A DNA stretch of 64,000 bases, taken from IMG/VR virus record IMGVR_UViG_3300034062_004781. One strand, 5' to 3'. The position numbers and the translations under genes were made by a program. The notes under the pieces were generated by a model. The model searched no databases. It saw only the letters and a list, made by a program, of their open reading frames with translations, and was not told the DNA's origin. Source of the DNA: an uncultured virus (IMG/VR IMGVR_UViG_3300034062_004781). Taxonomy: Duplodnaviria; Heunggongvirae; Uroviricota; Caudoviricetes. Each line of letters opens with the position of its first letter. Positions within the stretch are counted from its first letter, which is position 1. Of this stretch, positions 1 to 64,000 are shown in pieces.

Positions 1-93
1 CACGAACGCGACCGGATCGTTCTTCACCTGCGCCGACCATAGGGTCGCCATCAGCTTCTGTTCTTCGTCCGCTGAGTAGATCGGCACTTGCAT
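1..93 (-). CDS. Terminase large subunit, N-terminal fragment (second phage; runs off window)
   Basis: Manual translation from ATG at 93: MQVPIYSADEEQKLMATLWSAQVKNDPVAFV; resembles N-termini of aquatic phage TerL proteins as I recall them; directly follows a terS-like ORF. Confidence 0.65.
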   Translation of the reverse strand, partial: MQVPIYSADEEQKLMATLWSAQVKNDPVAFV

Positions 94-484
94 CTAATAC
101 TTGTCCTTCTATGACGCGCTGCTGCGCTTCTTCTAGCGCCGCTATGATGGATATGCGCTGCTCGACCTGCACCTGCACCGACTGTGGCGCTGTCCACTTA
201 TGCACGTGTTTGAGAATGTCCAGCGCCGCCTTAGTGTCACCTTCGCGGGCGGCCTTGTGCAGCACTTCGGACATTTCCGCCTCGCCCTCTGCGCGGCCTT
301 TCTGTTCGGCATACTCCGCGATGGGGTCGAACTGCACCAACCGCCGGTATTCGGTCGGCGTCATGCCAGCGGCGTAGGCGAGCGTGTCGCCTTTCAGCCC
401 TTTGCGGGCGGCGAGATAGATGCGCTCAAGCACTGCTTCGGTAGCTTCGATCTTGCGCGGTTCATAAGGTAGGCTTTCGAACAT
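2..484 (-). CDS. Putative terminase small subunit (no stop inside window, so absent from ORF track)
   Basis: Manual translation MFESLPYEPRKIEATEAVLERIYLAARKGLKGDTLAYAAGMTPTEYRRLVQFDP...KAALDILKHVHKWTAPQSVQVQVEQRISIIAALEEAQQRV; HTH-like N-terminus, upstream of and overlapping terL. Confidence 0.65.
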   Translation of the reverse strand, partial: MFESLPYEPRKIEATEAVLERIYLAARKGLKGDTLAYAAGMTPTEYRRLVQFDPIAEYAEQKGRAEGEAEMSEVLHKAAREGDTKAALDILKHVHKWTAPQSVQVQVEQRISIIAALEEAQQRVIEGQVLDASADLLSGRRTEADGDPMVGAGEERSGRVR

Positions 485-637
485 AATAAAACTTTTAGCA
501 TGAAAAAATAAAAAATAAAAATTGTTCTTAATGCCTACGTATTTCTTAAAGGAGATCCCTCGGCCCAGCCCCCCTCCCGTTTACAATCCCATAGCATCAT
601 GAATGTAGACTTAAAGCATTACGTTAAGTTGACATAC

Positions 638-931
638 ATAGTCATATAGTCATCGAGATCAGAGGTTGCTGCGAGCTGTCATCACAGGGCGACCTGGCAT
701 GTCATCACAGGGCGACCTGGCGTCGTGTGCAGCGCTGCGAGACGAGGCCCTTATAGTCATATAGTCGAATAGTCATACAAACTTACATCGCCCTAACCCT
801 TTACCTATTATGTATACATTTACACTTTTGATAACAGTAGTAAACCAATATGACTATACGACTATTCCCTTGCCGCGCCTCGCCTCCAGCCCCACGTCGT
901 CTCGACTATTTTCTAACTATCGCGCAACTAT
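638..931. repeat. Non-coding repeat cluster: ATAGTC x5, inverted (G/A)ACTAT x5, and a 22-bp tandem repeat
   Basis: ATAGTC at 638, 646, 753, 761, 769; GACTAT at 852, 860, 904; AACTAT at 915, 926; TGTCATCACAGGGCGACCTGGC at 677-698 and 700-721. Confidence 0.85.
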
Positions 932-955
932 TTTCGCTTTTTCGTAAAAAACTTC

Positions 956-984
956 TTGACGATATCCACAATCGGCCTATAAAT
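956..984 (+). promoter_or_regulatory. Sigma70-like promoter of the rightward early genes
   Basis: TTGACG-N16-TATAAA with an upstream A-tract; RBS AGGGAG and ATG 1015 downstream. Confidence 0.55.
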
Positions 985-1014
985 AACATATCCACACTGT
1001 AGGGAGCCAAGACA

Positions 1015-1287
1015 ATGCCAAGAATGGATAAACTCTCAAACTATCGCACAACATGGGACAACAACGGCGTGACATACGTGTCAACCCGCATTGTGTCATA
1101 GGATGAAAATATGGTCACATTAAACAGCGGCGGTTGGCAAACCGTGACAACCAAGCGCAAGATGAACCAAGCGGCCACGCAATTCGGACTTGGCTTTGGT
1201 GTCTATCAGCGCAAGGGCGACTGGTTTGTGCGCCTAAAAGACGGCAACGAATCACCGTTTTTCGATGGAATCAGAGTACCGCGATAA
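1015..1287 (+). pseudogene. Small phage early gene interrupted by an in-frame TAG
   Basis: MPRMDKLSNYRTTWDNNGVTYVSTRIVS*DENMVTLNSGGWQTVTTKRKMNQAATQFGLGFGVYQRKGDWFV...; TAG at 1099-1101, good RBS, frame open on both sides. Confidence 0.65.
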
Positions 1288-1352
1288 CTAACAGGCGGCG
1301 CTAGACAATGGCGTCGCCTTTATTGTAACGTATCCACATAGGAGCAAACGAC

Positions 1353-1901
1353 ATGACAACCTTAAAAGAAGTAATGACCGAACAATGGAACAAACCCGGC
1401 GTGCATCATGCCGGCCATCTAGTCGCGTGGGAAGCTAACGCGCTATCGCATAGCATCGTTGGCCGGGCGGGAACGGCGCGCAATCCGCAACCCGATAAAG
1501 AGACTAAGAAGCGCCGCGCCCGACTGGCAATGTATAACGAAAAGTTGCGCCCGATTATTTTGGCTGAAGCAACGGCGACGCCGCGCAACGTGGAAGTGGC
1601 GATAGTCGACGGATACGGCCGCCCGGTGAAGAACGGCAACAAAGTGCAGACCGAAGTTAAAATGCTCAATGATTACCGCTGGCCCAAAGCAGACAAAGCC
1701 GAACCTGTCGCCGCAATACCGCGCAAGCGCGTGCCCAAAGCAAAGCTCGAACAGGCCGCCGCTATCATAGCCAAAGTGCCGCCCGACGAGCTGGCGACGT
1801 TCTTAGCCAAGTTTGGCTTGTCACTGTCGCTCGCCGCGTCCATCGCATCGCTGGACAACGCCGAAATGATCGCGCGTCAATTCTTGAGGGCAACGCTATG
1901 A
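1353..1901 (+). CDS. Hypothetical phage protein
   Basis: 182-aa ORF with RBS AGGAG; translationally coupled to the next ORF. Confidence 0.75.
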   Translation: MTTLKEVMTEQWNKPGVHHAGHLVAWEANALSHSIVGRAGTARNPQPDKETKKRRARLAMYNEKLRPIILAEATATPRNVEVAIVDGYGRPVKNGNKVQTEVKMLNDYRWPKADKAEPVAAIPRKRVPKAKLEQAAAIIAKVPPDELATFLAKFGLSLSLAASIASLDNAEMIARQFLRATL

Positions 1902-2059
1902 TCGAATTGACCATTGAAATCGACCAGCTTGAAGCGCTGTTAGATCATCTTGCCAAGCAAGACCGCACGCCGCTGCTGGACGTGGCCTATAAGACCCTAC
2001 AGGACGCGCACACTAACGCGGCGGAAGAATACTGGACAGACAAATGGAGCGGACTCTAA
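1898..2059 (+). CDS. Small hypothetical protein
   Basis: MIELTIEIDQLEALLDHLAKQ...WSGL; ATGA and TAATG overlaps with its neighbours. Confidence 0.6.
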   Translation: MIELTIEIDQLEALLDHLAKQDRTPLLDVAYKTLQDAHTNAAEEYWTDKWSGL

Positions 2060-2349
2060 TGGCATATATTACATATGAGCTAGACGAATATCAGCCGTGG
2101 CCGGGGCTCGCGCTTTATTGCTACGGCGAGGCGACCATAACCTACCAGTGGGAGGGCCGCGACCGCGACACGGGCGACGATGGCGGCCCATACGATATAG
2201 AGCTGGAGCACCTCACAATAAGCGCCGACAAGGCTAAAGAGCCTGACCGCTGCATAGAACAGACTGACCCGCTCTTTAGACAGGTCGAGGCCATCCTATG
2301 CGCCAGCCGAGACGTGTATGAGGCGTGCCGTGATGATTACCAAAGCTGA
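2059..2349 (+). CDS. Hypothetical acidic phage protein
   Basis: Start moved to MAYITYE (TAATG coupling). Confidence 0.65.
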   Translation: MAYITYELDEYQPWPGLALYCYGEATITYQWEGRDRDTGDDGGPYDIELEHLTISADKAKEPDRCIEQTDPLFRQVEAILCASRDVYEACRDDYQS

Positions 2350-2569
2350 CTTGATCGCCTTTGCAATAGGGGCGGCGCTTGCAATTCCGCTTCTGTTCTT
2401 CTTCTTAACCTACATCCTGGGGGGCCTATAATGAGCCGCATGAAGGACTATTTTGAGTTTAGCCAGCTATTGCACTGGCTGTCCGACGAGGCGCTTAACA
2501 TCCTGCTAGAGACAGAACAGGACGATTACCGCGCCAAGATCATAATAAACGAGCTGGAGAAGCGCGGTC

Positions 2570-2827
2570 ATGCTCCGTCTTGATCTTGATACCAAACCCG
2601 GCGGCCTGACGGCGCGCTGGCGGGTAGGTAAGGGGCTGTCGCTGCATCGGCGCGACGGCTCCCTAATCCTAACCATTAACGCGCCCTACGCCGACGAGCG
2701 GGCGCTTGTGACAGCCGCGCACGCGCTCAATTTTATGTTCCGAGGTCAACATGGTTCTAACGCCCTATCACCTAGCCCTAGCCCGACAAATAAAACAGAT
2801 AACGCAGGAGACGGCCGAGAAGCATAA
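2570..2827 (+). CDS. Hypothetical protein
   Basis: 85-aa ORF in the tightly packed early run. Confidence 0.5.
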   Translation: MLRLDLDTKPGGLTARWRVGKGLSLHRRDGSLILTINAPYADERALVTAAHALNFMFRGQHGSNALSPSPSPTNKTDNAGDGREA

Positions 2828-3008
2828 CATCTCCACCGAATATCTTTTAGGCCATAACCGCCGCGCTGGCGTGGCTTGGGCGCGGTTTGAGATCATGTGG
2901 CGAGCCCGGCACGAGCTAAACGCGCCCTATCAACTAATCGGGCACGTGCTAGGCGGGCGCGACCATACGACCATCATGCACGGGATCAAACGATATGAAA
3001 ATCGGTGA
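2751..3008 (+). CDS. Stand-alone DnaA domain IV (Bac_DnaA_C-like) HTH protein
   Basis: IGHVLGGRDHTTIMHG matches the DnaA C-terminal signature. Confidence 0.85.
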   Translation: MVLTPYHLALARQIKQITQETAEKHNISTEYLLGHNRRAGVAWARFEIMWRARHELNAPYQLIGHVLGGRDHTTIMHGIKRYENR

Positions 3009-3097
3009 AGCGATGGCAATCTTGCTGGCGGTAATAATCGAAATAGTGTTGGGGCTGAAATGAGCGAAATCATAAAGTTCCCCGGAAAAACTTATGC

Positions 3098-3128
3098 GCT
3101 TGACTTATCAAGCATTTCGGCCCATAAC
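3098..3128 (+). promoter_or_regulatory. Promoter with overlapping palindromic operator upstream of the XRE gene
   Basis: TTGACT(3100)-N17-CATAAC; GCTTGA-N4-TCAAGC (3098-3113) overlaps the -35. Confidence 0.55.
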
Positions 3129-3175
3129 TATTCGGTCGGACTCTGCGTCCGGCAGGCACAATCAGAGGAGCATCG

Positions 3176-3556
3176 ATGCCCGATGACAAACCCATGGAGA
3201 CGCATGCCAACCCTTCACTCGGACCGTTTCTGAAGAAGGCCCGCCAGGACATGCGGATGTCGCTGCGCGAGGTTGAAGAAGCCACGGGTAAGGAGATCTC
3301 GAACGCGTATCTGAGCCAGTTGGAGAGCGGCAAGGTTACGAAACCGTCGCCGCATGTGCTGTACGCGCTATCGACCGCCTTGGGCGTCGCCTACGAAACG
3401 CTGATGGAGCGCGCGGGGTACATCGTGCCCGCGTCGAGCCGTGTCGACGGTGAAAAGCACGGTAGAGCCGCGACCTTCTCGATCGACAATCTCAGTGCCG
3501 AAGAAGAGACTGAACTGCTCGACTATCTCACCTATATCCGCTCCAAACGGAAATAA
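3176..3556 (+). CDS. XRE-family HTH transcriptional regulator (type usually paired with an ImmA/IrrE peptidase; CapH-like)
   Basis: LGPFLKKARQDMRMSLREVEEATGKEISNAYLSQLESGKVTKPSPHVLYALS; RBS GAGGAG. Confidence 0.85.
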   Translation: MPDDKPMETHANPSLGPFLKKARQDMRMSLREVEEATGKEISNAYLSQLESGKVTKPSPHVLYALSTALGVAYETLMERAGYIVPASSRVDGEKHGRAATFSIDNLSAEEETELLDYLTYIRSKRK

Positions 3557-3558
3557 TC

Positions 3559-3717
3559 ATGCGCAGGCCGGACGATTGCAGTTTGACGCCCGGCCAGCGA
3601 CTTCGAGTCCGCAAGGAAGCAGAGCGTGCGGAAGCCGAGAACGAAGAACTGAAAAAGGCAATTTCTAAACCGTGGATGGGTTCTGCCCGCGCCGCTTATC
3701 TGGGAGAGAAGGAATGA
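3559..3717 (+). pseudogene. Apparent chimeric ORF: ImmA/IrrE-like N-terminus fused to a phage C-terminal ARAAYLG tail
   Basis: MRRPDDCSLTPGQRLRVRKEAERA|EAENEELKKAISKPWMGSARAAYLGEKE; no HExxH motif present. Confidence 0.5.
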
Positions 3718-4135
3718 CTGACTACACTAACACCTATCCCGACCTTGTGAACGTCGAGGACTGGCTAAACGCCAAGGGCTACACGGGTGAAGCCGGTGCC
3801 TGTCATCAGGCGATGAGTTTAATCCGTAGCCAAGAGAAGCGTATCGCGGAGCTTGAAGCGGAAGTTGCTTGCAGCATTGTGAGCGGGAACGACGCGCACG
3901 AACGGGCGCTTGGGTATGTGTATGAGTTAAATGATGCTGCGGAGATGCTGGCGAACCAAGCGCGGACGCTTAAAGAGTGGCACGAGCGTATTGTGGAACT
4001 GAAATCGGCGCTGAAACCGTTTGTTGATGAAGCGCAATTCTACCACCCCATGTTTAAAGACGAAGAACTCGCGGCTGAAAACACATTCGATTTTACGATT
4101 GGCGACCTCCGCGCCGCCCGCGCCGCTTATCTGGG
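3685..4135 (+). repeat. 20-bp direct repeat GCCCGCGCCGCTTATCTGGG (3685-3704; 4116-4135)
   Basis: Exact copies at the 3' ends of two adjacent ORFs, both encoding ARAAYLG. Confidence 0.85.
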
Positions 4136-4160
4136 GACAAAAGATGCCCAGCAGCCCTGA
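3714..4160 (+). CDS. Coiled-coil hypothetical phage protein
   Basis: Start MTDYTNT (ATGA overlap); RIAELEAE / LKSALKPF...TIGDLRAARAAYLG. Confidence 0.7.
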   Translation: MTDYTNTYPDLVNVEDWLNAKGYTGEAGACHQAMSLIRSQEKRIAELEAEVACSIVSGNDAHERALGYVYELNDAAEMLANQARTLKEWHERIVELKSALKPFVDEAQFYHPMFKDEELAAENTFDFTIGDLRAARAAYLGTKDAQQP

Positions 4161-4374
4161 AAAGCGCAAAGAACAGCGACGCCTTAGAAACGAGGCTCGC
4201 AAGAAGCGCATGGCTGAGGATCCTGAATATGCCGCGCAGCAGAAAGCAATCGATAAGCGCGCCAAAGAAAACTATGAGCGCAAGAAGAGATTTGCTCGCG
4301 AGAATAGCGGCCCGGTAGGAACAGGTAAGCCCGGAAGAATTGTCGCATTGTGTGGATGGCTTGGATGGGGATGA
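4144..4374 (+). CDS. Small basic hypothetical protein
   Basis: MPSSPEKRKEQRR...GWLGWG, coupled to its neighbours. Confidence 0.55.
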   Translation: MPSSPEKRKEQRRLRNEARKKRMAEDPEYAAQQKAIDKRAKENYERKKRFARENSGPVGTGKPGRIVALCGWLGWG

Positions 4375-4883
4375 AAATGGATAAAATAGGAACAATTCTT
4401 ACTCAAGAATATCTTAAATCTATTTTGGATTATGATTCAGTAACAGGTATATTTACATGGAAGATTCGCAAAGCAAATTGGATAAACGTAGGAGATAAAG
4501 CTGGGAGACCAGATAAAGATGGATATTTGCGCATATGCATAGATGGTAATGAATATAAATCTCATAGGCTTGCTTATTTTTATATATACGGAGAATGCCC
4601 AAAATATATTGATCATATAAATCTTTGCAAAGATGATAACAAAATTTCAAATTTGCGAATAACAACTATATCTGAAAATTTACACAACAAAACAAAAACA
4701 TCAAGAAATACGTCTGGGTATAAAGGAGTAAATTATCACAAGCCTTCTCAAAAATGGAGGGCAACAATAACCAAGGACAAAATAAATTATTATTTGGGAT
4801 ATTTTGATACCCCAGAAGAAGCTTCAAATGCTTACAAGAATGCAGCACTTAACTTATATGGTAACTACGCGAGGGCATCATGA
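4371..4883 (+). CDS. HNH homing endonuclease with AP2-like C-terminal domain
   Basis: HRLAY...IDHINLCKDDNKISNLR; NTSGYKGV...YLGYFDTPEEA; AT-rich insert. Confidence 0.9.
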   Translation: MKMDKIGTILTQEYLKSILDYDSVTGIFTWKIRKANWINVGDKAGRPDKDGYLRICIDGNEYKSHRLAYFYIYGECPKYIDHINLCKDDNKISNLRITTISENLHNKTKTSRNTSGYKGVNYHKPSQKWRATITKDKINYYLGYFDTPEEASNAYKNAALNLYGNYARAS

Positions 4884-5503
4884 CTAAGATCTTCATGCCG
4901 GCCTACTGGCCGATGTTCAATACAAGCGAGCTGCGCCGCTTCGACTATACAGCCGTTGATGATTCAATGCCGCCAATCACAGCCGTCTTTGCATATGACA
5001 AAGGCACCGACAGCATGTTGTATATCGACTATGACGCGCATTTAAATTGGAAAGATACTTGGTATTATCGATACAATAAAGGATCTGGCATCAACGAATG
5101 GCGCGATGATTATCCCGGCAAAAAGGTTGTCATGTCACCGCCAATTGGCTGGGGAGAATATCTCGACGTCGGGCAGGATTTTATCTGCTACCCGAAAATG
5201 AATCCGCTGCAGTCATGGCCGCCGGCGATGGCGAATGGCGTTCAGATTGTGCACGTCGAAAAGCTTCTCGATCAATTTCGAGTTCAGACCGGCGTCATGT
5301 ATCAGAACGTGATCCAGTTCACTTATCTGCAGGCATGGGACGGCAAGCCCGGAAGCGGCGCGCGTTACTGGATGGCTTGCGGCGTCGGCCCCATCGCCGT
5401 GCAGTGGATCGCGCAAGACCCTACAAATCCTTATTCCCGTCCCATCATTGAGACAGCCCGCATGGATGCTGTTGTCACAACCGTGAATGCGTTGACGTCA
5501 TGA
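4880..5503 (+). CDS. Hypothetical protein
   Basis: 207-aa aromatic-rich ORF, coupled on both sides. Confidence 0.75.
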   Translation: MTKIFMPAYWPMFNTSELRRFDYTAVDDSMPPITAVFAYDKGTDSMLYIDYDAHLNWKDTWYYRYNKGSGINEWRDDYPGKKVVMSPPIGWGEYLDVGQDFICYPKMNPLQSWPPAMANGVQIVHVEKLLDQFRVQTGVMYQNVIQFTYLQAWDGKPGSGARYWMACGVGPIAVQWIAQDPTNPYSRPIIETARMDAVVTTVNALTS

Positions 5504-5913
5504 GGTATCTTCCTCTCTTTCTCTTGCTCGCCGGCTGCTCCTATCAGCTCCCCGGCGTTGGCGGCGAATCCTGCACAGCCGCGCATGGTGGAGATCCGCG
5601 CCGCTGCTGGACAGCATTGCACCTCGACAAGCCGCGTCCCGCAACTGGCGCGAGCTATCACAGCGCCGGCACAATGAGCCTCGCGCATGCCACCTGCATC
5701 AAGCCGAATAGCCAATGGTGGTTTCATGGCGCGCATCATCCTGTGACGAAGCAGATAAGCGATTATGGAAACACAGAGCTGCGCTCGGCCTATTACATGC
5801 GTTATCCGCAAGTCGCGAAATATCTCGACGACCGTCGCGCGCTTGAAACAACGCGATGGACGAAGCTGTCAGGATCGGATCTCAACAAGCTTGGCGTCCC
5901 TCTCTGCAATTAA
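5500..5913 (+). CDS. Putative lipoprotein
   Basis: MRYLPLFLLLAGC lipobox. Confidence 0.65.
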   Translation: MRYLPLFLLLAGCSYQLPGVGGESCTAAHGGDPRRCWTALHLDKPRPATGASYHSAGTMSLAHATCIKPNSQWWFHGAHHPVTKQISDYGNTELRSAYYMRYPQVAKYLDDRRALETTRWTKLSGSDLNKLGVPLCN

Positions 5914-5924
5914 GGAATATTGAT

Positions 5925-6359
5925 ATGAGTAAAGTTGTTCGTCAGATGACAGAAGAGAAGCGCGCCGAAATTCTTAGGCTTTGGAATCTTGGATATAGCA
6001 GCTCAAAGATTGCCGCAGAGATCGGATTGTCGCGCAATTCAGTTATTGGCGCTGTTCATCGTATGCGGCAAGCCGGAATTGAAATAATCAATAAAGAAAG
6101 ACCAAAATCCAAAAAGGCCGTGATACCAAAGGTAAAAACGCCCAAGCTGCCAAAAAAAGATCCACTCTACGATAACCCGGTCGACATATTAGGTCTGCGC
6201 AGAAGCTCATGCAGATTCATTGTCGAAGAAGGATCAACAGAAGCGACGAAATATTGCAATCAGAAGGCGTGGAAGGCTTCATACTGCCAAGATCATTATA
6301 AGATTTGTTACTATAAATCCGCTGTTCCGGCGTCTAAGCTGCGCCTACCAGCTCAATAA
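5925..6359 (+). CDS. gcrA: GcrA-like cell-cycle transcription regulator
   Basis: LRLWNLGYSSSKIAAEIGLSRNSVIGAVHRM HTH plus C-terminal CRF...YC...YCQDH zinc motif; RBS AAGGA. Confidence 0.85.
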   Translation: MSKVVRQMTEEKRAEILRLWNLGYSSSKIAAEIGLSRNSVIGAVHRMRQAGIEIINKERPKSKKAVIPKVKTPKLPKKDPLYDNPVDILGLRRSSCRFIVEEGSTEATKYCNQKAWKASYCQDHYKICYYKSAVPASKLRLPAQ

Positions 6360-6460
6360 GATCGCAGCATCGCGACCAAGTTTAAATGCATATACAACGA
6401 CCGTTGTTATGACGAAAGCGCGCGCCATTGAAACGATAAAGTTCCAATGGTCGGGATGCA

Positions 6461-7111
6461 TCATGACCAAGATATAGATACATAACCGGGAGCGCCGGAA
6501 TTGCCACCGGCGGCATTCCCAGAAAAAGCACACCCCCAAGGTGTCAGACCTGAGTTAGCGCCCCCGTTTCCGCCAGATCCCCCTGATCCAACGGTCACAT
6601 AAATTGAAGAACCAGATACTGGTCCATTGCCGCCCTGAACAGGATTTGTGTAGCTATATGAGGCTGTAGACCCCGGATTGCCGTTAGCTTCGCTATTGGC
6701 ACCCCCACTACCACCACCGGCGCTCCCATATCCGCCATATGATGATGTGCCCCCGCCACCGCCGGCGTTCCATCCTAAAGAACTTGTTCCAAAACAGCCG
6801 CTGCCAAAAGTTCCGGCTTGACCGCCGTCGCCACCGTGGACCGTGACAGTTAAGCTGTTATAAACCGGCACAGTCGCAGAAGTGCTCCCATTATAAGTGA
6901 TGGAACCTCCACTAATCGCGCTTGTTCCATAAAAACCGTCCATAGCAATTGGATTTCCAGACAACGGAAATCTTTGCAAAGATCCTGCCTTGCCATGATA
7001 GACGCCAAAATATGACGCCATGTCGTTACCATAGCCAAATTCGCTATTAACTGACCGGCCAGTCGCGCCATCTGTCCCAAGCTGCAAATAGCCAGAGTTC
7101 GGAAGCGCCAT
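6461..7111 (-). CDS. Glycine-rich tail fibre tip/adhesin-like protein
   Basis: MALPNSG... with GGxGG loops and terminal GYVSISW; follows a fibre gene. Confidence 0.65.
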   Translation of the reverse strand: MALPNSGYLQLGTDGATGRSVNSEFGYGNDMASYFGVYHGKAGSLQRFPLSGNPIAMDGFYGTSAISGGSITYNGSTSATVPVYNSLTVTVHGGDGGQAGTFGSGCFGTSSLGWNAGGGGGTSSYGGYGSAGGGSGGANSEANGNPGSTASYSYTNPVQGGNGPVSGSSIYVTVGSGGSGGNGGANSGLTPWGCAFSGNAAGGNSGAPGYVSISWS

Positions 7112-7112
7112 G

Positions 7113-7937
7113 TTATTTTTCCTCTAATTTTTTAACACGATCAGAGAGTTCGTTAATCGCATTAACAAGAACACCTACAAGGTTCTGATATGCGACTGCA
7201 AGATATTCGCTGCCCTCTGGCTGAACAACAGCCTCTGGGACAACTTTTTGCACGTTTTGCGCGATAAGGCCGACGTATTTATTGCCTTCTATATCTTCGA
7301 ATCGAACGCCTTCAATTTTCCCGCAAAGATCAAGAGCATTTTCAATTTTGTGGATATTGTGCTTTAAGCGCTCATCGGAAAATGCCGTAATGTTGCCAGT
7401 CGCAGTAATTGTTCCCGTAACAGAAAGATTAGGAGTTCCCGCTGTCGGATCGTATGAGAGCTTCGTTACGCTTGAACTTTGAAGAGCTAGAGTTCCGTTG
7501 TTGACAGAAAGATTTCCAGTGATTGTTCCACCAGTAACATTGAATTTCTGATCAACAGCTTCATAGCATTCCGTTCCATTGCTGAATACAATGGTGGTGT
7601 AGCCATTTTTGACGCTGACATTATTTGATCCAGTAGACACTTTAAAATTGATATTGTATCCGCCGGTTGTATTGTTCGAAACAATCCAAAAACCGCCATA
7701 CGTTGCTGGAACAGTTGCTGTTCCCGTAGCGCTTAATGAACCGCCAAGATTTAAGCGCATATTCTGGATATCAGTCGAAGTAAGCGCGTATGTGTTTGTC
7801 GATGTCTGAGCTGGTGTCAGCGTCGTGCCAAGGCACTGATCAATAATTGTCGTGCTGTTATTGAGAGGCGTATTCCAGTTCTGATCGTTATAATCAGGAC
7901 GGTTTAGCTGCTTATTTGTTGTCGGGTTATTAGCCAT
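7113..7937 (-). CDS. Tail fibre protein with C-terminal intramolecular chaperone (peptidase S74-like)
   Basis: FSDERLKHNI...GLIAQNVQKVVPEAV...AVAYQNLVGVLVNAINEL. Confidence 0.85.
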   Translation of the reverse strand: MANNPTTNKQLNRPDYNDQNWNTPLNNSTTIIDQCLGTTLTPAQTSTNTYALTSTDIQNMRLNLGGSLSATGTATVPATYGGFWIVSNNTTGGYNINFKVSTGSNNVSVKNGYTTIVFSNGTECYEAVDQKFNVTGGTITGNLSVNNGTLALQSSSVTKLSYDPTAGTPNLSVTGTITATGNITAFSDERLKHNIHKIENALDLCGKIEGVRFEDIEGNKYVGLIAQNVQKVVPEAVVQPEGSEYLAVAYQNLVGVLVNAINELSDRVKKLEEK

Positions 7938-7946
7938 CTTCGCCTC

Positions 7947-9746
7947 TTAGATATTCTCGTTCGCAACCTTGAGCGCCTGCACGACATGCTCATCTGGCGC
8001 ATTCAGGATCGATTCCGTTGTCTTCTGGCCGTTCGCCTTCGCGCGCTCTACAGCCGCCATAAGCATCTGGGCGTTCATACCGCGATTGATGCGGCCACCT
8101 GTAGCGCGGCCTGTGCGCGTATAGAAGTAATCTTCGCCTTCATCTTTTTTAGGCTCTGCAGCCGTAACAGACGCTTCAAATTGCGGCTTCTGTGCCGTAA
8201 TCATAGCGCGACGAGCTGTTTGAGGGATTGAAGCTGCTTCCATCTTCATCGGAAGCGTTCGCAGAGCGCCGGCTCCTGTTTGAAGCGTCCCAGATACGCG
8301 AGGAAAGGCCAAACCAATTCCTGCCGCATACGGGATCATTGCCGGATTAAAAGTGGACAAGGCCGGAATCGCATAGAGGCTAGAGGCAAGAGCGCCTCTA
8401 ATTCCACCAAGACCCATTGGAGTTAGTTCCTGTCCGGCAATCATATAAGGAAGATTTGGATTCTCTTCCGCTAATCGACGAACAGTATCCTTGTCAGAGG
8501 CCTTAACAAGCTTCCTTAATCTTGTGGCAGTTGAAGCGCGATCCGTTCCTATATCCGAAATAATATTATTAATCTCGTTTGTCGCCTGCTCATACTTACC
8601 CATAATATCGGCATAGACAGGATCGTGATCAGAAATAGTGTTCCAAACCTCCTGACGAACTCGCGTCAGAGCGGCTTTTGCATCTGGGTTTCTGAAAGCG
8701 GAATCGTAATAAAGACTGTCAAGATCTTTCTTCATAAGATCAAGATCAGACATTGTTTTTTTGGTCGGAGAATATCGGTCAATAACGCCTTTAATCTTAT
8801 TAAGCGGCTCCTCCATGCGCATGGCGATCTGACCGCCTTGCGGCGTATGTTCGCCGATGATGTCAGAAAATGTTAGTCTGACGTTATTAAGATTAAGCGG
8901 TGTTTGGCTGGATTTCCATCCACGGCTTGTGCTCGTGTATTCTTGTGAGCGCTGATCTTTGATCGCCTGTAGCGCATCGCGCGTCTTATCAATGACCTCT
9001 TCAGGCTTTCCGCTGCCCCAAAGATGACGAAAAAATTCTTCATTTCCACCAGCACCAGCTTCTTCGGCGCGGCGAAAGGATTCAGCAGATTTTCCTGTAT
9101 GAAGAGCCAATACCTCTGGCAATACGCCTTTTGTGATCGGTTCAGCCGCCATAGCGCCAAGAGATGTAGCCGCAGACACGGGATCAATTAGCCGGCCAAG
9201 CTCGGCAACGCCATGACCACCTTCGGCAAGCGCCTCTCCGAATGCGCCAGTGCGACCAGCAAGCCTTGCAACCTTTGACGCGCCAAGACCAGCGCCGCGA
9301 GCAAGACCACCATAACCTGTGACAGCCGTCGAAACGTCCATCATCGTGCCGACAGGATCTTCGGCGAAAGCGCGCTTCGCAGCGTCTAAACTGCCGTAGC
9401 GCTGCTTATAATAATCGGCAATAGATCCGAGCGCCTGCTCGCCTTCTGGCGAACGATATCCAGCTCCAACATAAGGAGCCGCCTTTGACGCCAGACCAGC
9501 GCCAATCGTCTGCAAGCCAGCGACTGTCTCAGGAGCATGCGTGAACGGATATACAAGCTCCTTCGCAGCCTTCACCGCGCTCGGGCCGATATTCTTATAT
9601 GCTTGCCGCGCGACTTCCATACCTGTAAGCGGTTTGCTTACAGCCGGAGCCGGCGGCGGCTTAGGTGCATAGAACGGATCAGCGGCAGGTGGAGCTGCTA
9701 CAGTCGGCGTTGATGTATAGAACGGATCAAGTTCGTCGGCCATCAT
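7947..9746 (-). CDS. Putative internal virion/ejection protein
   Basis: 599 aa, Ala/Gly-rich and helical, downstream of the SLT ejection protein; C-terminal RATGG motif. Confidence 0.6.
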   Translation of the reverse strand: MMADELDPFYTSTPTVAAPPAADPFYAPKPPPAPAVSKPLTGMEVARQAYKNIGPSAVKAAKELVYPFTHAPETVAGLQTIGAGLASKAAPYVGAGYRSPEGEQALGSIADYYKQRYGSLDAAKRAFAEDPVGTMMDVSTAVTGYGGLARGAGLGASKVARLAGRTGAFGEALAEGGHGVAELGRLIDPVSAATSLGAMAAEPITKGVLPEVLALHTGKSAESFRRAEEAGAGGNEEFFRHLWGSGKPEEVIDKTRDALQAIKDQRSQEYTSTSRGWKSSQTPLNLNNVRLTFSDIIGEHTPQGGQIAMRMEEPLNKIKGVIDRYSPTKKTMSDLDLMKKDLDSLYYDSAFRNPDAKAALTRVRQEVWNTISDHDPVYADIMGKYEQATNEINNIISDIGTDRASTATRLRKLVKASDKDTVRRLAEENPNLPYMIAGQELTPMGLGGIRGALASSLYAIPALSTFNPAMIPYAAGIGLAFPRVSGTLQTGAGALRTLPMKMEAASIPQTARRAMITAQKPQFEASVTAAEPKKDEGEDYFYTRTGRATGGRINRGMNAQMLMAAVERAKANGQKTTESILNAPDEHVVQALKVANENI

Positions 9747-9747
9747 C

Positions 9748-12700
9748 TCACCTGAAGTAGCGGCTCATGTTGTCGAGACCGTAGTGATCTTTGAAGAACT
9801 TGTCGATGGCCTCAGTTGGCACATTCGGGTCATACATCTTATCCAAGATCTCAGCGGCCTTTCGGACGTTGGTCTTTGTTCCTTCAGGCGTCGGAATATT
9901 ACCAAGGATAAGATCGCGAATTGCGTTTCTTTCCTGATTATATTTCGCGGCATTGTTCGATGTATTAAACGCCGTGTCAGCATCCGAAAACCGGTTATTG
10001 CTCAACGATCCGTATTTGCGCATATGCGCCATACGGTCAGCCGCGCGCTGGTTGTTCATGATGTTGTCAGCCGCGTTTTCAGCCGCAGCCTTCGGCGTCT
10101 TGTTGAGATCGGGCATTGTCTGGATCGTCGACTGCAAAGCGCCGAGCGCGCGCTGACCAGATTCAGACGTCGCCAGACGAGCGCTAATGCCATTGAGCTT
10201 GTCGCTCAGATCCTGCTGCGTTCTGGCGCTTCCGAACACATCACCCGGAACGCCGCCAGCATTCGCAAGACGGTTGAGCGCGCCAACAATGCCAGATGTC
10301 GCAGTGAAGCCAATGCCGGGAGCGTTTAAGCCCTTCTGCGTCGCGGCTTCGGCGATGATCTTGGCTACGTCAGCATGCATCGGTCGCGTCGCAAACGCAG
10401 CGTCTGCACCCTGTGCTGTCTGCTGGACATACTGATCAGATTTCTGCTGCATGGCCGCAGCGCCCGGTCCCGTGAACTTGCCAAATTCGTTCTTCGCAAG
10501 CTTCTCCGCATCAGGATTCCAAACAACGCCGCGATTAATTTCGACAGGAGTTGTCGGCGGCATCGGAGGGGGCTGAGTAGCGCGCGGCGCAGGTGCGCCG
10601 GGAATGCCGCTTTCGGGAGCTGCGCCAGCCGCGCCAGCACGTCCTGCAAGAGCATTGGCCGCAGCCGCTGCAGGAGCGCCGCCAACAAGATTTCCGCCTT
10701 CCTGACGCCATTTCTCGAGATGCACCCACTGACCCTGATCGTTGAGAACGAACCAGTCGGGACCAACCTGTTTGAATGCGCCGCCGGCGATTTGAAGGAT
10801 CTTCTCGCCAGTCTCTGCGCCAAGAAGCCCAGTCGTCGCTTCTGTCTGGCCGACTTCTGCAGCCTTGCGGCGCGTCTCTTCGGCTTCTGTCGCGGCTTCC
10901 TGACGGCGCTTCAGAATATCAGCTTCTTTCTGCTGCATATCCATATAGCTGCCGGCACCAGCGCCGAGACCTTCCGCAATTGCGCCAAGCGCGTAGCGGT
11001 TCTTCGAACCAGCCATCGCGCCGAGACCCTGCAGGATCGGAACAATCAAGCGCTCAGGCTTCTCTTCAATGCGCTCCATAAATCCCTTGTCAGAAACCTG
11101 ACCGGATCCAATGCCGCGCTCACCCGGAACAACGCCAGCCGGCGCAGATTTGGCTTCAGGATAAAGAGCCATCATCGCGCGTTCGCGCGGACCCAACCCA
11201 GCAATTTTACTGCCGAGGGACTCCTGATCAAGACCAGCCTTGCGCATAACAGTCGGGACATATGCGCGCGTTTCCGCCGGCAGATAGCTCATGACGTCGC
11301 CGCCTTCGCGCTCGGCTCTCTGCAGAGCCTTTTGAACGCGACCGGGGCCAGCGTTATATGCGGCAGCAGCTAATTCTTCCGATCCAAACTTGCGGCGCTG
11401 TTCATTGAAGTATGCGTTGCCAAGCGCCTGATTGTATTCTTTGTCGTATTTCAGTCGATTTAAATCGAACGGCAAGCCCGCCAGCCGAGCCGCTTCCGGG
11501 CCAGTCGACGGCATCACTTGAGCAATTCCTGTAGCGCCAGCTGAAGACGTCAACGGACGACCATATTTGTCAAACTGCCTGTGCGCCGATTCAGCACCAA
11601 GAATGCCGCGTTCAAAAAAGTCGCCGCCGCCATCAGCGTAGCCAGCGCGACCGCCGTCAGCCATGCCAAGCGCGCTCAAGCCGCCAGAAACAGCCGCGCC
11701 AGATCCCGGCATAAAGTAATTAGCCGACAAGCTCGCGCCCGCCTTCAGAAGACCGCCAAGGCCGCCGCTTTCTTTCTTCTTCGGCGCTTCAGGCTGTAAG
11801 GGCTGCGACGCCTTAATCGGATTGTTCAGAAGGCTCGACATGGCGTCTTGATCGACTTCGCCGCCATCAGCCATGCCAAGAAAAGCCTTTCCAGCTCCCA
11901 TCAAAGGAGAGGAAGACATTCCAAGGTATCCTTTGCCCTTCTCAAGATCATAAGCGTCTTTAGCGGCAAGACCGCGCTTGGCTAGTTCTGTGCCTTTTGT
12001 CAGCAACGATCCAAGACCGCCTGTCTGCTCGCGCTGGGGCAGGTTCGCCCGCAACTGTTCTGCAGGGCGAATATCAGCCGTCGGAAACGGCACATCTTCC
12101 ACATTCGGGGTTATCGCGGCGCGATGCTGGGCGACAATGCCTTCGAGGCCGGTCATGCCGCCGTCGGCATATCCGGCAGCGCCGCCTTCCCAGTAATCTC
12201 TGCCCGGCTCAAGATCGATGACCGCGCCGCCCATGCGAGCCGCTCCCAGACCTTCGTCGTAACCCTTGATCGCGCCGCCATCGGCAGCGAAGCCGCCAAA
12301 GAACGGCATTTGCTGATAGCCCATAGACGTCGAGCCCATAAGCGGCCCAAGGCCGCCAGCAGCCTGAGCATAGAGCTGGGCCGTCTGGAGGGGATACATG
12401 CGCTCCTTCTGGAACTCGTTATACAGGGCCTGTTTCTGGGCCGTGGCAGTCTGCTGCTCAAGCGTTCCGGCCTGAAGCTGGGCCGAAGCCTGCTGGAGAG
12501 CCGCCTGCTGCGCCGCAGTGCCAAGACCCCCGATCTGTGCGCCGGCACCGAGAAGGCGCTGCAAATTAGCCGCATCGACCGCCTGCTGGCCCTGAGCCGT
12601 TTGAAGGGCCTGACCATAGCCTGTCTGATAGAGCGGGCTCAGAGCCTGCCCCAGACCAAGCTGCTGCTGGCCGCGCAGAACCGCGCGCTGAAGGCCTGAG

Positions 12701-13128
12701 CGCTCGCCGCCAAAAGCGCCGCCGCGAATGGCTTCTGTCTGCTGCTGGGATAGCTGCTGGCGCTGCTGCTGCTCAAGAGCCCCACGCACAGGATCGATGA
12801 CCTGTGACATGTAGGGATTCATATATTCCTGAATCTGCCCACTCGTCAGGCGGCCAACCGGGCCAGCGCCTGCCAGTGTAAGCCCCGTCGCACCCTGAAA
12901 GTAGGGGTCGGTCATGCCCTGCATACCAGAGACGTTTGAAATCGCCGCGCGCTGGGTGGGGGTTAGAGAGGCGACATAGGCCTCTGGATCTGAACTATAT
13001 TTTTGGAATGGCCGAGACGTCGCTTGCGAGATGCGATCCATCGCCGATGTGTAAGCCATAGCTGCCGGCAATGAAGGATAGGCAACCTGCTGTGATGTTT
13101 GCTGAACGCCTTTGCCGCCACCGCACAT
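9748..13128 (-). CDS. DNA ejection/transfer protein with lytic transglycosylase (SLT) domain
   Basis: AES...GATGIAQVMPSTG...AAAAYNAGPGRV; Gln-rich N-terminal region GAFGGERSG typical of podovirus DNA transfer proteins. Confidence 0.8.
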   Translation of the reverse strand: MCGGGKGVQQTSQQVAYPSLPAAMAYTSAMDRISQATSRPFQKYSSDPEAYVASLTPTQRAAISNVSGMQGMTDPYFQGATGLTLAGAGPVGRLTSGQIQEYMNPYMSQVIDPVRGALEQQQRQQLSQQQTEAIRGGAFGGERSGLQRAVLRGQQQLGLGQALSPLYQTGYGQALQTAQGQQAVDAANLQRLLGAGAQIGGLGTAAQQAALQQASAQLQAGTLEQQTATAQKQALYNEFQKERMYPLQTAQLYAQAAGGLGPLMGSTSMGYQQMPFFGGFAADGGAIKGYDEGLGAARMGGAVIDLEPGRDYWEGGAAGYADGGMTGLEGIVAQHRAAITPNVEDVPFPTADIRPAEQLRANLPQREQTGGLGSLLTKGTELAKRGLAAKDAYDLEKGKGYLGMSSSPLMGAGKAFLGMADGGEVDQDAMSSLLNNPIKASQPLQPEAPKKKESGGLGGLLKAGASLSANYFMPGSGAAVSGGLSALGMADGGRAGYADGGGDFFERGILGAESAHRQFDKYGRPLTSSAGATGIAQVMPSTGPEAARLAGLPFDLNRLKYDKEYNQALGNAYFNEQRRKFGSEELAAAAYNAGPGRVQKALQRAEREGGDVMSYLPAETRAYVPTVMRKAGLDQESLGSKIAGLGPRERAMMALYPEAKSAPAGVVPGERGIGSGQVSDKGFMERIEEKPERLIVPILQGLGAMAGSKNRYALGAIAEGLGAGAGSYMDMQQKEADILKRRQEAATEAEETRRKAAEVGQTEATTGLLGAETGEKILQIAGGAFKQVGPDWFVLNDQGQWVHLEKWRQEGGNLVGGAPAAAAANALAGRAGAAGAAPESGIPGAPAPRATQPPPMPPTTPVEINRGVVWNPDAEKLAKNEFGKFTGPGAAAMQQKSDQYVQQTAQGADAAFATRPMHADVAKIIAEAATQKGLNAPGIGFTATSGIVGALNRLANAGGVPGDVFGSARTQQDLSDKLNGISARLATSESGQRALGALQSTIQTMPDLNKTPKAAAENAADNIMNNQRAADRMAHMRKYGSLSNNRFSDADTAFNTSNNAAKYNQERNAIRDLILGNIPTPEGTKTNVRKAAEILDKMYDPNVPTEAIDKFFKDHYGLDNMSRYFR

Positions 13129-13641
13129 TTATTTCTCTCCGACTAAGCCTGTTTGGCTGTCCCTGTTCCAAGCGCCCGTGTGCGCTCCATACAAGAAAAA
13201 AGCGCCGGCAGGATCGCCAAAAACACGCTTATACATCTCCACCTTGCCCTTCGTTCTCTGATTGGACAAGATGCCTATCAAGAGCGGCAAACCCAGTTCG
13301 TCAGCCACTTTTTTGCTAAATTCACAAAGCTTGCGGGCTCTCCCACCTTTAGCGCTCCTGAATTTTGGACTGACAAATACGGTTTTTTCTTCAATGATAT
13401 CTGCCTGACTATACCATGTATTACCAATGCGGAGAAGCACGAAGCCCTCGAGCTCGTCGCCCGGATCGCCAATGACGCCAACAATGCCATGATCGCCATT
13501 TAAGGCAGACCAAATTTCCTGCGCCACCATATCGAGCGTCGGGGCAAACAGCCCGTTTTCTGTAGAAACCTGACCCGCCAGCTTCATCACAAACGGAAAA
13601 TCATCTGGCGTGGCAACTCTGACGTGTATCTCATTTGTCAT
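13129..13641 (-). CDS. GNAT-fold acyltransferase-like virion morphogenesis protein
   Basis: VRVATPDD...FVSPKFRSAKGG; syntenic position like T7 gp13. Confidence 0.7.
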   Translation of the reverse strand: MTNEIHVRVATPDDFPFVMKLAGQVSTENGLFAPTLDMVAQEIWSALNGDHGIVGVIGDPGDELEGFVLLRIGNTWYSQADIIEEKTVFVSPKFRSAKGGRARKLCEFSKKVADELGLPLLIGILSNQRTKGKVEMYKRVFGDPAGAFFLYGAHTGAWNRDSQTGLVGEK

Positions 13642-13652
13642 GCGATTCCCCT

Positions 13653-14165
13653 TCAATCGCGCTTCGGCCCCGGTAATTTGCTAAGGGTCTGGATCGTCTT
13701 TGCACGATACGCCTTCACAAAATCATCGAGATTTAAATGACCAGCATCAATATCGCCACCGCCAACGCGGTCTGCGACATTGCGCGGATCAATAATATAT
13801 TCGCCACCTGCGGCGACAATTTCGACGGGCTCATCCTCTGGAGAAGCGGCCTGAACGCCAAAGACGTTATTGGCTACCTTAAATCCCGCCATCGTGTTTC
13901 CTTCTCCCATGGCGGAGACGATGTCTGCTGGGAGGACGTATGCGCCCGAAGGAACATTAATTGGCAAATGGTCAGTGCGGCCAGCCACGTTACTATGAAT
14001 AGGACCCACATGAATTTTCTCATTAATCTCTCCGCCTTCAGCGCGAGAACGCCGTGCGTTCTCAAGCGCAGCTGCGACCGCTTGTTTTTGCTCATGACCA
14101 GCGCGCACCATTTCAGAGATGTTCTGAGAAATTGTCGCCTGAGAAGATCCTGATTTAAGCGGCAT
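13653..14165 (-). CDS. Virion protein with GG...GRTDHLP...GAYV/GEYI domain (related to tape-measure C-terminal GPGTGTSD...GEFV motif)
   Basis: RAEGG...[30 protein letters not shown]. Confidence 0.6.
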
Positions 14166-14173
14166 AGTTCACC

Positions 14174-14785
14174 TTACGACAAAGAGTAAGTGATGTTCAC
14201 AAATTGGCTCGCCGCCGGAATAACGACGAGTCCATATGTGAAATTCACATTAATCGGATAAGCGCCAAGAGTGCCGCTCAACGATGAAATCAGAAGATTT
14301 CTGTCGGTCGTATAATCGTATATTTTCACAACAATTCCAGCCACTGTTTGCGCAGCAGTCGTCGCATTCGCATATGAAAAAGTATTGTTTGTTGTATCTA
14401 CAGCTGTCACCGTCGCAGATGTAGTATTATATCCAGACGGGGTCATATTGTAGATCGCGACCCTGTCATTTACGACAAATGCATTGACGCCCGCATACCC
14501 TATTGTAGCAGTCGTTCCTGTGCCGGTAGCGCTAGTCGTCGCATACGAAACAGAATCATAAACAAGGCCTGTAGTCGAACCGCCTGTCGCCGTTGTCATG
14601 TAAGAAACAAATCTGCCAGAGCCGGAAGCGACAGTCCGCGCCGTTGTAGAGGTTATGGACCCAGAAGTATTTTCTCCAGACAAATAAACGTAGCTTGCGT
14701 AAAACGAGCTAAGCGCCTGAGACAGGTTATTAATGGCGACGACGCCATTTTTTTGCGTTGTGAGGATGTCGTCTAAGGTAGCCAT
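14174..14785 (-). CDS. Structural protein (Thr-rich, beta-sheet-like)
   Basis: 203-aa ORF in the tail operon. Confidence 0.65.
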   Translation of the reverse strand: MATLDDILTTQKNGVVAINNLSQALSSFYASYVYLSGENTSGSITSTTARTVASGSGRFVSYMTTATGGSTTGLVYDSVSYATTSATGTGTTATIGYAGVNAFVVNDRVAIYNMTPSGYNTTSATVTAVDTTNNTFSYANATTAAQTVAGIVVKIYDYTTDRNLLISSLSGTLGAYPINVNFTYGLVVIPAASQFVNITYSLS

Positions 14786-17616
14786 TAGAATTTACCATCC
14801 TGCTCAAAGCGATAACGCATAGCGCCAAGACGCCAGAACGTCCCAGTCTCATTCGGATCGCTTTGTATCCTAATCGACACAAGACGACCACGGAAACGTG
14901 GAGACACAAATTCTGTGTTTATTGAAATATTGTAGGGGCCATATGTTCTTGGAGTTTGGCCGGGATAATCTGTCACATAGAAAGACAGAAGAACGTGGGC
15001 ATTTTGGTTGCCACCATACAATCCCCACTTCATGTCAGGCCAAACCTGATCGACAAACAGCTTCCATTCACCGTCAGAGATAACAAAATAACCGGTCTGG
15101 AAATAGCTATTCATGGCAGAGCCATCAGCATCCTGACCCATCTCATGCTGGTAAATGTAATACGTTCCCTGATCATCTATGCCGGCACCAATCGGCGCTC
15201 CAAGCACAGATTGATTGATCCAAGCGGTGCGGGATAAAGTGCCAAAATCCCACTGACGCAGCGCAATGTTGTATTTAACGTAGGCGTTTACTTCACCGCC
15301 GTTACTCTTGGTCGGATAGAACCAAGTAACCTCGCCAAAGCGAGAATTGGGGGCGACGCGAATCTTATCCAAGTTATCAGTGTCGAGATCTTGGAAAATC
15401 ACATCCCAGATTGGGCATGTAATGATCTCCACGCCCGCAGATCCAAGAGCAAAGAACTGGCTCTGACTCATCCAATAGACGACGCCATTCATAGAAGCGG
15501 CGGCTTTGCGAGATATTAGACCGCAGCCCGTGCCGACCTCGTTGAACTGATAGACGTAAGGAGGGCCAACATACTGCATGGCCCAGACGGCCAAGTCTGT
15601 CCAAACAAGTCCTTGCTGCGGCCCTTGAATACATCCCACAACTCGAGAACCGCGCGGCAAGCGATAAGATCCAGCCTGATTGGTCGGCAGAGCGATCCAC
15701 GACGTATAATCATTAACGTCGCACCAACGGATCAGAAGAGGGTCTTGAATGCCTGTGAATGTAGAGCCCCATGCAATAATCTGCCTCTGAGGCATTGCGA
15801 CAAACATGCCGTCATTTACAGGCGGCGCTTCAGGAATGATCGCCGAAAGAGAAGATCCAGTATCTGGGCTCCAAATAAATATTCCGTCCCCAACAGGGCA
15901 TGCTAGAAATGACGAGCCCCAATTGTCTAGCGTCCAGTCAGTTGTGGCGAGAGGAGCGCCAGTAGCTGTTAAGTTTGTGACATTTCCGGCAACCGTCATG
16001 GACCCGGTCGTTGTGCCGGCATATGTGAATTGATTTGTCGCGGGTATCGATGTGACAGTATATAAACCATTATATCCAGCAGGCGTCACGCCGGATATGA
16101 GAACTTCATCATCAATGCTAAACAGATTTGTTCCGTTGTAGGTGATTGTTACAACACTACCAGTTCCAGATGTAGCAGTTGTTGCTGCCGCAGGATTTGG
16201 CGGAGCAACGCCATTGCCGAATCCACCAACTCCATATCCACCGACACCAAACCCTGTCCCTGTAGGAAGAGGAGCTGGCGCGCGATAAATAAAAATATCA
16301 GCAAAACCAGCATTGGATAAGGCATACGTTACAAATAACGTACAGGATGTAAGGCCTGACGTAATTGTCCCAGTTGCCGAACTTAAATACTTTATCTCTA
16401 AATATGTCGATGTTGTCGTAACTTCGACAACGCGACCATTCGTTACGTTGTAACCTGCAGTTGGGCAATTTTCGATTGTTATCGAATCGCCGCGAGTTGC
16501 TCCATACCCTAGAGGAACCCTTACAGTTGCAACTGTGCCTGTGCCGTCAAAATAAATCGGTGTTACTTTTGTCGCGGTGTTATCCGCGCCAATGCTGAAC
16601 TGAGTTGTAGCATTAGCTCCGTTTTCATCGCCAACGCCAAGGACAGTGTAATTTCCGTATAAAAGAACGGAACCCGCATTTACCGGATCAATTACAGGGA
16701 ATACGTCACCAGCGGCATAATTATGGTTTGGGAAATATACATAAACAATTGACTGCACATTACTAAACCGAAATACGGGCATCTCGCCAAGCCCGGGATT
16801 TACAGACGCTGAAGTTGTTACAGCAGGCTGAGGATCGCCAAGAGCGTCTCTAGCCGTGATTTGAAAGTTATTAACGCTAACATATTTTGTTGGATATAAT
16901 CCAAATAAAACAATGCCGCCAACACTAATTGGCGTCTTAATATAGATTGAACTGTAGCTGTTGAGATTAGAATTTGGGATATAGACATCAACAATCGGCG
17001 AGCCAGCTCTTGTGGCAAATCCATTTCCATATGCGACGCTACCGCCCGTAGCAGAAGCCGCCGCCAAAGTAGATATTGTAAATCTAAATTGAGTGGCCGA
17101 TACGACTTCCGTAATAACCTGATAACCATTGTAATAGGAATCAGACATTCCTGTAATATAAACATAATCACCGGGCTCATATGTATGATAGCCGGTGATT
17201 GTTATTGTCGCAGTTCCAGAAGAAGCTGCGCCAGTGCATGCAAAGTAATAAGGCGTATAAATACTAGCAGACATTGTGTTGATGCCGATATCAAGCTCTG
17301 TAATATTCGGCGTCAGGACTGTTCTTTGACCATTTGTAATGACAGAAAGACCAGCGCCGTTTGCCTGATCTCCCTCCGCCCCAACGCCTAGATATGTCTG
17401 CGCATTTGTATCTTCCCATGCCCACAATGCGCGAACAACAGTAGGCAGAGCGGAATTAAAATATTTAACCCATCCACCTAGTTTCTGAACAAGAGCGATA
17501 TTCTGCTTATCTGGTATAAAACGAATAAGGTTTGACTCAGATATAGCAGCCTCGTTTAGGGCTGGCGTCCTATTCTGATCAACGCCGGCAATAAGTTTGA
17601 GCGTATTATGCGGCAT
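14785..17616 (-). CDS. Tail nozzle / DNA-stabilisation protein (P22 gp10-like) with inserted beta domains
   Basis: WTLDNWG...LLIRWCD...NQAGSYRL...CGLIS...RFRGRLVSIRI...WRLG. Confidence 0.7.
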   Translation of the reverse strand: MPHNTLKLIAGVDQNRTPALNEAAISESNLIRFIPDKQNIALVQKLGGWVKYFNSALPTVVRALWAWEDTNAQTYLGVGAEGDQANGAGLSVITNGQRTVLTPNITELDIGINTMSASIYTPYYFACTGAASSGTATITITGYHTYEPGDYVYITGMSDSYYNGYQVITEVVSATQFRFTISTLAAASATGGSVAYGNGFATRAGSPIVDVYIPNSNLNSYSSIYIKTPISVGGIVLFGLYPTKYVSVNNFQITARDALGDPQPAVTTSASVNPGLGEMPVFRFSNVQSIVYVYFPNHNYAAGDVFPVIDPVNAGSVLLYGNYTVLGVGDENGANATTQFSIGADNTATKVTPIYFDGTGTVATVRVPLGYGATRGDSITIENCPTAGYNVTNGRVVEVTTTSTYLEIKYLSSATGTITSGLTSCTLFVTYALSNAGFADIFIYRAPAPLPTGTGFGVGGYGVGGFGNGVAPPNPAAATTATSGTGSVVTITYNGTNLFSIDDEVLISGVTPAGYNGLYTVTSIPATNQFTYAGTTTGSMTVAGNVTNLTATGAPLATTDWTLDNWGSSFLACPVGDGIFIWSPDTGSSLSAIIPEAPPVNDGMFVAMPQRQIIAWGSTFTGIQDPLLIRWCDVNDYTSWIALPTNQAGSYRLPRGSRVVGCIQGPQQGLVWTDLAVWAMQYVGPPYVYQFNEVGTGCGLISRKAAASMNGVVYWMSQSQFFALGSAGVEIITCPIWDVIFQDLDTDNLDKIRVAPNSRFGEVTWFYPTKSNGGEVNAYVKYNIALRQWDFGTLSRTAWINQSVLGAPIGAGIDDQGTYYIYQHEMGQDADGSAMNSYFQTGYFVISDGEWKLFVDQVWPDMKWGLYGGNQNAHVLLSFYVTDYPGQTPRTYGPYNISINTEFVSPRFRGRLVSIRIQSDPNETGTFWRLGAMRYRFEQDGKF

Positions 17617-17621
17617 TTATA

Positions 17622-18431
17622 TCACCGTGTCGGCGTAGCTGTGGAAGACGTTCCCTGAGAAGACCAAGCAGCGGCTTCGAACTTCTTACGATTCTCTTCA
17701 GACATCGCGCTCTTGAGAAGCGCCTGATACTGCGTCTCATATGTGATCGGCATCTGCGGGTCATTACCCATCGAACTTGAGAAATTACGCTGATAGGCGG
17801 CAATGTAAATCATGCTCGCCATAATCATCATTTCCGGCAAATACAGGCTGATGAATGTCGTTGTCGTTGTATTCGCAAAGTTCGGATAAGCAGCGCCCGT
17901 GTAGCTCAGATAGTTTGATAAGAAAGTTGTATCCGAAGCTCCGGGGCCAAGACTTTGCGGACGATAAGTTCCGACAATCTCAACTGTATAATTCTGATCT
18001 GGGAATGGACCAACATAGAATAAATAATCATCAAATGGGCAAAAATATTTAGGCATAGCTGTATATGTATAATCACCATATGCAGCATCGAGGAACTCTT
18101 TTGTTGTCGGCAAAAGAGGATATCTTGTAGCAGCGTTGGGGTCCGTCACGCCGAGAGGCAAGAGAACATTGATTTGCTCTGGGACCACAAAAGTTCCAGC
18201 CGGAACAGAAATTTGCCTATTACCCGTTGTTAGCGAGTAAGATGTTGTTGAAATAGATGTGAACAGAAAATCGAGATCACGATAGATGCGGTTTTCCGCA
18301 TACGAAATCATCGCCGGCAATATGTTCAGAAAGTTAGGGTCAGTCGTATCGACGACAGCCATCGTCGCGATCTGCGTCAGATAGTTTGTGCCGGTATTAG
18401 GCGTGCCGTTGAAACTAAGGCCTGTGGTCAT
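17622..18431 (-). CDS. Head-tail adaptor / tail protein
   Basis: ISYAENRIYRDL...GPFPDQNYTVEI...YETQYQ. Confidence 0.65.
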   Translation of the reverse strand: MTTGLSFNGTPNTGTNYLTQIATMAVVDTTDPNFLNILPAMISYAENRIYRDLDFLFTSISTTSYSLTTGNRQISVPAGTFVVPEQINVLLPLGVTDPNAATRYPLLPTTKEFLDAAYGDYTYTAMPKYFCPFDDYLFYVGPFPDQNYTVEIVGTYRPQSLGPGASDTTFLSNYLSYTGAAYPNFANTTTTTFISLYLPEMMIMASMIYIAAYQRNFSSSMGNDPQMPITYETQYQALLKSAMSEENRKKFEAAAWSSQGTSSTATPTR

Positions 18432-18481
18432 CGAAAACCCCGTATTTCAGCGGCATATTATCACAAACAGGCAGGACTTTA

Positions 18482-18694
18482 CTACCGCCCCAGCCGGCAA
18501 GCCGCACGCAGCTTGCCGTAATCCGTTATCATCTTGGCGACCTGAGCCTCAGAATGCATTTTTCTGAGCTCATTTGCCGCCTGCTTCTGCTGGGCCGCGC
18601 TGTAATTGATGAGAGGAGGACAGCCGCCGCCGCTCGTCGACTGACATGCGGCGAGACTAGAAGCGATTATTGTCGAGATCAGCAATCGTCTCAT
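18482..18694 (-). CDS. o-spanin (Rz1-like) lipoprotein
   Basis: SLAAC lipobox, CPPL, overlaps the upstream i-spanin gene. Confidence 0.75.
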   Translation of the reverse strand: MRRLLISTIIASSLAACQSTSGGGCPPLINYSAAQQKQAANELRKMHSEAQVAKMITDYGKLRAACRLGR

Positions 18695-18869
18695 CTGTCG
18701 TCTTTGGCTGGGCGATTATTTCCGCCTGATCCTTGGTGATAGAGGCGGCGGATTCCGCCTCTTTCGCCTTTTGCTCAGCCATGCCGCCTTCCTTGATCAT
18801 CTTGAGCGCTAAAGCGCCCAAAGAATACAGGACTGCGCCAATAATGCCGGCGATAACATAGGATATCAC
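18657..18869 (-). CDS. i-spanin (Rz-like)
   Basis: N-terminal TM helix plus short coiled coil within the lysis cassette. Confidence 0.65.
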   Translation of the reverse strand: MISYVIAGIIGAVLYSLGALALKMIKEGGMAEQKAKEAESAASITKDQAEIIAQPKTTDETIADLDNNRF

Positions 18870-19075
18870 TGCTGGACCGTGCCGCCAGTGACATTGGCGT
18901 CCTTAGCCGAGCCGCCAATTCCGACGATGGCGAGCACGAACGGCCAAACCTGATCAAACGGCGGCAGCGGGATCACAGACGGCCAGAGACCGAAGTGATT
19001 GAGAGCATAAGCCGCCAGCGGGATAAGGCCGGAGACGGTGGTTTTCCAGTTCACGAGAAGCTTGTTCATGATCAT
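18866..19075 (-). CDS. Putative holin
   Basis: NWKTTVSG, two hydrophobic segments, AKD tail; adjacent to the endolysin. Confidence 0.7.
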   Translation of the reverse strand: MIMNKLLVNWKTTVSGLIPLAAYALNHFGLWPSVIPLPPFDQVWPFVLAIVGIGGSAKDANVTGGTVQQ

Positions 19076-19608
19076 TTCCCTTGTTTCGCCTGATTAAGTG
19101 CGTCCTGATATGCCAAAGCATAGCCCGCAATCAACTTCGCCCGGTCTGTTCCGTTGATGATACGGCGCGCGCCGACATAATCAGGCGTCTTGCCCGGCTT
19201 GATGTAATCCGCCAGCTTCTTGCCGGTGAACATTCCAAAGATCATGCCACGGAAGGCGATATCGAGCGCCACAGGCCACGTCAGAGCCGAGTCTGGATTA
19301 TTCTGAATGCCGAATTTGACGTAATTATATTTCCAAGTGATCTGAATCAACCCGCGCCCGATCCAGTCGGGGGCATAGCGTTTTGTGGCAAAGTAAGCCG
19401 GCGATCCCATTTCCTTGATCGGCTGCATTCTAAAAGCCGTCTCATGGGTTGTCGTCGCCAGCACATAGGCCAGCTCGTCATCCGACATCTTCGGCCAGTT
19501 GCTGTCGCGATAGGCGATGATTCGATTAATGCCGTCGACCTGTTTCTGCGTCAGCTTGCCGCCAAAGACGGCCCGGCGGATCCGGTCGAAGAAATAATCC
19601 ATATTCAT
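19072..19608 (-). CDS. Endolysin, GH19/chitinase-like lysozyme fold
   Basis: LAYVLATTTHET...GRGLIQITWKYNY...ARRIING. Confidence 0.85.
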   Translation of the reverse strand: MNMDYFFDRIRRAVFGGKLTQKQVDGINRIIAYRDSNWPKMSDDELAYVLATTTHETAFRMQPIKEMGSPAYFATKRYAPDWIGRGLIQITWKYNYVKFGIQNNPDSALTWPVALDIAFRGMIFGMFTGKKLADYIKPGKTPDYVGARRIINGTDRAKLIAGYALAYQDALNQAKQGK

Positions 19609-19859
19609 CGGTCAGCCTTCTCGTTTAGCTTTTCAATTATTCTATCCAGCTTGCCGAAGACTTGGCCGAGAACATTGTTAAATTCTTCGCGGGTGACATA
19701 CTGGCCGGCTACGAGAACTTCGATAGAGGCGACTTTCTCAGCCAGCTCGCGATCTGCCGCCTGCAGATCTTTCAGAGATGTCCAAACATTATTGAGCCAC
19801 CAGCCAAGCATTGAGCTGATTACGCCAATGCCTATGTTGAACATCATCTGATGATCCAT
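19605..19859 (-). CDS. Small membrane/coiled-coil lysis-associated protein
   Basis: N-terminal TM helix; YVTREEF...KLDR. Confidence 0.65.
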   Translation of the reverse strand: MDHQMMFNIGIGVISSMLGWWLNNVWTSLKDLQAADRELAEKVASIEVLVAGQYVTREEFNNVLGQVFGKLDRIIEKLNEKADR

Positions 19860-19860
19860 T

Positions 19861-21438
19861 TTAACTCACCGTCTTTTCGCCTGTGAACCACTGAAGGTTA
19901 TCCTTCAATCTATCATTTTCAGGCTCTAACTCCAATGCCTTACGGCCTTCTTCGGCTGCTACTTCTTTCATACCTAAATTCCACGCCGAGATAGCCGCAA
20001 GGTCATGAGGGTGGGCTCCCCAAACGGCAGGATCAACCGTGTAGACAAATTCACGGTTTTTGATAGCCAAAGCGCGCATAGCCGCGCCGTAACATTCCTG
20101 CCATCGGGCCTGCGTATAATACATATTAGACAGGCCGCACCAAGGCTCGCGCGTGTTCGGGGCTTCAGCCGCCGACCGAAGCCACCAAGCCTCGGCTTCG
20201 CCAAGATCTCCCTTACCCTCATAGCATTTTGCCAGCGTCCTCATGGCGTATGACCGCTCATTGATCCATGTCGCGCCCGGAAGAGCCAGATACCGCTTGC
20301 ACTCTTCGATTGATTCGTCCCAGCGCGAATAGAAGGATAGCTCTCGAGCATAGTAGAAGGCGTTGCGCGGGCACACAGGATCTTCTTTGACCGATAGCGC
20401 CAGAAGGTCGAGATACTGCCCCCTGCTCTTCGTCGGATCTGGGTGATGGCTCACCAGAAGCTTATCGGTGAAGGCGTAGACCTCGTTGATTCGAGCGTCG
20501 AAGCGGGGATACTCGTGGCAGGGATGGTGCCAGTAATAGCCATGCCGAGCGTGGATCTTCTCATAGGCGAATTTTACGCCCATCCCCCAGTCGAACATAT
20601 AGCGCAGACGTGTAGTGCTCGGTGTCCAGACGCGCTCGATCTCGTCCCGCCAGCCGGGCTCGAGGACTTCGTCGACGTCCATGCAGATGCAGATATCCAC
20701 ATCTTTTGGAATAAGGGCGATATTCGCGTTGCGAGCATGATCAAAGCGCCAAGGCGTGATGCATATTTCATGCGTCTGGATACCGCATTCCTTGGCAATC
20801 TCAACCGTCCTGTCTGTGCTGCCTGTGTCGGCGATGACAAGCACATCGGCGTCTTTCGCCGAATCGGCCCATCGCTTGACGAACTTCTCTTCGTTCTTGC
20901 TGATGGTGTAGACGCAGATCTTTGGCCGCACCTTCTGATTTGACCAGCAATAGACGCCTATTTCGTTGTCGATGTAGCCGACAGTTGGCTCGCCAAATGT
21001 CCTGCGAAACTCTTCGTCAGTCCAATTGTCGGTGATGTGCTTCTCGTATGGATTGCCGTTGTATTCATCTTGCGGATAATGACCGATTGGAATGCTGACA
21101 ATGACAGTTTCGGCGATAGTTTTGATCCAGCCAAGCAAATATTTGGCTAAATCCTTTTCCATATGCTCAAGAACGTCACCAAGTATGGCGACGTCAAAGT
21201 GGCCGATCTCTTTTAATTTTACCTTGCATACGTCTTCGATAATCAGCTCTTGATACAGATCTTTGAGCTTAAACTCTTCGACGTAAGGCTCCCAGACTTC
21301 AACGCCTGTCCAGTGCATATCTGGGAACATCTTGGCGTATGTGCCGCTACCGCAGCCAATGTCGAGCATACGCTCATGCTTAACGCGACCGACTATATTG
21401 CGGATGTAAGCTTTTCCGCTCTCCGAGCTGTATGGCAT
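19861..21438 (-). CDS. Fusion: class I SAM methyltransferase + GT2 glycosyltransferase + TPR repeats
   Basis: LDIGCGSG, DVLEH; KICVYTISKNEE, DTGSTD, DVDE; C-terminal TPR-like helices. Confidence 0.88.
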   Translation of the reverse strand: MPYSSESGKAYIRNIVGRVKHERMLDIGCGSGTYAKMFPDMHWTGVEVWEPYVEEFKLKDLYQELIIEDVCKVKLKEIGHFDVAILGDVLEHMEKDLAKYLLGWIKTIAETVIVSIPIGHYPQDEYNGNPYEKHITDNWTDEEFRRTFGEPTVGYIDNEIGVYCWSNQKVRPKICVYTISKNEEKFVKRWADSAKDADVLVIADTGSTDRTVEIAKECGIQTHEICITPWRFDHARNANIALIPKDVDICICMDVDEVLEPGWRDEIERVWTPSTTRLRYMFDWGMGVKFAYEKIHARHGYYWHHPCHEYPRFDARINEVYAFTDKLLVSHHPDPTKSRGQYLDLLALSVKEDPVCPRNAFYYARELSFYSRWDESIEECKRYLALPGATWINERSYAMRTLAKCYEGKGDLGEAEAWWLRSAAEAPNTREPWCGLSNMYYTQARWQECYGAAMRALAIKNREFVYTVDPAVWGAHPHDLAAISAWNLGMKEVAAEEGRKALELEPENDRLKDNLQWFTGEKTVS

Positions 21439-21465
21439 TTTCTCCCCCTTCTGAGAGTGCCTATG

Positions 21466-21939
21466 TTATGCAAATGGCTGGTCGATTGGGCTCCTTGGCC
21501 ATTGAACTGATGTAACAGACGCAATGAATGCGTCAATGTCTGTCGTCGCTTCCATATCAGTTATCGCCAGCGCGCATGTTGTGCGAACCGCCTCGCGGTA
21601 GCTTGACCAATCGGCGGGGATATCTGTTCCTGCCTCTGTCTTGCGAACGACCATCCAATCAGATTGCAAAAGCGATGTGTAAGCAATTTGCCTAAACTGC
21701 GACGACCAAGACTTTTTTAGCATGTCGAGATCTTTTGGAATAGCATTCCAAGTAAAGTCTGCGTTTTGCGTAACCCAGTAAAAGCGATCATCGGGACGCG
21801 GATAGTCTGGCACCTCAGTAATGCCAATACGCGCACGATCCTCTGGGCTTGCGAGACGTAGCCAGTTGGGTGGATATGTTATTCCATCGACAGTGAACTG
21901 CGTGTCGAGCGGGAGCGGTCTGCCATCAAGGATAAACAT
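21466..21939 (-). CDS. Tail fibre assembly chaperone-like protein
   Basis: YPPNWLR...LLQSDWMVVR...WSSYREAVR. Confidence 0.7.
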   Translation of the reverse strand: MFILDGRPLPLDTQFTVDGITYPPNWLRLASPEDRARIGITEVPDYPRPDDRFYWVTQNADFTWNAIPKDLDMLKKSWSSQFRQIAYTSLLQSDWMVVRKTEAGTDIPADWSSYREAVRTTCALAITDMEATTDIDAFIASVTSVQWPRSPIDQPFA

Positions 21940-21945
21940 TGTTCC

Positions 21946-24900
21946 TCACACTGATAGTGCCATTTTGAAGGGATTTTCAGCAAAGCAAGCGTAAATATAT
22001 GTTGCACCACTGACATTTGGATTTGTCGCGGCAGGCGCTCTTACTTTAAATCCATTTGAAAGTATGTCTAAGCGAGTGGCGGTTGCCTCGACAGCGTTAC
22101 TTTCCGGATATAGCTCTGGGCCTTGCACATTATATCCTTGACGGGATGTGTCCTGAATAAACCAACTGCTTGATGTATCAGTTCTCTTATAAAGAATAAA
22201 TCTTGGGCGGAACCCAGTATAAATAAAATTGCCGTCCCCAGAAACGCCATTAGCCGTAAAACCGCCAAAAGAACTATATCCCGCGATAGGCGTCCAAATG
22301 TAGGCTATATAATTATCAGTTGTATTAGTTCTTACATTTGTTCCGACAGAAAATACAGATGAATTGAAAGTTGGTGAGCCGCCATTCCAAACAGTATTGT
22401 CAGTCGCTTCGCCGTCTGAGCCAGTTGTAGTTTGAAATAGTTTTAGAAATTTAGTAGCGCCCATATTTGTATGATAAACAGCGCCGCCATTAGTCGCGCT
22501 GGTTCTATCCTTAATCATAATGAATGCCGGAGTTGCACCAAGTCCGTGAGGAACCGTCGCGTTAGATCCTGTCCCTGTATAAGCAATAATACTAAACCCA
22601 GCACTGACATTTATGCTCGCGCCTGTCGGCGTGATTGTGCCGCCTGACGGGATTGAGGACGAGCCTTTACCGGCCTGCCATTGCCAGCCGATATAGGTTC
22701 GGCTTGTTATGTTTGGAGAGTTCGCGCCAGCAGCAATCGTAAATCCATTAGACGCAAATCCACTAACAAGTGTGTCAGTCCCGTCAGCTTCAGTTGTATT
22801 ACTGTTCAACTCGTATAAGACAGTTCCATTTCCTCCGCGCACCGCATCATGCAGTCGGTGACTTTCCGCGTCACTACGAGATTTTGTCCATATTAAATCT
22901 GGTTGGAACGCACCTGAATTTGTAATCGTTCGTGAATTTTGGTCGCCTGTCCACAGGCTAATGTCCATATACTTATTCCCCGCCGCAATCGTAGGCGTCG
23001 GAAGGTTCTGCGTGTTGAGCGCCTTGAAGCCGGAGGGAGGCGTGGAGGTGAATGGGCGCTGGCCGAAGTTGGCGATTACTATTGAGCCGGTGCTATAAGT
23101 AGAAGTTATCGGCGCATAGCTTTTGCCCGACATAGTGAGCGTTGCTATCTCGCCGGACGTTCCGGGTGTCCCTACCCATGTTCCGTTCTTGCCGACCCAT
23201 AATTTTCCGGTAGAGCCATCAAACGCAAACATGGCGATATTGCCAGCGGAAAATGCGCCTGTTCCAGATGCAGAACCCGCAGCGCCATTGGCGTAAAATA
23301 GGCCGCTATCGCCTAATATCCAATGTCCTGATCTCGCCCATGAATTAGCACCACCAAACACAACTGAAGTGTCATACAGTCCCGCGCCGCAAGTATTAGA
23401 TGAAGGAATGGCGTTAAATTCGGTTTCCCAATAAAATTTACCGGACGAAATTGCTATTGTCGCAGCAGCGCCGCCAGTCGCAGAGCCAGTGGAAGTGCTT
23501 TGATTAAGATTTCCGCTTACAACAGATGTGGTTCCGCTAGACTGCCAAAGATTTAATGGATTAAGAACCGCATAATTCCCCCGCCCGTTACCGCCATCGG
23601 CCCAGTTTGTCGGGACGTCAAGCATGCTGTCGTAGGTGACGCCGGAGGTGGTGTAGTTAATATTAAGTGGACTCCAAGAGTTTCCATTTCCGCTAAGATC
23701 GGCGGCTATATTTGCAACAAACGGCGTGGCGGCAGATGCCGTTACCGATCCACTGTTGGTTAAAGTAAAAGCATTAGGGCTATTATCTATTATTGCAGAA
23801 TTTTGCAGCGTAAGAAGCTGCGTATTCGCAATCGCGGTCAACGGGCTGCTTGGCGGAACAAATGACGCCGTATATAAGGCAGTTCCTTTTATTACTCTGA
23901 CGTTTGATAATGATCCGCCAAAGTAATTTGTCGACTGCCCCCTGCCGATAACAAATGAATTTGCGCTCTGATATATAGACGCGGCGCTGGTAAATGACGA
24001 CGTAAGCGATCCATTAAGGAATGTTTTAAATGCTGTTCCGTTTCTTGTTACGGCAACATGATACCAGTTACCAGCAACAAGCCCTGTTCCGATATTAACG
24101 CCACTAGCTATATCCCACGAAGATCCGGTACTCGTTAAATACAACTGGATTGTAGAAGTGCCAGATGATGTATATCCAAAAAGACCGTCGTATGTAGATG
24201 TTCCATTGCCAGAAGATAACGCACAATATGTTGAAGCAGGGGGCATTGCTGTAGGATTAAACCAATACTCAACGGTAAAGTCGCTTGTGCCGAGAGCGAG
24301 ATTTGAGTTCGTCGGAGTTGTTATATATTGGCTCGACGCGTTAAACGATCCGGCATATGTAGAAGCTGTATTTAGCGAGAACGGCAAATAAAAACCGTTC
24401 GTCCCATATGCGCCTCGATACTTTTTCGGCATCCACACGCCGGTCGTCGGGTCGCTGTAGCCGAAGTAGGACGGGTCGTAGGCGTAGCCGTCGAGGAAGT
24501 TTACTTCTGTTTGATATCCATCCAAATAATAATCAAAACCGCTTCTCTGTCTTGCGGAAATTCCATGCGCTACCGTATTATTAATGTATCCCTGAAAACC
24601 AGATGTAGGATAAGTTGAAGATGAGAAAGCCGTTAATTGCACGCCATTTACATATAATTTCATTCTATTTGATGATGTAGCATTATCAGAATCATACACG
24701 ACAACTATGTGATACCAAGCCGACGGATCTCTATATACAGACGAAGAGGCAAGATAATACGTTCCATCTGCGACAGAAAACGCCAAAATATCTGTAGATA
24801 AAAAAGCAATCCAGTTTGTGTTTCCTACGGTAGCGTCACCAGCGGAGAATAGAGCTTGGTTTGCGCCCAGCGCGCCTCTTTTTACCCAACTACTAAATGT

Positions 24901-25044
24901 CCACAATTTACGATTTCCCGCACTCGCAGGCGTCCTATTCAAATACGCGCTCGCGCTAGAACGAAACCGCAAGCTTCTCTGCACCTGATAATAAGGCGAA
25001 GTTCCACCAGCAAGAAGTAACGTAGGATCTGTCGGAAGCGTCAT
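21946..25044 (-). CDS. Large receptor-binding/fibre protein with LamG (ConA-like) and SPRY-like domains
   Basis: YRDPSAWYHIVV, DFTVEYWF...WYHVAVTR, SGKFYWE...ANFGQRPF. Confidence 0.8.
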   Translation of the reverse strand: MTLPTDPTLLLAGGTSPYYQVQRSLRFRSSASAYLNRTPASAGNRKLWTFSSWVKRGALGANQALFSAGDATVGNTNWIAFLSTDILAFSVADGTYYLASSSVYRDPSAWYHIVVVYDSDNATSSNRMKLYVNGVQLTAFSSSTYPTSGFQGYINNTVAHGISARQRSGFDYYLDGYQTEVNFLDGYAYDPSYFGYSDPTTGVWMPKKYRGAYGTNGFYLPFSLNTASTYAGSFNASSQYITTPTNSNLALGTSDFTVEYWFNPTAMPPASTYCALSSGNGTSTYDGLFGYTSSGTSTIQLYLTSTGSSWDIASGVNIGTGLVAGNWYHVAVTRNGTAFKTFLNGSLTSSFTSAASIYQSANSFVIGRGQSTNYFGGSLSNVRVIKGTALYTASFVPPSSPLTAIANTQLLTLQNSAIIDNSPNAFTLTNSGSVTASAATPFVANIAADLSGNGNSWSPLNINYTTSGVTYDSMLDVPTNWADGGNGRGNYAVLNPLNLWQSSGTTSVVSGNLNQSTSTGSATGGAAATIAISSGKFYWETEFNAIPSSNTCGAGLYDTSVVFGGANSWARSGHWILGDSGLFYANGAAGSASGTGAFSAGNIAMFAFDGSTGKLWVGKNGTWVGTPGTSGEIATLTMSGKSYAPITSTYSTGSIVIANFGQRPFTSTPPSGFKALNTQNLPTPTIAAGNKYMDISLWTGDQNSRTITNSGAFQPDLIWTKSRSDAESHRLHDAVRGGNGTVLYELNSNTTEADGTDTLVSGFASNGFTIAAGANSPNITSRTYIGWQWQAGKGSSSIPSGGTITPTGASINVSAGFSIIAYTGTGSNATVPHGLGATPAFIMIKDRTSATNGGAVYHTNMGATKFLKLFQTTTGSDGEATDNTVWNGGSPTFNSSVFSVGTNVRTNTTDNYIAYIWTPIAGYSSFGGFTANGVSGDGNFIYTGFRPRFILYKRTDTSSSWFIQDTSRQGYNVQGPELYPESNAVEATATRLDILSNGFKVRAPAATNPNVSGATYIYACFAENPFKMALSV

Positions 25045-25047
25045 ATC

Positions 25048-25557
25048 TTACGGGCCAATGTTAGGGATAATCTGCGACACGATTGACGTCGTCGAGCGCG
25101 CCGTCCAGACGATAACATCAACGGCGTTGGCTGTCGTCGTCAAGCTGGGCGCGGACTGATTGGGAAAGTCCCAGTAGGTGCCATAAGCGAGCGTCCTGCT
25201 GCCCGTTCCATCCTGCGTGATAAACAGAACGCCGGTCATGCCAGCCGCGAGATTTGACGGATTGGCGAGCGTTGAATTGCCCGTCAGCGTGAAGGACTGA
25301 TTGCCGCCGTTGTTCAGATCCAGCGTGATCGTGCCGCTTGTCGATCCAACGGCGTAGATCGTCGAGGACGCAGCGCCTGTCGCGACCATGCCGGCGGTGT
25401 TCAGCAGAAGCTTCTGCACACCGTTCACTGTGATCGCAATCTGATCCGTCGCCGGGAAGTAGATGCCGGTGTTGCTGTCAGCGCCAGCATAAGGCGGGAC
25501 GGCAACAGTGCCATCCGGCGTCTGTATGCCTGTGGAGCCGGAGATTGTTGTCGCCAT
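25048..25557 (-). CDS. Tail fibre-associated protein
   Basis: DSNTGIYFP, ITQDGTGSRTL motifs. Confidence 0.7.
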   Translation of the reverse strand: MATTISGSTGIQTPDGTVAVPPYAGADSNTGIYFPATDQIAITVNGVQKLLLNTAGMVATGAASSTIYAVGSTSGTITLDLNNGGNQSFTLTGNSTLANPSNLAAGMTGVLFITQDGTGSRTLAYGTYWDFPNQSAPSLTTTANAVDVIVWTARSTTSIVSQIIPNIGP

Positions 25558-25808
25558 TATTTTATCCCCAGTGCGGCTTTGAGATCGTCGATTGATAATC
25601 CGACAGACGCCAGCTTTTCCTCAATTGTCGGCTCAGGGGCAGGCGGCGGCGGGATGTATGGGTTAGGCGTGTTGCCTTCCGCGAGCCATGCGAGAAAGGC
25701 TTGATAGTCTGTGTTGGCGGGATCTTCACTAAACGATGTCTGCGTCCCATCGCTGTTGTCGCGAATTATTACTTCTTTACCAAAAGAAGTTTTTATGAGG
25801 TTATACAT
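25557..25808 (-). CDS. Small tail fibre assembly protein
   Basis: DPANTDYQAFLAWLAEGNTP. Confidence 0.7.
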   Translation of the reverse strand: MYNLIKTSFGKEVIIRDNSDGTQTSFSEDPANTDYQAFLAWLAEGNTPNPYIPPPPAPEPTIEEKLASVGLSIDDLKAALGIK

Positions 25809-26960
25809 TTATAACTCCGCAGAAAGAGTTAGTGATCCAGACGCAGTATTATTAAAACATAATTCATATGTTCGCGTTGATGTTAATCCGCTTGCAACCG
25901 TAACAAGAGCCATCGCTACATTAGCAGATGTCGCTCCATCTTGAGAAATTGATGTCAACGCCGTAATTGCAACCCCATCAAAAACAGCAAATGTATTTGC
26001 GGCGGTTGCTGTAAATGATGGCGGTATTCTCATAGTGACTTTTAATGGTATTTGAAAATCAGCGCCAGTAGCATTCTGAGCAGGACCAATTCCAATTCGC
26101 TGATAGTTACCGCCTACACCTGCGCCGCTAATTACTTGCGTATACCGCTGACACAGCATCAACTCTTGCCCATACTGCCTGCGCTCGAACGGCGTGGCGA
26201 CTGAGCCGACTTCTAGCTGGACGCCGGTAACTTGCCATGTGGCGTTTAATGTCCCTATTACCGAAACAGCACCTGTCGCGGTTACATATACTGCCGCCGC
26301 CCACGATCCAGCCGTTCCAGAGTAATCAGTTCCAGCGCCAAGACCAAAGACTACACGCAATCCGACGCCGCTATCCGTCGCCCACGTTCCTGTCGTGTCT
26401 CCGGCGACAGTAACCGTTTTTTTCTCCCATGTATTCGCTGACGATATAGAGTAGGTAAACGGATACGACCTTGCCGAACTGTTGGATAGTGCGCCGCCAA
26501 ATGTCCCTGTGAGACTTGATTTAACCCAAAATGACAAAGTTACTGTTGCTGCAGACGCAGTGCCAAACGCCAAGTCAGCGACATTGTACCCCTCAATATT
26601 TTGGCGAATAAATAAACGCTGAGTAGCTGATAAACTGCTATCCGCTGTCGTAATTGTAATTTTTGCAGAATAATTAAAGCCGGAGGGGGCATCCGCGACC
26701 TGCTGACAAGTTACGGCACCATCGGTGTCCTCTCTAACTTCCCATCGATCAAGAGTATAAGCGTCGGTCGGCGCAACGCTTGCACCAGAATTGCGCTGAT
26801 CTATCCGCATATCGCCATTGATGATCCGGTTCCGCAGGAAGCTGCCGCCGCCCGTCATCGCCAGAGTCCCGCCAACCGCGACATTGCCCGCAGTATCATT
26901 GGTCAGATTGACCGTCGCGCTGGAGGCGTTCTGGAGATATGTGGCCTTAACTGTGGACAT
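25809..26960 (-). CDS. Tail fibre protein (carbohydrate-binding-like)
   Basis: RNRIINGDMRIDQR...TGVQLEVGSVATPFERR...ELMLCQRY. Confidence 0.8.
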   Translation of the reverse strand: MSTVKATYLQNASSATVNLTNDTAGNVAVGGTLAMTGGGSFLRNRIINGDMRIDQRNSGASVAPTDAYTLDRWEVREDTDGAVTCQQVADAPSGFNYSAKITITTADSSLSATQRLFIRQNIEGYNVADLAFGTASAATVTLSFWVKSSLTGTFGGALSNSSARSYPFTYSISSANTWEKKTVTVAGDTTGTWATDSGVGLRVVFGLGAGTDYSGTAGSWAAAVYVTATGAVSVIGTLNATWQVTGVQLEVGSVATPFERRQYGQELMLCQRYTQVISGAGVGGNYQRIGIGPAQNATGADFQIPLKVTMRIPPSFTATAANTFAVFDGVAITALTSISQDGATSANVAMALVTVASGLTSTRTYELCFNNTASGSLTLSAEL

Positions 26961-26964
26961 GAGT

Positions 26965-27600
26965 TTACGCCGCTATTTCTGTGATTACGAGGGTTGTTGA
27001 TGACACGCCACCAAAATACCTGCCTACACCGGCAGCGCCGTTTATCGAAACAGTTGCGGCAACAGCCGGGCCGACTCTGATTTTAAATGTTGTCGATGAC
27101 GTCGTCCCAGATGTCATATAATAATTCAAAACAATTTGAGCGCCGCCCGCACTCGTAGCCATGTATGTGCTTGTTGCGGCCAATGCTCCTGCAGTGCTAT
27201 CCTGAAAGAGCGCCGCAGAGATCCAAGCAGCCGCAGAAGTTGAGCAGCTTCCAGAAAATTGAATAAGCAATTTACTTGTAGTGCTTTTGGGCGTGATTGC
27301 TGCAGTAATAAACTCGGTTCCTTCAGTATTCTGAGGAATAGTGTCATCCCAAGGAAGAATAGTTGTTCCCGTCGTATAAGCCGTTACAGCGCTATTAACT
27401 ACCTGAAGAACAGATCCCGCAGGCAGAAGGGCGCTTGTGATGGCATTTGACGCAAGCATTGTGCTTGTGACAGTGCCTGTATCAGCAGACGTGATGATGT
27501 TGCCGGTTTTTGCCGGTGCCGTCAGCGTGTAATCAGACGCGGTATTAACCGCCGTAACTGTAACCGATCCGCCGCCAGTGGAATTAAGTTTAACGGGCAT
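26965..27600 (-). CDS. Tail fibre-associated protein
   Basis: PAGSVLQVV...ITPKSTTSKLLI...LVITEIAA. Confidence 0.75.
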   Translation of the reverse strand: MPVKLNSTGGGSVTVTAVNTASDYTLTAPAKTGNIITSADTGTVTSTMLASNAITSALLPAGSVLQVVNSAVTAYTTGTTILPWDDTIPQNTEGTEFITAAITPKSTTSKLLIQFSGSCSTSAAAWISAALFQDSTAGALAATSTYMATSAGGAQIVLNYYMTSGTTSSTTFKIRVGPAVAATVSINGAAGVGRYFGGVSSTTLVITEIAA

Positions 27601-27601
27601 A

Positions 27602-30293
<2,692 letters not shown>

Positions 30294-30297
<4 letters not shown>

Positions 30298-30980
30298 CTC
30301 CAATACCCACTAATTTGAGGCGAAATATATTGATTCGCCGTTTCGACGTTTTGTGTCGCGGCAATCTGATATGCTTCGTCAGCCATCGCTTTCATGGGGG
30401 CGACTTTGTCAGGGGCCCAGATAACCGCAAGACGCTGTGCTAAACCATAGGCCATTGCTTCTAGCCAAATTGGCGGAATATTTAATTGCTGTGTGCCGTT
30501 CATATTGGCATCTTGAATGCGCTGAACAGCATAGTATTCCAGATATGTTTGAGCCCCAGTTGGCACAGGCCACAGAGTAATAGTCGGAGAAAGAAGGCGA
30601 TCAAACCAAAATACAGTAGGAAATCCCTGCTGACCTTTATTTGGATACGACGCATATTCCGTGCGGCTGATCGGCATAATGATTCGATCAGTAATGCTGT
30701 TCCCATCAACAGTTCTGATAAAAGCATCAAGGATAACGACAACGCTCGGGTCAACAGGATAAATGGCGTCCCCAGCCGTTAATGACGTTTGGACAAGCTC
30801 AACCTGCCAAAGATTTACGCCTTGATTGCTCCAGCGCGTGAACATCATATTCGTCGCGAGACGCGCCGAATCCATATGTTCTTGAAGCAGAGCTGTCGGG
30901 CGAACGCCGATCAACTGATAGGCATAGATCGTAAGCTCGCCGAGCGACGGATTAAACGTGTATGTGCCGCTCGTTGACAT
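30294..30980 (-). CDS. Head-to-tail connector protein
   Basis: MSTSGTYTF...WSNQGVNLW...YASYPNK...LWPVP. Confidence 0.7.
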
Positions 30981-30994
30981 GCGAGCCCCTTATA

Positions 30995-31651
30995 TTAGAT
31001 CGGGCCGTTGCTGGATTGCAGAACGGTCGCCGTAGCCGACCCGGATCCACTATTCAGAAGAACGCGGACATATCTCGGAGCGCCGGTGAAAACTCCATAC
31101 TTCGCCGCAGCCGCGCCAACAAGATTCGAGTCAGAAGAACTCAACCAAGTGACGCTACCGATGGCGACAGGATCTGTCGGATCGTTCGGGTCATCAAGCG
31201 TCGTCTGCACGGTGTAATTGACGGTGCCACTGACGTCGACCTGAATGCTCCATGTCGCCGGGGCCCAATCATCGAGACGGATCCAATAGCTGCCAGCAAC
31301 GCCGTTTGTGCCGACAGTGATGCCGGAGGCGCTTGTCGAGCCGCTTGTGACAATAGACGTCACTGTCGCGAAATCGAGCGTCGTGGCGACAGTGCTGCCG
31401 CTTGTGCCCGTCAGCGTTTCGCTGATCGATCCTCCAGTGAAGCTTGTGCCCGTCACGGTGAATGTGATGCCGCTGTCGTTACCGACATTGGTGATGAGAA
31501 CACGTCGAGGCGTATCGAGATATGCGACGCCGCCGGTGACAAGAGATCCGTTAAGAGTTACAGCAGCCGCACCAGTCACCGTCTGACTTGTGGCAATGTT
31601 GTTGGCCGAAGCAGAAGCAAGAGGACCAACGGTCACAATAACAGGGCGCAT
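30995..31651 (-). CDS. Virion structural protein
   Basis: 218 aa, Thr/Ser/Gly-rich. Confidence 0.65.
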   Translation of the reverse strand: MRPVIVTVGPLASASANNIATSQTVTGAAAVTLNGSLVTGGVAYLDTPRRVLITNVGNDSGITFTVTGTSFTGGSISETLTGTSGSTVATTLDFATVTSIVTSGSTSASGITVGTNGVAGSYWIRLDDWAPATWSIQVDVSGTVNYTVQTTLDDPNDPTDPVAIGSVTWLSSSDSNLVGAAAAKYGVFTGAPRYVRVLLNSGSGSATATVLQSSNGPI

Positions 31652-31824
31652 TAGCTTTTTCCTTTCGTGCGCCCGGCTCTCGCAGCCGCAGCGTTATCAA
31701 CTAAATTCGGATATGTGCGGCCAGCAGCGCGAGCCCTAGCTTTCGCCATCTTAACACCTTTTGCGCTTAAAGCCTTGTGCTTTACGTCTTTAGGTGCATC
31801 TTTTTCCCAAAATGGCTTGCTCAT
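31651..31824 (-). CDS. Small basic phage protein
   Basis: AKARARAAGRTYPNLVDN. Confidence 0.65.
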   Translation of the reverse strand: MSKPFWEKDAPKDVKHKALSAKGVKMAKARARAAGRTYPNLVDNAAAARAGRTKGKS

Positions 31825-32093
31825 CAGCAATCCCACTTTCTGAGAGATTTATTGATCCGACTATTCGGATCTGCGGCTTTTGCGGAGCCGGTTAATTTCT
31901 TTTTCATGCCAGTCATGCGGGCACAAAATGAAGAACGGCGCGATGCGGATTTTTCGCTTTTCGCAGCCTGTTCTTTTGAAACAGGTGGCTTGAGATTATG
32001 GCCTTCAGCCTTCGCCGATGCGCGGCCCTTGGCGTTCAATCCGCCTTCAGGATTTTTACCAGCCTTACGCTGCCAAGCAGGGCTCTTCGCCAT
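31824..32093 (-). CDS. Small basic phage protein (DUF6321-like)
   Basis: PAWQRKAGKNPEGGLNAKGRAS...SFCARM...SLRKWDC. Confidence 0.7.
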   Translation of the reverse strand: MAKSPAWQRKAGKNPEGGLNAKGRASAKAEGHNLKPPVSKEQAAKSEKSASRRSSFCARMTGMKKKLTGSAKAADPNSRINKSLRKWDC

Positions 32094-32139
32094 AACCGTC
32101 TCCTGAGAGATAGGCGGGGCCGAAGCCCCGCCATCGATC

Positions 32140-32349
32140 TTAGTAGTGCGACGCCTTACCGCGCGGCGTGCCGGCCTTAGCCGACGAGAAAACGCCGCCG
32201 CCCGAAGCGCGGGCCGGCTTCTTGCCCTTAGCCGCAGTCGACATGACGGCCTTGCCGCCCTTCTTCATGCAGCTTCCGCCCTTCTTGAAGCCGTCAGTCT
32301 TGTCATCGGCGTCCTTGATTGTCGAAGCCGGACCTTTGTAAGCACCCAT
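32140..32349 (-). CDS. Small basic protein with KKGG motifs
   Basis: FKKGG, MKKGG, RASGG; RBS GGAGG. Confidence 0.6.
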   Translation of the reverse strand: MGAYKGPASTIKDADDKTDGFKKGGSCMKKGGKAVMSTAAKGKKPARASGGGVFSSAKAGTPRGKASHY

Positions 32350-32360
32350 TGTAGCCTCCA

Positions 32361-32567
32361 TCACTCTATCGGCGAAATCTCTGCGCTGTCCGCGCCTAAT
32401 GATTTCGCAAGTTCGTCCAAACTTAAACCGTCTTCGTCAGTCGCTAATTCTATCAGATGATCGATCAAAGCCAGAGCGCCAATAGCCTGCTGATGAACAG
32501 CAAACGCATTATCGCGCTGACGGACGATATCTTCTTTCTTAGCGAGCAAAGATTGTTTCGTGATCAT
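32361..32567 (-). CDS. Hypothetical protein
   Basis: Start MITKQSL. Confidence 0.55.
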   Translation of the reverse strand: MITKQSLLAKKEDIVRQRDNAFAVHQQAIGALALIDHLIELATDEDGLSLDELAKSLGADSAEISPIE

Positions 32568-32568
32568 G

Positions 32569-33207
32569 TTACGCCGCGTTCGAGACCATGATGTAATACG
32601 GCGTTCCAGCCGCAACAATCTTGATCACATGCGAAACAGCCGCAGACGACTGAGCACGGAAGATCGTGCCAGCAGACGGAGCCGGAAGATTCAGAAGCGA
32701 ACCAACCTTTGTCGTGTTGCTGTCAGTCACGCGGATAAACGCCGCAGAAGCCGGGAGCGTAACGCCAGAGGCGAAGTTGCTGTCCAGTTGCAGAGCCGCA
32801 AGAGTGCCGCCCGGCGATGTAGCCGTGCCGCCAATTGTCGCGCGCAGAGCGTTAGCAGCGCCGGAGATTGTGCCGGTCGAATCAATTTCGGCGCTAATAT
32901 GCGCACCGTTGATCGTGCCGCCAGCAGCAGCGCCGACACCGGTCACAACCGAGAACGCACGCAGTGTTTCACCCGAACCACCAGCGCCCGTGAAGGTCAG
33001 CTTGTCGTAGGTGAGACGCGTGTCGCCGCTTGTCGCAGCAACAGTCGCATAATTGGCGAACAGCTTCTGATCAGCTGTTGTGCCCATGCTGTAGGGAGCG
33101 GCATTTGTGCCAACGCCACCTAACGAGCCGGCAGCAGCAGAAGTGCCGTCGCCGATGTAGAAGCCGTTCGCAGACCATACCGGTCCTGAAAAATGTGTAT
33201 CGGCCAT
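32569..33207 (-). CDS. Putative capsid decoration/fibre protein
   Basis: MADTHFSGPV start, immediately downstream of the major capsid gene. Confidence 0.6.
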   Translation of the reverse strand: MADTHFSGPVWSANGFYIGDGTSAAAGSLGGVGTNAAPYSMGTTADQKLFANYATVAATSGDTRLTYDKLTFTGAGGSGETLRAFSVVTGVGAAAGGTINGAHISAEIDSTGTISGAANALRATIGGTATSPGGTLAALQLDSNFASGVTLPASAAFIRVTDSNTTKVGSLLNLPAPSAGTIFRAQSSAAVSHVIKIVAAGTPYYIMVSNAA

Positions 33208-33275
33208 GAGGCCCTCCGCTTAGTTGTTCGCAGCGATTCTGAGGTCGGGCTACCTACTGCGAAACACCAACCCAC

Positions 33276-33305
33276 AAAGCAAAGACGGGGGCTTTCGCCC
33301 CCGCC
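33276..33305 (-). terminator. Rho-independent terminator after major capsid gene
   Basis: GGGGGC-GAAA-GCCCCC followed by GTCTTTGCTTT on the minus strand. Confidence 0.65.
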
Positions 33306-33315
33306 GTTGGATCGA

Positions 33316-34230
33316 TTACGCCACCGGGAAGGAGCCGAAAATCGAACGCCAGTTGTAGTAGCCGAAGCTGTAACGCTCGTAACCTTTGACAAGCAGATTG
33401 TCGGTAACAAAATCGACCTGCATATCGGTTTCGAACTTCACGCGCTCCATGTAGCTCAGGCCGTCGATGTTCGTCAGCAAGAACCACGCATAGGCGGACG
33501 TCAAGAAGTCGTTGACCATGTAGCCTTCCGGCAGACCGCCGGCAGTCATCATGATCGCGTTGACGTCGTTGTCCGCTGTGCCGGGACGCAGTTCCGTCTT
33601 TGTCAGACGGATCGCTGTCGGCTCGAGAGCCGGCGGCACAACAAGACGACGGCCACGAGCGAAGACCTTCAGGCCGGCCTGATCTTTGAAGTTCGTGCGG
33701 ATCGCGATCATCGCGTTCAGCAGCGTGCTTTCGTTAAGATCAACGTCGACTGTGGGCTTGTTCGCAACAGTGCCGCCATCAATCGGATGGTTCGTCGCGC
33801 AGAGCGAGACGCCGTCACCACCAATGGAAGCATTATACGTCGTGGCCGTGTTGAGCACGTTCGCGCCGTAGATTTCCTTGGTCTGCTGGAACGACTCGAT
33901 GAGGCCGAGGTTCGACGGCATAAACTGTGACTTATACAGGTTATCGTCGATGGCCTTGCGTGTAATCGAATAACCCAGAGCAATTTCTGTGTGCTCTTGG
34001 TTATAGACGTAACGCTCGCCGGCAGCGTTATCAAACGCCGTCTGCGCACCTTCGGTCTTCAGCTGAGCCAGACCCAAGAAACGCATTTCAGCGGTGCGCT
34101 CGAGCGCCATCTTGGAATCGTGCTTCGTGAAGATCTTGTCGTATTGAGATGGGATCATCTCATACTTGCCTTCAATACCCCGCAGGCCGGGGAGGAGAAG
34201 GTCTTTAATAGCCGAGAGATTAACAGCCAT
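33316..34230 (-). CDS. Major capsid protein (Mu gpT-like family)
   Basis: LLLPGL...ALGYSIT...GDGVSL...HP...LVVPPAL...AWFL...ERYSFG. Confidence 0.9.
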   Translation of the reverse strand: MAVNLSAIKDLLLPGLRGIEGKYEMIPSQYDKIFTKHDSKMALERTAEMRFLGLAQLKTEGAQTAFDNAAGERYVYNQEHTEIALGYSITRKAIDDNLYKSQFMPSNLGLIESFQQTKEIYGANVLNTATTYNASIGGDGVSLCATNHPIDGGTVANKPTVDVDLNESTLLNAMIAIRTNFKDQAGLKVFARGRRLVVPPALEPTAIRLTKTELRPGTADNDVNAIMMTAGGLPEGYMVNDFLTSAYAWFLLTNIDGLSYMERVKFETDMQVDFVTDNLLVKGYERYSFGYYNWRSIFGSFPVA

Positions 34231-34243
34231 TGGTCCTTACTCC

Positions 34244-34861
34244 TTAAATGCCGTTGAAGTTACGCGGCAGAACCCAGTTAAACTGGACAATCGCCCAGTC
34301 GTAGGCCTGACCGTTCGACAACGTGCCCTGCGAACCGGGCGGAGCATCAACAATGCTCACAACCCGGAAGGGGTTGTAAGAAGAGTATGTCGCCGTGTTG
34401 AGGGTGCTCGAGTTGAGGTAGGTGGTCGACAGGCCATTGGCCGTGTTGCCCGAACCTGTGGTGAAGCCAATCGTGCCATTGACCGCGCCCAGCGCAAGGC
34501 CGGTGGAGTCTGTCTGGACAACGAACTTGGCGTTCGGATCGTTGATGATGTAGCCCTCAACCGTCTGGTTGGAAGCAACATCGCTGCCCGGCCAATAGTT
34601 CGACCAAACAGTGCGCTTCTGCGACGTCGAGAGATACTTGCAGCCAACGAAAACGCCGATGATCGGGGTATCCTGATCAGGGCGGCTCGCAGAGGTGCTC
34701 GGAGCAATCGCCACACCGCCACCGGCAGTCGGAATTACCGGATCACCGAAGAAAATAGCGGTAGCATTGTAAGCAATGCTAACGGCGATCTGCTCATACG
34801 TCGGGGCAGACCCGTTACCGCTGTATTGACGGAAACCGAAAGGCGCATCTGTATTCGCCAT
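34244..34861 (-). CDS. Capsid-associated (cement/decoration) protein
   Basis: MANTDAPFGFR...IFFGDPV...GVFVGC...DPN; directly upstream of the major capsid gene. Confidence 0.7.
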   Translation of the reverse strand: MANTDAPFGFRQYSGNGSAPTYEQIAVSIAYNATAIFFGDPVIPTAGGGVAIAPSTSASRPDQDTPIIGVFVGCKYLSTSQKRTVWSNYWPGSDVASNQTVEGYIINDPNAKFVVQTDSTGLALGAVNGTIGFTTGSGNTANGLSTTYLNSSTLNTATYSSYNPFRVVSIVDAPPGSQGTLSNGQAYDWAIVQFNWVLPRNFNGI

Positions 34862-34976
34862 AACGGAATCTCCTTTTTACAGGAGGCTCTGTCATCGCGC
34901 GCCGGGGCGATTATAGAACCGGGAAAAGTTAATGCTCCACGCCGGGGGAGCTCAGGCCATTTTTCAGACTTGGCGT

Positions 34977-35005
34977 AATTATATATTGACAAGGCATAAA
35001 AGTAA
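34977..35005 (-). promoter_or_regulatory. Putative promoter of the capsid operon
   Basis: TTTACT-N17-TATAAT on the minus strand. Confidence 0.45.
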
Positions 35006-35016
35006 AATGGTGCCGG

Positions 35017-35421
35017 CTATTCAGCCGATTTACGTCTCCAAGGACGTCCGTGGCCCTTATTTTTATTTTTGTATGTATCTGTCTGGCTGTGGCAGTTAGG
35101 GCAAATTAGCTCAAGATTAGTAATTATATTATTATTATAATTTCCATCTATATGCTCTAATTCCAAAATAATAGGTTTATTATTCCAATTTTCAATTCCG
35201 CATGTTTGGCACTTATGACCTCTAATTCTAGTTAAAGCCTTACGTCTCGAGGCATTAGTCTTATAAATATCTGGCTCTCCAGCCGTAAAAAGACGATCTA
35301 AATTAGAGGTGGTATATTCACGCTGACATGCATTTGAACAGAATTTTCCAAATGAAGAATAGTGATATCGTTTTTCGATACCGCAACCTAAACAAATAAA
35401 AGTTTCTGGTCTTAACGACAT
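35017..35421 (-). CDS. HNH endonuclease
   Basis: CQTCG...LELEHIDG...NLELICPNCHSQT; AT-rich; ATG directly follows the tRNA CCA. Confidence 0.88.
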   Translation of the reverse strand: MSLRPETFICLGCGIEKRYHYSSFGKFCSNACQREYTTSNLDRLFTAGEPDIYKTNASRRKALTRIRGHKCQTCGIENWNNKPIILELEHIDGNYNNNIITNLELICPNCHSQTDTYKNKNKGHGRPWRRKSAE

Positions 35422-35496
35422 TGGAGCCCCCACCCGGATTTGCGCCGAGCTTTACCGCTTACAAGGCGGTTACATCGCTACCTATGTTTTGAGGGC
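35422..35496 (-). tRNA. tRNA-Thr(TGT) with encoded CCA
   Basis: GCCCTCA/TGGGGGC acceptor, ACAT/ATGT D stem, ACCGC-CTTGTAA-GCGGT anticodon arm, CTCGG-CGCAAAT-CCGGG T arm, T-CCA. Confidence 0.85.
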
Positions 35497-35540
35497 GCGT
35501 CAAGAGCTCTCAATTTACCATCGAGAGCTCTACTATTAAA

Positions 35541-36137
35541 TCACTTCTCTGGTATAGGCATAGCCTCGTAGGACTTCTTGATGTTCGGCCTGACGCGAGC
35601 GTCGTCACGGGTCATCGTGCCATCCGGTGTTCCTGCAATCTGCTGCTCCTTATGCCGCACCTGCAGACGAGCCTTGCGCAATTCAGCCGCGCGACGCTCG
35701 TCGATAATCTCGGTCGGGCACTGCATCAGGATCATGCCCTTGCGCAGAATCGTCTGGCTGTCTGTTTTATGCGGCATCATCCAAGGATGGCGAGCCGCTG
35801 GGACAGGCTCCCAGCCCGAACGCAAAAGCTGGATCTGATAGGCCGGATCTTCCTGACCCATCGTAGTGTGACGCTTCCATTCATACGTCCAGCCATCAGG
35901 GATCTCATCTAGCGGGATGTAGAAGTCATCCTGACCTTCGACAACGTCGCCAAGATGCTCTCGGAGCTGGGCGGCGCGCTTGGCGGCTGCAGCGCGGGAA
36001 TCTTCTTCGCGCATAGGCGGTCTCATCGGGTTTTCATTTGCAGTCACTGTGACTTCTGTGACTGATTCTTCGACGGCTTCACGCTTCACTTTGGCGGCGG
36101 AAGCGAACTTGCCGGGACGACGAGAGATAGTTTCCAT
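35541..36137 (-). CDS. Conserved head-region phage protein
   Basis: PDGWTYEWKR...GWEPV...GMILM. Confidence 0.75.
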   Translation of the reverse strand: METISRRPGKFASAAKVKREAVEESVTEVTVTANENPMRPPMREEDSRAAAAKRAAQLREHLGDVVEGQDDFYIPLDEIPDGWTYEWKRHTTMGQEDPAYQIQLLRSGWEPVPAARHPWMMPHKTDSQTILRKGMILMQCPTEIIDERRAAELRKARLQVRHKEQQIAGTPDGTMTRDDARVRPNIKKSYEAMPIPEK

Positions 36138-36146
36138 TTTCAATCC

Positions 36147-37070
36147 TTAATGGCCGTAACGGCCTTCTTTCTGCAGTAGAGCTTTATTCTTCGCGTATTC
36201 TTCAGGCTTCATGCCAAGCGCAGCCGCCGTTTCAGCTTCTGCCGCCGTCAGGCGCATGACATTCGGACGCGAAGATCCACGCGACACAGGTGCCGGCGAA
36301 GGCTGCACAGCGCGCTTTGGCGCAGCGGCAGTAGACATCGGGCTTTCAGCCGATGCGCCCGTGCCTTGCTCATCCATGTTCCTGCGAATGCCAAGACGCT
36401 GATCGATGAATGCAAAGTATTCATCCGAATCAGGCGCAATGCCGTCATCGATGGCGTCTTCGTGCGCGCGGAACATCTTGCGGATCTCTCGCTCGCTCTT
36501 CAGATGTTCGCGAGATTCGCGCATCCAAGTGGCCGAGCGCGGTGAAACCTGCGCAGCAAGCTGATCGACAAGATCACCCTGCGGGACAGGCTGCAGCGGC
36601 TCTTTTTCAGCGGCTTCAAGGCGCTCTTTCATCGCCTTTTCGCCCTTCTTCAGCTCAGAAAGCTGCTGCGCATTCATGTTGAGATCCGATTGGATCTCAG
36701 CAGCGCGCGCATAATCCTGAAGATTCATCGCTTCAGCATATGCATTCTTCAGTTGCTCTTTTCTGCCCTTCACCGTCTCGATTGCGTTGACGACGAGCTG
36801 ATAATCCGAGTCGGATTTCTCAACATGAGCCTTTTGAGCGCGCGTTTGAGCCTCTTGAGCACGACGTTCAGCCTCTATGCGCGCATTTTTCTCGCGCTCG
36901 AGGTTCTTTTTCAGCTCAAGAATGCCTTCTTCAGGCGAAACTTCCTGCTTTTCTTCTTTTTTTGCTGATTTTTCTACTTTTTCATCAGCAATTTCGACTT
37001 CCGGCAGCGTTTCGTCCTGATTCTTCGCGTCGTCAAGCACGACATCAATACCATTTTCATCTTCAGCCAT
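36147..37070 (-). CDS. Putative scaffolding protein
   Basis: Acidic coiled coil, C-terminal RLTAAEAETAAALGMKPEEYAK; start MAEDENG. Confidence 0.7.
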   Translation of the reverse strand: MAEDENGIDVVLDDAKNQDETLPEVEIADEKVEKSAKKEEKQEVSPEEGILELKKNLEREKNARIEAERRAQEAQTRAQKAHVEKSDSDYQLVVNAIETVKGRKEQLKNAYAEAMNLQDYARAAEIQSDLNMNAQQLSELKKGEKAMKERLEAAEKEPLQPVPQGDLVDQLAAQVSPRSATWMRESREHLKSEREIRKMFRAHEDAIDDGIAPDSDEYFAFIDQRLGIRRNMDEQGTGASAESPMSTAAAPKRAVQPSPAPVSRGSSRPNVMRLTAAEAETAAALGMKPEEYAKNKALLQKEGRYGH

Positions 37071-37081
37071 AGATTTTCTCC

Positions 37082-37474
37082 TTACCAAGCAGTGTCTGGC
37101 GTCGGGATGCGCATTTTCACCTGCGTATCGGATAGCATTCTGCAAAGAACGCCATTCACTGTGATGCTCCAACCATCGGACGGGCGGAAAACAAGCCAAT
37201 CATGCAGCGCAAAGCTGGCGTTGTTGAACCACTGACCGTTATCGTCTTGGAATGCAGCCGGACCCATGCCCACAAGCAAGCCAACCTTACCCTGATATCG
37301 ATCTTCATTGACCGTTTCGTCCGTCAGAATGATTCCGCTCTTGGTTTTGTTTGGCCGGATATAGACCGCAACGAGCACCTGATTGTTGAAGATTTCAATA
37401 CCAGAGAGATCACCGAGATCCGTCAGCAGTTTTTCTTTCGGATCGATTTCATGTTCCATAACCATAGGAGGCAT
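37082..37474 (-). CDS. GroES-like co-chaperonin
   Basis: QVLV...KTKSGIIL...GLLVGMGP...DWLVF...ING. Confidence 0.8.
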   Translation of the reverse strand: MPPMVMEHEIDPKEKLLTDLGDLSGIEIFNNQVLVAVYIRPNKTKSGIILTDETVNEDRYQGKVGLLVGMGPAAFQDDNGQWFNNASFALHDWLVFRPSDGWSITVNGVLCRMLSDTQVKMRIPTPDTAW

Positions 37475-37488
37475 ATCTTTTCCCTTCC

Positions 37489-37695
37489 TTACCGATACTT
37501 CTCTGCGCAAATCTTATCAGCTTCATCAATAAGATCGGCTACAGCTTTGAGGCCGGCAATTCTGCCAGCCAAATGCTTATATTCTTCGATTGATTCGACG
37601 TATCCGTTAGCCATAGGCTCTAACAGTCTCTCAATCTCAATCTGAACTAATTTTCGCAGCTCGTTTTGATAAAGCTGCGTTGTCGTCAACGCCAT
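37489..37695 (-). CDS. Small conserved phage protein
   Basis: EEYKHLAGRIAGL, upstream of GroES. Confidence 0.7.
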   Translation of the reverse strand: MALTTTQLYQNELRKLVQIEIERLLEPMANGYVESIEEYKHLAGRIAGLKAVADLIDEADKICAEKYR

Positions 37696-37792
37696 ATCCA
37701 GTCCCCTTCACTGGCCTTCCTAATGTAATAACGGGGACCGCTTCAAGGAAGGGGCGAAGCGGTCCCCTATCGCGCTAATTGCTCAACGCGAA

Positions 37793-39160
37793 TTACTTTT
37801 TGCCTTTCGCGATGTCTGTCTTCTGTAGACGACCTTCGCCGCTGGCGGCACCGGCTTCCATGTCCTTATAGGACTTGGCGACCTTGGTGATTCGGCCACC
37901 TTCTTTGCGGGCCGGAGCATCCTTGTGCTTGCTCGCAATTTCGGTCTTCTGCAGACGGCCTTCGCCGCTCGCAGCGCCAGCTTCCATGTCCTTATAGGAC
38001 GAAGCCTTCTTGGTGATTCGACCACCGGCCTTGCGACCCGGAGGAAGCAGACCAGCGCCGGGCGGCATCGGAGGAGCGCCCATCGGCATAGCCGGCGCAG
38101 GAGCGCCAGCAGTCGGCATCGGCGGCATACCATCACCGCCAACCGGCGGCATCGGAGCTTCAGATGGATGTTTCATCGGTGTCTTATGTCCAGCATTGAT
38201 GTTGATGACAATGTCGGTTTTCGCGCCTTTGCTTTTCGCTTTCTTGCCGCCCTTCAGAGCGTTAATCAAGCCGCCAGTCGCGCGCTTTGCACGTCCACCC
38301 TTCTTGTAGTTCTGCGATTTGCCGAACTCTGTCTCATCAGACGGAAGTGTGCTGCCGCTGCCGCCCTTGGCGATATCGCCCAAAGCCGCCTTGTCGCTGC
38401 TCGAATAGGACGACGTGCGGCCCTTGCCGACTTGGCTAAGATCGCTTGTCGATTTCGGCTTGCCGACCATCTTCTCGAGCCAGCTGCCGCCACCATCAGC
38501 GCGCTTTGCACGACCGCCCTTTTTCATAAAGGAGCCGGAAGCCATCGGCGATTCAGCACCGGAAATGGTCTTGTCGCCATAAGGATACTGCGGATCCTCA
38601 ACGCGCTTTACCGGCGCAGCAGCGCGGCGAACAGGCTTCGGAGCAGCACGACGAACAGGCTCAGCAGCGCGACGCGGCGAGACCGGCGCAGCAGCGTCAG
38701 AGGCCGTCATCGGCTCTTCTTTCTGCATCCACGTCGAGCCATCGATGTAGCCCTTACCGGCGAGCGCATTGGCGATGTTATCGATCCAGCCGCCGCCCTC
38801 TTTCTTGATTTTGCCGCCCTTCTTGTAATGCTGGGCAGCGCCGCGCTTCGGCGACGGATCGATAGCGCCGAGCGCCTTCTTTTCCTTCACGCCGGCGTCT
38901 TTCACAGCGCCACCGCGCTTAAAGCCGCCGCGCTTCAGATCCTTGCCGATGGCGGCCTTGGTGTCGCGGGCGGCGTTTGATTCGCCAACGCCCTTGGCGG
39001 ACGGCTTCATGATCGGACGCGCGCCTGTCTTGACGCTGGCGTTCAGCGGCTTCGCAGGGGTCCAATCGCTCGAATCAGTCTTCTGGTCTTTCTCGCCGGC
39101 GAGCGAACGGGCTTTCGCCTTCATCTTCTCGCGCAAGCTCTTTGCGGAATATTCGGACAT
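37793..39160 (-). CDS. Basic low-complexity protein with many K/R-x-GG motifs and a duplicated C-terminal unit
   Basis: YKKGG/MKKGG/RATGG; SYKDMEAGAASGEGRLQKT twice. Confidence 0.75.
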   Translation of the reverse strand: MSEYSAKSLREKMKAKARSLAGEKDQKTDSSDWTPAKPLNASVKTGARPIMKPSAKGVGESNAARDTKAAIGKDLKRGGFKRGGAVKDAGVKEKKALGAIDPSPKRGAAQHYKKGGKIKKEGGGWIDNIANALAGKGYIDGSTWMQKEEPMTASDAAAPVSPRRAAEPVRRAAPKPVRRAAAPVKRVEDPQYPYGDKTISGAESPMASGSFMKKGGRAKRADGGGSWLEKMVGKPKSTSDLSQVGKGRTSSYSSSDKAALGDIAKGGSGSTLPSDETEFGKSQNYKKGGRAKRATGGLINALKGGKKAKSKGAKTDIVININAGHKTPMKHPSEAPMPPVGGDGMPPMPTAGAPAPAMPMGAPPMPPGAGLLPPGRKAGGRITKKASSYKDMEAGAASGEGRLQKTEIASKHKDAPARKEGGRITKVAKSYKDMEAGAASGEGRLQKTDIAKGKK

Positions 39161-39204
39161 TTTAAAACTCCAGCCGGAATTATGCAGGCGTCCCTGCTCC
39201 CGCA

Positions 39205-42200
39205 TTAGCGCGGAAGCTTGGATAATACATCAAAAGCCCGGTCAACGACAGCTCCACCATGCTCGAAAGCCGGCAGACCCTTGAGGATCGCGGCGCGCAG
39301 CTTTGGCGTGATCTCGAGCGAATGGACCTTAAAAGTTCGTCCTTTTCTAAAATCACTAATCAGTTGGTCTCGCTTATCTTGCGTAAGATTGCGCCACCAA
39401 TCGGCCTTGTCGTCTGGGCGCATGTGTTTTGTTTCAGGAAGATCTTCCATAACCTTGTCGCCAGAGACAAATCCTGTGTGCTTGCCCGTATTTATTTCAT
39501 GACCAAATAGCGATAATTTTGCTTCCTTGTCATATTTTCCGACAAGATTGCGGATCTGATTAGGAAGCAAACTATCATAGAACTTTTTCATTCCTTCGCC
39601 GCCGACTTCAAGGTCTTGGCCTTCAAGAATGTGATTTCCGCTCAAAGGATGCGGCTCTGTTGCAAGAAGCTTTTCTGCCGCTTCTTTGCCGATATGCTCC
39701 TCAAGATCTTCCGGCTCTATATCGCCGGGGATATCGCGATACCCTCTGTTGCTGTTGTGATGCATAATTGACAGAGTTTTTTCTTCAGGGTCGTAGGAGA
39801 CGCCCTTTATGTGCTTACTCAGGCTATATCTATTCGCCTGCTCTTCGCCGGGAGTAAATACAACACGGTCATAGCCGCCCTTTGCCGCCTCCATCAGAGC
39901 GCGTTTGATGCCAAGATCTACCCAGCTTTTCGTATCGGTCACATGCGGGCCAACAGGAAGCTTGCCAGACGAGAAGGCGAAATCTTGCGGGACAGCTTTG
40001 GCGGCCTCTTCCTTCTTTATGCCCTGCTCTTTTGCAATTCTTTTGATTTCCTTTTTGCGCGCTTGTTGCGCGGCCTGACCCCAATCGCTTTGAAGTTCTT
40101 CAACATGCAAAGTTTTTCCGTTGTCGCGGTCTGCTAGGCGAAGATGGGCTACGGGGTTCATTTCATCCCAATGAGAAGATTTATAATCAAGATTACTCGT
40201 CTGTGGGCGTTCTTCAATGGTTGACCCTTCAAAAACATTTGCAACGCCTCTTGCTCGCTCTTCGCTATCCACCATAACCGAACGACCGTTGGGGAAGTGA
40301 ACGCGATATTTTATTGTTGGCTTATTCTCAGGGAGATGCATCACAACTTCGCGATAATTGCTTCCACCCGGAATTTTGTATTCGTCGTATCTTGTCTCCG
40401 GCATGTTCGAAATGCTGCGATTGGCGGCTTCTTCTGCTTCCTCCATGCTATTATAATCGCCCATATGGCGGCCAGTCGGCTCATATAATTCGTATGTAGT
40501 TTGACCCTGTCTCCGCGCGTCTTCGTAGATTCTATGAAAATCACCAAGATAAGACGGACCAACAATATAATTCTCGCGCCCCTCTTCGTCTTCGTCCCAT
40601 TGGGCTTGATGATTTACCGGCGGTTTCCCCCCGTAAACAGTCTCCTTAATTTGTGGGAGCTTCGCTTGTAGATGCGACGCAACCTCTTTCGGATCCACGC
40701 TCTTCTGCCCAGCAAAAGCATCTCGAGCGCCTGATAGATCAAGCTCCTCCGCTTTGACATTGGGCGACCCCTTCAGCTTATTCAGGATCTGATCGATGGG
40801 CGCGCGCTGAGGTATTTTGCTGGCCGCCTCAGCAGCGGCGCTGTAAAAACCCATCGGCGTCAGATTGCGAGCTGTTTCTACCGCCGAGGCGGGCGTCGAT
40901 CCCGCTCCAACAATGTTGAGAGCTTTATCGACAGGATCATCAACTGAACCGCCCTCAGCGCGAGAAAGCGGGCGAACGATTGGGGCCGCAGCATAAGACC
41001 AGAGTATCAGACGACGCGCCTCGTCGTCGAGATCGCGACCGCCAAGCTCGATTGGCGTAATCGCGCCGCCGAAAGCTTTGCCTGTTTTTTCCTTCGATTT
41101 AACACGATACAGCTCACCTTTGTTGATCAGCTCCATCGTCTTCGCGGCTGCGTCTTCATAGTCGGCAGGCTTTGCCCGTTCAGAAGCAACGCCGAACTTG
41201 CCGAACATTTCCTTTTCGTGGAACCACAGCGCAGCCTGAATATCAGCGACGCTAATATTCAAACCATACTTTTTCTTCAGAAGCTTCTGCGCTTCTTCGA
41301 CAGTATTCTGCTGGAAGCTTCTTTCAGAATCTCCACGCGGCGCGGCCTGCGACAGCTCGCGGTTCTCCATCCAGTTCTTTGCACGGCGGCGAAGATCTGA
41401 TTTCTCAGAGAACGCCGGGACGCCCTTAGATGCGGTGGAAAACTTTTTGTAGATGCCCTGCGCATAATCCTTCAGCTTGTCGGGATCATTGTAGATGTCC
41501 TCGAACTCACCGTAAGTCATGCCCTTTGTGTCGCGCCCATGCTCCCACGGAACAAGCTTGCCGCTTTTATATTTCGGCTGGCCGCCTTCAAGCGCATACG
41601 GAATGCGCTCGAACGGGAATCCATTGTTGTGCAAGAACTCTTGCTTAAATGCGTCTCTGAAGTCCTGATACTGTTTCTGCTCGTTCAACGGCGCATGGAT
41701 AAAGTTGTGACCAAGTAAACGATTCCATGTGCGGCTGAACCAAAGATCGGCTGTCAGCGTCGAATAATCGCCATGCAGGTTATTGATGAACGATCCAATC
41801 TTCGGACCAAACACCGACCAACCTGTGATCTTCTGATCCGACGCGCCTTTGACGGTGAGCTTCTCACCGTTGGGGCCGCGCATGTTCGGATCAGAATTGA
41901 GGATCTTGCGCCACTCAGACACGGTCTTCGTCTGATTGAACATGTCGCGCATCTTATCGTAGCCATTGGTTTCGATAAGATGGTGGAACTTATTCAGGTT
42001 CTGCTCAATCGCTCTTGTCTTGTCGCCGAACGTGCCGCGCAGGCTTTGCGTTGCGTCTTTGACAGAAGCGCCATTGCGGATCTTGTCGTAAAGACGCGCA
42101 GCATGCACAGAGTTGTTATAGACGTCATTGCCCTGCGACGTGATGCCAAGCAATGCATCGAACAGAAGCTCATTATCTTTGTTTGTTTTCAGCTCTGGGA

Positions 42201-43797
42201 AAATCTGGTGATAGACATTCTTCGCCTTCTTCAGCGCAGTGTCATACCAACCAATCGCCGACTTAGATGAATTATCGACGTGATATTTAACTTCCTTCGC
42301 GATGTCATTGGCGATGAGCTTTTTCGCTTCGTCGCTGTAATCGCCGGGCTCAATCTGACCCTTTTGTGCAGCTCTATTCTGCAGAGCATACAGAACGTCA
42401 TCGACTGTTGATTTGCCGTGCGCGCCTGTCGGACGAATGTCGAGCTGTTCTTCGCCTGTCATAAGGGGAACCGTTGTGCGGTCCCCCTTAGATGTCGGCA
42501 GTAACGATTGACGAACCTTGTCGGTTTCGTCGTCCGTTAATCCATATGCTTCTTGAAGGCGCTCTGGTGAGAGCCTGTATCCCTCTCCTGCGACTGCTTT
42601 GGCGAATGGCGCAAGAACGTGATCGACGACCCTTCCGAATAAATCGGGTGATCTGCCGGTGCCTTCTTGAACCCCTTCGCCTCCGCTATGGCCTCCAAAG
42701 AGTCCAGAGAGGTAGTCCTGTGCATCGATAAGCGAGCCTTCCGTGCGGGCATGATATCTTTCCTTCAGTTTATTCGAATCAGCAATGCGCCCGACCTTGT
42801 CGAGGAAGTCAGGATACTCCTCATCGTCGCCGAAGTGAAGAAATTTCGCAGCCTTTCCGTCTTTTGTTACCGTAAAATCTAGCCCCTCTTTGTCGGCTGA
42901 TTTCATAATATTATCAATATCTTCGGACGAAAGCTTGCGTCCATGCCCGACCAGTGCGGCAAGGGTGCCTTCCTGAATATTGGGGTTGTGCGACGTTCTG
43001 ACGGTCTGATCCTGCTGGAAACCAAAGCCCAGCAAGTTGCCGATCTTCTGTGCGTGTTCCGGCTGCATATCGGGATGATCGATATAGAACGACGGCTCCA
43101 GCTCGCCACGGAAAGATCCGACAGTCGGCGTGATTTTTAGCTTCGCAGGATCAAGGCCAACATGGTCGCGGAAGAGATCCTTGAAGCCTTTGCTTTTCAT
43201 GATGGCGGCTGTGCTATCGGTTAGCCGATCCATGCGCGGATTATTGAGAACAGGATGCTGAACAGGCGGCGGCAACTTCATGCCGCCAATATCTGGCGTC
43301 GCATAAGAAAATTCTGTGTGCGACGAAGGCTCTTCGCCACGCTCGCCGACGCCCGTATATTCGGGCTCATCGTATCTGACGCCATGCTCCGGTGTGATGG
43401 CGGGGCCGTAACCTTTGCCGGGGCGCGGCGAAACAATGGTGCCCGGCAGATTTTCACGCGCAAATGTCTCAGCCAGCTTAGAAGACTGCACACGGCCCTC
43501 AAACGGGCTCACAGGCGGCCTCGGGGCGACCGGGCCGGGGATAGCAGCACCTTCTTCAGGAATCGAACGTGCGACGTTTAATGCGCCGCCAATCGGCTCT
43601 TCGGGCATGCCGCCGACAGCCATCACCTGACGACCGACGTTCGGGAGATAATGCGTCGGGTAATCATCCTCGAGGACGTGACCGCCTCGCGCCATCGCCT
43701 TGCCCATCGACATTGGCGAGCTGACCTGAAACGACGACGTCTGATCTTTTAGGTGATCATTGATGATGTCGAGAGCGCGATCAATGATGCTGCCCAT
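39205..43797 (-). CDS. Large multidomain (polyvalent-like) protein, probably packaged and injected
   Basis: 1530 aa after portal; GWY...GPKIGSFINNL...TADLW...QAALW domain and HLRL...HVEELQSDW domain. Confidence 0.65.
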   Translation of the reverse strand: MGSIIDRALDIINDHLKDQTSSFQVSSPMSMGKAMARGGHVLEDDYPTHYLPNVGRQVMAVGGMPEEPIGGALNVARSIPEEGAAIPGPVAPRPPVSPFEGRVQSSKLAETFARENLPGTIVSPRPGKGYGPAITPEHGVRYDEPEYTGVGERGEEPSSHTEFSYATPDIGGMKLPPPVQHPVLNNPRMDRLTDSTAAIMKSKGFKDLFRDHVGLDPAKLKITPTVGSFRGELEPSFYIDHPDMQPEHAQKIGNLLGFGFQQDQTVRTSHNPNIQEGTLAALVGHGRKLSSEDIDNIMKSADKEGLDFTVTKDGKAAKFLHFGDDEEYPDFLDKVGRIADSNKLKERYHARTEGSLIDAQDYLSGLFGGHSGGEGVQEGTGRSPDLFGRVVDHVLAPFAKAVAGEGYRLSPERLQEAYGLTDDETDKVRQSLLPTSKGDRTTVPLMTGEEQLDIRPTGAHGKSTVDDVLYALQNRAAQKGQIEPGDYSDEAKKLIANDIAKEVKYHVDNSSKSAIGWYDTALKKAKNVYHQIFPELKTNKDNELLFDALLGITSQGNDVYNNSVHAARLYDKIRNGASVKDATQSLRGTFGDKTRAIEQNLNKFHHLIETNGYDKMRDMFNQTKTVSEWRKILNSDPNMRGPNGEKLTVKGASDQKITGWSVFGPKIGSFINNLHGDYSTLTADLWFSRTWNRLLGHNFIHAPLNEQKQYQDFRDAFKQEFLHNNGFPFERIPYALEGGQPKYKSGKLVPWEHGRDTKGMTYGEFEDIYNDPDKLKDYAQGIYKKFSTASKGVPAFSEKSDLRRRAKNWMENRELSQAAPRGDSERSFQQNTVEEAQKLLKKKYGLNISVADIQAALWFHEKEMFGKFGVASERAKPADYEDAAAKTMELINKGELYRVKSKEKTGKAFGGAITPIELGGRDLDDEARRLILWSYAAAPIVRPLSRAEGGSVDDPVDKALNIVGAGSTPASAVETARNLTPMGFYSAAAEAASKIPQRAPIDQILNKLKGSPNVKAEELDLSGARDAFAGQKSVDPKEVASHLQAKLPQIKETVYGGKPPVNHQAQWDEDEEGRENYIVGPSYLGDFHRIYEDARRQGQTTYELYEPTGRHMGDYNSMEEAEEAANRSISNMPETRYDEYKIPGGSNYREVVMHLPENKPTIKYRVHFPNGRSVMVDSEERARGVANVFEGSTIEERPQTSNLDYKSSHWDEMNPVAHLRLADRDNGKTLHVEELQSDWGQAAQQARKKEIKRIAKEQGIKKEEAAKAVPQDFAFSSGKLPVGPHVTDTKSWVDLGIKRALMEAAKGGYDRVVFTPGEEQANRYSLSKHIKGVSYDPEEKTLSIMHHNSNRGYRDIPGDIEPEDLEEHIGKEAAEKLLATEPHPLSGNHILEGQDLEVGGEGMKKFYDSLLPNQIRNLVGKYDKEAKLSLFGHEINTGKHTGFVSGDKVMEDLPETKHMRPDDKADWWRNLTQDKRDQLISDFRKGRTFKVHSLEITPKLRAAILKGLPAFEHGGAVVDRAFDVLSKLPR

Positions 43798-46193
43798 TAT
43801 TCAGTCTCCTGCTGGCCCGCGCCCTGCTGCAATGTTCTTGCAAGCTCTAATGCCTGCTGGCTTTGACGATCCGCATCACGATGCGACGAATCTATCTCGC
43901 GATCCATGCGGCGATGATGCGCATCCATCATGCGATCCGCTTCTCGATGCTCTGAATCTTCGCGCAGCTTGTGCACGTCGATACCCATTTTCATGGCCTT
44001 GAGCTCGACGTCCTGACGGCGCGTCTCCGCATCCATCATCTTCGCTTCTGCATCTACGCTGCGATAGTCTTCGCCGCCATCGCCGCCCATCTTCGCCTGC
44101 GCTTCAGCCATCTTTGCCTCTGCAAGAAGACGGCGCGTCTGCGCGTCCATCATCTTCGTCTGGCCTTCGACCTGCGCTTCCTGCACGGAAGCATTGGCGA
44201 CCAAGCTCTTCGCGTCGGCTTCCTGCTTGAGGATATTAATTTCCTCAATGACCTTCTGCATTTCAGGCGGCACTTGATTGCGCTTCTCAGGCGGCACAAT
44301 GAACTGCTCAGGATTGCTCCAGCCCATCGCCTTCATGCAAACGAGATCGATCTTCTCGCCATCAAACATGCTGGGATTAGAAGCCTGCAATTGCTTCAAG
44401 CCCATCACCTTCATCAGGCGTTGCGTCTGCGATGCGGTGTTCGGGTCAGCCTGCGGGACGATGTCGTAATCGTCAAGCGCCTCAATAAACTTCTGCTCAT
44501 CCCAACGGCGCGTCGGCTTGCTGTTCTTGCCCCAGAAGCTTTCAGGATGCTCGCGGAAGCAACGCACCAGAAGCTGGAACTCCTGCGCCTGCGCAACATG
44601 CATGCGCTTGTGCACGGCGTTCAGGATCTTCGTCGCCTGATCGATCAACGCGAGCGTTGTGCCGACAGGCGCATCTGCGCGGCCTTCACCAACCTGCAGC
44701 TCGCTTGTCGTGCCGACGCGCTGCCCTGTCTCAACCATGTTCTGCACAAGGTTCATCAGCGCCATGCCGGGCTCTTTGTAGGGCAACGGCATGACAGCCT
44801 GATTGATCGGCATGCCGCCAGTCTTTACGAGCGCACCACCACCGGGCGGCACACGGAATATATTTGTGTTCTGCCTCGCACCTGTGTCCGCCATGAGGAA
44901 GCCGGGGAAGTTCGCATACATGCCGGCGTCCAGCATTTCGCGCCACGCGGCAGTAACCGCATTTGTGGTATTACCCAGAATATGAAGTAGACCGATATCG
45001 TAAAAACCCATACCGGGAACAAACTGATATTTGACAAAATTGACGCGAGCCTCTGGCAGCTCGTCGCCCTCTTCACCTGTGGGCTCATCGTAGTTCCTCA
45101 CGATTGAGAGGATTTCCCTTGAGCTTTTGTCGATTGTTACACGATACGGGATCTCGAGCCCCGTTATCTTACCTTTGTATTTATGTTCGAAGCCGCGAAT
45201 GTCTAACTCGCAATAAACCTCATAGATCTCGCGATCACGGTCATCAGGATTGCGCGCCTCGACAGCAATGCCTTGCTGATCTGCCTTCTCGCGCTTTACG
45301 GCGTCGGCTTCTTCGAAGCTCGGCGTTCCGAGATCAACGTCGCGATAAACGCCAAGGATCTGAAGTCGCTTGACGGTAGATGGCTTGAGGCTGACGCGAT
45401 GCGTAATGCGTTTAGCCGTGCTGAGATCGGTTGCCGCGTTATTGACGATGAGATCATCAGCGTCAACAGATTCGGAAACCGGGCGTCCTCTAAGCGGACA
45501 GAAATAGACTTTCTTGAAAGCCGTTCCGCCAAAGCCCAGCATGAGAAGCATTCGATCCGTGTCAGGGTAATACTCCTTCGCGACAGCCGTCAGATAATGA
45601 TTGAGATCTGACTCGAGCGCATTGGCGCGCTCGTCTTCTTCAATCGTCGTGCCATCAGCTTCGCTGCGCACCTTCACAGGACCATCGGTCGGCAACAGCT
45701 CGCTGCGCGCATTAGCCTGAAAGCGCAACACCGCTTCAAGAAGAAGCGGATGACGCACCTTCGACATGCCTTCGACCGGAGCGCCATCAGACGCGCCCTG
45801 CAGGCCGGGGATCTCGATCTTCAAGCCAAGCAGCTTGATGCCCTGCGCACGATCCTCGATCCAATCCTGACGGCTTGTCAGATCGTCTTCGATGCCACGC
45901 AGCAAGTCATCGGCAATCATGCCAAGATCGCTGCCGTCGATGTCTTCGACAAGATTGTCGAACCAGCCCGGCGGGTTCTCGCCTTCGGCGCGCTCCACAG
46001 GGTTGCCGTCGAGCGAAACGCTCACCGAGCCATCATCGTGCTCGATGCGCAGAATATTGCCCTTGTCGTCGGTCTCTGGTTTGTCGTGACCTTGCTCGAT
46101 CTCGACAAGGATGTCTTCAAGGCCGCCAAGGCCGCCGGTCGGCACCCCTTCTTGCTGGCGGAGTGAAGGTGTGAGCCCGGGCGTCAATGGCAT
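43797..46193 (-). CDS. Portal protein
   Basis: HPLLLEAVLRFQA...GTAFKKVY...PGMGFYDIGL...APVGTTLAL; follows terL. Confidence 0.88.
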   Translation of the reverse strand: MPLTPGLTPSLRQQEGVPTGGLGGLEDILVEIEQGHDKPETDDKGNILRIEHDDGSVSVSLDGNPVERAEGENPPGWFDNLVEDIDGSDLGMIADDLLRGIEDDLTSRQDWIEDRAQGIKLLGLKIEIPGLQGASDGAPVEGMSKVRHPLLLEAVLRFQANARSELLPTDGPVKVRSEADGTTIEEDERANALESDLNHYLTAVAKEYYPDTDRMLLMLGFGGTAFKKVYFCPLRGRPVSESVDADDLIVNNAATDLSTAKRITHRVSLKPSTVKRLQILGVYRDVDLGTPSFEEADAVKREKADQQGIAVEARNPDDRDREIYEVYCELDIRGFEHKYKGKITGLEIPYRVTIDKSSREILSIVRNYDEPTGEEGDELPEARVNFVKYQFVPGMGFYDIGLLHILGNTTNAVTAAWREMLDAGMYANFPGFLMADTGARQNTNIFRVPPGGGALVKTGGMPINQAVMPLPYKEPGMALMNLVQNMVETGQRVGTTSELQVGEGRADAPVGTTLALIDQATKILNAVHKRMHVAQAQEFQLLVRCFREHPESFWGKNSKPTRRWDEQKFIEALDDYDIVPQADPNTASQTQRLMKVMGLKQLQASNPSMFDGEKIDLVCMKAMGWSNPEQFIVPPEKRNQVPPEMQKVIEEINILKQEADAKSLVANASVQEAQVEGQTKMMDAQTRRLLAEAKMAEAQAKMGGDGGEDYRSVDAEAKMMDAETRRQDVELKAMKMGIDVHKLREDSEHREADRMMDAHHRRMDREIDSSHRDADRQSQQALELARTLQQGAGQQETE

Positions 46194-46195
46194 GA

Positions 46196-46414
46196 TCAGT
46201 CTTCCTTGTCCTCATCGATGAGGCGTGAAATTTCGTCGACGAAACGCTCGAGGCCTTCGCGCGCAGCCATATTATCATCTTTGGCTTGGATCTCATAGAC
46301 GCGCACATAATCGTGGGGCTCCTTGCCCCAGACGGTGACGCTGAATTTTCCAAGGCCCTGACCGTGGGCCGGCGGCTCGTCGATCACGTCGACGACAGCA
46401 TTTGCATAGATCAT
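46196..46414 (-). CDS. Hypothetical protein
   Basis: 72-aa ORF between terL and portal. Confidence 0.6.
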   Translation of the reverse strand: MIYANAVVDVIDEPPAHGQGLGKFSVTVWGKEPHDYVRVYEIQAKDDNMAAREGLERFVDEISRLIDEDKED

Positions 46415-46425
46415 CTTGATTCCAA

Positions 46426-48078
46426 TTAAACGGGATAGAGCGGCTGCGGGCCAGCGCCTTCATGCATTCTACTCTCGTCGAGACTGGACGTCCATTCTGC
46501 GCCGCGCACAAGGATGCCGATCTCGCGAAGATGCTTCAGCGCCATTGATGTCGTATCGACAAGGTCGTCATGCTTGCCGCGCGGGAACTGCGCCGCTTGG
46601 TTGATGACCATCTCGGCCCAAGGTCGATTGGCAGGCGCGTAGATCAGCCCCTCGGCGAATAGATGCTGGATCGAGTAGAGACGGGCAAGCTTGTCGAGCC
46701 CCTTCGGGTCAATCAGCTGGACGGCGAATTCATCGTATCCGTAGACGCGACGGATTTCCTGCGCCACGCTGTAGCCGCTGGCTTTGTTCTCGATGAGCAA
46801 TTTCTCGACGCCATAATTGTCCATCGTCTCCTGCACCTTATCGATCAGCTCGTGCAGCTCGAGGCGCTCAGCCCATGCATACATGAGCATGCAGCGCGGG
46901 TGTTCTTCCTTATATTGGCGATTGAGGATCGCCATCTGGCCGTCTTTGTCGAGCGCCCGGGTGACGACGGCTGTCTGGTCGCCGCCCTTCCAGACGCCCC
47001 AGACGGTCATGGCGCTCGGATCGTTCTCGGCCTTGGTTGTATAGGCAGTGTCGATTGAGGCTATGACGTAGTCAAAGGGCGGGTATGACGGCTGATCCCA
47101 GCGGATCCACCAGTCGCGCTTGATGACGCCGCCGCCGCGCGGCTCGGGGCTTTGCTGGAACTGCCCGGCTGTGGCGTAGGGGCCCAGAGAGTTTTCATCC
47201 CTATCGACCACAATCTCGGGAAAACGAGCCGGAAAAAGAAGCTGCCCCTCTTCGGTTCTGGGGTCTTCAGTTCCGAGCAATGTCTCATGTGCTCGCCCCG
47301 GGTCGTAGCGCATCGGAAGCATAATATGGTCATAACCGAGATCCTTGCTCAGGATGACGCCCGACACGTCCTCTTCGTGCAGGCGCTGCATGATGACGAT
47401 GATGGCTGATTCGAGCGGCTTGTTCAGACGGGTTGGGACGGCCTCGAGAAACCACTCGATGGTGCTCGCGCGCTGCTGATCAGAGTTCGCACCTTCAACG
47501 CTGTGCGGGTCGTCGATGATGACGCGGTCGCCGCGCGCGCCGGTAATGGAGCCGGCGGCCACAGCCTGCCGGAAGCCGGTCGAGGTCAGTTCGAACTTGG
47601 TTTTCTGATTTTGATCTTTGGTGATCTGGACGCGGTCGCCCCAGCGCTCCTGATACCATTCTGATTCGATCAGGCGTCGCATCTTGGTCGAATCACGGAT
47701 GGCAAGATCCATCGAGTGTGACGCGCAGAGATAGCGCAGGTGCGGCATGTTCTTCGGCCCCCATTCCCATGAAGGCCAAAAGACGTTTGTGAGGAGCGAC
47801 TTCATCATGCCCGGCGGCACGTTGATCAGCAGACGATTGTATTTCGTTCCGTCGTCGAACTCGACGCCATATGTGATGGCCTCGAGATGCTCGCAGATGA
47901 TGTCAACGTGCCAATTGTGAATGTAGTCTGCACCGGGCTCGACGATGTGCCACGCCTGACGAATAAACTCTGCAAGACTTTCTTCGCACTCGTCGCGGCT
48001 GATATCAATTAGCGTTTTACGAGCGTCGATCTTTTTGCCGAATAATTCGACGATCAATGCGGCGTCCCTTCGATCCAC
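46426..48078 (-). CDS. terL: Terminase large subunit
   Basis: INVPPGMMKS, VIIDDPH, IMQRLH, DTAY, IENKASG, HDDLVD. Confidence 0.95.
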   Translation of the reverse strand: MDRRDAALIVELFGKKIDARKTLIDISRDECEESLAEFIRQAWHIVEPGADYIHNWHVDIICEHLEAITYGVEFDDGTKYNRLLINVPPGMMKSLLTNVFWPSWEWGPKNMPHLRYLCASHSMDLAIRDSTKMRRLIESEWYQERWGDRVQITKDQNQKTKFELTSTGFRQAVAAGSITGARGDRVIIDDPHSVEGANSDQQRASTIEWFLEAVPTRLNKPLESAIIVIMQRLHEEDVSGVILSKDLGYDHIMLPMRYDPGRAHETLLGTEDPRTEEGQLLFPARFPEIVVDRDENSLGPYATAGQFQQSPEPRGGGVIKRDWWIRWDQPSYPPFDYVIASIDTAYTTKAENDPSAMTVWGVWKGGDQTAVVTRALDKDGQMAILNRQYKEEHPRCMLMYAWAERLELHELIDKVQETMDNYGVEKLLIENKASGYSVAQEIRRVYGYDEFAVQLIDPKGLDKLARLYSIQHLFAEGLIYAPANRPWAEMVINQAAQFPRGKHDDLVDTTSMALKHLREIGILVRGAEWTSSLDESRMHEGAGPQPLYPV

Positions 48079-48323
48079 GCAGTCATATTATTTTTCTTCG
48101 CGAGCATCACCGACCTATTTATCGCCTCGGTGAACATTTCAAATTCTTCTTTGACGTCTTTCTCTTGCGTAACCATCGAGCACAACATACACGAAGCGGC
48201 TGAGGCCAAGATCTGCAAAGCGAAGTGCGCGTCATCTTGCTTTTGCAAAACCGCCATCACATCCTTTACGCCCTCAACCAGCTCCCGCAGCTCCTCACTG
48301 ATCTCGCCTTCATTGTCGTTCAT
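48054..48323 (-). CDS. Hypothetical protein
   Basis: 89-aa ORF coupled between terS and terL. Confidence 0.6.
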   Translation of the reverse strand: MNDNEGEISEELRELVEGVKDVMAVLQKQDDAHFALQILASAASCMLCSMVTQEKDVKEEFEMFTEAINRSVMLAKKNNMTAWIEGTPH

Positions 48324-48778
48324 TTATCGTCCGCCACAGCCATGAGCGCCGCTTTCAGCGCTTCACGCTGTTCTGCGTCGAGAGCCTTCGTATCAATCCG
48401 GGCGACGGTCTCGGTCTTGATCGCGCCACCGTCAGCGCCGGTGACTTCTGTCACCTTGCGCTCGGTGTAGTCTTCGCGGAATCGCGCCTGCATAGACGTG
48501 CGCCAGACGACCGCGTTGAACTTGTCCATGAACATGCCGCGACGCCCTGCGTTCTCCCACCACTGCTGCTCGAGCATCTTCGCGCGCGTAAGGGCTGTCG
48601 AAAATTCTTCATGAGAGGCGGCCCAATCATAGAGCGTCGGCCTATCCACATCGCATGCGAGCGCCCAATCGACCGGCCCAGCGCCTTCTACAGCCAGCTC
48701 GACGATCTTCTCGCAGAACTCCGGCTTATACTTGCTCGGGCGGCCCACAGGGCGCTTTTTGGGGGCTTCTTCGGCCAT
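48320..48778 (-). CDS. terS: Terminase small subunit
   Basis: GRPSKYKPEFCE...TLYDW...EFSTA...EVTGADGGAI. Confidence 0.85.
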   Translation of the reverse strand: MAEEAPKKRPVGRPSKYKPEFCEKIVELAVEGAGPVDWALACDVDRPTLYDWAASHEEFSTALTRAKMLEQQWWENAGRRGMFMDKFNAVVWRTSMQARFREDYTERKVTEVTGADGGAIKTETVARIDTKALDAEQREALKAALMAVADDK

Positions 48779-49020
48779 CAGAAATCATCCTCGCTGATCA
48801 ACTTGCGCATCTCTTTTATCCTGTTGCGCAGTTCATCTGACTGTCGTCGCAGATCGTTTGCAACATCCTCGAGGATATTGAGCTGTGTTTTTACATATTC
48901 AACGGGCATTATCTTCTGCAGATTTATATGCCTGTTGGCTTCTTGATCATCCTCGATGTAAACGTCTTGGCCTTCCAGCCAAGCCTTTTCATTTTTCCCG
49001 AGCGGTCTATCGAACGTCAT
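48778..49020 (-). CDS. Hypothetical protein
   Basis: 80-aa ORF with coiled coil. Confidence 0.55.
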   Translation of the reverse strand: MTFDRPLGKNEKAWLEGQDVYIEDDQEANRHINLQKIMPVEYVKTQLNILEDVANDLRRQSDELRNRIKEMRKLISEDDF

Positions 49021-49021
49021 C

Positions 49022-49162
49022 TCAATTACAATTCTCTGGCTGGGTTACGGTGCAGTGAAAGATATACTTAGCGGGGGTGCATCCTGCTAGGGCTGCGACG
49101 CCCAAAAGTAGAAAGCTGTAGGTTGCTGCCACGATCAGCGCCCGCAAAGTAATTTCTTTCAT
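49022..49162 (-). CDS. Small lipoprotein (46 aa, not in ORF track)
   Basis: MKEITLRALIVAATYSFLLLGVAALAGCTPAKYIFHCTVTQPENCN; LAGC lipobox; RBS GGGAGG. Confidence 0.6.
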   Translation of the reverse strand: MKEITLRALIVAATYSFLLLGVAALAGCTPAKYIFHCTVTQPENCN

Positions 49163-49220
49163 AACTCACCCTCCCGTTAGTTAGCCGGGACATGATAACA
49201 CATCCCGGCCTTTTTGTTAC

Positions 49221-49529
49221 TTATTCAAAATCGCTGTCGTCATCTTCGTCGACAGAAGACGCTGCTCGATCCATCGCTGCTTTTCCCAAGGGGGTGTCTG
49301 CCAGCATCCCCAGAGCATCCATGTAAACTGAAAGTAGAGCCTGCTCCTCTGCTCTCTTTGAAGCATCCTTCTTGCGAAGAGCCAGAACCTTTTTAATGAT
49401 TTTAGGATCGAAGCCATTGGCCTTCGCCTCGGAGAATACGGACTTAACGTCATCGGCGAGCGCCGTGCGTTCCTCTTCTAACTTTTCGATTCGCTCAACA
49501 AGAGCCTTGAGCTGGTTGTTTGACGACAT
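49221..49529 (-). CDS. gapR: GapR/DUF2312 nucleoid-associated protein
   Basis: QLKALVERIEKLEEE...EAKANGFDPKIIKKVLALRK...YMDALGM. Confidence 0.88.
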   Translation of the reverse strand: MSSNNQLKALVERIEKLEEERTALADDVKSVFSEAKANGFDPKIIKKVLALRKKDASKRAEEQALLSVYMDALGMLADTPLGKAAMDRAASSVDEDDDSDFE

Positions 49530-49704
49530 TGTCTAATCCTTCTTCCAGTTGTCTACATATGTGCTCTGCAGCCGAACGACAATAATCGCACGGCTCTTGG
49601 CATGTTTCTGTTGATATTTGAGGGACCATTTGCCCGGATATATCAATAGAGACATTGAAGCCGCAGATCGCGGCTGAAATTATTTTCAATTTTTTTTCGT
49701 CCAT
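49495..49704 (-). CDS. Small Cys-containing hypothetical protein
   Basis: CQEPCDYC. Confidence 0.5.
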   Translation of the reverse strand: MDEKKLKIISAAICGFNVSIDISGQMVPQISTETCQEPCDYCRSAAEHICRQLEEGLDNVVKQPAQGSC

Positions 49705-49717
49705 GTCAATTTTCCGC

Positions 49718-49746
49718 TTGTAGAGTGAAGAAACTTCATATATGGT
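49718..49746 (+). promoter_or_regulatory. Early promoter 1 with palindromic operator
   Basis: TTGTAG-N17-TATGGT; spacer contains GTGAAG-AAA-CTTCA. Confidence 0.65.
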
Positions 49747-49781
49747 GATTCTATTGATTGAGATTGAACTGGAGACTGACC

Positions 49782-50084
49782 ATGAACAACACCGCTGCTC
49801 TCGCCGACGCCTACGCCGCTCTCAAGCACGAGGAAGCCTCCATAAAGGCTCGCCTCGAAACGCTCAAGGGCGAAATCGTCTCCTACGGCGAGAAGGAGCT
49901 GGTCGGCGACACCTGCATCGTGGCGCTGGTCGAGAAGAAGGGCGCTTCGACGCTCGACAAGGATGCCGCGCTGAATCTGCTGCGTTCGCTCGGTGCCTCT
50001 GACGAGCAGATCGCCAGCCTGACGAAGATCGGCAAGCCGTCGACGTCACTGCTGATCAAGCCGAAGCTGTCGCTGGCTATATAA
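49782..50084 (+). CDS. Early hypothetical protein
   Basis: MNNTAALADAYAALK...; RBS GGAG. Confidence 0.75.
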   Translation: MNNTAALADAYAALKHEEASIKARLETLKGEIVSYGEKELVGDTCIVALVEKKGASTLDKDAALNLLRSLGASDEQIASLTKIGKPSTSLLIKPKLSLAI

Positions 50085-50138
50085 GGTCGAAACGGGGCTC
50101 CGGCCCCGTCTGTCCGTCAAGCGGGCACTGATGAGACC
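50085..50138 (+). ncRNA. Type II hammerhead ribozyme 1
   Basis: GGTC-GAAAC-GGGGC-TCCG-GCCCC-GTC^-TGTCCG-TCAAG-CGGGCA-CTGATGA-GACC: full core and three stems. Confidence 0.92.
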
Positions 50139-50151
50139 GATGGAGATTGAT

Positions 50152-50304
50152 ATGATCAAGGTGCGCAAAAACTCGAAGATCAAAGTGTGGAACATCTATG
50201 CGTTCGATGGCGAGAACCTCGGCACCTATTCGTTCCATACGCAGGAGGTGAAAGCTTATTTTCCCGGCTGCACGATCAAGGGCAACAACGTCTACCTTTT
50301 GTAA
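50152..50304 (+). CDS. 50-aa early protein flanked by two hammerheads (not in ORF track)
   Basis: MIKVRKNSKIKVWNIYAFDGENLGTYSFHTQEVKAYFPGCTIKGNNVYLL; GGAGATTGATATG start. Confidence 0.75.
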   Translation: MIKVRKNSKIKVWNIYAFDGENLGTYSFHTQEVKAYFPGCTIKGNNVYLL

Positions 50305-50356
50305 GGTCGAAACGCTCTTCGGAGCGTCTGACGGTCAGGCCGTCACTGATGAGACC
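50305..50356 (+). ncRNA. Type II hammerhead ribozyme 2
   Basis: GGTC-GAAAC-GCTC-TTCG-GAGC-GTC^-TGACGG-TCAGG-CCGTCA-CTGATGA-GACC; compensatory changes relative to copy 1. Confidence 0.92.
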
Positions 50357-50369
50357 AAGGAGAATTGAC

Positions 50370-50600
50370 ATGCGTTCTATTGCTGTTATCGCTCGCGAGA
50401 TCCGCGCTGATTGGAAGAAGCCTTACTTTGGCGCTGTGCCGTATCTCGATGCAATGTGCGAGCTTAATTCAATCAACGACAACTATTACTATGATAGCGG
50501 CGAATCAGTCGTTCGTTATTTTCTTGCCAACGCCAATACATGGCGCGGCGAGAAGGCTCGCGCTGTTAAAGCTGAACTCAAAAAGATTTTGGGAGAGTGA
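50370..50600 (+). CDS. Conserved phage early protein
   Basis: MRSIAVIAREIRADWKKPYFGAVPYLDAM...YFLANANTWRGE. Confidence 0.8.
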   Translation: MRSIAVIAREIRADWKKPYFGAVPYLDAMCELNSINDNYYYDSGESVVRYFLANANTWRGEKARAVKAELKKILGE

Positions 50601-50601
50601 T

Positions 50602-50889
50602 ATGAGCGAAGATAAAAAATATACAGCATTCGTTCGCGCAGGCGGAACTTGCTCTTGGTATTGTGCCGAAGGAAAAACAGAGGCAGCGACGAAAGCCGTT
50701 CAACAATACAAGCGCGACTTTAAACACGTCTTCAAGATCAAGAAAGGCGTCGAATACAAGGTCGTCGTGTTTGACACGACAGGCATTGAAGAATGGGTCA
50801 CAGATGACGATGGCTTTCTTCATCCATTTTACAATGGCGTCGCAAGCGATCCGATCAAAGATTATGAGATTGTAAAAGTATATGCTTAA
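50602..50889 (+). CDS. Early hypothetical protein
   Basis: Start MSEDKK after GGAGAGTGATATG. Confidence 0.7.
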   Translation: MSEDKKYTAFVRAGGTCSWYCAEGKTEAATKAVQQYKRDFKHVFKIKKGVEYKVVVFDTTGIEEWVTDDDGFLHPFYNGVASDPIKDYEIVKVYA

Positions 50890-50928
50890 ACGATGGGGCT
50901 ACGGCCCCATCTAACACCGGAGATTGAT

Positions 50929-51138
50929 ATGCTCGAGATCATCAAGCCAATACCTGATAGCCCTCTGCATAATGAGAGCGATGCGTCTCTAAAAACGCTG
51001 ATCAATTATTTTAGAGACGACATGCAGATCAGGCCGAACGCTGTCATCATCGAGCATCATGCAAACAAGATCGATGAAATATACAAAGTGCTCGGATATC
51101 GCTGCGCACTTGAATACATCAAACAGTATGGAGATTGA
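50929..51138 (+). CDS. Early hypothetical protein
   Basis: GGAGATTGATATG start, MLEIIK. Confidence 0.65.
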   Translation: MLEIIKPIPDSPLHNESDASLKTLINYFRDDMQIRPNAVIIEHHANKIDEIYKVLGYRCALEYIKQYGD

Positions 51139-51139
51139 T

Positions 51140-51583
51140 ATGGGAACGCGCGCTGTTTACACCTTCAACGACGGTGATGATCGCTTTCACGTTTACAAGC
51201 ACTGGGACGGCTACCCGTTAGGCGCTGCGCTCTTCTTCATGAAGGCCATCCCCTATGCATGGGGCGGTAAACGCTTTGAAGCTGGCGATTTTGCCGCAGC
51301 CTTCATATCTGGCAACAAGCCCGAAGGCGGTGGCGACGTCTACCTTACAAAAGGCCCCAATGCCCATTGCGACCTCGAGTATGTGTATGAGCTCTACCAG
51401 AACAAGCTGGGTGGCCTGATGATCAAGGCCTACCATATGGACTGGGATGGCGAGACAGACAAGACCAGCAAGAAGCGGTTCTTCAATGGGTCACTGGTCA
51501 GCTTTGTCATGGAGCATGGCGACGACGAAGCCAAGCAAAAGGCCGATGAGCACTGGAATCTGAGCCCAAAAGCAGCCGCATAA
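51140..51583 (+). CDS. Early phage protein (MGTR...HWDGYP family)
   Basis: MGTRAVY...YKHWDGYP. Confidence 0.75.
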   Translation: MGTRAVYTFNDGDDRFHVYKHWDGYPLGAALFFMKAIPYAWGGKRFEAGDFAAAFISGNKPEGGGDVYLTKGPNAHCDLEYVYELYQNKLGGLMIKAYHMDWDGETDKTSKKRFFNGSLVSFVMEHGDDEAKQKADEHWNLSPKAAA

Positions 51584-51612
51584 AAAAGAGGGCCTTCGGG
51601 CCCTTTTTCTTT
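51582..51612. terminator. Bidirectional Rho-independent terminator
   Basis: AAAAAAGAGGGCC-TTCG-GGCCCTTTTTCTTT. Confidence 0.8.
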
Positions 51613-51622
51613 GTCAGGTGAA

Positions 51623-51651
51623 TTGACATAGTGAAGTTTCTTCACTATCCT
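51623..51651 (+). promoter_or_regulatory. Early promoter 2 with perfect palindromic operator
   Basis: TTGACA-N17-TATCCT; ATAGTGAAG-TTT-CTTCACTAT (51628-51648). Confidence 0.8.
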
Positions 51652-51678
51652 ACGAATCATCAACTGATGGAGATTGAT

Positions 51679-52011
51679 ATGTGCAACGTCAAAAATGCTC
51701 CCGAAGGCCGCTACTTCGTCGAATCCGGCTGGTCTGACCGCACCCCTTGGGTCGTCGTCAAAGAGAGCCCCTCGGGCATGACCCTGACCCTTGTGCCGGT
51801 CGAGGTCGAAAAGGATCCCGAGTTTAAGCCTGACTTCAGCGTCGGCGGCTTCTCGGCCCACTGCAACAATAACCATGAGCAGACGTGGCTGTATGCCGGC
51901 ACCTGCCCCATGCGCAAGAAGACGATCCGCCTTGGCAAAAAAGGCTGGGCCAGCGGCACGTTCCGCGAGACGCACAAAGGTCCGGTGCGCTTCTACGATT
52001 ATAACTTCTAG
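51679..52011 (+). CDS. Early hypothetical protein
   Basis: GGAGATTGATATG start, MCNVKNAPEGRYF. Confidence 0.75.
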   Translation: MCNVKNAPEGRYFVESGWSDRTPWVVVKESPSGMTLTLVPVEVEKDPEFKPDFSVGGFSAHCNNNHEQTWLYAGTCPMRKKTIRLGKKGWASGTFRETHKGPVRFYDYNF

Positions 52012-52060
52012 TCGAGGGGCTACGGCCCCTCACCTTCCTCTCAATTTTATGGAGATTGAT

Positions 52061-52354
52061 ATGCAGGACAACGCCAACACCATCAAGGTTTCTTACCCGG
52101 AAGCTTTCATCACGGTGAAAGAAGACAAGCGCCGTGACTGGTCGGAAATCGCCGTCTATGTCGATCCCGTTCTGCCGGGTGCGGGCAAGATCTGCGCTTC
52201 AATCATCACGCATCCCTGCAAGGGCGCAAAATGGTTCGTGCATGACCGTGACACGGGATGCCGTGGAGTTCCCTTCAAAACCAAAAAGCTTGCTCTGTGG
52301 GCTGCTATTGAAGCAGCCAAAGACATCGAAGCTTACAAGCATCACGCAAAGTAA
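52061..52354 (+). CDS. Early hypothetical protein
   Basis: GGAGATTGATATG start, MQDNAN. Confidence 0.7.
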   Translation: MQDNANTIKVSYPEAFITVKEDKRRDWSEIAVYVDPVLPGAGKICASIITHPCKGAKWFVHDRDTGCRGVPFKTKKLALWAAIEAAKDIEAYKHHAK

Positions 52355-52365
52355 TGGAGATTGAT

Positions 52366-52602
52366 ATGACCAACCCTAACCCCGACTTCATCGTTCACGC
52401 TGGCGAGTGTGCCACTGTGTGGGGCTTTGAGCCTCAGAACGAAGTGGCTTTAGACTTTATTCAGGAACTTGGTGGAGAAGATTGGCAGTGGAACGGCAAG
52501 ATCTTCTACACCGACCATCGTCCTGCGCGTGATCTTGCGCGTTACATGGTTGGCGAAGGCTTTGTCGTTATGCATCCTCAATACGGTTACTTTGGAGGTT
52601 GA
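52366..52602 (+). CDS. Early hypothetical protein
   Basis: GGAGATTGATATG start, MTNPNPDF. Confidence 0.7.
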   Translation: MTNPNPDFIVHAGECATVWGFEPQNEVALDFIQELGGEDWQWNGKIFYTDHRPARDLARYMVGEGFVVMHPQYGYFGG

Positions 52603-52603
52603 T

Positions 52604-52933
52604 ATGGATCAGTCGCGTCCCTTTATTCTCGCGTCTACCGAGCTTTGCTATGAGGCTAATCCGACGCTGTGGCATCTATACTGCGCATTGACTAATCGAA
52701 TCATCGGACAGCCTAGCGCACTATGGACTGAGCAAGACGTTGTCATCGCAATACTAGCAAGAGGACTAAACCCAAATGACGCCAGAAAAAATGATTCAGA
52801 TAATGAACAATCAAGGTCTGTCAAATCAGGATATCGCTTCGATATCCGGCGTGACATATCGACAGGTAATGTCATGGCGGTCAGGGAAGCATCCAGTTCC
52901 AATGATGCTGTCGTTTTTGTTGTCGGCGCTTGA
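52604..52933 (+). CDS. Hypothetical protein (3' part overlaps the HTH gene)
   Basis: GGAGGTTGATATG start, MDQSRPF. Confidence 0.45.
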   Translation: MDQSRPFILASTELCYEANPTLWHLYCALTNRIIGQPSALWTEQDVVIAILARGLNPNDARKNDSDNEQSRSVKSGYRFDIRRDISTGNVMAVREASSSNDAVVFVVGA

Positions 52934-53000
52934 TGAAGGACAGTTAAGCGCAGACTGGCTTGTTGATGCGTTACAAAAAGAACTAACTGAAAGAGTATAA
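52776..53000 (+). CDS. Cro/XRE-like HTH regulator closing the early operon (Aca-like position)
   Basis: GLSNQDIASISGVTYRQVMSWRSGKHPVP. Confidence 0.75.
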   Translation: MTPEKMIQIMNNQGLSNQDIASISGVTYRQVMSWRSGKHPVPMMLSFLLSALDEGQLSADWLVDALQKELTERV

Positions 53001-53146
53001 AATAAACGGCCCGAGGCATGGCGTCCTCGGGCCTTATGTTACGCGATATCAGCATGTAGCTGCGTGTGAGTTTTCTCGATTCCGTTCTCCGTCGTATTAA
53101 GTATTTATCCGCCATTACATAGATTGCAGGGGCGGACGCCTACAAT

Positions 53147-53335
53147 TCAAAAATCAGTGTCATATCTTTCGTTTAGCTCTTTGAGCATTTCAAGGCGAAT
53201 AACCTGCCGCTTCAATGCAGATATTGCTTCTTCGTTTTCATCGAAGATTGCGTCATGCAATTTTGATTGAGCAAACTTTAATTCGCGCTCAACTTCTCGG
53301 GGAGGTGCAAAAAGAGATGTTTTTGCTTCTGTCAT
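53147..53335 (-). CDS. Hypothetical protein
   Basis: 62-aa ORF coupled to the HNH gene. Confidence 0.55.
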   Translation of the reverse strand: MTEAKTSLFAPPREVERELKFAQSKLHDAIFDENEEAISALKRQVIRLEMLKELNERYDTDF

Positions 53336-53886
53336 GACTGCCTCGCATAGCTTCCGTGATATTTTATCTCCGCTTGCTTTCTTGCGTCAACCGCTTCTTC
53401 AATAGTATTAAAACATCCAAAATTATGAGCCTTATTATTTATGTATATTCTTGCTCTCCATTTACCGCTTCTACCATATTTATAAACGCCCTTATAACCA
53501 GAAGTATTGGACGGAAGTAAATTCTTATTTATCTGCTGTTGAGAATCTGTTGCTTCTCTTAAATTTAATATTCTATTGTCGCTTTTAATTCCATTTATAT
53601 GATCTATTTCTTTCTTAGGAACGTATCCATGATGCATAGCAAAACATAGAATGTGGCCGCCAACATACCTGCCAAACAATTCGACCGATAAATATTTTTG
53701 ATTATCTATAAAACCAGCTTCTTTATTCGCATAATTTGAATTGAAATAAGAAGATGACCTTAATGGGTATTTAGCATGCGAGCACATTTCGGGTGTTCGT
53801 TCTCTCCAATATAATTTTCCTGTTTCGGGATCATACCGAAACAGTTGACGCAAAGTCTCAATGTCGGGTAAATCTTTTTTAGCCAT
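53332..53886 (-). CDS. HNH homing endonuclease with AP2-like domain
   Basis: YDPETG...IDHINGIKSDNRILNLR...NTSGYKGV. Confidence 0.9.
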   Translation of the reverse strand: MAKKDLPDIETLRQLFRYDPETGKLYWRERTPEMCSHAKYPLRSSSYFNSNYANKEAGFIDNQKYLSVELFGRYVGGHILCFAMHHGYVPKKEIDHINGIKSDNRILNLREATDSQQQINKNLLPSNTSGYKGVYKYGRSGKWRARIYINNKAHNFGCFNTIEEAVDARKQAEIKYHGSYARQS

Positions 53887-53976
53887 TTCCCAGTTCCTTT
53901 GGGGTTTAGGTCAGAAGGCCCGAAGCTGTTAGCGCAGCGACGGGCCTTTGTTTTATATCACCACCTTATGTAGATG

Positions 53977-54636
53977 TCACCATTCTGATTCAAATCCATC
54001 GACGCCATCCAGTGGCGTTCCCGGATCCAATATTCCTTCACCTTCACCGTCTATTGGCTGATGAAGAGCATTCACAACCTTCATTTTTGTCGGCATGACT
54101 TCCGCTCCGGGGAAGTGCTCCTTGACCGCAAGAACTTCTTTAAATGCGAATATCAATCTTCCAATCTCTTCTAGAGAATATACAGAAACCCTCCGCCCAT
54201 CGGCCATAACCTTGTTGACGAGATCTGGCTCCCTGACAATCGCCGCTACTGTTCCATCCTCGAGCGTGACTTCAAACACCGCCGGATCTATAGGAACGCA
54301 TCCAGCTTCTATCGCCGCTTTGTCGAGCGCCTTCCAAGCTTTGATCATGCGGTCGGATTCACGCTGAACGTCAATCAGCTCGCCTTTCCATCTGGCATGG
54401 CTAAACAAATATTTTTGACGATAGAATTTTTCCCTAAGTTCTTGCGGAACGAGCAGTGGAAGCCTTCCGCGCCCCCAACGCATTTCAAGCTCAACTTCAA
54501 GCGCGTCCGCGCCATCGATTGCTGCTCGCCCTGACAAATAAGTTCCGTTTGTCACAAGCCAAGGCGCTGACGGAAGTCGCGCTGTTGGTATGGATCTATC
54601 AGAAACTGGCGGCTTCCTTGTCGGCTTCTTCGCCAT
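53977..54636 (-). CDS. Conserved phage protein in the replication region
   Basis: 219 aa, RWGRGRLPLLV. Confidence 0.7.
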   Translation of the reverse strand: MAKKPTRKPPVSDRSIPTARLPSAPWLVTNGTYLSGRAAIDGADALEVELEMRWGRGRLPLLVPQELREKFYRQKYLFSHARWKGELIDVQRESDRMIKAWKALDKAAIEAGCVPIDPAVFEVTLEDGTVAAIVREPDLVNKVMADGRRVSVYSLEEIGRLIFAFKEVLAVKEHFPGAEVMPTKMKVVNALHQPIDGEGEGILDPGTPLDGVDGFESEW

Positions 54637-54639
54637 TGG

Positions 54640-54858
54640 TCACTCCTTGTCCCATGAGAACTTGGGAAGAGAGACATTGGCGCGCGCCTTCTTTGCAGTC
54701 TCGCCGTAAAGTTCGCCGGCAAGCTTCTTTTCGTATCTTATCGTGCGGAGCGACGCGATCCGAGGGGGATTTGCGTCAATATTGCCAGAGCCGATTGAAT
54801 CGCCTCCCCTCCGGCTTGCTCTTGATCTTGGTGCTCCAAACGTCCCTTGATTCGCCAT
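54640..54858 (-). CDS. Small basic protein
   Basis: GGAGAGATTGATATG start. Confidence 0.6.
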   Translation of the reverse strand: MANQGTFGAPRSRASRRGGDSIGSGNIDANPPRIASLRTIRYEKKLAGELYGETAKKARANVSLPKFSWDKE

Positions 54859-54876
54859 ATCAATCTCTCCTTCATA

Positions 54877-55260
54877 TCAATCTAACGGGTCGAACCTGAC
54901 ATACTCCCAAATGCCGCGAGAGTGGCTCGCCTTATCCTTCGGCTGATGCATGCGACCCGTGCGCTGCAGCCACCGATTCTTGACCGCCTGCATAATCGCC
55001 GCGCCCCATGCGTTGGGATGCCCGGGATTAACAATGCCAGCTTCCTGCGCAAGGTGGCGGATATCCTCGCCGGTGCCCTTCCATCCCTGATGCAGGTCGT
55101 TCTCAATGAAATCCATGATCTGTGCGCGCCAGATCCAGTTTCTGTTCAACACGCCATCGAGCGCCGCGTCCCGCGCATCCCGACCTTCATTATTCCCCAT
55201 AGGAAAATATCCCGCCATTTGTGAGCACGACATCCCGCCGGTTCTGCGGGCCGTTTTCAT
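54877..55260 (-). CDS. Hypothetical protein (true start may be 55200)
   Basis: TGEDIR...PNAWGA. Confidence 0.6.
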   Translation of the reverse strand: MKTARRTGGMSCSQMAGYFPMGNNEGRDARDAALDGVLNRNWIWRAQIMDFIENDLHQGWKGTGEDIRHLAQEAGIVNPGHPNAWGAAIMQAVKNRWLQRTGRMHQPKDKASHSRGIWEYVRFDPLD

Positions 55261-55538
55261 GTTTGGAGACCGGTTTGATCATCATCGCCAATATCAATTT
55301 AAACCTACCACCATCAAACCGCCGACAAGGCTAAACCCAAAACCCGCAGGCCGTCAAGCGGCCAGTCCGTGGGTCTGGGCAAGCCCGACCGGAGCCTTAG
55401 CGGAGGGAGGGCGCAGCCCTTATGCGCGCGCGCGCGCGAGGCTGTGTGAAAACAAACACTTATCCAACACTCCAAGAGAAAAAACGCTTTTGAACGGCGT
55501 AAGATGTTGTTTTGATTTGTTTTCAGGATTTGCATTTT

Positions 55539-57740
55539 TCACAGTCCCTTCCCGATGCGGAGGCCCTTTTTGTTTGACTTATCGCCCCACAAATCGGTGA
55601 CGATGACGTCCGAGCGGTGCCACATGTTGACATACTTCTCGCACACATTGACTGACAGATTGAACATGTCGCTGAGTCGATCCGGCGCATATCGATCCGT
55701 GTCACGGCTCTTCTTGTCACGGCTCCACGGATATCCGCCGCGCCATGCCGCGTCGATTGCTGAGACCATTTTCCTACATGTCTCCATGTCGGGCTCGTTT
55801 CCTGTCTCCTGCACGCCCCCAAAATCGCCCGCTGATGCGTCTTCTGGCTTCTGGGGTGTCACCGTAGCAGGATCTACCGGAAGGGCCACCAGCGAGCTTC
55901 TGCCGAAGCCCAGATCGATGTCCCTGAGCTCGAATGGCAGATCCCACCCGTCCCGGGCTTCCTTGATCTTCATCATGGTCATTGTGCCGAACATGCCGGG
56001 CTTTTCTCGTTCGACGAAGATCGCGCAGTTGGCCGCGCCCTCGAGGACATTTGACCCGCGCAGGGCCTTCCCGTTGCCTTTGGAGACGTGATGCGCGCCT
56101 GTGGCCGAACAATCGAAAGCAAGGCGCATGGCGTCATTGGCTTGAATGTAGAGCGTCATGTCCTTCTGCAGGTTTTCGTCCGCGCCCGGCAAGACGCGCG
56201 AGACCGTGTCGATGATGATCATGACAGGCTTCTCGCCGCACTTGTTTTCGACCTCGATTTTGATTGTCTGAATTAACTTCACAATATGCGCAGGGTCCAT
56301 AAAGTTCACGGGTTGCCTGATAAAGTGAAATCTCTTCCTGTTAATCTGAACTTTCTTCGCCTTTTCCCATGCCATCATGCGGAACTTCATATCCGTCGTG
56401 CCTTCCGACGAGATATACACGATGGGGCCATGCCGATTGATCTTCTTCCCAAACCAATGCGTGATCTCATCGACACCCAACGAGAAGGCCATGTCCATCG
56501 CGATGAACGTCTTGCCGCAGCCGGGAGCGCCATAGATAAATGCTGTCGCGCCTTCGATGATCAGATCTTGGATCAGAAACACCGGATCCGGCAGATTGAA
56601 TATGTCGTCTACACTGAGAACCTCGAATAAATTTGAGGAGGTTTTTGGATCGGCAACCGAGAACTTATGCGCAGGCGCATCCCAGTCCTCTGATTCTTCG
56701 GGTTGCGTTTTATTATCCGTATTTTCCGCAACTCCTTCCGATATCTGATCGGCGAAGGATTTTGTCGGCTTCTGATTCGGCTTTGGCTCCTTAGCCGCTT
56801 CGATGATCTTGTCCCAGTCTTTTATTGACGCGCGCCATTTGGCCTTGAACTCTGTGATGCCACGGCCTTCTTTTTCGAGCGCCGCTTCCTTGCTTTCAGA
56901 TAGGCCCGGTAGCCGGCTTTCAACTTTACCGAGATAGATCGAGAATAGATCATCGCGCTGCTTGATTAATTCTTCGTCGCTTGGCTTGATCGGGCAGTCG
57001 CGCGCGATGTCGACCAACCGCGCCCAGATCATGCGGAACATGTAATCTTCGCGACCATCCTTCAGCGCGCCCCATGCATCATGCAGATGATCAGGCGTTG
57101 CTGTCTTGACGTGCGGGCCTGCATGCGTCGATCCGCCATGCTGCTCGGCGAGAAGATCGATCTGCTCGCACAGCCAGCGCGGCGCTTCAGCGATCTCAAG
57201 ATTCCACGGCTCTTTGTCTTCGATCCACTGATAGCGCGTTCCGCTTTCGTGCATTGACGGCGCAGCAACAATGAAGCCGCCAACGCCACGGATATCGACG
57301 CCAATAGACGTCTTGATCGTCGGAGAAGTCCAGCCTTCCGGCGCACGGAAAAGGATCTGCAGGCCACCACCGCCAGTGCGCTGGGTCGGCGATTCAAGCT
57401 CGTCGGCTTTCTCCTGCATATCCATGCAGCAAGACCACCACAGCGCGGCCTCTGGCTTTGAATGCGTGTCGAGATCGACGACAAAGACGCGACCGCTGCA
57501 GTTGCCAGTGAGAATGCCGATATTGTTTTTTGTGTCGCTGATGCCGTCGAACCACTTATGGAACGTCACATCGTCGACCAGTTCGTTTTGATAATCACGC
57601 CATCCATCAAGCGCGGGGCGCTTCCAGTTATGGACATGGCGCGTCGGATAGTGTGACGGCACAGCCTGCAGCCCAAGCTCGCGATACATGCGCGCGTAAT
57701 CTGCAAGACTTGCGAAGTCTTCGTTGAAATCTGTAAGCAT
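55539..57740 (-). CDS. Bifunctional primase-polymerase (Prim-Pol) fused to RepA/AAA_25 helicase
   Basis: NIGILTG...VVDLD...RTGGGG...DIRGVGGFIVAAPSMH; GAPGCGKT, IIIDT. Confidence 0.9.
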   Translation of the reverse strand: MLTDFNEDFASLADYARMYRELGLQAVPSHYPTRHVHNWKRPALDGWRDYQNELVDDVTFHKWFDGISDTKNNIGILTGNCSGRVFVVDLDTHSKPEAALWWSCCMDMQEKADELESPTQRTGGGGLQILFRAPEGWTSPTIKTSIGVDIRGVGGFIVAAPSMHESGTRYQWIEDKEPWNLEIAEAPRWLCEQIDLLAEQHGGSTHAGPHVKTATPDHLHDAWGALKDGREDYMFRMIWARLVDIARDCPIKPSDEELIKQRDDLFSIYLGKVESRLPGLSESKEAALEKEGRGITEFKAKWRASIKDWDKIIEAAKEPKPNQKPTKSFADQISEGVAENTDNKTQPEESEDWDAPAHKFSVADPKTSSNLFEVLSVDDIFNLPDPVFLIQDLIIEGATAFIYGAPGCGKTFIAMDMAFSLGVDEITHWFGKKINRHGPIVYISSEGTTDMKFRMMAWEKAKKVQINRKRFHFIRQPVNFMDPAHIVKLIQTIKIEVENKCGEKPVMIIIDTVSRVLPGADENLQKDMTLYIQANDAMRLAFDCSATGAHHVSKGNGKALRGSNVLEGAANCAIFVEREKPGMFGTMTMMKIKEARDGWDLPFELRDIDLGFGRSSLVALPVDPATVTPQKPEDASAGDFGGVQETGNEPDMETCRKMVSAIDAAWRGGYPWSRDKKSRDTDRYAPDRLSDMFNLSVNVCEKYVNMWHRSDVIVTDLWGDKSNKKGLRIGKGL

Positions 57741-57871
57741 TTTGAGGGGCCTTCTATATCGATTGATTTACGTCATGATTTATGAGATATTCGCATTGTT
57801 ACCTTGGCTCTCTGTCATTGTGACGTTTTCCTCCCTTGAATGACTGGAGCGGCGAAGGGGCCGCTCTTTTT

Positions 57872-58261
57872 TTATAGCTCAACAATTATATGACCATATG
57901 AATCGATCTCAAGTTTAGGATCTGGTCGAGGCAAAACTACAAAAGTTTTCCCCTTGCTGCTTTGCTTCCACATAAATCCATATTCGCAATCTATTGTATG
58001 TATAACCGGAACCACTACAGGGCCTTGAATAATATCACCCTCCCAACCGATCTTTCTTGCAGCTTGAAGAGATGCATTAAATTTCCCTATAAAATCATTT
58101 ATGTCAGAATAATCGAGTGAGTAAACTTTTAGCCTCTTCAAAGAGTTATCTGTTCTTTCTTTGATTGTATCACAGTGTTGAAATATCATGTCTTTTACAG
58201 GAACAAAAAAATTCCAACCGAAATCAACCGGACTTATTGCGTATGCGTAAAGATAATCCAT
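57872..58261 (-). CDS. Hypothetical protein, AT-rich insert
   Basis: 129 aa; low GC relative to neighbours. Confidence 0.65.
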   Translation of the reverse strand: MDYLYAYAISPVDFGWNFFVPVKDMIFQHCDTIKERTDNSLKRLKVYSLDYSDINDFIGKFNASLQAARKIGWEGDIIQGPVVVPVIHTIDCEYGFMWKQSSKGKTFVVLPRPDPKLEIDSYGHIIVEL

Positions 58262-58270
58262 GTTTGTCTC

Positions 58271-58729
58271 CTATCTTTGCGTTTGCGCGCCATAAAGCGC
58301 CATAAGAGCCGCTTCTCCGCGACCATTATCTTTCTTGCGACGGAAGTGCTCGCATCCCGGCCACTTGTCTATCGCAAGCTTGCGGGACTGTTCTTTGTCG
58401 GCTGTGAGACCGAAGTATTTTTTCCATTTGCCCGGACTGACGTGGACAACAGGGATTTTAAGCGCGCCAATAACACCGAGCGCAATGCCGTAGGACATCC
58501 CGAAGTTAAAGCTGGACGAGACACCTTGTTTCGGCATGGCATGCACGATCTCCACTACGGCCATGTCGGGGCCATGCTGACGGATTAAATCATAAAGCGC
58601 TGCAGGATTAATCTGACGCGCAGCTAATGGCACATCATAGGCCGCAATCAATTGCGGTTTATCAGGATAATAAAACGCAACTGCCCCAGACATGCCGGGG
58701 TCAAGACCCATGATGCAGGTATATGTCAT
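58271..58729 (-). CDS. RuvC-like Holliday junction resolvase
   Basis: MGLDPGMSGA...VEIV...FNFG...PGKWK...EAALMA. Confidence 0.8.
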   Translation of the reverse strand: MTYTCIMGLDPGMSGAVAFYYPDKPQLIAAYDVPLAARQINPAALYDLIRQHGPDMAVVEIVHAMPKQGVSSSFNFGMSYGIALGVIGALKIPVVHVSPGKWKKYFGLTADKEQSRKLAIDKWPGCEHFRRKKDNGRGEAALMALYGAQTQR

Positions 58730-58732
58730 GAT

Positions 58733-58855
58733 TTACCAACCTCTCTTGTAAATATCGTATATCATGCGAACCATATTAAACACGAAGAACGCGCAAAGCG
58801 TCCATGCGACGATGACGATGGGGCCAATCAATAAAAAGTCCATGATGTGATTCAT
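58733..58855 (-). CDS. Small membrane protein (40 aa)
   Basis: MNHIMDFLLIGPIVIVAWTLCAFFVF...; ATGGAGATTGATATG start. Confidence 0.5.
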   Translation of the reverse strand: MNHIMDFLLIGPIVIVAWTLCAFFVFNMVRMIYDIYKRGW

Positions 58856-59044
58856 ATCAATCTCCATACATTAAAGTCTCAGCCGGCCCGGTTGCGTATT
58901 GAAGTAGCCATCGACACGCGGGTGAGTTGGGCCGGCTGAGGCGCAAAACGTAAGCGAACAGCCGCGATTCTGTCAATCCACAACCACCAGTTGACTTCAT
59001 CGCTACCCGCCGCTATGGATAGTGCGAATCGATATTGAGGCGCT

Positions 59045-59800
59045 ATGAACAACAATCCCTTCACCGCTTACGGCATCCAGCACCTATCCCCTTCAACCGC
59101 CAACCTGTTCATCGGGTCTCCGGCTGCGTTTGTCCTCGACAAATGTATGAAGAAGCGGTCACAGGTGGGCGCAGCCGCACACAGGGGAACAGCCACGGAG
59201 ACAGGCGTTGTTCATGGTCTTACAACAGGCGCAACGGACGACGAATGCATAAAGGTGGCGAAGGATGAGTTCTGGCGACTTATGGTCTTCTCGAGTGATC
59301 CCGCTGCCGAAAAAGAAGAAGCCGCAGTTCCTGAAATGGTTAAAAGAGGCCTTGCAGAATTGCGAGGATACGGAAAGCCGACGTCGACCCAAGGTAAAAT
59401 TGAGCATTGGTTTGACGGCATCGCAGTGCCCTTTATTGGTTTCTATGATGTTGAATGGGCGAACCATAACATTCTGGTAGATCTGAAAACGACGCATGCC
59501 TTACCATCTAAAATCTCCACCAACCATGCTCGGCAGGTTTCACTGTATGCTGTTGCGCGCGGCAATGGCATTGACCCACGGGTTGCTTACATCACGCCAA
59601 AAAAGTCTGCGACGTATCGGGTTGAGAATGTATCTGAACATGTCAAAGCTTTGGAGCGAATCGGTCTTGCGATCCAACGGTTTTTATCAATAAGCGAAGA
59701 TCCTATGGAGCTGGCAAAGCATGTCATGCCTGACGTCGACAGCTTCTACTTTAAAGATCCGATGGCGAGACAGACTGTCTTTGAGATTTGGGGCGTATAA
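59045..59800 (+). CDS. PD-(D/E)XK nuclease superfamily exonuclease
   Basis: HLSPST...RGTA...GFYD...VDLKTT...RQVSLY. Confidence 0.85.
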   Translation: MNNNPFTAYGIQHLSPSTANLFIGSPAAFVLDKCMKKRSQVGAAAHRGTATETGVVHGLTTGATDDECIKVAKDEFWRLMVFSSDPAAEKEEAAVPEMVKRGLAELRGYGKPTSTQGKIEHWFDGIAVPFIGFYDVEWANHNILVDLKTTHALPSKISTNHARQVSLYAVARGNGIDPRVAYITPKKSATYRVENVSEHVKALERIGLAIQRFLSISEDPMELAKHVMPDVDSFYFKDPMARQTVFEIWGV

Positions 59801-60396
59801 TGAAACATGAGATCAAAGATTTCATTGGCGTCTTTCACGACGTTGTCAGTGAAGAATATTGTAAGGAAGTGATTGAGTTTTTCGAGCATGTCGACGAGCT
59901 TGGCGGGGTGTATTCACGTCAAGATCAAGAGCCAGTATCCTCCATAATCAAAGACAATAATATATTCCATACGGACGACAAATGCCCTTCTATGGTATTC
60001 CATTCGCTGTTCAGGTTGATGAAGCCTTTCGTGAAAGCATGTGATGAATCATATGCTTTGTATCGAAAAAAATACGGTATTATGGAAGAGTTTCCATCGC
60101 ATAGAATTAGTCCGTCTATACAAATGCAGCGCGTAAGGCCTACGCAAGGCTATCATGTCTGGCACTGCGAAAACAGTTGCTTGGCGTTCGGGCATAGAAT
60201 ATTGGTGCCGATACTTTACCTGAACGACGTTGCTGAAGGCGGCGAGACAGAGTTCTTGTATCAAAGCATGCGTATAGCTCCCAAAAGAGGAACGCTTGTT
60301 CTTTTCCCTGCCGCGTTTACGCACACACATCGAGGCAATCCGCCGCTTAGTGGCGATAAATATTTCATCACCAGCTGGATACAATTTGTGGAGTAA
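59800..60396 (+). CDS. 2OG-Fe(II) oxygenase (prolyl-4-hydroxylase-like)
   Basis: GYHVWHCE...LYLNDVAEGGETEF...FPAAFTHTHRGNPP. Confidence 0.9.
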   Translation: MKHEIKDFIGVFHDVVSEEYCKEVIEFFEHVDELGGVYSRQDQEPVSSIIKDNNIFHTDDKCPSMVFHSLFRLMKPFVKACDESYALYRKKYGIMEEFPSHRISPSIQMQRVRPTQGYHVWHCENSCLAFGHRILVPILYLNDVAEGGETEFLYQSMRIAPKRGTLVLFPAAFTHTHRGNPPLSGDKYFITSWIQFVE

Positions 60397-60401
60397 TCGA
60401 T

Positions 60402-60656
60402 ATGAGAGAGCTGCCGGAAAACAAGTTTGGATATCTTTGTCTTGGTGTCATTTCGGATGAAGGTGAAAGAGTTGGCTTGTATGTTAAGGCCAACAAAATA
60501 GCACTTATTTCTCATCCTGATGACGATGAACTACAATATCATCCGTGGTGCAAGTCTGTAGTCTATCTAAATAGCACTGGCGATTATAATAGAGTTGTAG
60601 ATACAATCGACGAGATCTTAGAGCAGCTTGAAAACATTCATCCGAGCTTACGCTGA
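60402..60656 (+). CDS. Hypothetical protein
   Basis: 84 aa, RBS GGAG. Confidence 0.65.
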   Translation: MRELPENKFGYLCLGVISDEGERVGLYVKANKIALISHPDDDELQYHPWCKSVVYLNSTGDYNRVVDTIDEILEQLENIHPSLR

Positions 60657-60760
60657 TGTGCATGCCAATGAGCGCGCTTGTGAGAGCGCCTTACAGAGTT
60701 CCCCCGCCATAGGGTAAGGCAAGCGATGGGCCAGATCATCGCATAACATGGAGTGGTAAA

Positions 60761-61408
60761 ATGGCTTTTGGTGGATTTTTTGACGGTGTCGGCGAAGGCG
60801 GTTCCTTCCTTCCGATCATCAAGTATGACTCTCGTTCGGGTCGACTGTCGCGTCGCGACCGCGACAACGGTGAGAACAACGATGTTGATATCACGCGCAA
60901 CTTTAAGGCGATCTTCGATTTCGAAAATGTCGAAATTGGCTGGATCAACTTCAATACAGGCGGCGCTCCTGATTTCCGCGTCACTCGTTTTGCTGATGGC
61001 GGCTCTATCGATAAGCCTGCCGGCGAAGGTTTCAAGCGTGGCGTTCGTTTCGTCATCAAGCTTTCGAAAGAATGCGGCGGCGATATTCGCGAGTTCGCGT
61101 CAAATGCTGCTGCGTTCCTCGACGGTGCCAAAGGGCTGATGGATGCTTACGAAAAAGGCGTGAAAGAAAACGCCGGTAAGCTGCCTGTCGTCGAGCTGAA
61201 AGACACGGTTGCAAAGACTTCATCTGGAGGGGCGATGAAGACGACGAACTATGTGCCTGTTTGGGAGATCACGGGGTGGGTAAAGCGTCCCGAAGATCTC
61301 GTTTACACGGCGCGTAGTTTGTCGGCCTCCTCCTCTGCGAGCGGCCCCGCTGCGACAGGATCGACTAAGGTCGACGCGCCTGCCGGCGGTGACGACGATT
61401 TCGGCTAA
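60761..61408 (+). CDS. Putative single-stranded DNA-binding protein
   Basis: Replication-module position; acidic-aromatic tail DDDFG. Confidence 0.6.
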   Translation: MAFGGFFDGVGEGGSFLPIIKYDSRSGRLSRRDRDNGENNDVDITRNFKAIFDFENVEIGWINFNTGGAPDFRVTRFADGGSIDKPAGEGFKRGVRFVIKLSKECGGDIREFASNAAAFLDGAKGLMDAYEKGVKENAGKLPVVELKDTVAKTSSGGAMKTTNYVPVWEITGWVKRPEDLVYTARSLSASSSASGPAATGSTKVDAPAGGDDDFG

Positions 61409-61507
61409 TCGCCGATAACAGTTGAAGGGGCGGCGATATCATTCACTGTGATGTTGTCTTGGTCGACCGACAGCGTCGCCTCTTCTCTTTAATCACAAGG
61501 ATGGACA

Positions 61508-61804
61508 ATGCGTTTTCTGGTCACGATGAACATGCCATCGTTCAACAATAATCTGGTTCATCAGGTTAATGTTGAGCATGCAGAATCGAACAGTTTAGAA
61601 GACTTCGTTACGGCTCTAACCAATAACGACTTCGTTCTGGTCGAGGAGTTCTATCGTGACCAGCAAACCGGGACAGAACACAGCCGGGGTCAACTGGCTT
61701 TAAACTACCGCTTCATCGGCAAAGTAAAAGTGATGAACGGTGAATCTTTCCAAAACACTCAACTGAGAAGAGATCGATATGACCACCGCAAGCAATCCGT
61801 ATGA
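61508..61804 (+). CDS. Hypothetical protein
   Basis: MRFLVTMNMP. Confidence 0.7.
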   Translation: MRFLVTMNMPSFNNNLVHQVNVEHAESNSLEDFVTALTNNDFVLVEEFYRDQQTGTEHSRGQLALNYRFIGKVKVMNGESFQNTQLRRDRYDHRKQSV

Positions 61805-62228
61805 AATGCTCACACAGGCCGCTGAACTGATTCAGGAGCGCGGCCAGAACTACGGCGAGATCGAGAATAACTTTCAGCTTATTGCTGATCTTTTTTCTCT
61901 TCGCGTCGGTCGCCCTTTCCATCCCTATGAAGCTTGCATACTTCTGGAATGCGTGAAGGACGCGCGTATGTTCGCGACGCCGATGTTCGTCGATAACTAT
62001 CTCGACGGCATCAATTACAGGGCGTTTGCCGCGCTGTTTGCTGAAGACTATGCGCAGCGTCGCACTTCGTTGACCGACGTCGCCTATCAGCGCAAAGATA
62101 ACCTACAGAAGGCTGAGATGAAGCCGGTTGTGGTTAAGCAAAAAACGACGAAGGGTGCGCAGATTGTGCAGGGATCGTCTGCAATGCTGGCTGATCTCGA
62201 AAAAATCGAGACAGAGCTTGCTCGATAA
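61779..62228 (+). CDS. DUF6378-like phage protein
   Basis: ERGQNYG...NFQLIA...VKDAR...DNYLDGINY. Confidence 0.75.
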   Translation: MTTASNPYEMLTQAAELIQERGQNYGEIENNFQLIADLFSLRVGRPFHPYEACILLECVKDARMFATPMFVDNYLDGINYRAFAALFAEDYAQRRTSLTDVAYQRKDNLQKAEMKPVVVKQKTTKGAQIVQGSSAMLADLEKIETELAR

Positions 62229-62233
62229 ATGAT

Positions 62234-62262
62234 CGGGGGCCACGGCCCCCGGTTCTTTTTTT
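62234..62262 (+). terminator. Rho-independent terminator
   Basis: CGGGGGC-CACG-GCCCCCG followed by a T run. Confidence 0.75.
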
Positions 62263-62299
62263 GACGTTGATATGATATGATTCGTCTTGAGAGGGCGAC

Positions 62300-62515
62300 G
62301 TGGAAGAAACCTGCGAATATTACAAATACGTCCCGCATCACCAGCAAAAGATCTGGGAAGAAGCCGGGTGGGTATTTGAGAGAGATCTAGGACCGCCTCA
62401 CGCGGCCTATGCAAGCTTGTTTAAATGGCCGCTGGATAGCGCGCCTGTCATCCCAGACAATACAGGCGTCGTGATAATTAAAACACTACCGGAGATTGAC
62501 GATGGCGAACAATGA
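62300..62515 (+). CDS. Hypothetical protein
   Basis: 71 aa, GTG start with RBS. Confidence 0.55.
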   Translation: MEETCEYYKYVPHHQQKIWEEAGWVFERDLGPPHAAYASLFKWPLDSAPVIPDNTGVVIIKTLPEIDDGEQ

Positions 62516-62699
62516 TCCTGATTACGCTGCTGGCGTTAAAGACGAGCGCGCGCGCTGCATGACCATTTGCGAATACTGGAAGCGCCCCTCTTATATCGCC
62601 ACACATTACGGCCCCATTGACGAGGTCGGCATGCGCGTCCTACAACAGGTTGTTGCTGGCATCGAGGCGGACATCGCCAGCGGTCAGCAGCCTAAGTAA
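62502..62699 (+). CDS. Hypothetical protein
   Basis: MANNDPDYAAGVKDERARC. Confidence 0.55.
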   Translation: MANNDPDYAAGVKDERARCMTICEYWKRPSYIATHYGPIDEVGMRVLQQVVAGIEADIASGQQPK

Positions 62700-62716
62700 C
62701 TTTCTTTTATTGACTG

Positions 62717-63364
62717 GTGATTGATATGAAACCGACTGAAAACTACGCTGTAGCTGCGCGCAGATTGTCGCCAACTGGCGACAGTGATGACTTTCCGACG
62801 CCGCCGTGGGCGACGCGCGCGCTCATTGAGCATGTAATCGGGCCTATGCGCGTATATGGAGAAATATGCTGGGAGCCTGCCGCCAATCGCGGTTATATGG
62901 TTCGACCGCTTCAGGAGTATTTCGGAAATGTTATTTACTCCGACATCGTCGATTATGGATATGGTAACGTCGTTGATTTCTTGGCTCCTGAAATTAGTCA
63001 AAATAATTTCGACGTTCATTGGATAATCACAAACCCGCCATTCAATAAGGCGCAGCAATTTATCGAGCAAGCGCAACGAATCGCAACTGATGGCGTCGCC
63101 ATGCTTGTGCGCACGTCCTTCCTCGAAAGCGTCATGCGCTATCATACATTGTTCATGCACAATGCACCTGACATCGTCGCGCAATTCTCTGAGCGGGTGC
63201 CGATGGTGAAAGGTCGATATGATCAGAAGGCGTCAACGGCGACAAGCTATGCGTGGCTTGTCTGGTATGCGGGTCCAAAGGAAGCAAACAAGCAAACAAT
63301 CCTAATGTGGATCCCGCCATGCAGGAAGGAACTGGAGAGGAAGGACGATATCAATGCCGACTGA
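62717..63364 (+). CDS. DNA N6-adenine (amino) methyltransferase
   Basis: DDFPTPPW, WEPAANRG, IITNPPF. Confidence 0.85.
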   Translation: MIDMKPTENYAVAARRLSPTGDSDDFPTPPWATRALIEHVIGPMRVYGEICWEPAANRGYMVRPLQEYFGNVIYSDIVDYGYGNVVDFLAPEISQNNFDVHWIITNPPFNKAQQFIEQAQRIATDGVAMLVRTSFLESVMRYHTLFMHNAPDIVAQFSERVPMVKGRYDQKASTATSYAWLVWYAGPKEANKQTILMWIPPCRKELERKDDINAD

Positions 63365-63575
63365 TCGTAGATTTAAGGATCCGTCTCTTCTGACGCCTTA
63401 TGAGCAAAAGATCTACGATCTGCATTGCCAAGGTATGGGCCCGGCGCAAATATCCAAGGCTTTAAATGGATCTTCAATGCCGAAGACAATCGATATCCGG
63501 CTGCGTCTCATTAGAGAGAAGATCGAATTAAAAAGGATTACTGATGCACAAGACAGACGTATATCTTGGGGTTAG
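63354..63575 (+). CDS. Small HTH protein
   Basis: LTPYEQKIYDL...GMGPAQISKAL. Confidence 0.55.
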   Translation: MPTDRRFKDPSLLTPYEQKIYDLHCQGMGPAQISKALNGSSMPKTIDIRLRLIREKIELKRITDAQDRRISWG

Positions 63576-63623
63576 CATCGTTATTATGTGCGTTGCTTCT
63601 GTAATGGCTGCGAGAGGGTGGTG

Positions 63624-64000
63624 ATGGTTTACTTGTTTCCTTATGCTGGTGACGACAGACGACCGAGCGTTCAAAAGTCGGCTGCAAGACGGCAAAAGGC
63701 CAAGCCTAAAGTAGAGAAGTCGCGCGTTGTCGACGAGATTGTCACGCCGATTTTGAATCACAGCAGCGAGCTGATGCCGGTGCCGATGCCGGGCTCGATG
63801 TGGACGATCATGAAGGAAGTATGCGACCGCCATGATTGCAAGCCCAGCGAACTGGCCGGGAATGGCAAAGAATATAAGCTTGTGTATGCAAGACGCGAGT
63901 ATTGCCTGCGCGTTCGTCAGGAAACGAGATACAGCCTTTCGCATATCGCAAAGACGATCAAGAAAGATCACACGACCGTTTTGCATGCGATCAATATGGC
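63624..64000 (+). CDS. DnaA domain IV-like protein (runs off window)
   Basis: Manual translation ...LVYARREYCLRVRQETRYSLSHIAKTIKKDHTTVLHAI. Confidence 0.8.
   Translation, partial: MVYLFPYAGDDRRPSVQKSAARRQKAKPKVEKSRVVDEIVTPILNHSSELMPVPMPGSMWTIMKEVCDRHDCKPSELAGNGKEYKLVYARREYCLRVRQETRYSLSHIAKTIKKDHTTVLHAINM

Follow-up and report, generated by a model that had tools for sequence, protein, structure and literature searches.

Two type II hammerhead ribozyme motifs bracket a conserved 50-aa gene in a predicted small-gene transcription unit of an uncultured phage

Hammerhead ribozymes are self-cleaving RNAs, and their cleavage generates 2',3'-cyclic-phosphate and 5'-OH ends. In prophages, multiple hammerheads flank individual genes, and processing into single-gene mRNAs has been proposed in the account of these clusters by Perreault et al. 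(2011, PLoS Comput Biol, PMC3088659). According to the same account, three clustered prophage sets cleaved in vitro in ~2-kb polycistronic transcripts, and the A. tumefaciens set did so in vivo after cloning. In Desulfovibrio vulgaris, the type II hammerheads loc 2 and loc 3 are ~250 nt apart and cleave in vivo and in vitro, as stated in the cyPhyRNA-seq results for these loci (Olzog et al., 2021, PMC8782182). The passages of reviews that deal with such ribozymes (2017, PMC6155905; PMC6765202) describe them as flanking small ORFs and call their role an open question.

Here we describe a pair of type II hammerheads, HH1 and HH2, that bracket the 50-aa gene g2 in the window, which is the whole analysed 64-kb stretch of DNA from an uncultured freshwater phage. 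The ribozyme class, the topology and the placement between co-oriented small phage genes are the same as in the prophage clusters, as far as these are portrayed by Perreault et al. (PMC3088659). In contrast, the consensus published there has a pseudoknot between loop I and the 3' tail, whereas none is evident in the clade of the window. The flanked genes in that portrayal are not constant, whereas one conserved 50-aa family keeps its ribozymes here across different neighbours.

Like the pair in the window, loc 2 and loc 3 of D. vulgaris are two hammerheads that share a strand and have hypothetical and phage-like genes around them, as the text on these loci presents them (PMC8782182). However, they belong to another organism and have other sequences, and for the elements of the window cleavage is a prediction. 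The general description in PMC6155905, in its part on such ribozymes, fits the locus, with the difference that purifying selection conserves the flanked protein of this locus. That hammerhead clusters process polycistronic transcripts of phages has already been published in the sections of PMC3088659 cited above. The locus adds a good example to a known kind, and the self-processing proposed for it in an earlier note is largely anticipated in print.

The assignment of the window to a phage agrees with its gene content. On the basis of Pfam and PHROG annotation, the minus strand carries genes for the small and large terminase, portal, primase/helicase and HNH endonuclease, and a 1530-aa minus-strand protein contains a lysozyme-like segment. 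An island of small plus-strand genes sits between the packaging and the replication genes. Just upstream of the packaging genes and divergent from the hammerhead unit, a 102-aa ORF (49221-49529, minus strand) matches the GapR-like DNA-binding domain of Pfam (PF10073, E 6e-30; phrog_4212). At the far end of the island, a perfect 9-bp G+C-rich hairpin (53008-53033) lies between A- and T-rich runs, and it is likely a terminator that acts in both directions, separating the island from the HNH and replication genes on the minus strand.

Near-identical DNA is present in the IMG/VR contigs L127/L199 and L128/L200 and in 24 runs, all of them DNA, from freshwater, lake and other metagenomes. The nearest record, the 11.7-kb fragment G001, gave no hammerhead match. 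Searching the phage collection revealed no close cultured relative of the window; the matches there were short and fell on HNH genes and on a hypothetical gene of Gordonia phages that resembles g3.

The unit that contains the ribozymes spans ~1.8 kb and is ordered P1, g1, HH1, g2, HH2, g3, g4, a hairpin, g5, g6 and a terminator-like hairpin (Table 1). P1 is the putative start of the transcript carrying HH1 and HH2. We treat it as a presumed promoter because a generic sigma-70 promoter scan did not report it. The P1-like architecture (-35 TTGAC, TGAAGnnnCTTCA, -10) appears again at the second promoter-like site, on the plus strand, and in two relatives, L200 (~2200-2235) and L201 (~1430-1465). 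The window has two exact copies of the palindrome, one in each of the two sites.

In both promoter-like sites, the palindrome GTGAAGnnnCTTCA(C) is positioned between the -35 and -10 hexamers, and the relatives keep this layout. The shared palindrome resembles an operator through which a single regulator could act on the small-gene units in common. The unit g1-g6, which the earlier note took to be early, has a promoter-like and operator-bearing start, small genes and an orientation divergent from the packaging genes, and it may be early.

The first gene of the unit, g1, has no Pfam or PHROG match, and g1-homologous DNA lies upstream of the HH1 equivalent in L201 and L208. Apart from the ribozyme sites, the junctions in the unit are tight stop/start overlaps within the initiation region. 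For example, g3 ends with TGA (50598-50600) and g4 starts with ATG at 50602, and the stop codon TGA of g5 falls inside the initiation motif of g6. The gap between g4 and g5 contains a G+C-rich hairpin, which L200 and L202 retain with a changed loop. It resembles stem III of the hammerheads of relatives, without the core and without stem I, and could be either the remnant of a hammerhead or a separate hairpin with a role in processing or stability. The terminator-like hairpin after g6 is the probable end of the unit.

Table 1. Features of the hammerhead unit and its surroundings (window coordinates; HH, hammerhead; SD, Shine-Dalgarno sequence).
Feature	Position	Strand	Description and basis
P1, promoter-like site	49719..49750	+	TTGTAG, 17 nt, TATGGT; palindrome GTGAAGAAACTTCA (49725-49738) between the hexamers
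g1, first gene of the unit	49782..50084	+	100-aa protein; ORF list; TAA abuts HH1
HH1, type II hammerhead	50085..50138	+	Predicted cut 3' of C50110; sequence, Rfam 35.6 bits, MFE, descriptor, covariation
Predicted excised RNA, 218 nt	50111..50328	+	5'-OH, HH1 stem I hairpin, SD, g2, HH2 stem III hairpin, 2',3'-cyclic phosphate; two cut sites
Initiation region of g2, 13 nt	50142..50154	+	GGAGATTGATATG; motif count in window
g2, conserved 50-aa protein	50152..50304	+	MIKVRKNSK...; 6 homologue clusters, dN/dS, AF2
HH2, type II hammerhead	50305..50356	+	Predicted cut 3' of C50328; sequence, Rfam 29.6 bits, MFE, descriptor, covariation
g3	50370..50600	+	76-aa protein, family phrog_13953, E 2.4e-31; SD AAGGAG directly after HH2
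g4	50602-50889	+	
Conserved G+C-rich hairpin, g4/g5 gap	50892..50915	+	GAUGGGGC-UACG-GCCCCAUC; -18.6 kcal/mol, z -4.0
g5	50929-51138	+	
g6	51140-51583	+	
Intrinsic-terminator-like hairpin	51589..51613	+	AGGGCC-UUCG-GGCCCU and U-run; fold/sequence
Second promoter-like site	51623-51651	+	Starts next unit; same palindrome as P1

HH1 and HH2 are bona fide type II hammerhead motifs. The earlier note had placed them here, each filling the space between a TAA stop and the ribosome-binding site (RBS) that follows, and both statements can be read directly from the sequence. HH1 follows the TAA at 50082-84 and is itself followed by the SD GGAG (50142-45) and the ATG at 50152. Its 5' half consists of GGUC (50085-88), the 5' strand of stem II, then GAAA (50089-92), stem III with CGGGGC/UCCG/GCCCCG (50093-50108), U50109 and C50110. 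The 3' half comprises stem I with UGUCCG/UCAAG/CGGGCA (50111-27), CUGAUGA (50128-34) and GACC (50135-38).

HH2 follows the TAA at 50302-04, and the SD AAGGAG (50357-62) and the ATG at 50370 come after it. In its 5' half, GGUC (50305-08) and GAAA precede stem III with CGCUC/UUCG/GAGCG, U50327 and C50328; in its 3' half, stem I with UGACGG/UCAGG/CCGUCA precedes CUGAUGA (50346-52) and GACC (50353-56). The predicted cuts fall after 50110 and 50328, as in the earlier note.

Both elements display the complete catalytic core, with CUGAUGA, GAAA and U-C at the cut, and the core-adjacent pairs U1.1-A2.1 and G10.1-C11.1. Loops cap their stems I and III and stem II is open, which is the type II permutation. 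Stem I has 6-7 bp, stem II 4 bp and stem III 6-7 bp. When HH1 and HH2 are folded in isolation, both the minimum-free-energy (MFE) and the centroid structure are the three-way junction (z -2.7 and -1.5). In a longer context, the MFE structure of HH2 shifts to an alternative fold that pairs the SD. Translation activated by cleavage was considered for HH2 and set aside, as the SD-pairing fold is confined to HH2 and is a single MFE prediction.

A strict descriptor requires the core, A15.1-U16.1 and H17, together with three helices whose minimum lengths are 4, 4 and 2 pairs. With both strands of the 64-kb window searched it has two matches, and these are HH1 and HH2. Over all of 200 dinucleotide-shuffled versions of the window, the same descriptor matched three times, corresponding to 0.015 expected per window. 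A covariance model specific to the clade recovered no further copy in the window (next best E>=1).

The search with Infernal and Rfam that had been suggested gave matches below the family threshold. The Hammerhead_II model RF02276 aligns to both elements over its full length, at 35.6 bits (E 1.6e-5) for HH1 and 29.6 bits (E 5.7e-4) for HH2 in 601 nt searched, but neither reaches the gathering threshold of 37 bits. The shortfall stems from the loops, which are short, and from the 3' tail, which departs from the consensus. Because the scores fall just under the curated threshold, a default Rfam scan reports nothing, and at that threshold the whole window has 0 matches. Permissive Rfam searches returned, beyond the two hammerheads, matches at chance level (v-snoRNA-1, E 7; Atu_C9, E 0.84, on the terminator).

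Comparison with relatives confirmed that the stems differ in sequence yet keep their pairing, as the earlier note had described for the two copies. The alignment (MAFFT) contains 15 hammerheads, namely the two of the window, the ones beside g2 homologues at seven IMG/VR loci and a further two from g3-homologue loci. All 13 core nucleotides and the pairs A15.1-U16.1 and G10.1-C11.1 are invariant in 15/15 sequences. Standard pairs occupy 97.5% of the pair cells, against 85% with shuffled 3' partners and 32-49% with slid partners. Changes on both sides, which compensate each other in the relatives, are found in 10/17 pairs; stem II, for instance, occurs as GGUC/GACC, AGUC/GACU, GAUC/GAUC and AGCC/GGCU. 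In 500 shuffles, the percentage paired, the counts of changes on both sides and the score for covariation all stayed below the observed values. Owing to gap placement, the two innermost stem III pairs are left out in 8 sequences.

The ribozymes persist while g2 approaches synonymous saturation (dS 1.9 against L201 and 3.1 against L208), and therefore the ribozyme is maintained by selection. This bears on the question of whether the motifs still cleave efficiently. They might have become inactive intercistronic hairpins that act as stabilisers, nuclease sites or translational insulators, similar to the hairpin between g4 and g5. The conserved, core-less hairpin resembling stem III that lies in this other gap of the unit would fit such a role, and so would the Rfam scores under the gathering cut-off and the lack of a recognisable tertiary contact in the window clade. 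However, simple hairpins would not preserve CUGAUGA and GAAA, and the core and its two adjacent pairs stay invariant at a divergence that nearly saturates g2. We regard loss of activity as very unlikely.

The tertiary contact in question is a pseudoknot in which loop I pairs with the nucleotides immediately 3' of stem II, and which most type II hammerheads possess according to the consensus part of Perreault et al. (2011, PMC3088659). It is visible in the wider viral set, in which, among the matches listed, 88/153 hammerheads have at least 4 contiguous pairs, compared with 52.4 +/- 4.5 in 300 permutations (max 65), and the helices start at tail positions 0-2. In the window clade, loop I has 5 nt with the pattern U-N-A-N-G, and the loops of the window, UCAAG and UCAGG, have no partner at tail positions 0-2.

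The sole 4-bp complement of loop I (UCAA or UCAG with UUGA) is located 8-9 nt downstream, in the spacer between SD and AUG, as part of GGAGATTGATATG. We set this pairing aside as a candidate pseudoknot. The UUGA belongs to a generic GGAGATTGATATG, which has seven exact sites with or without ribozymes, and it stays constant in the relatives while loop I varies, so that there is no covariation and no pseudoknot is claimed. Since the contact between loop I and the 3' tail is not evident in the window clade, cleavage at cellular Mg2+ could be slow.

Most small genes of the plus-strand island begin with this initiation region. Exact copies of GGAGATTGATATG are found at 50142-50154, 50919-50931, 51130-51142, 51669-51681, 52051-52063 and 52356-52368 on the plus strand and at 58853-58865 on the minus strand, and copies with one mismatch at 50592-50604 and 52594-52606. 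Allowing up to two mismatches, the window contains 16 copies against 1.64 expected. The motif is present with and without a hammerhead, mostly at ribozyme-free junctions, and the TGA inside it is often the stop codon of the preceding gene.

The 50-aa ORF between the ribozymes had been proposed as a gene, and the comparison with its homologues bears this out. These form six clusters with lengths of 50 to 67 aa, the longer ones being gene calls that run back into the ribozyme. In five comparisons with computable dS, dN/dS ranges from 0.057 to 0.111; against L209 and L210, dS is saturated. To judge from these substitution rates, g2 is a real gene under strong purifying selection.

The AlphaFold (AF2) model of g2 shows a beta-beta-alpha-beta-beta arrangement with pLDDT 88. 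The protein has no Pfam or PHROG match and nothing usable in the ESM Atlas, and searching the PDB with the model gave no fold match at E<=1e-3, the weak rows returned having query-normalised TM-scores of 0.25-0.54. A contig scan for g2 relatives yielded 43 loci. In the one inspected, L217, the match is at motif level (EVKAYFP) within a 680-aa bacterial protein, which we take to be an oligopeptidase-type enzyme, and the 43 loci were rejected as g2 homologues and as a clue to the host.

The survey of related phages for flanked genes, which the earlier note had called for, found the g2 homologue bracketed in most cases. Among 13 viral loci encoding a g2 homologue, nine have a hammerhead on both sides. 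This count includes duplicates (L202 = L204; L203 = L206 = L207; L210 = L211), and L199 and L200 stand for the same contigs as L127 and L128. L205 and L209 have the downstream hammerhead only. In L205 the TAA of the preceding gene runs straight into the initiation motif, and in L209 a promoter-like AT-rich region lies upstream of the g2 homologue. L210 and L211 have a hammerhead upstream and a terminator-like hairpin downstream. A covariance-model search beside the g2 homologues revealed no missed hammerhead copies. Because L205 is without an upstream ribozyme, g2 is not strictly in need of 5' processing.

In L209, we also notice a third, more divergent hammerhead (3058-3138, plus strand), which brackets the gene after the g2 homologue. 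It scores 40.9 bits with the clade model and was missed by the strict descriptor.

The neighbours of the block of hammerheads and g2 change among the relatives. Upstream lies a g1-like gene (window, L201, L208), another gene termed gX (L200), an unknown gene (L202) or the promoter-like region of L209; downstream lies g3 (window, L200), a g6-like gene (L201), a g10-like gene (L208) or unknown genes. Meanwhile, g3 relatives occur in 72 viral loci. Four of these contain a hammerhead at all, and it lies directly upstream of the g3 relative in L127 and L128 only. Since the neighbours of g2 change and the g3 loci are mostly without hammerheads, the ribozymes go with g2. That they travel with this gene and not with a position is a small and modest addition to the 2011 description.

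The same distribution could be read in terms of recombination. The hammerhead, initiation region, g2 and second hammerhead would move as a block, and the sequences would serve mainly as homology patches, with cleavage secondary. The changing neighbours of g2 and the 2/72 g3-relative loci with a hammerhead directly upstream agree with such a linker. So do the breakpoints, in that the homology between the window and L128 breaks exactly at the 5' edge of HH1 and the mosaic homology segments that BLAST reports between related phages terminate at GGAGATTGATATG (window positions 50154, 50372, 50931, 51142, 51681 and 52063). However, gene boundaries are the usual breakpoints of phage mosaicism, whatever lies there. 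A linker would need neither an intact catalytic core nor compensatory changes in the stems, yet both are kept. We think it unlikely that the sequences are mainly homology patches; such a use is compatible with the self-cleavage explanation and does not replace it.

Self-cleavage and mobility may also be combined. The boundaries of the g2 RNA among the relatives are predicted to be a ribozyme, a promoter or a terminator, with L205 as the one exception. Tentatively, the hammerheads, the initiation region and g2 might form a self-insulating portable cassette that is inherited as a unit and that guarantees g2 a small RNA of its own at whatever site recombination places it. We consider this extension possible and rate it somewhat below an even chance.

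The layout at HH1 and HH2 extends to a larger group of hammerheads. The pattern of this subtype is found in at least 126 IMG/VR stretches, with up to four copies within ~2 kb. The wider sample comprises 185 non-redundant hammerheads, 177 of them evaluable, among the matches listed, and it is biased to this subtype, as the loci were chosen by the subtype pattern and as g2 and g3 relatives. Again among the matches listed, an ORF stop lies within 40 nt upstream in 154/177 (121 of these at a gap of -1 to +2), an SD with a start codon within 40 nt downstream in 142/177, and both in 129. Judged by these counts, placement from stop to RBS appears to be the rule for this hammerhead subtype.

Within the loci with the subtype pattern (at least 126), 57 distinct neighbouring pairs have cut-to-cut distances between 204 and 1375 nt, the median being 376. 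The range excludes two artefactual 31-nt values that arose from overlapping parses. A single-gene RNA of ~218 nt had been predicted for g2, and the distance between the cuts reproduces this length. As the listed pairs span 204-1375 nt, the unit stands at the short end of the ordinary range.

We consider it very probable that HH1 and HH2 are functional hammerheads in a ~1.8-kb phage transcript and that they separate the g2 RNA from its neighbours. Under this model, transcription would start at P1, and HH1 and HH2 would fold during transcription and each cut 3' of its GUC. Cleavage in vivo would split the message into a g1 RNA, the 218-nt RNA with g2 alone and a g3-g6 RNA. Each upstream product would end with a stem III hairpin and a 2',3'-cyclic phosphate, and each downstream product would start with a 5'-OH and a stem I hairpin, with the RBS at once after it. 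It is the type II topology that would leave the stem III and stem I hairpins on the product ends. The two ribozymes would single out g2 for physical separation in a unit whose other junctions are stop/start overlaps, and the likely purpose would be to make the stability and the translation of g2 independent of its neighbours.

The synthetic insulator RiboJ, derived from a hammerhead and placed before an RBS, removes the upstream RNA context and leaves a 5' hairpin. It offers a working analogy for the action of HH1 and HH2, but RiboJ is engineered and has a different topology, and no natural role is implied. The new ends may also influence decay. RNAs with a 5'-OH escape RNase E stimulated by a 5'-monophosphate, and in Bacillus subtilis such ends are substrates of RNase J1, as in the case of the glmS ribozyme. 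Because 5'-OH ends escape RNase E yet are RNase J1 substrates, the direction of any effect on stability would depend on the host.

A further fate of the excised RNA would be circularization. The chemistry of a 5'-OH and a 2',3'-cyclic phosphate fits RtcB. The 218-nt product could be joined by RtcB of the host, or by a hybrid hammerhead made of the 3' half of HH1 and the 5' half of HH2, to give a stable circular g2 mRNA. Because the stem II sequences of HH1 and HH2 are identical (GGUC/GACC), a complete hammerhead could be re-formed from the two ends of the excised RNA, which would bring the 5'-OH and the cyclic phosphate next to each other. However, the pairing between the ends is not conserved, with 4, 3, 3 and 1 contiguous pairs in L201, L202, L203 and L208 versus 4 in every cis stem. 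In 62 tandem pairs, among the matches listed, the cross-pairing equals that of irrelevant cross-combinations (3.18 vs 3.15), a weak comparison in which the pattern itself fixes much of stem II. Circular or spliced products were sought in the experiments recounted by Perreault et al. (PMC3088659), and none were detected in them. We regard a circular g2 mRNA as extremely unlikely and retain the linear single-gene RNA released by HH1 and HH2.

With one predicted promoter, two ribozymes and one conserved 50-aa gene, the locus is a compact test case for the self-processing of a phage message. Its natural variants offer a ready comparison, in that L205 has no upstream ribozyme, L209 has a promoter-like start and L210 has a terminator-like end. 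These variants could show whether ribozyme cutting sets the level or the lifetime of a single small-gene message.
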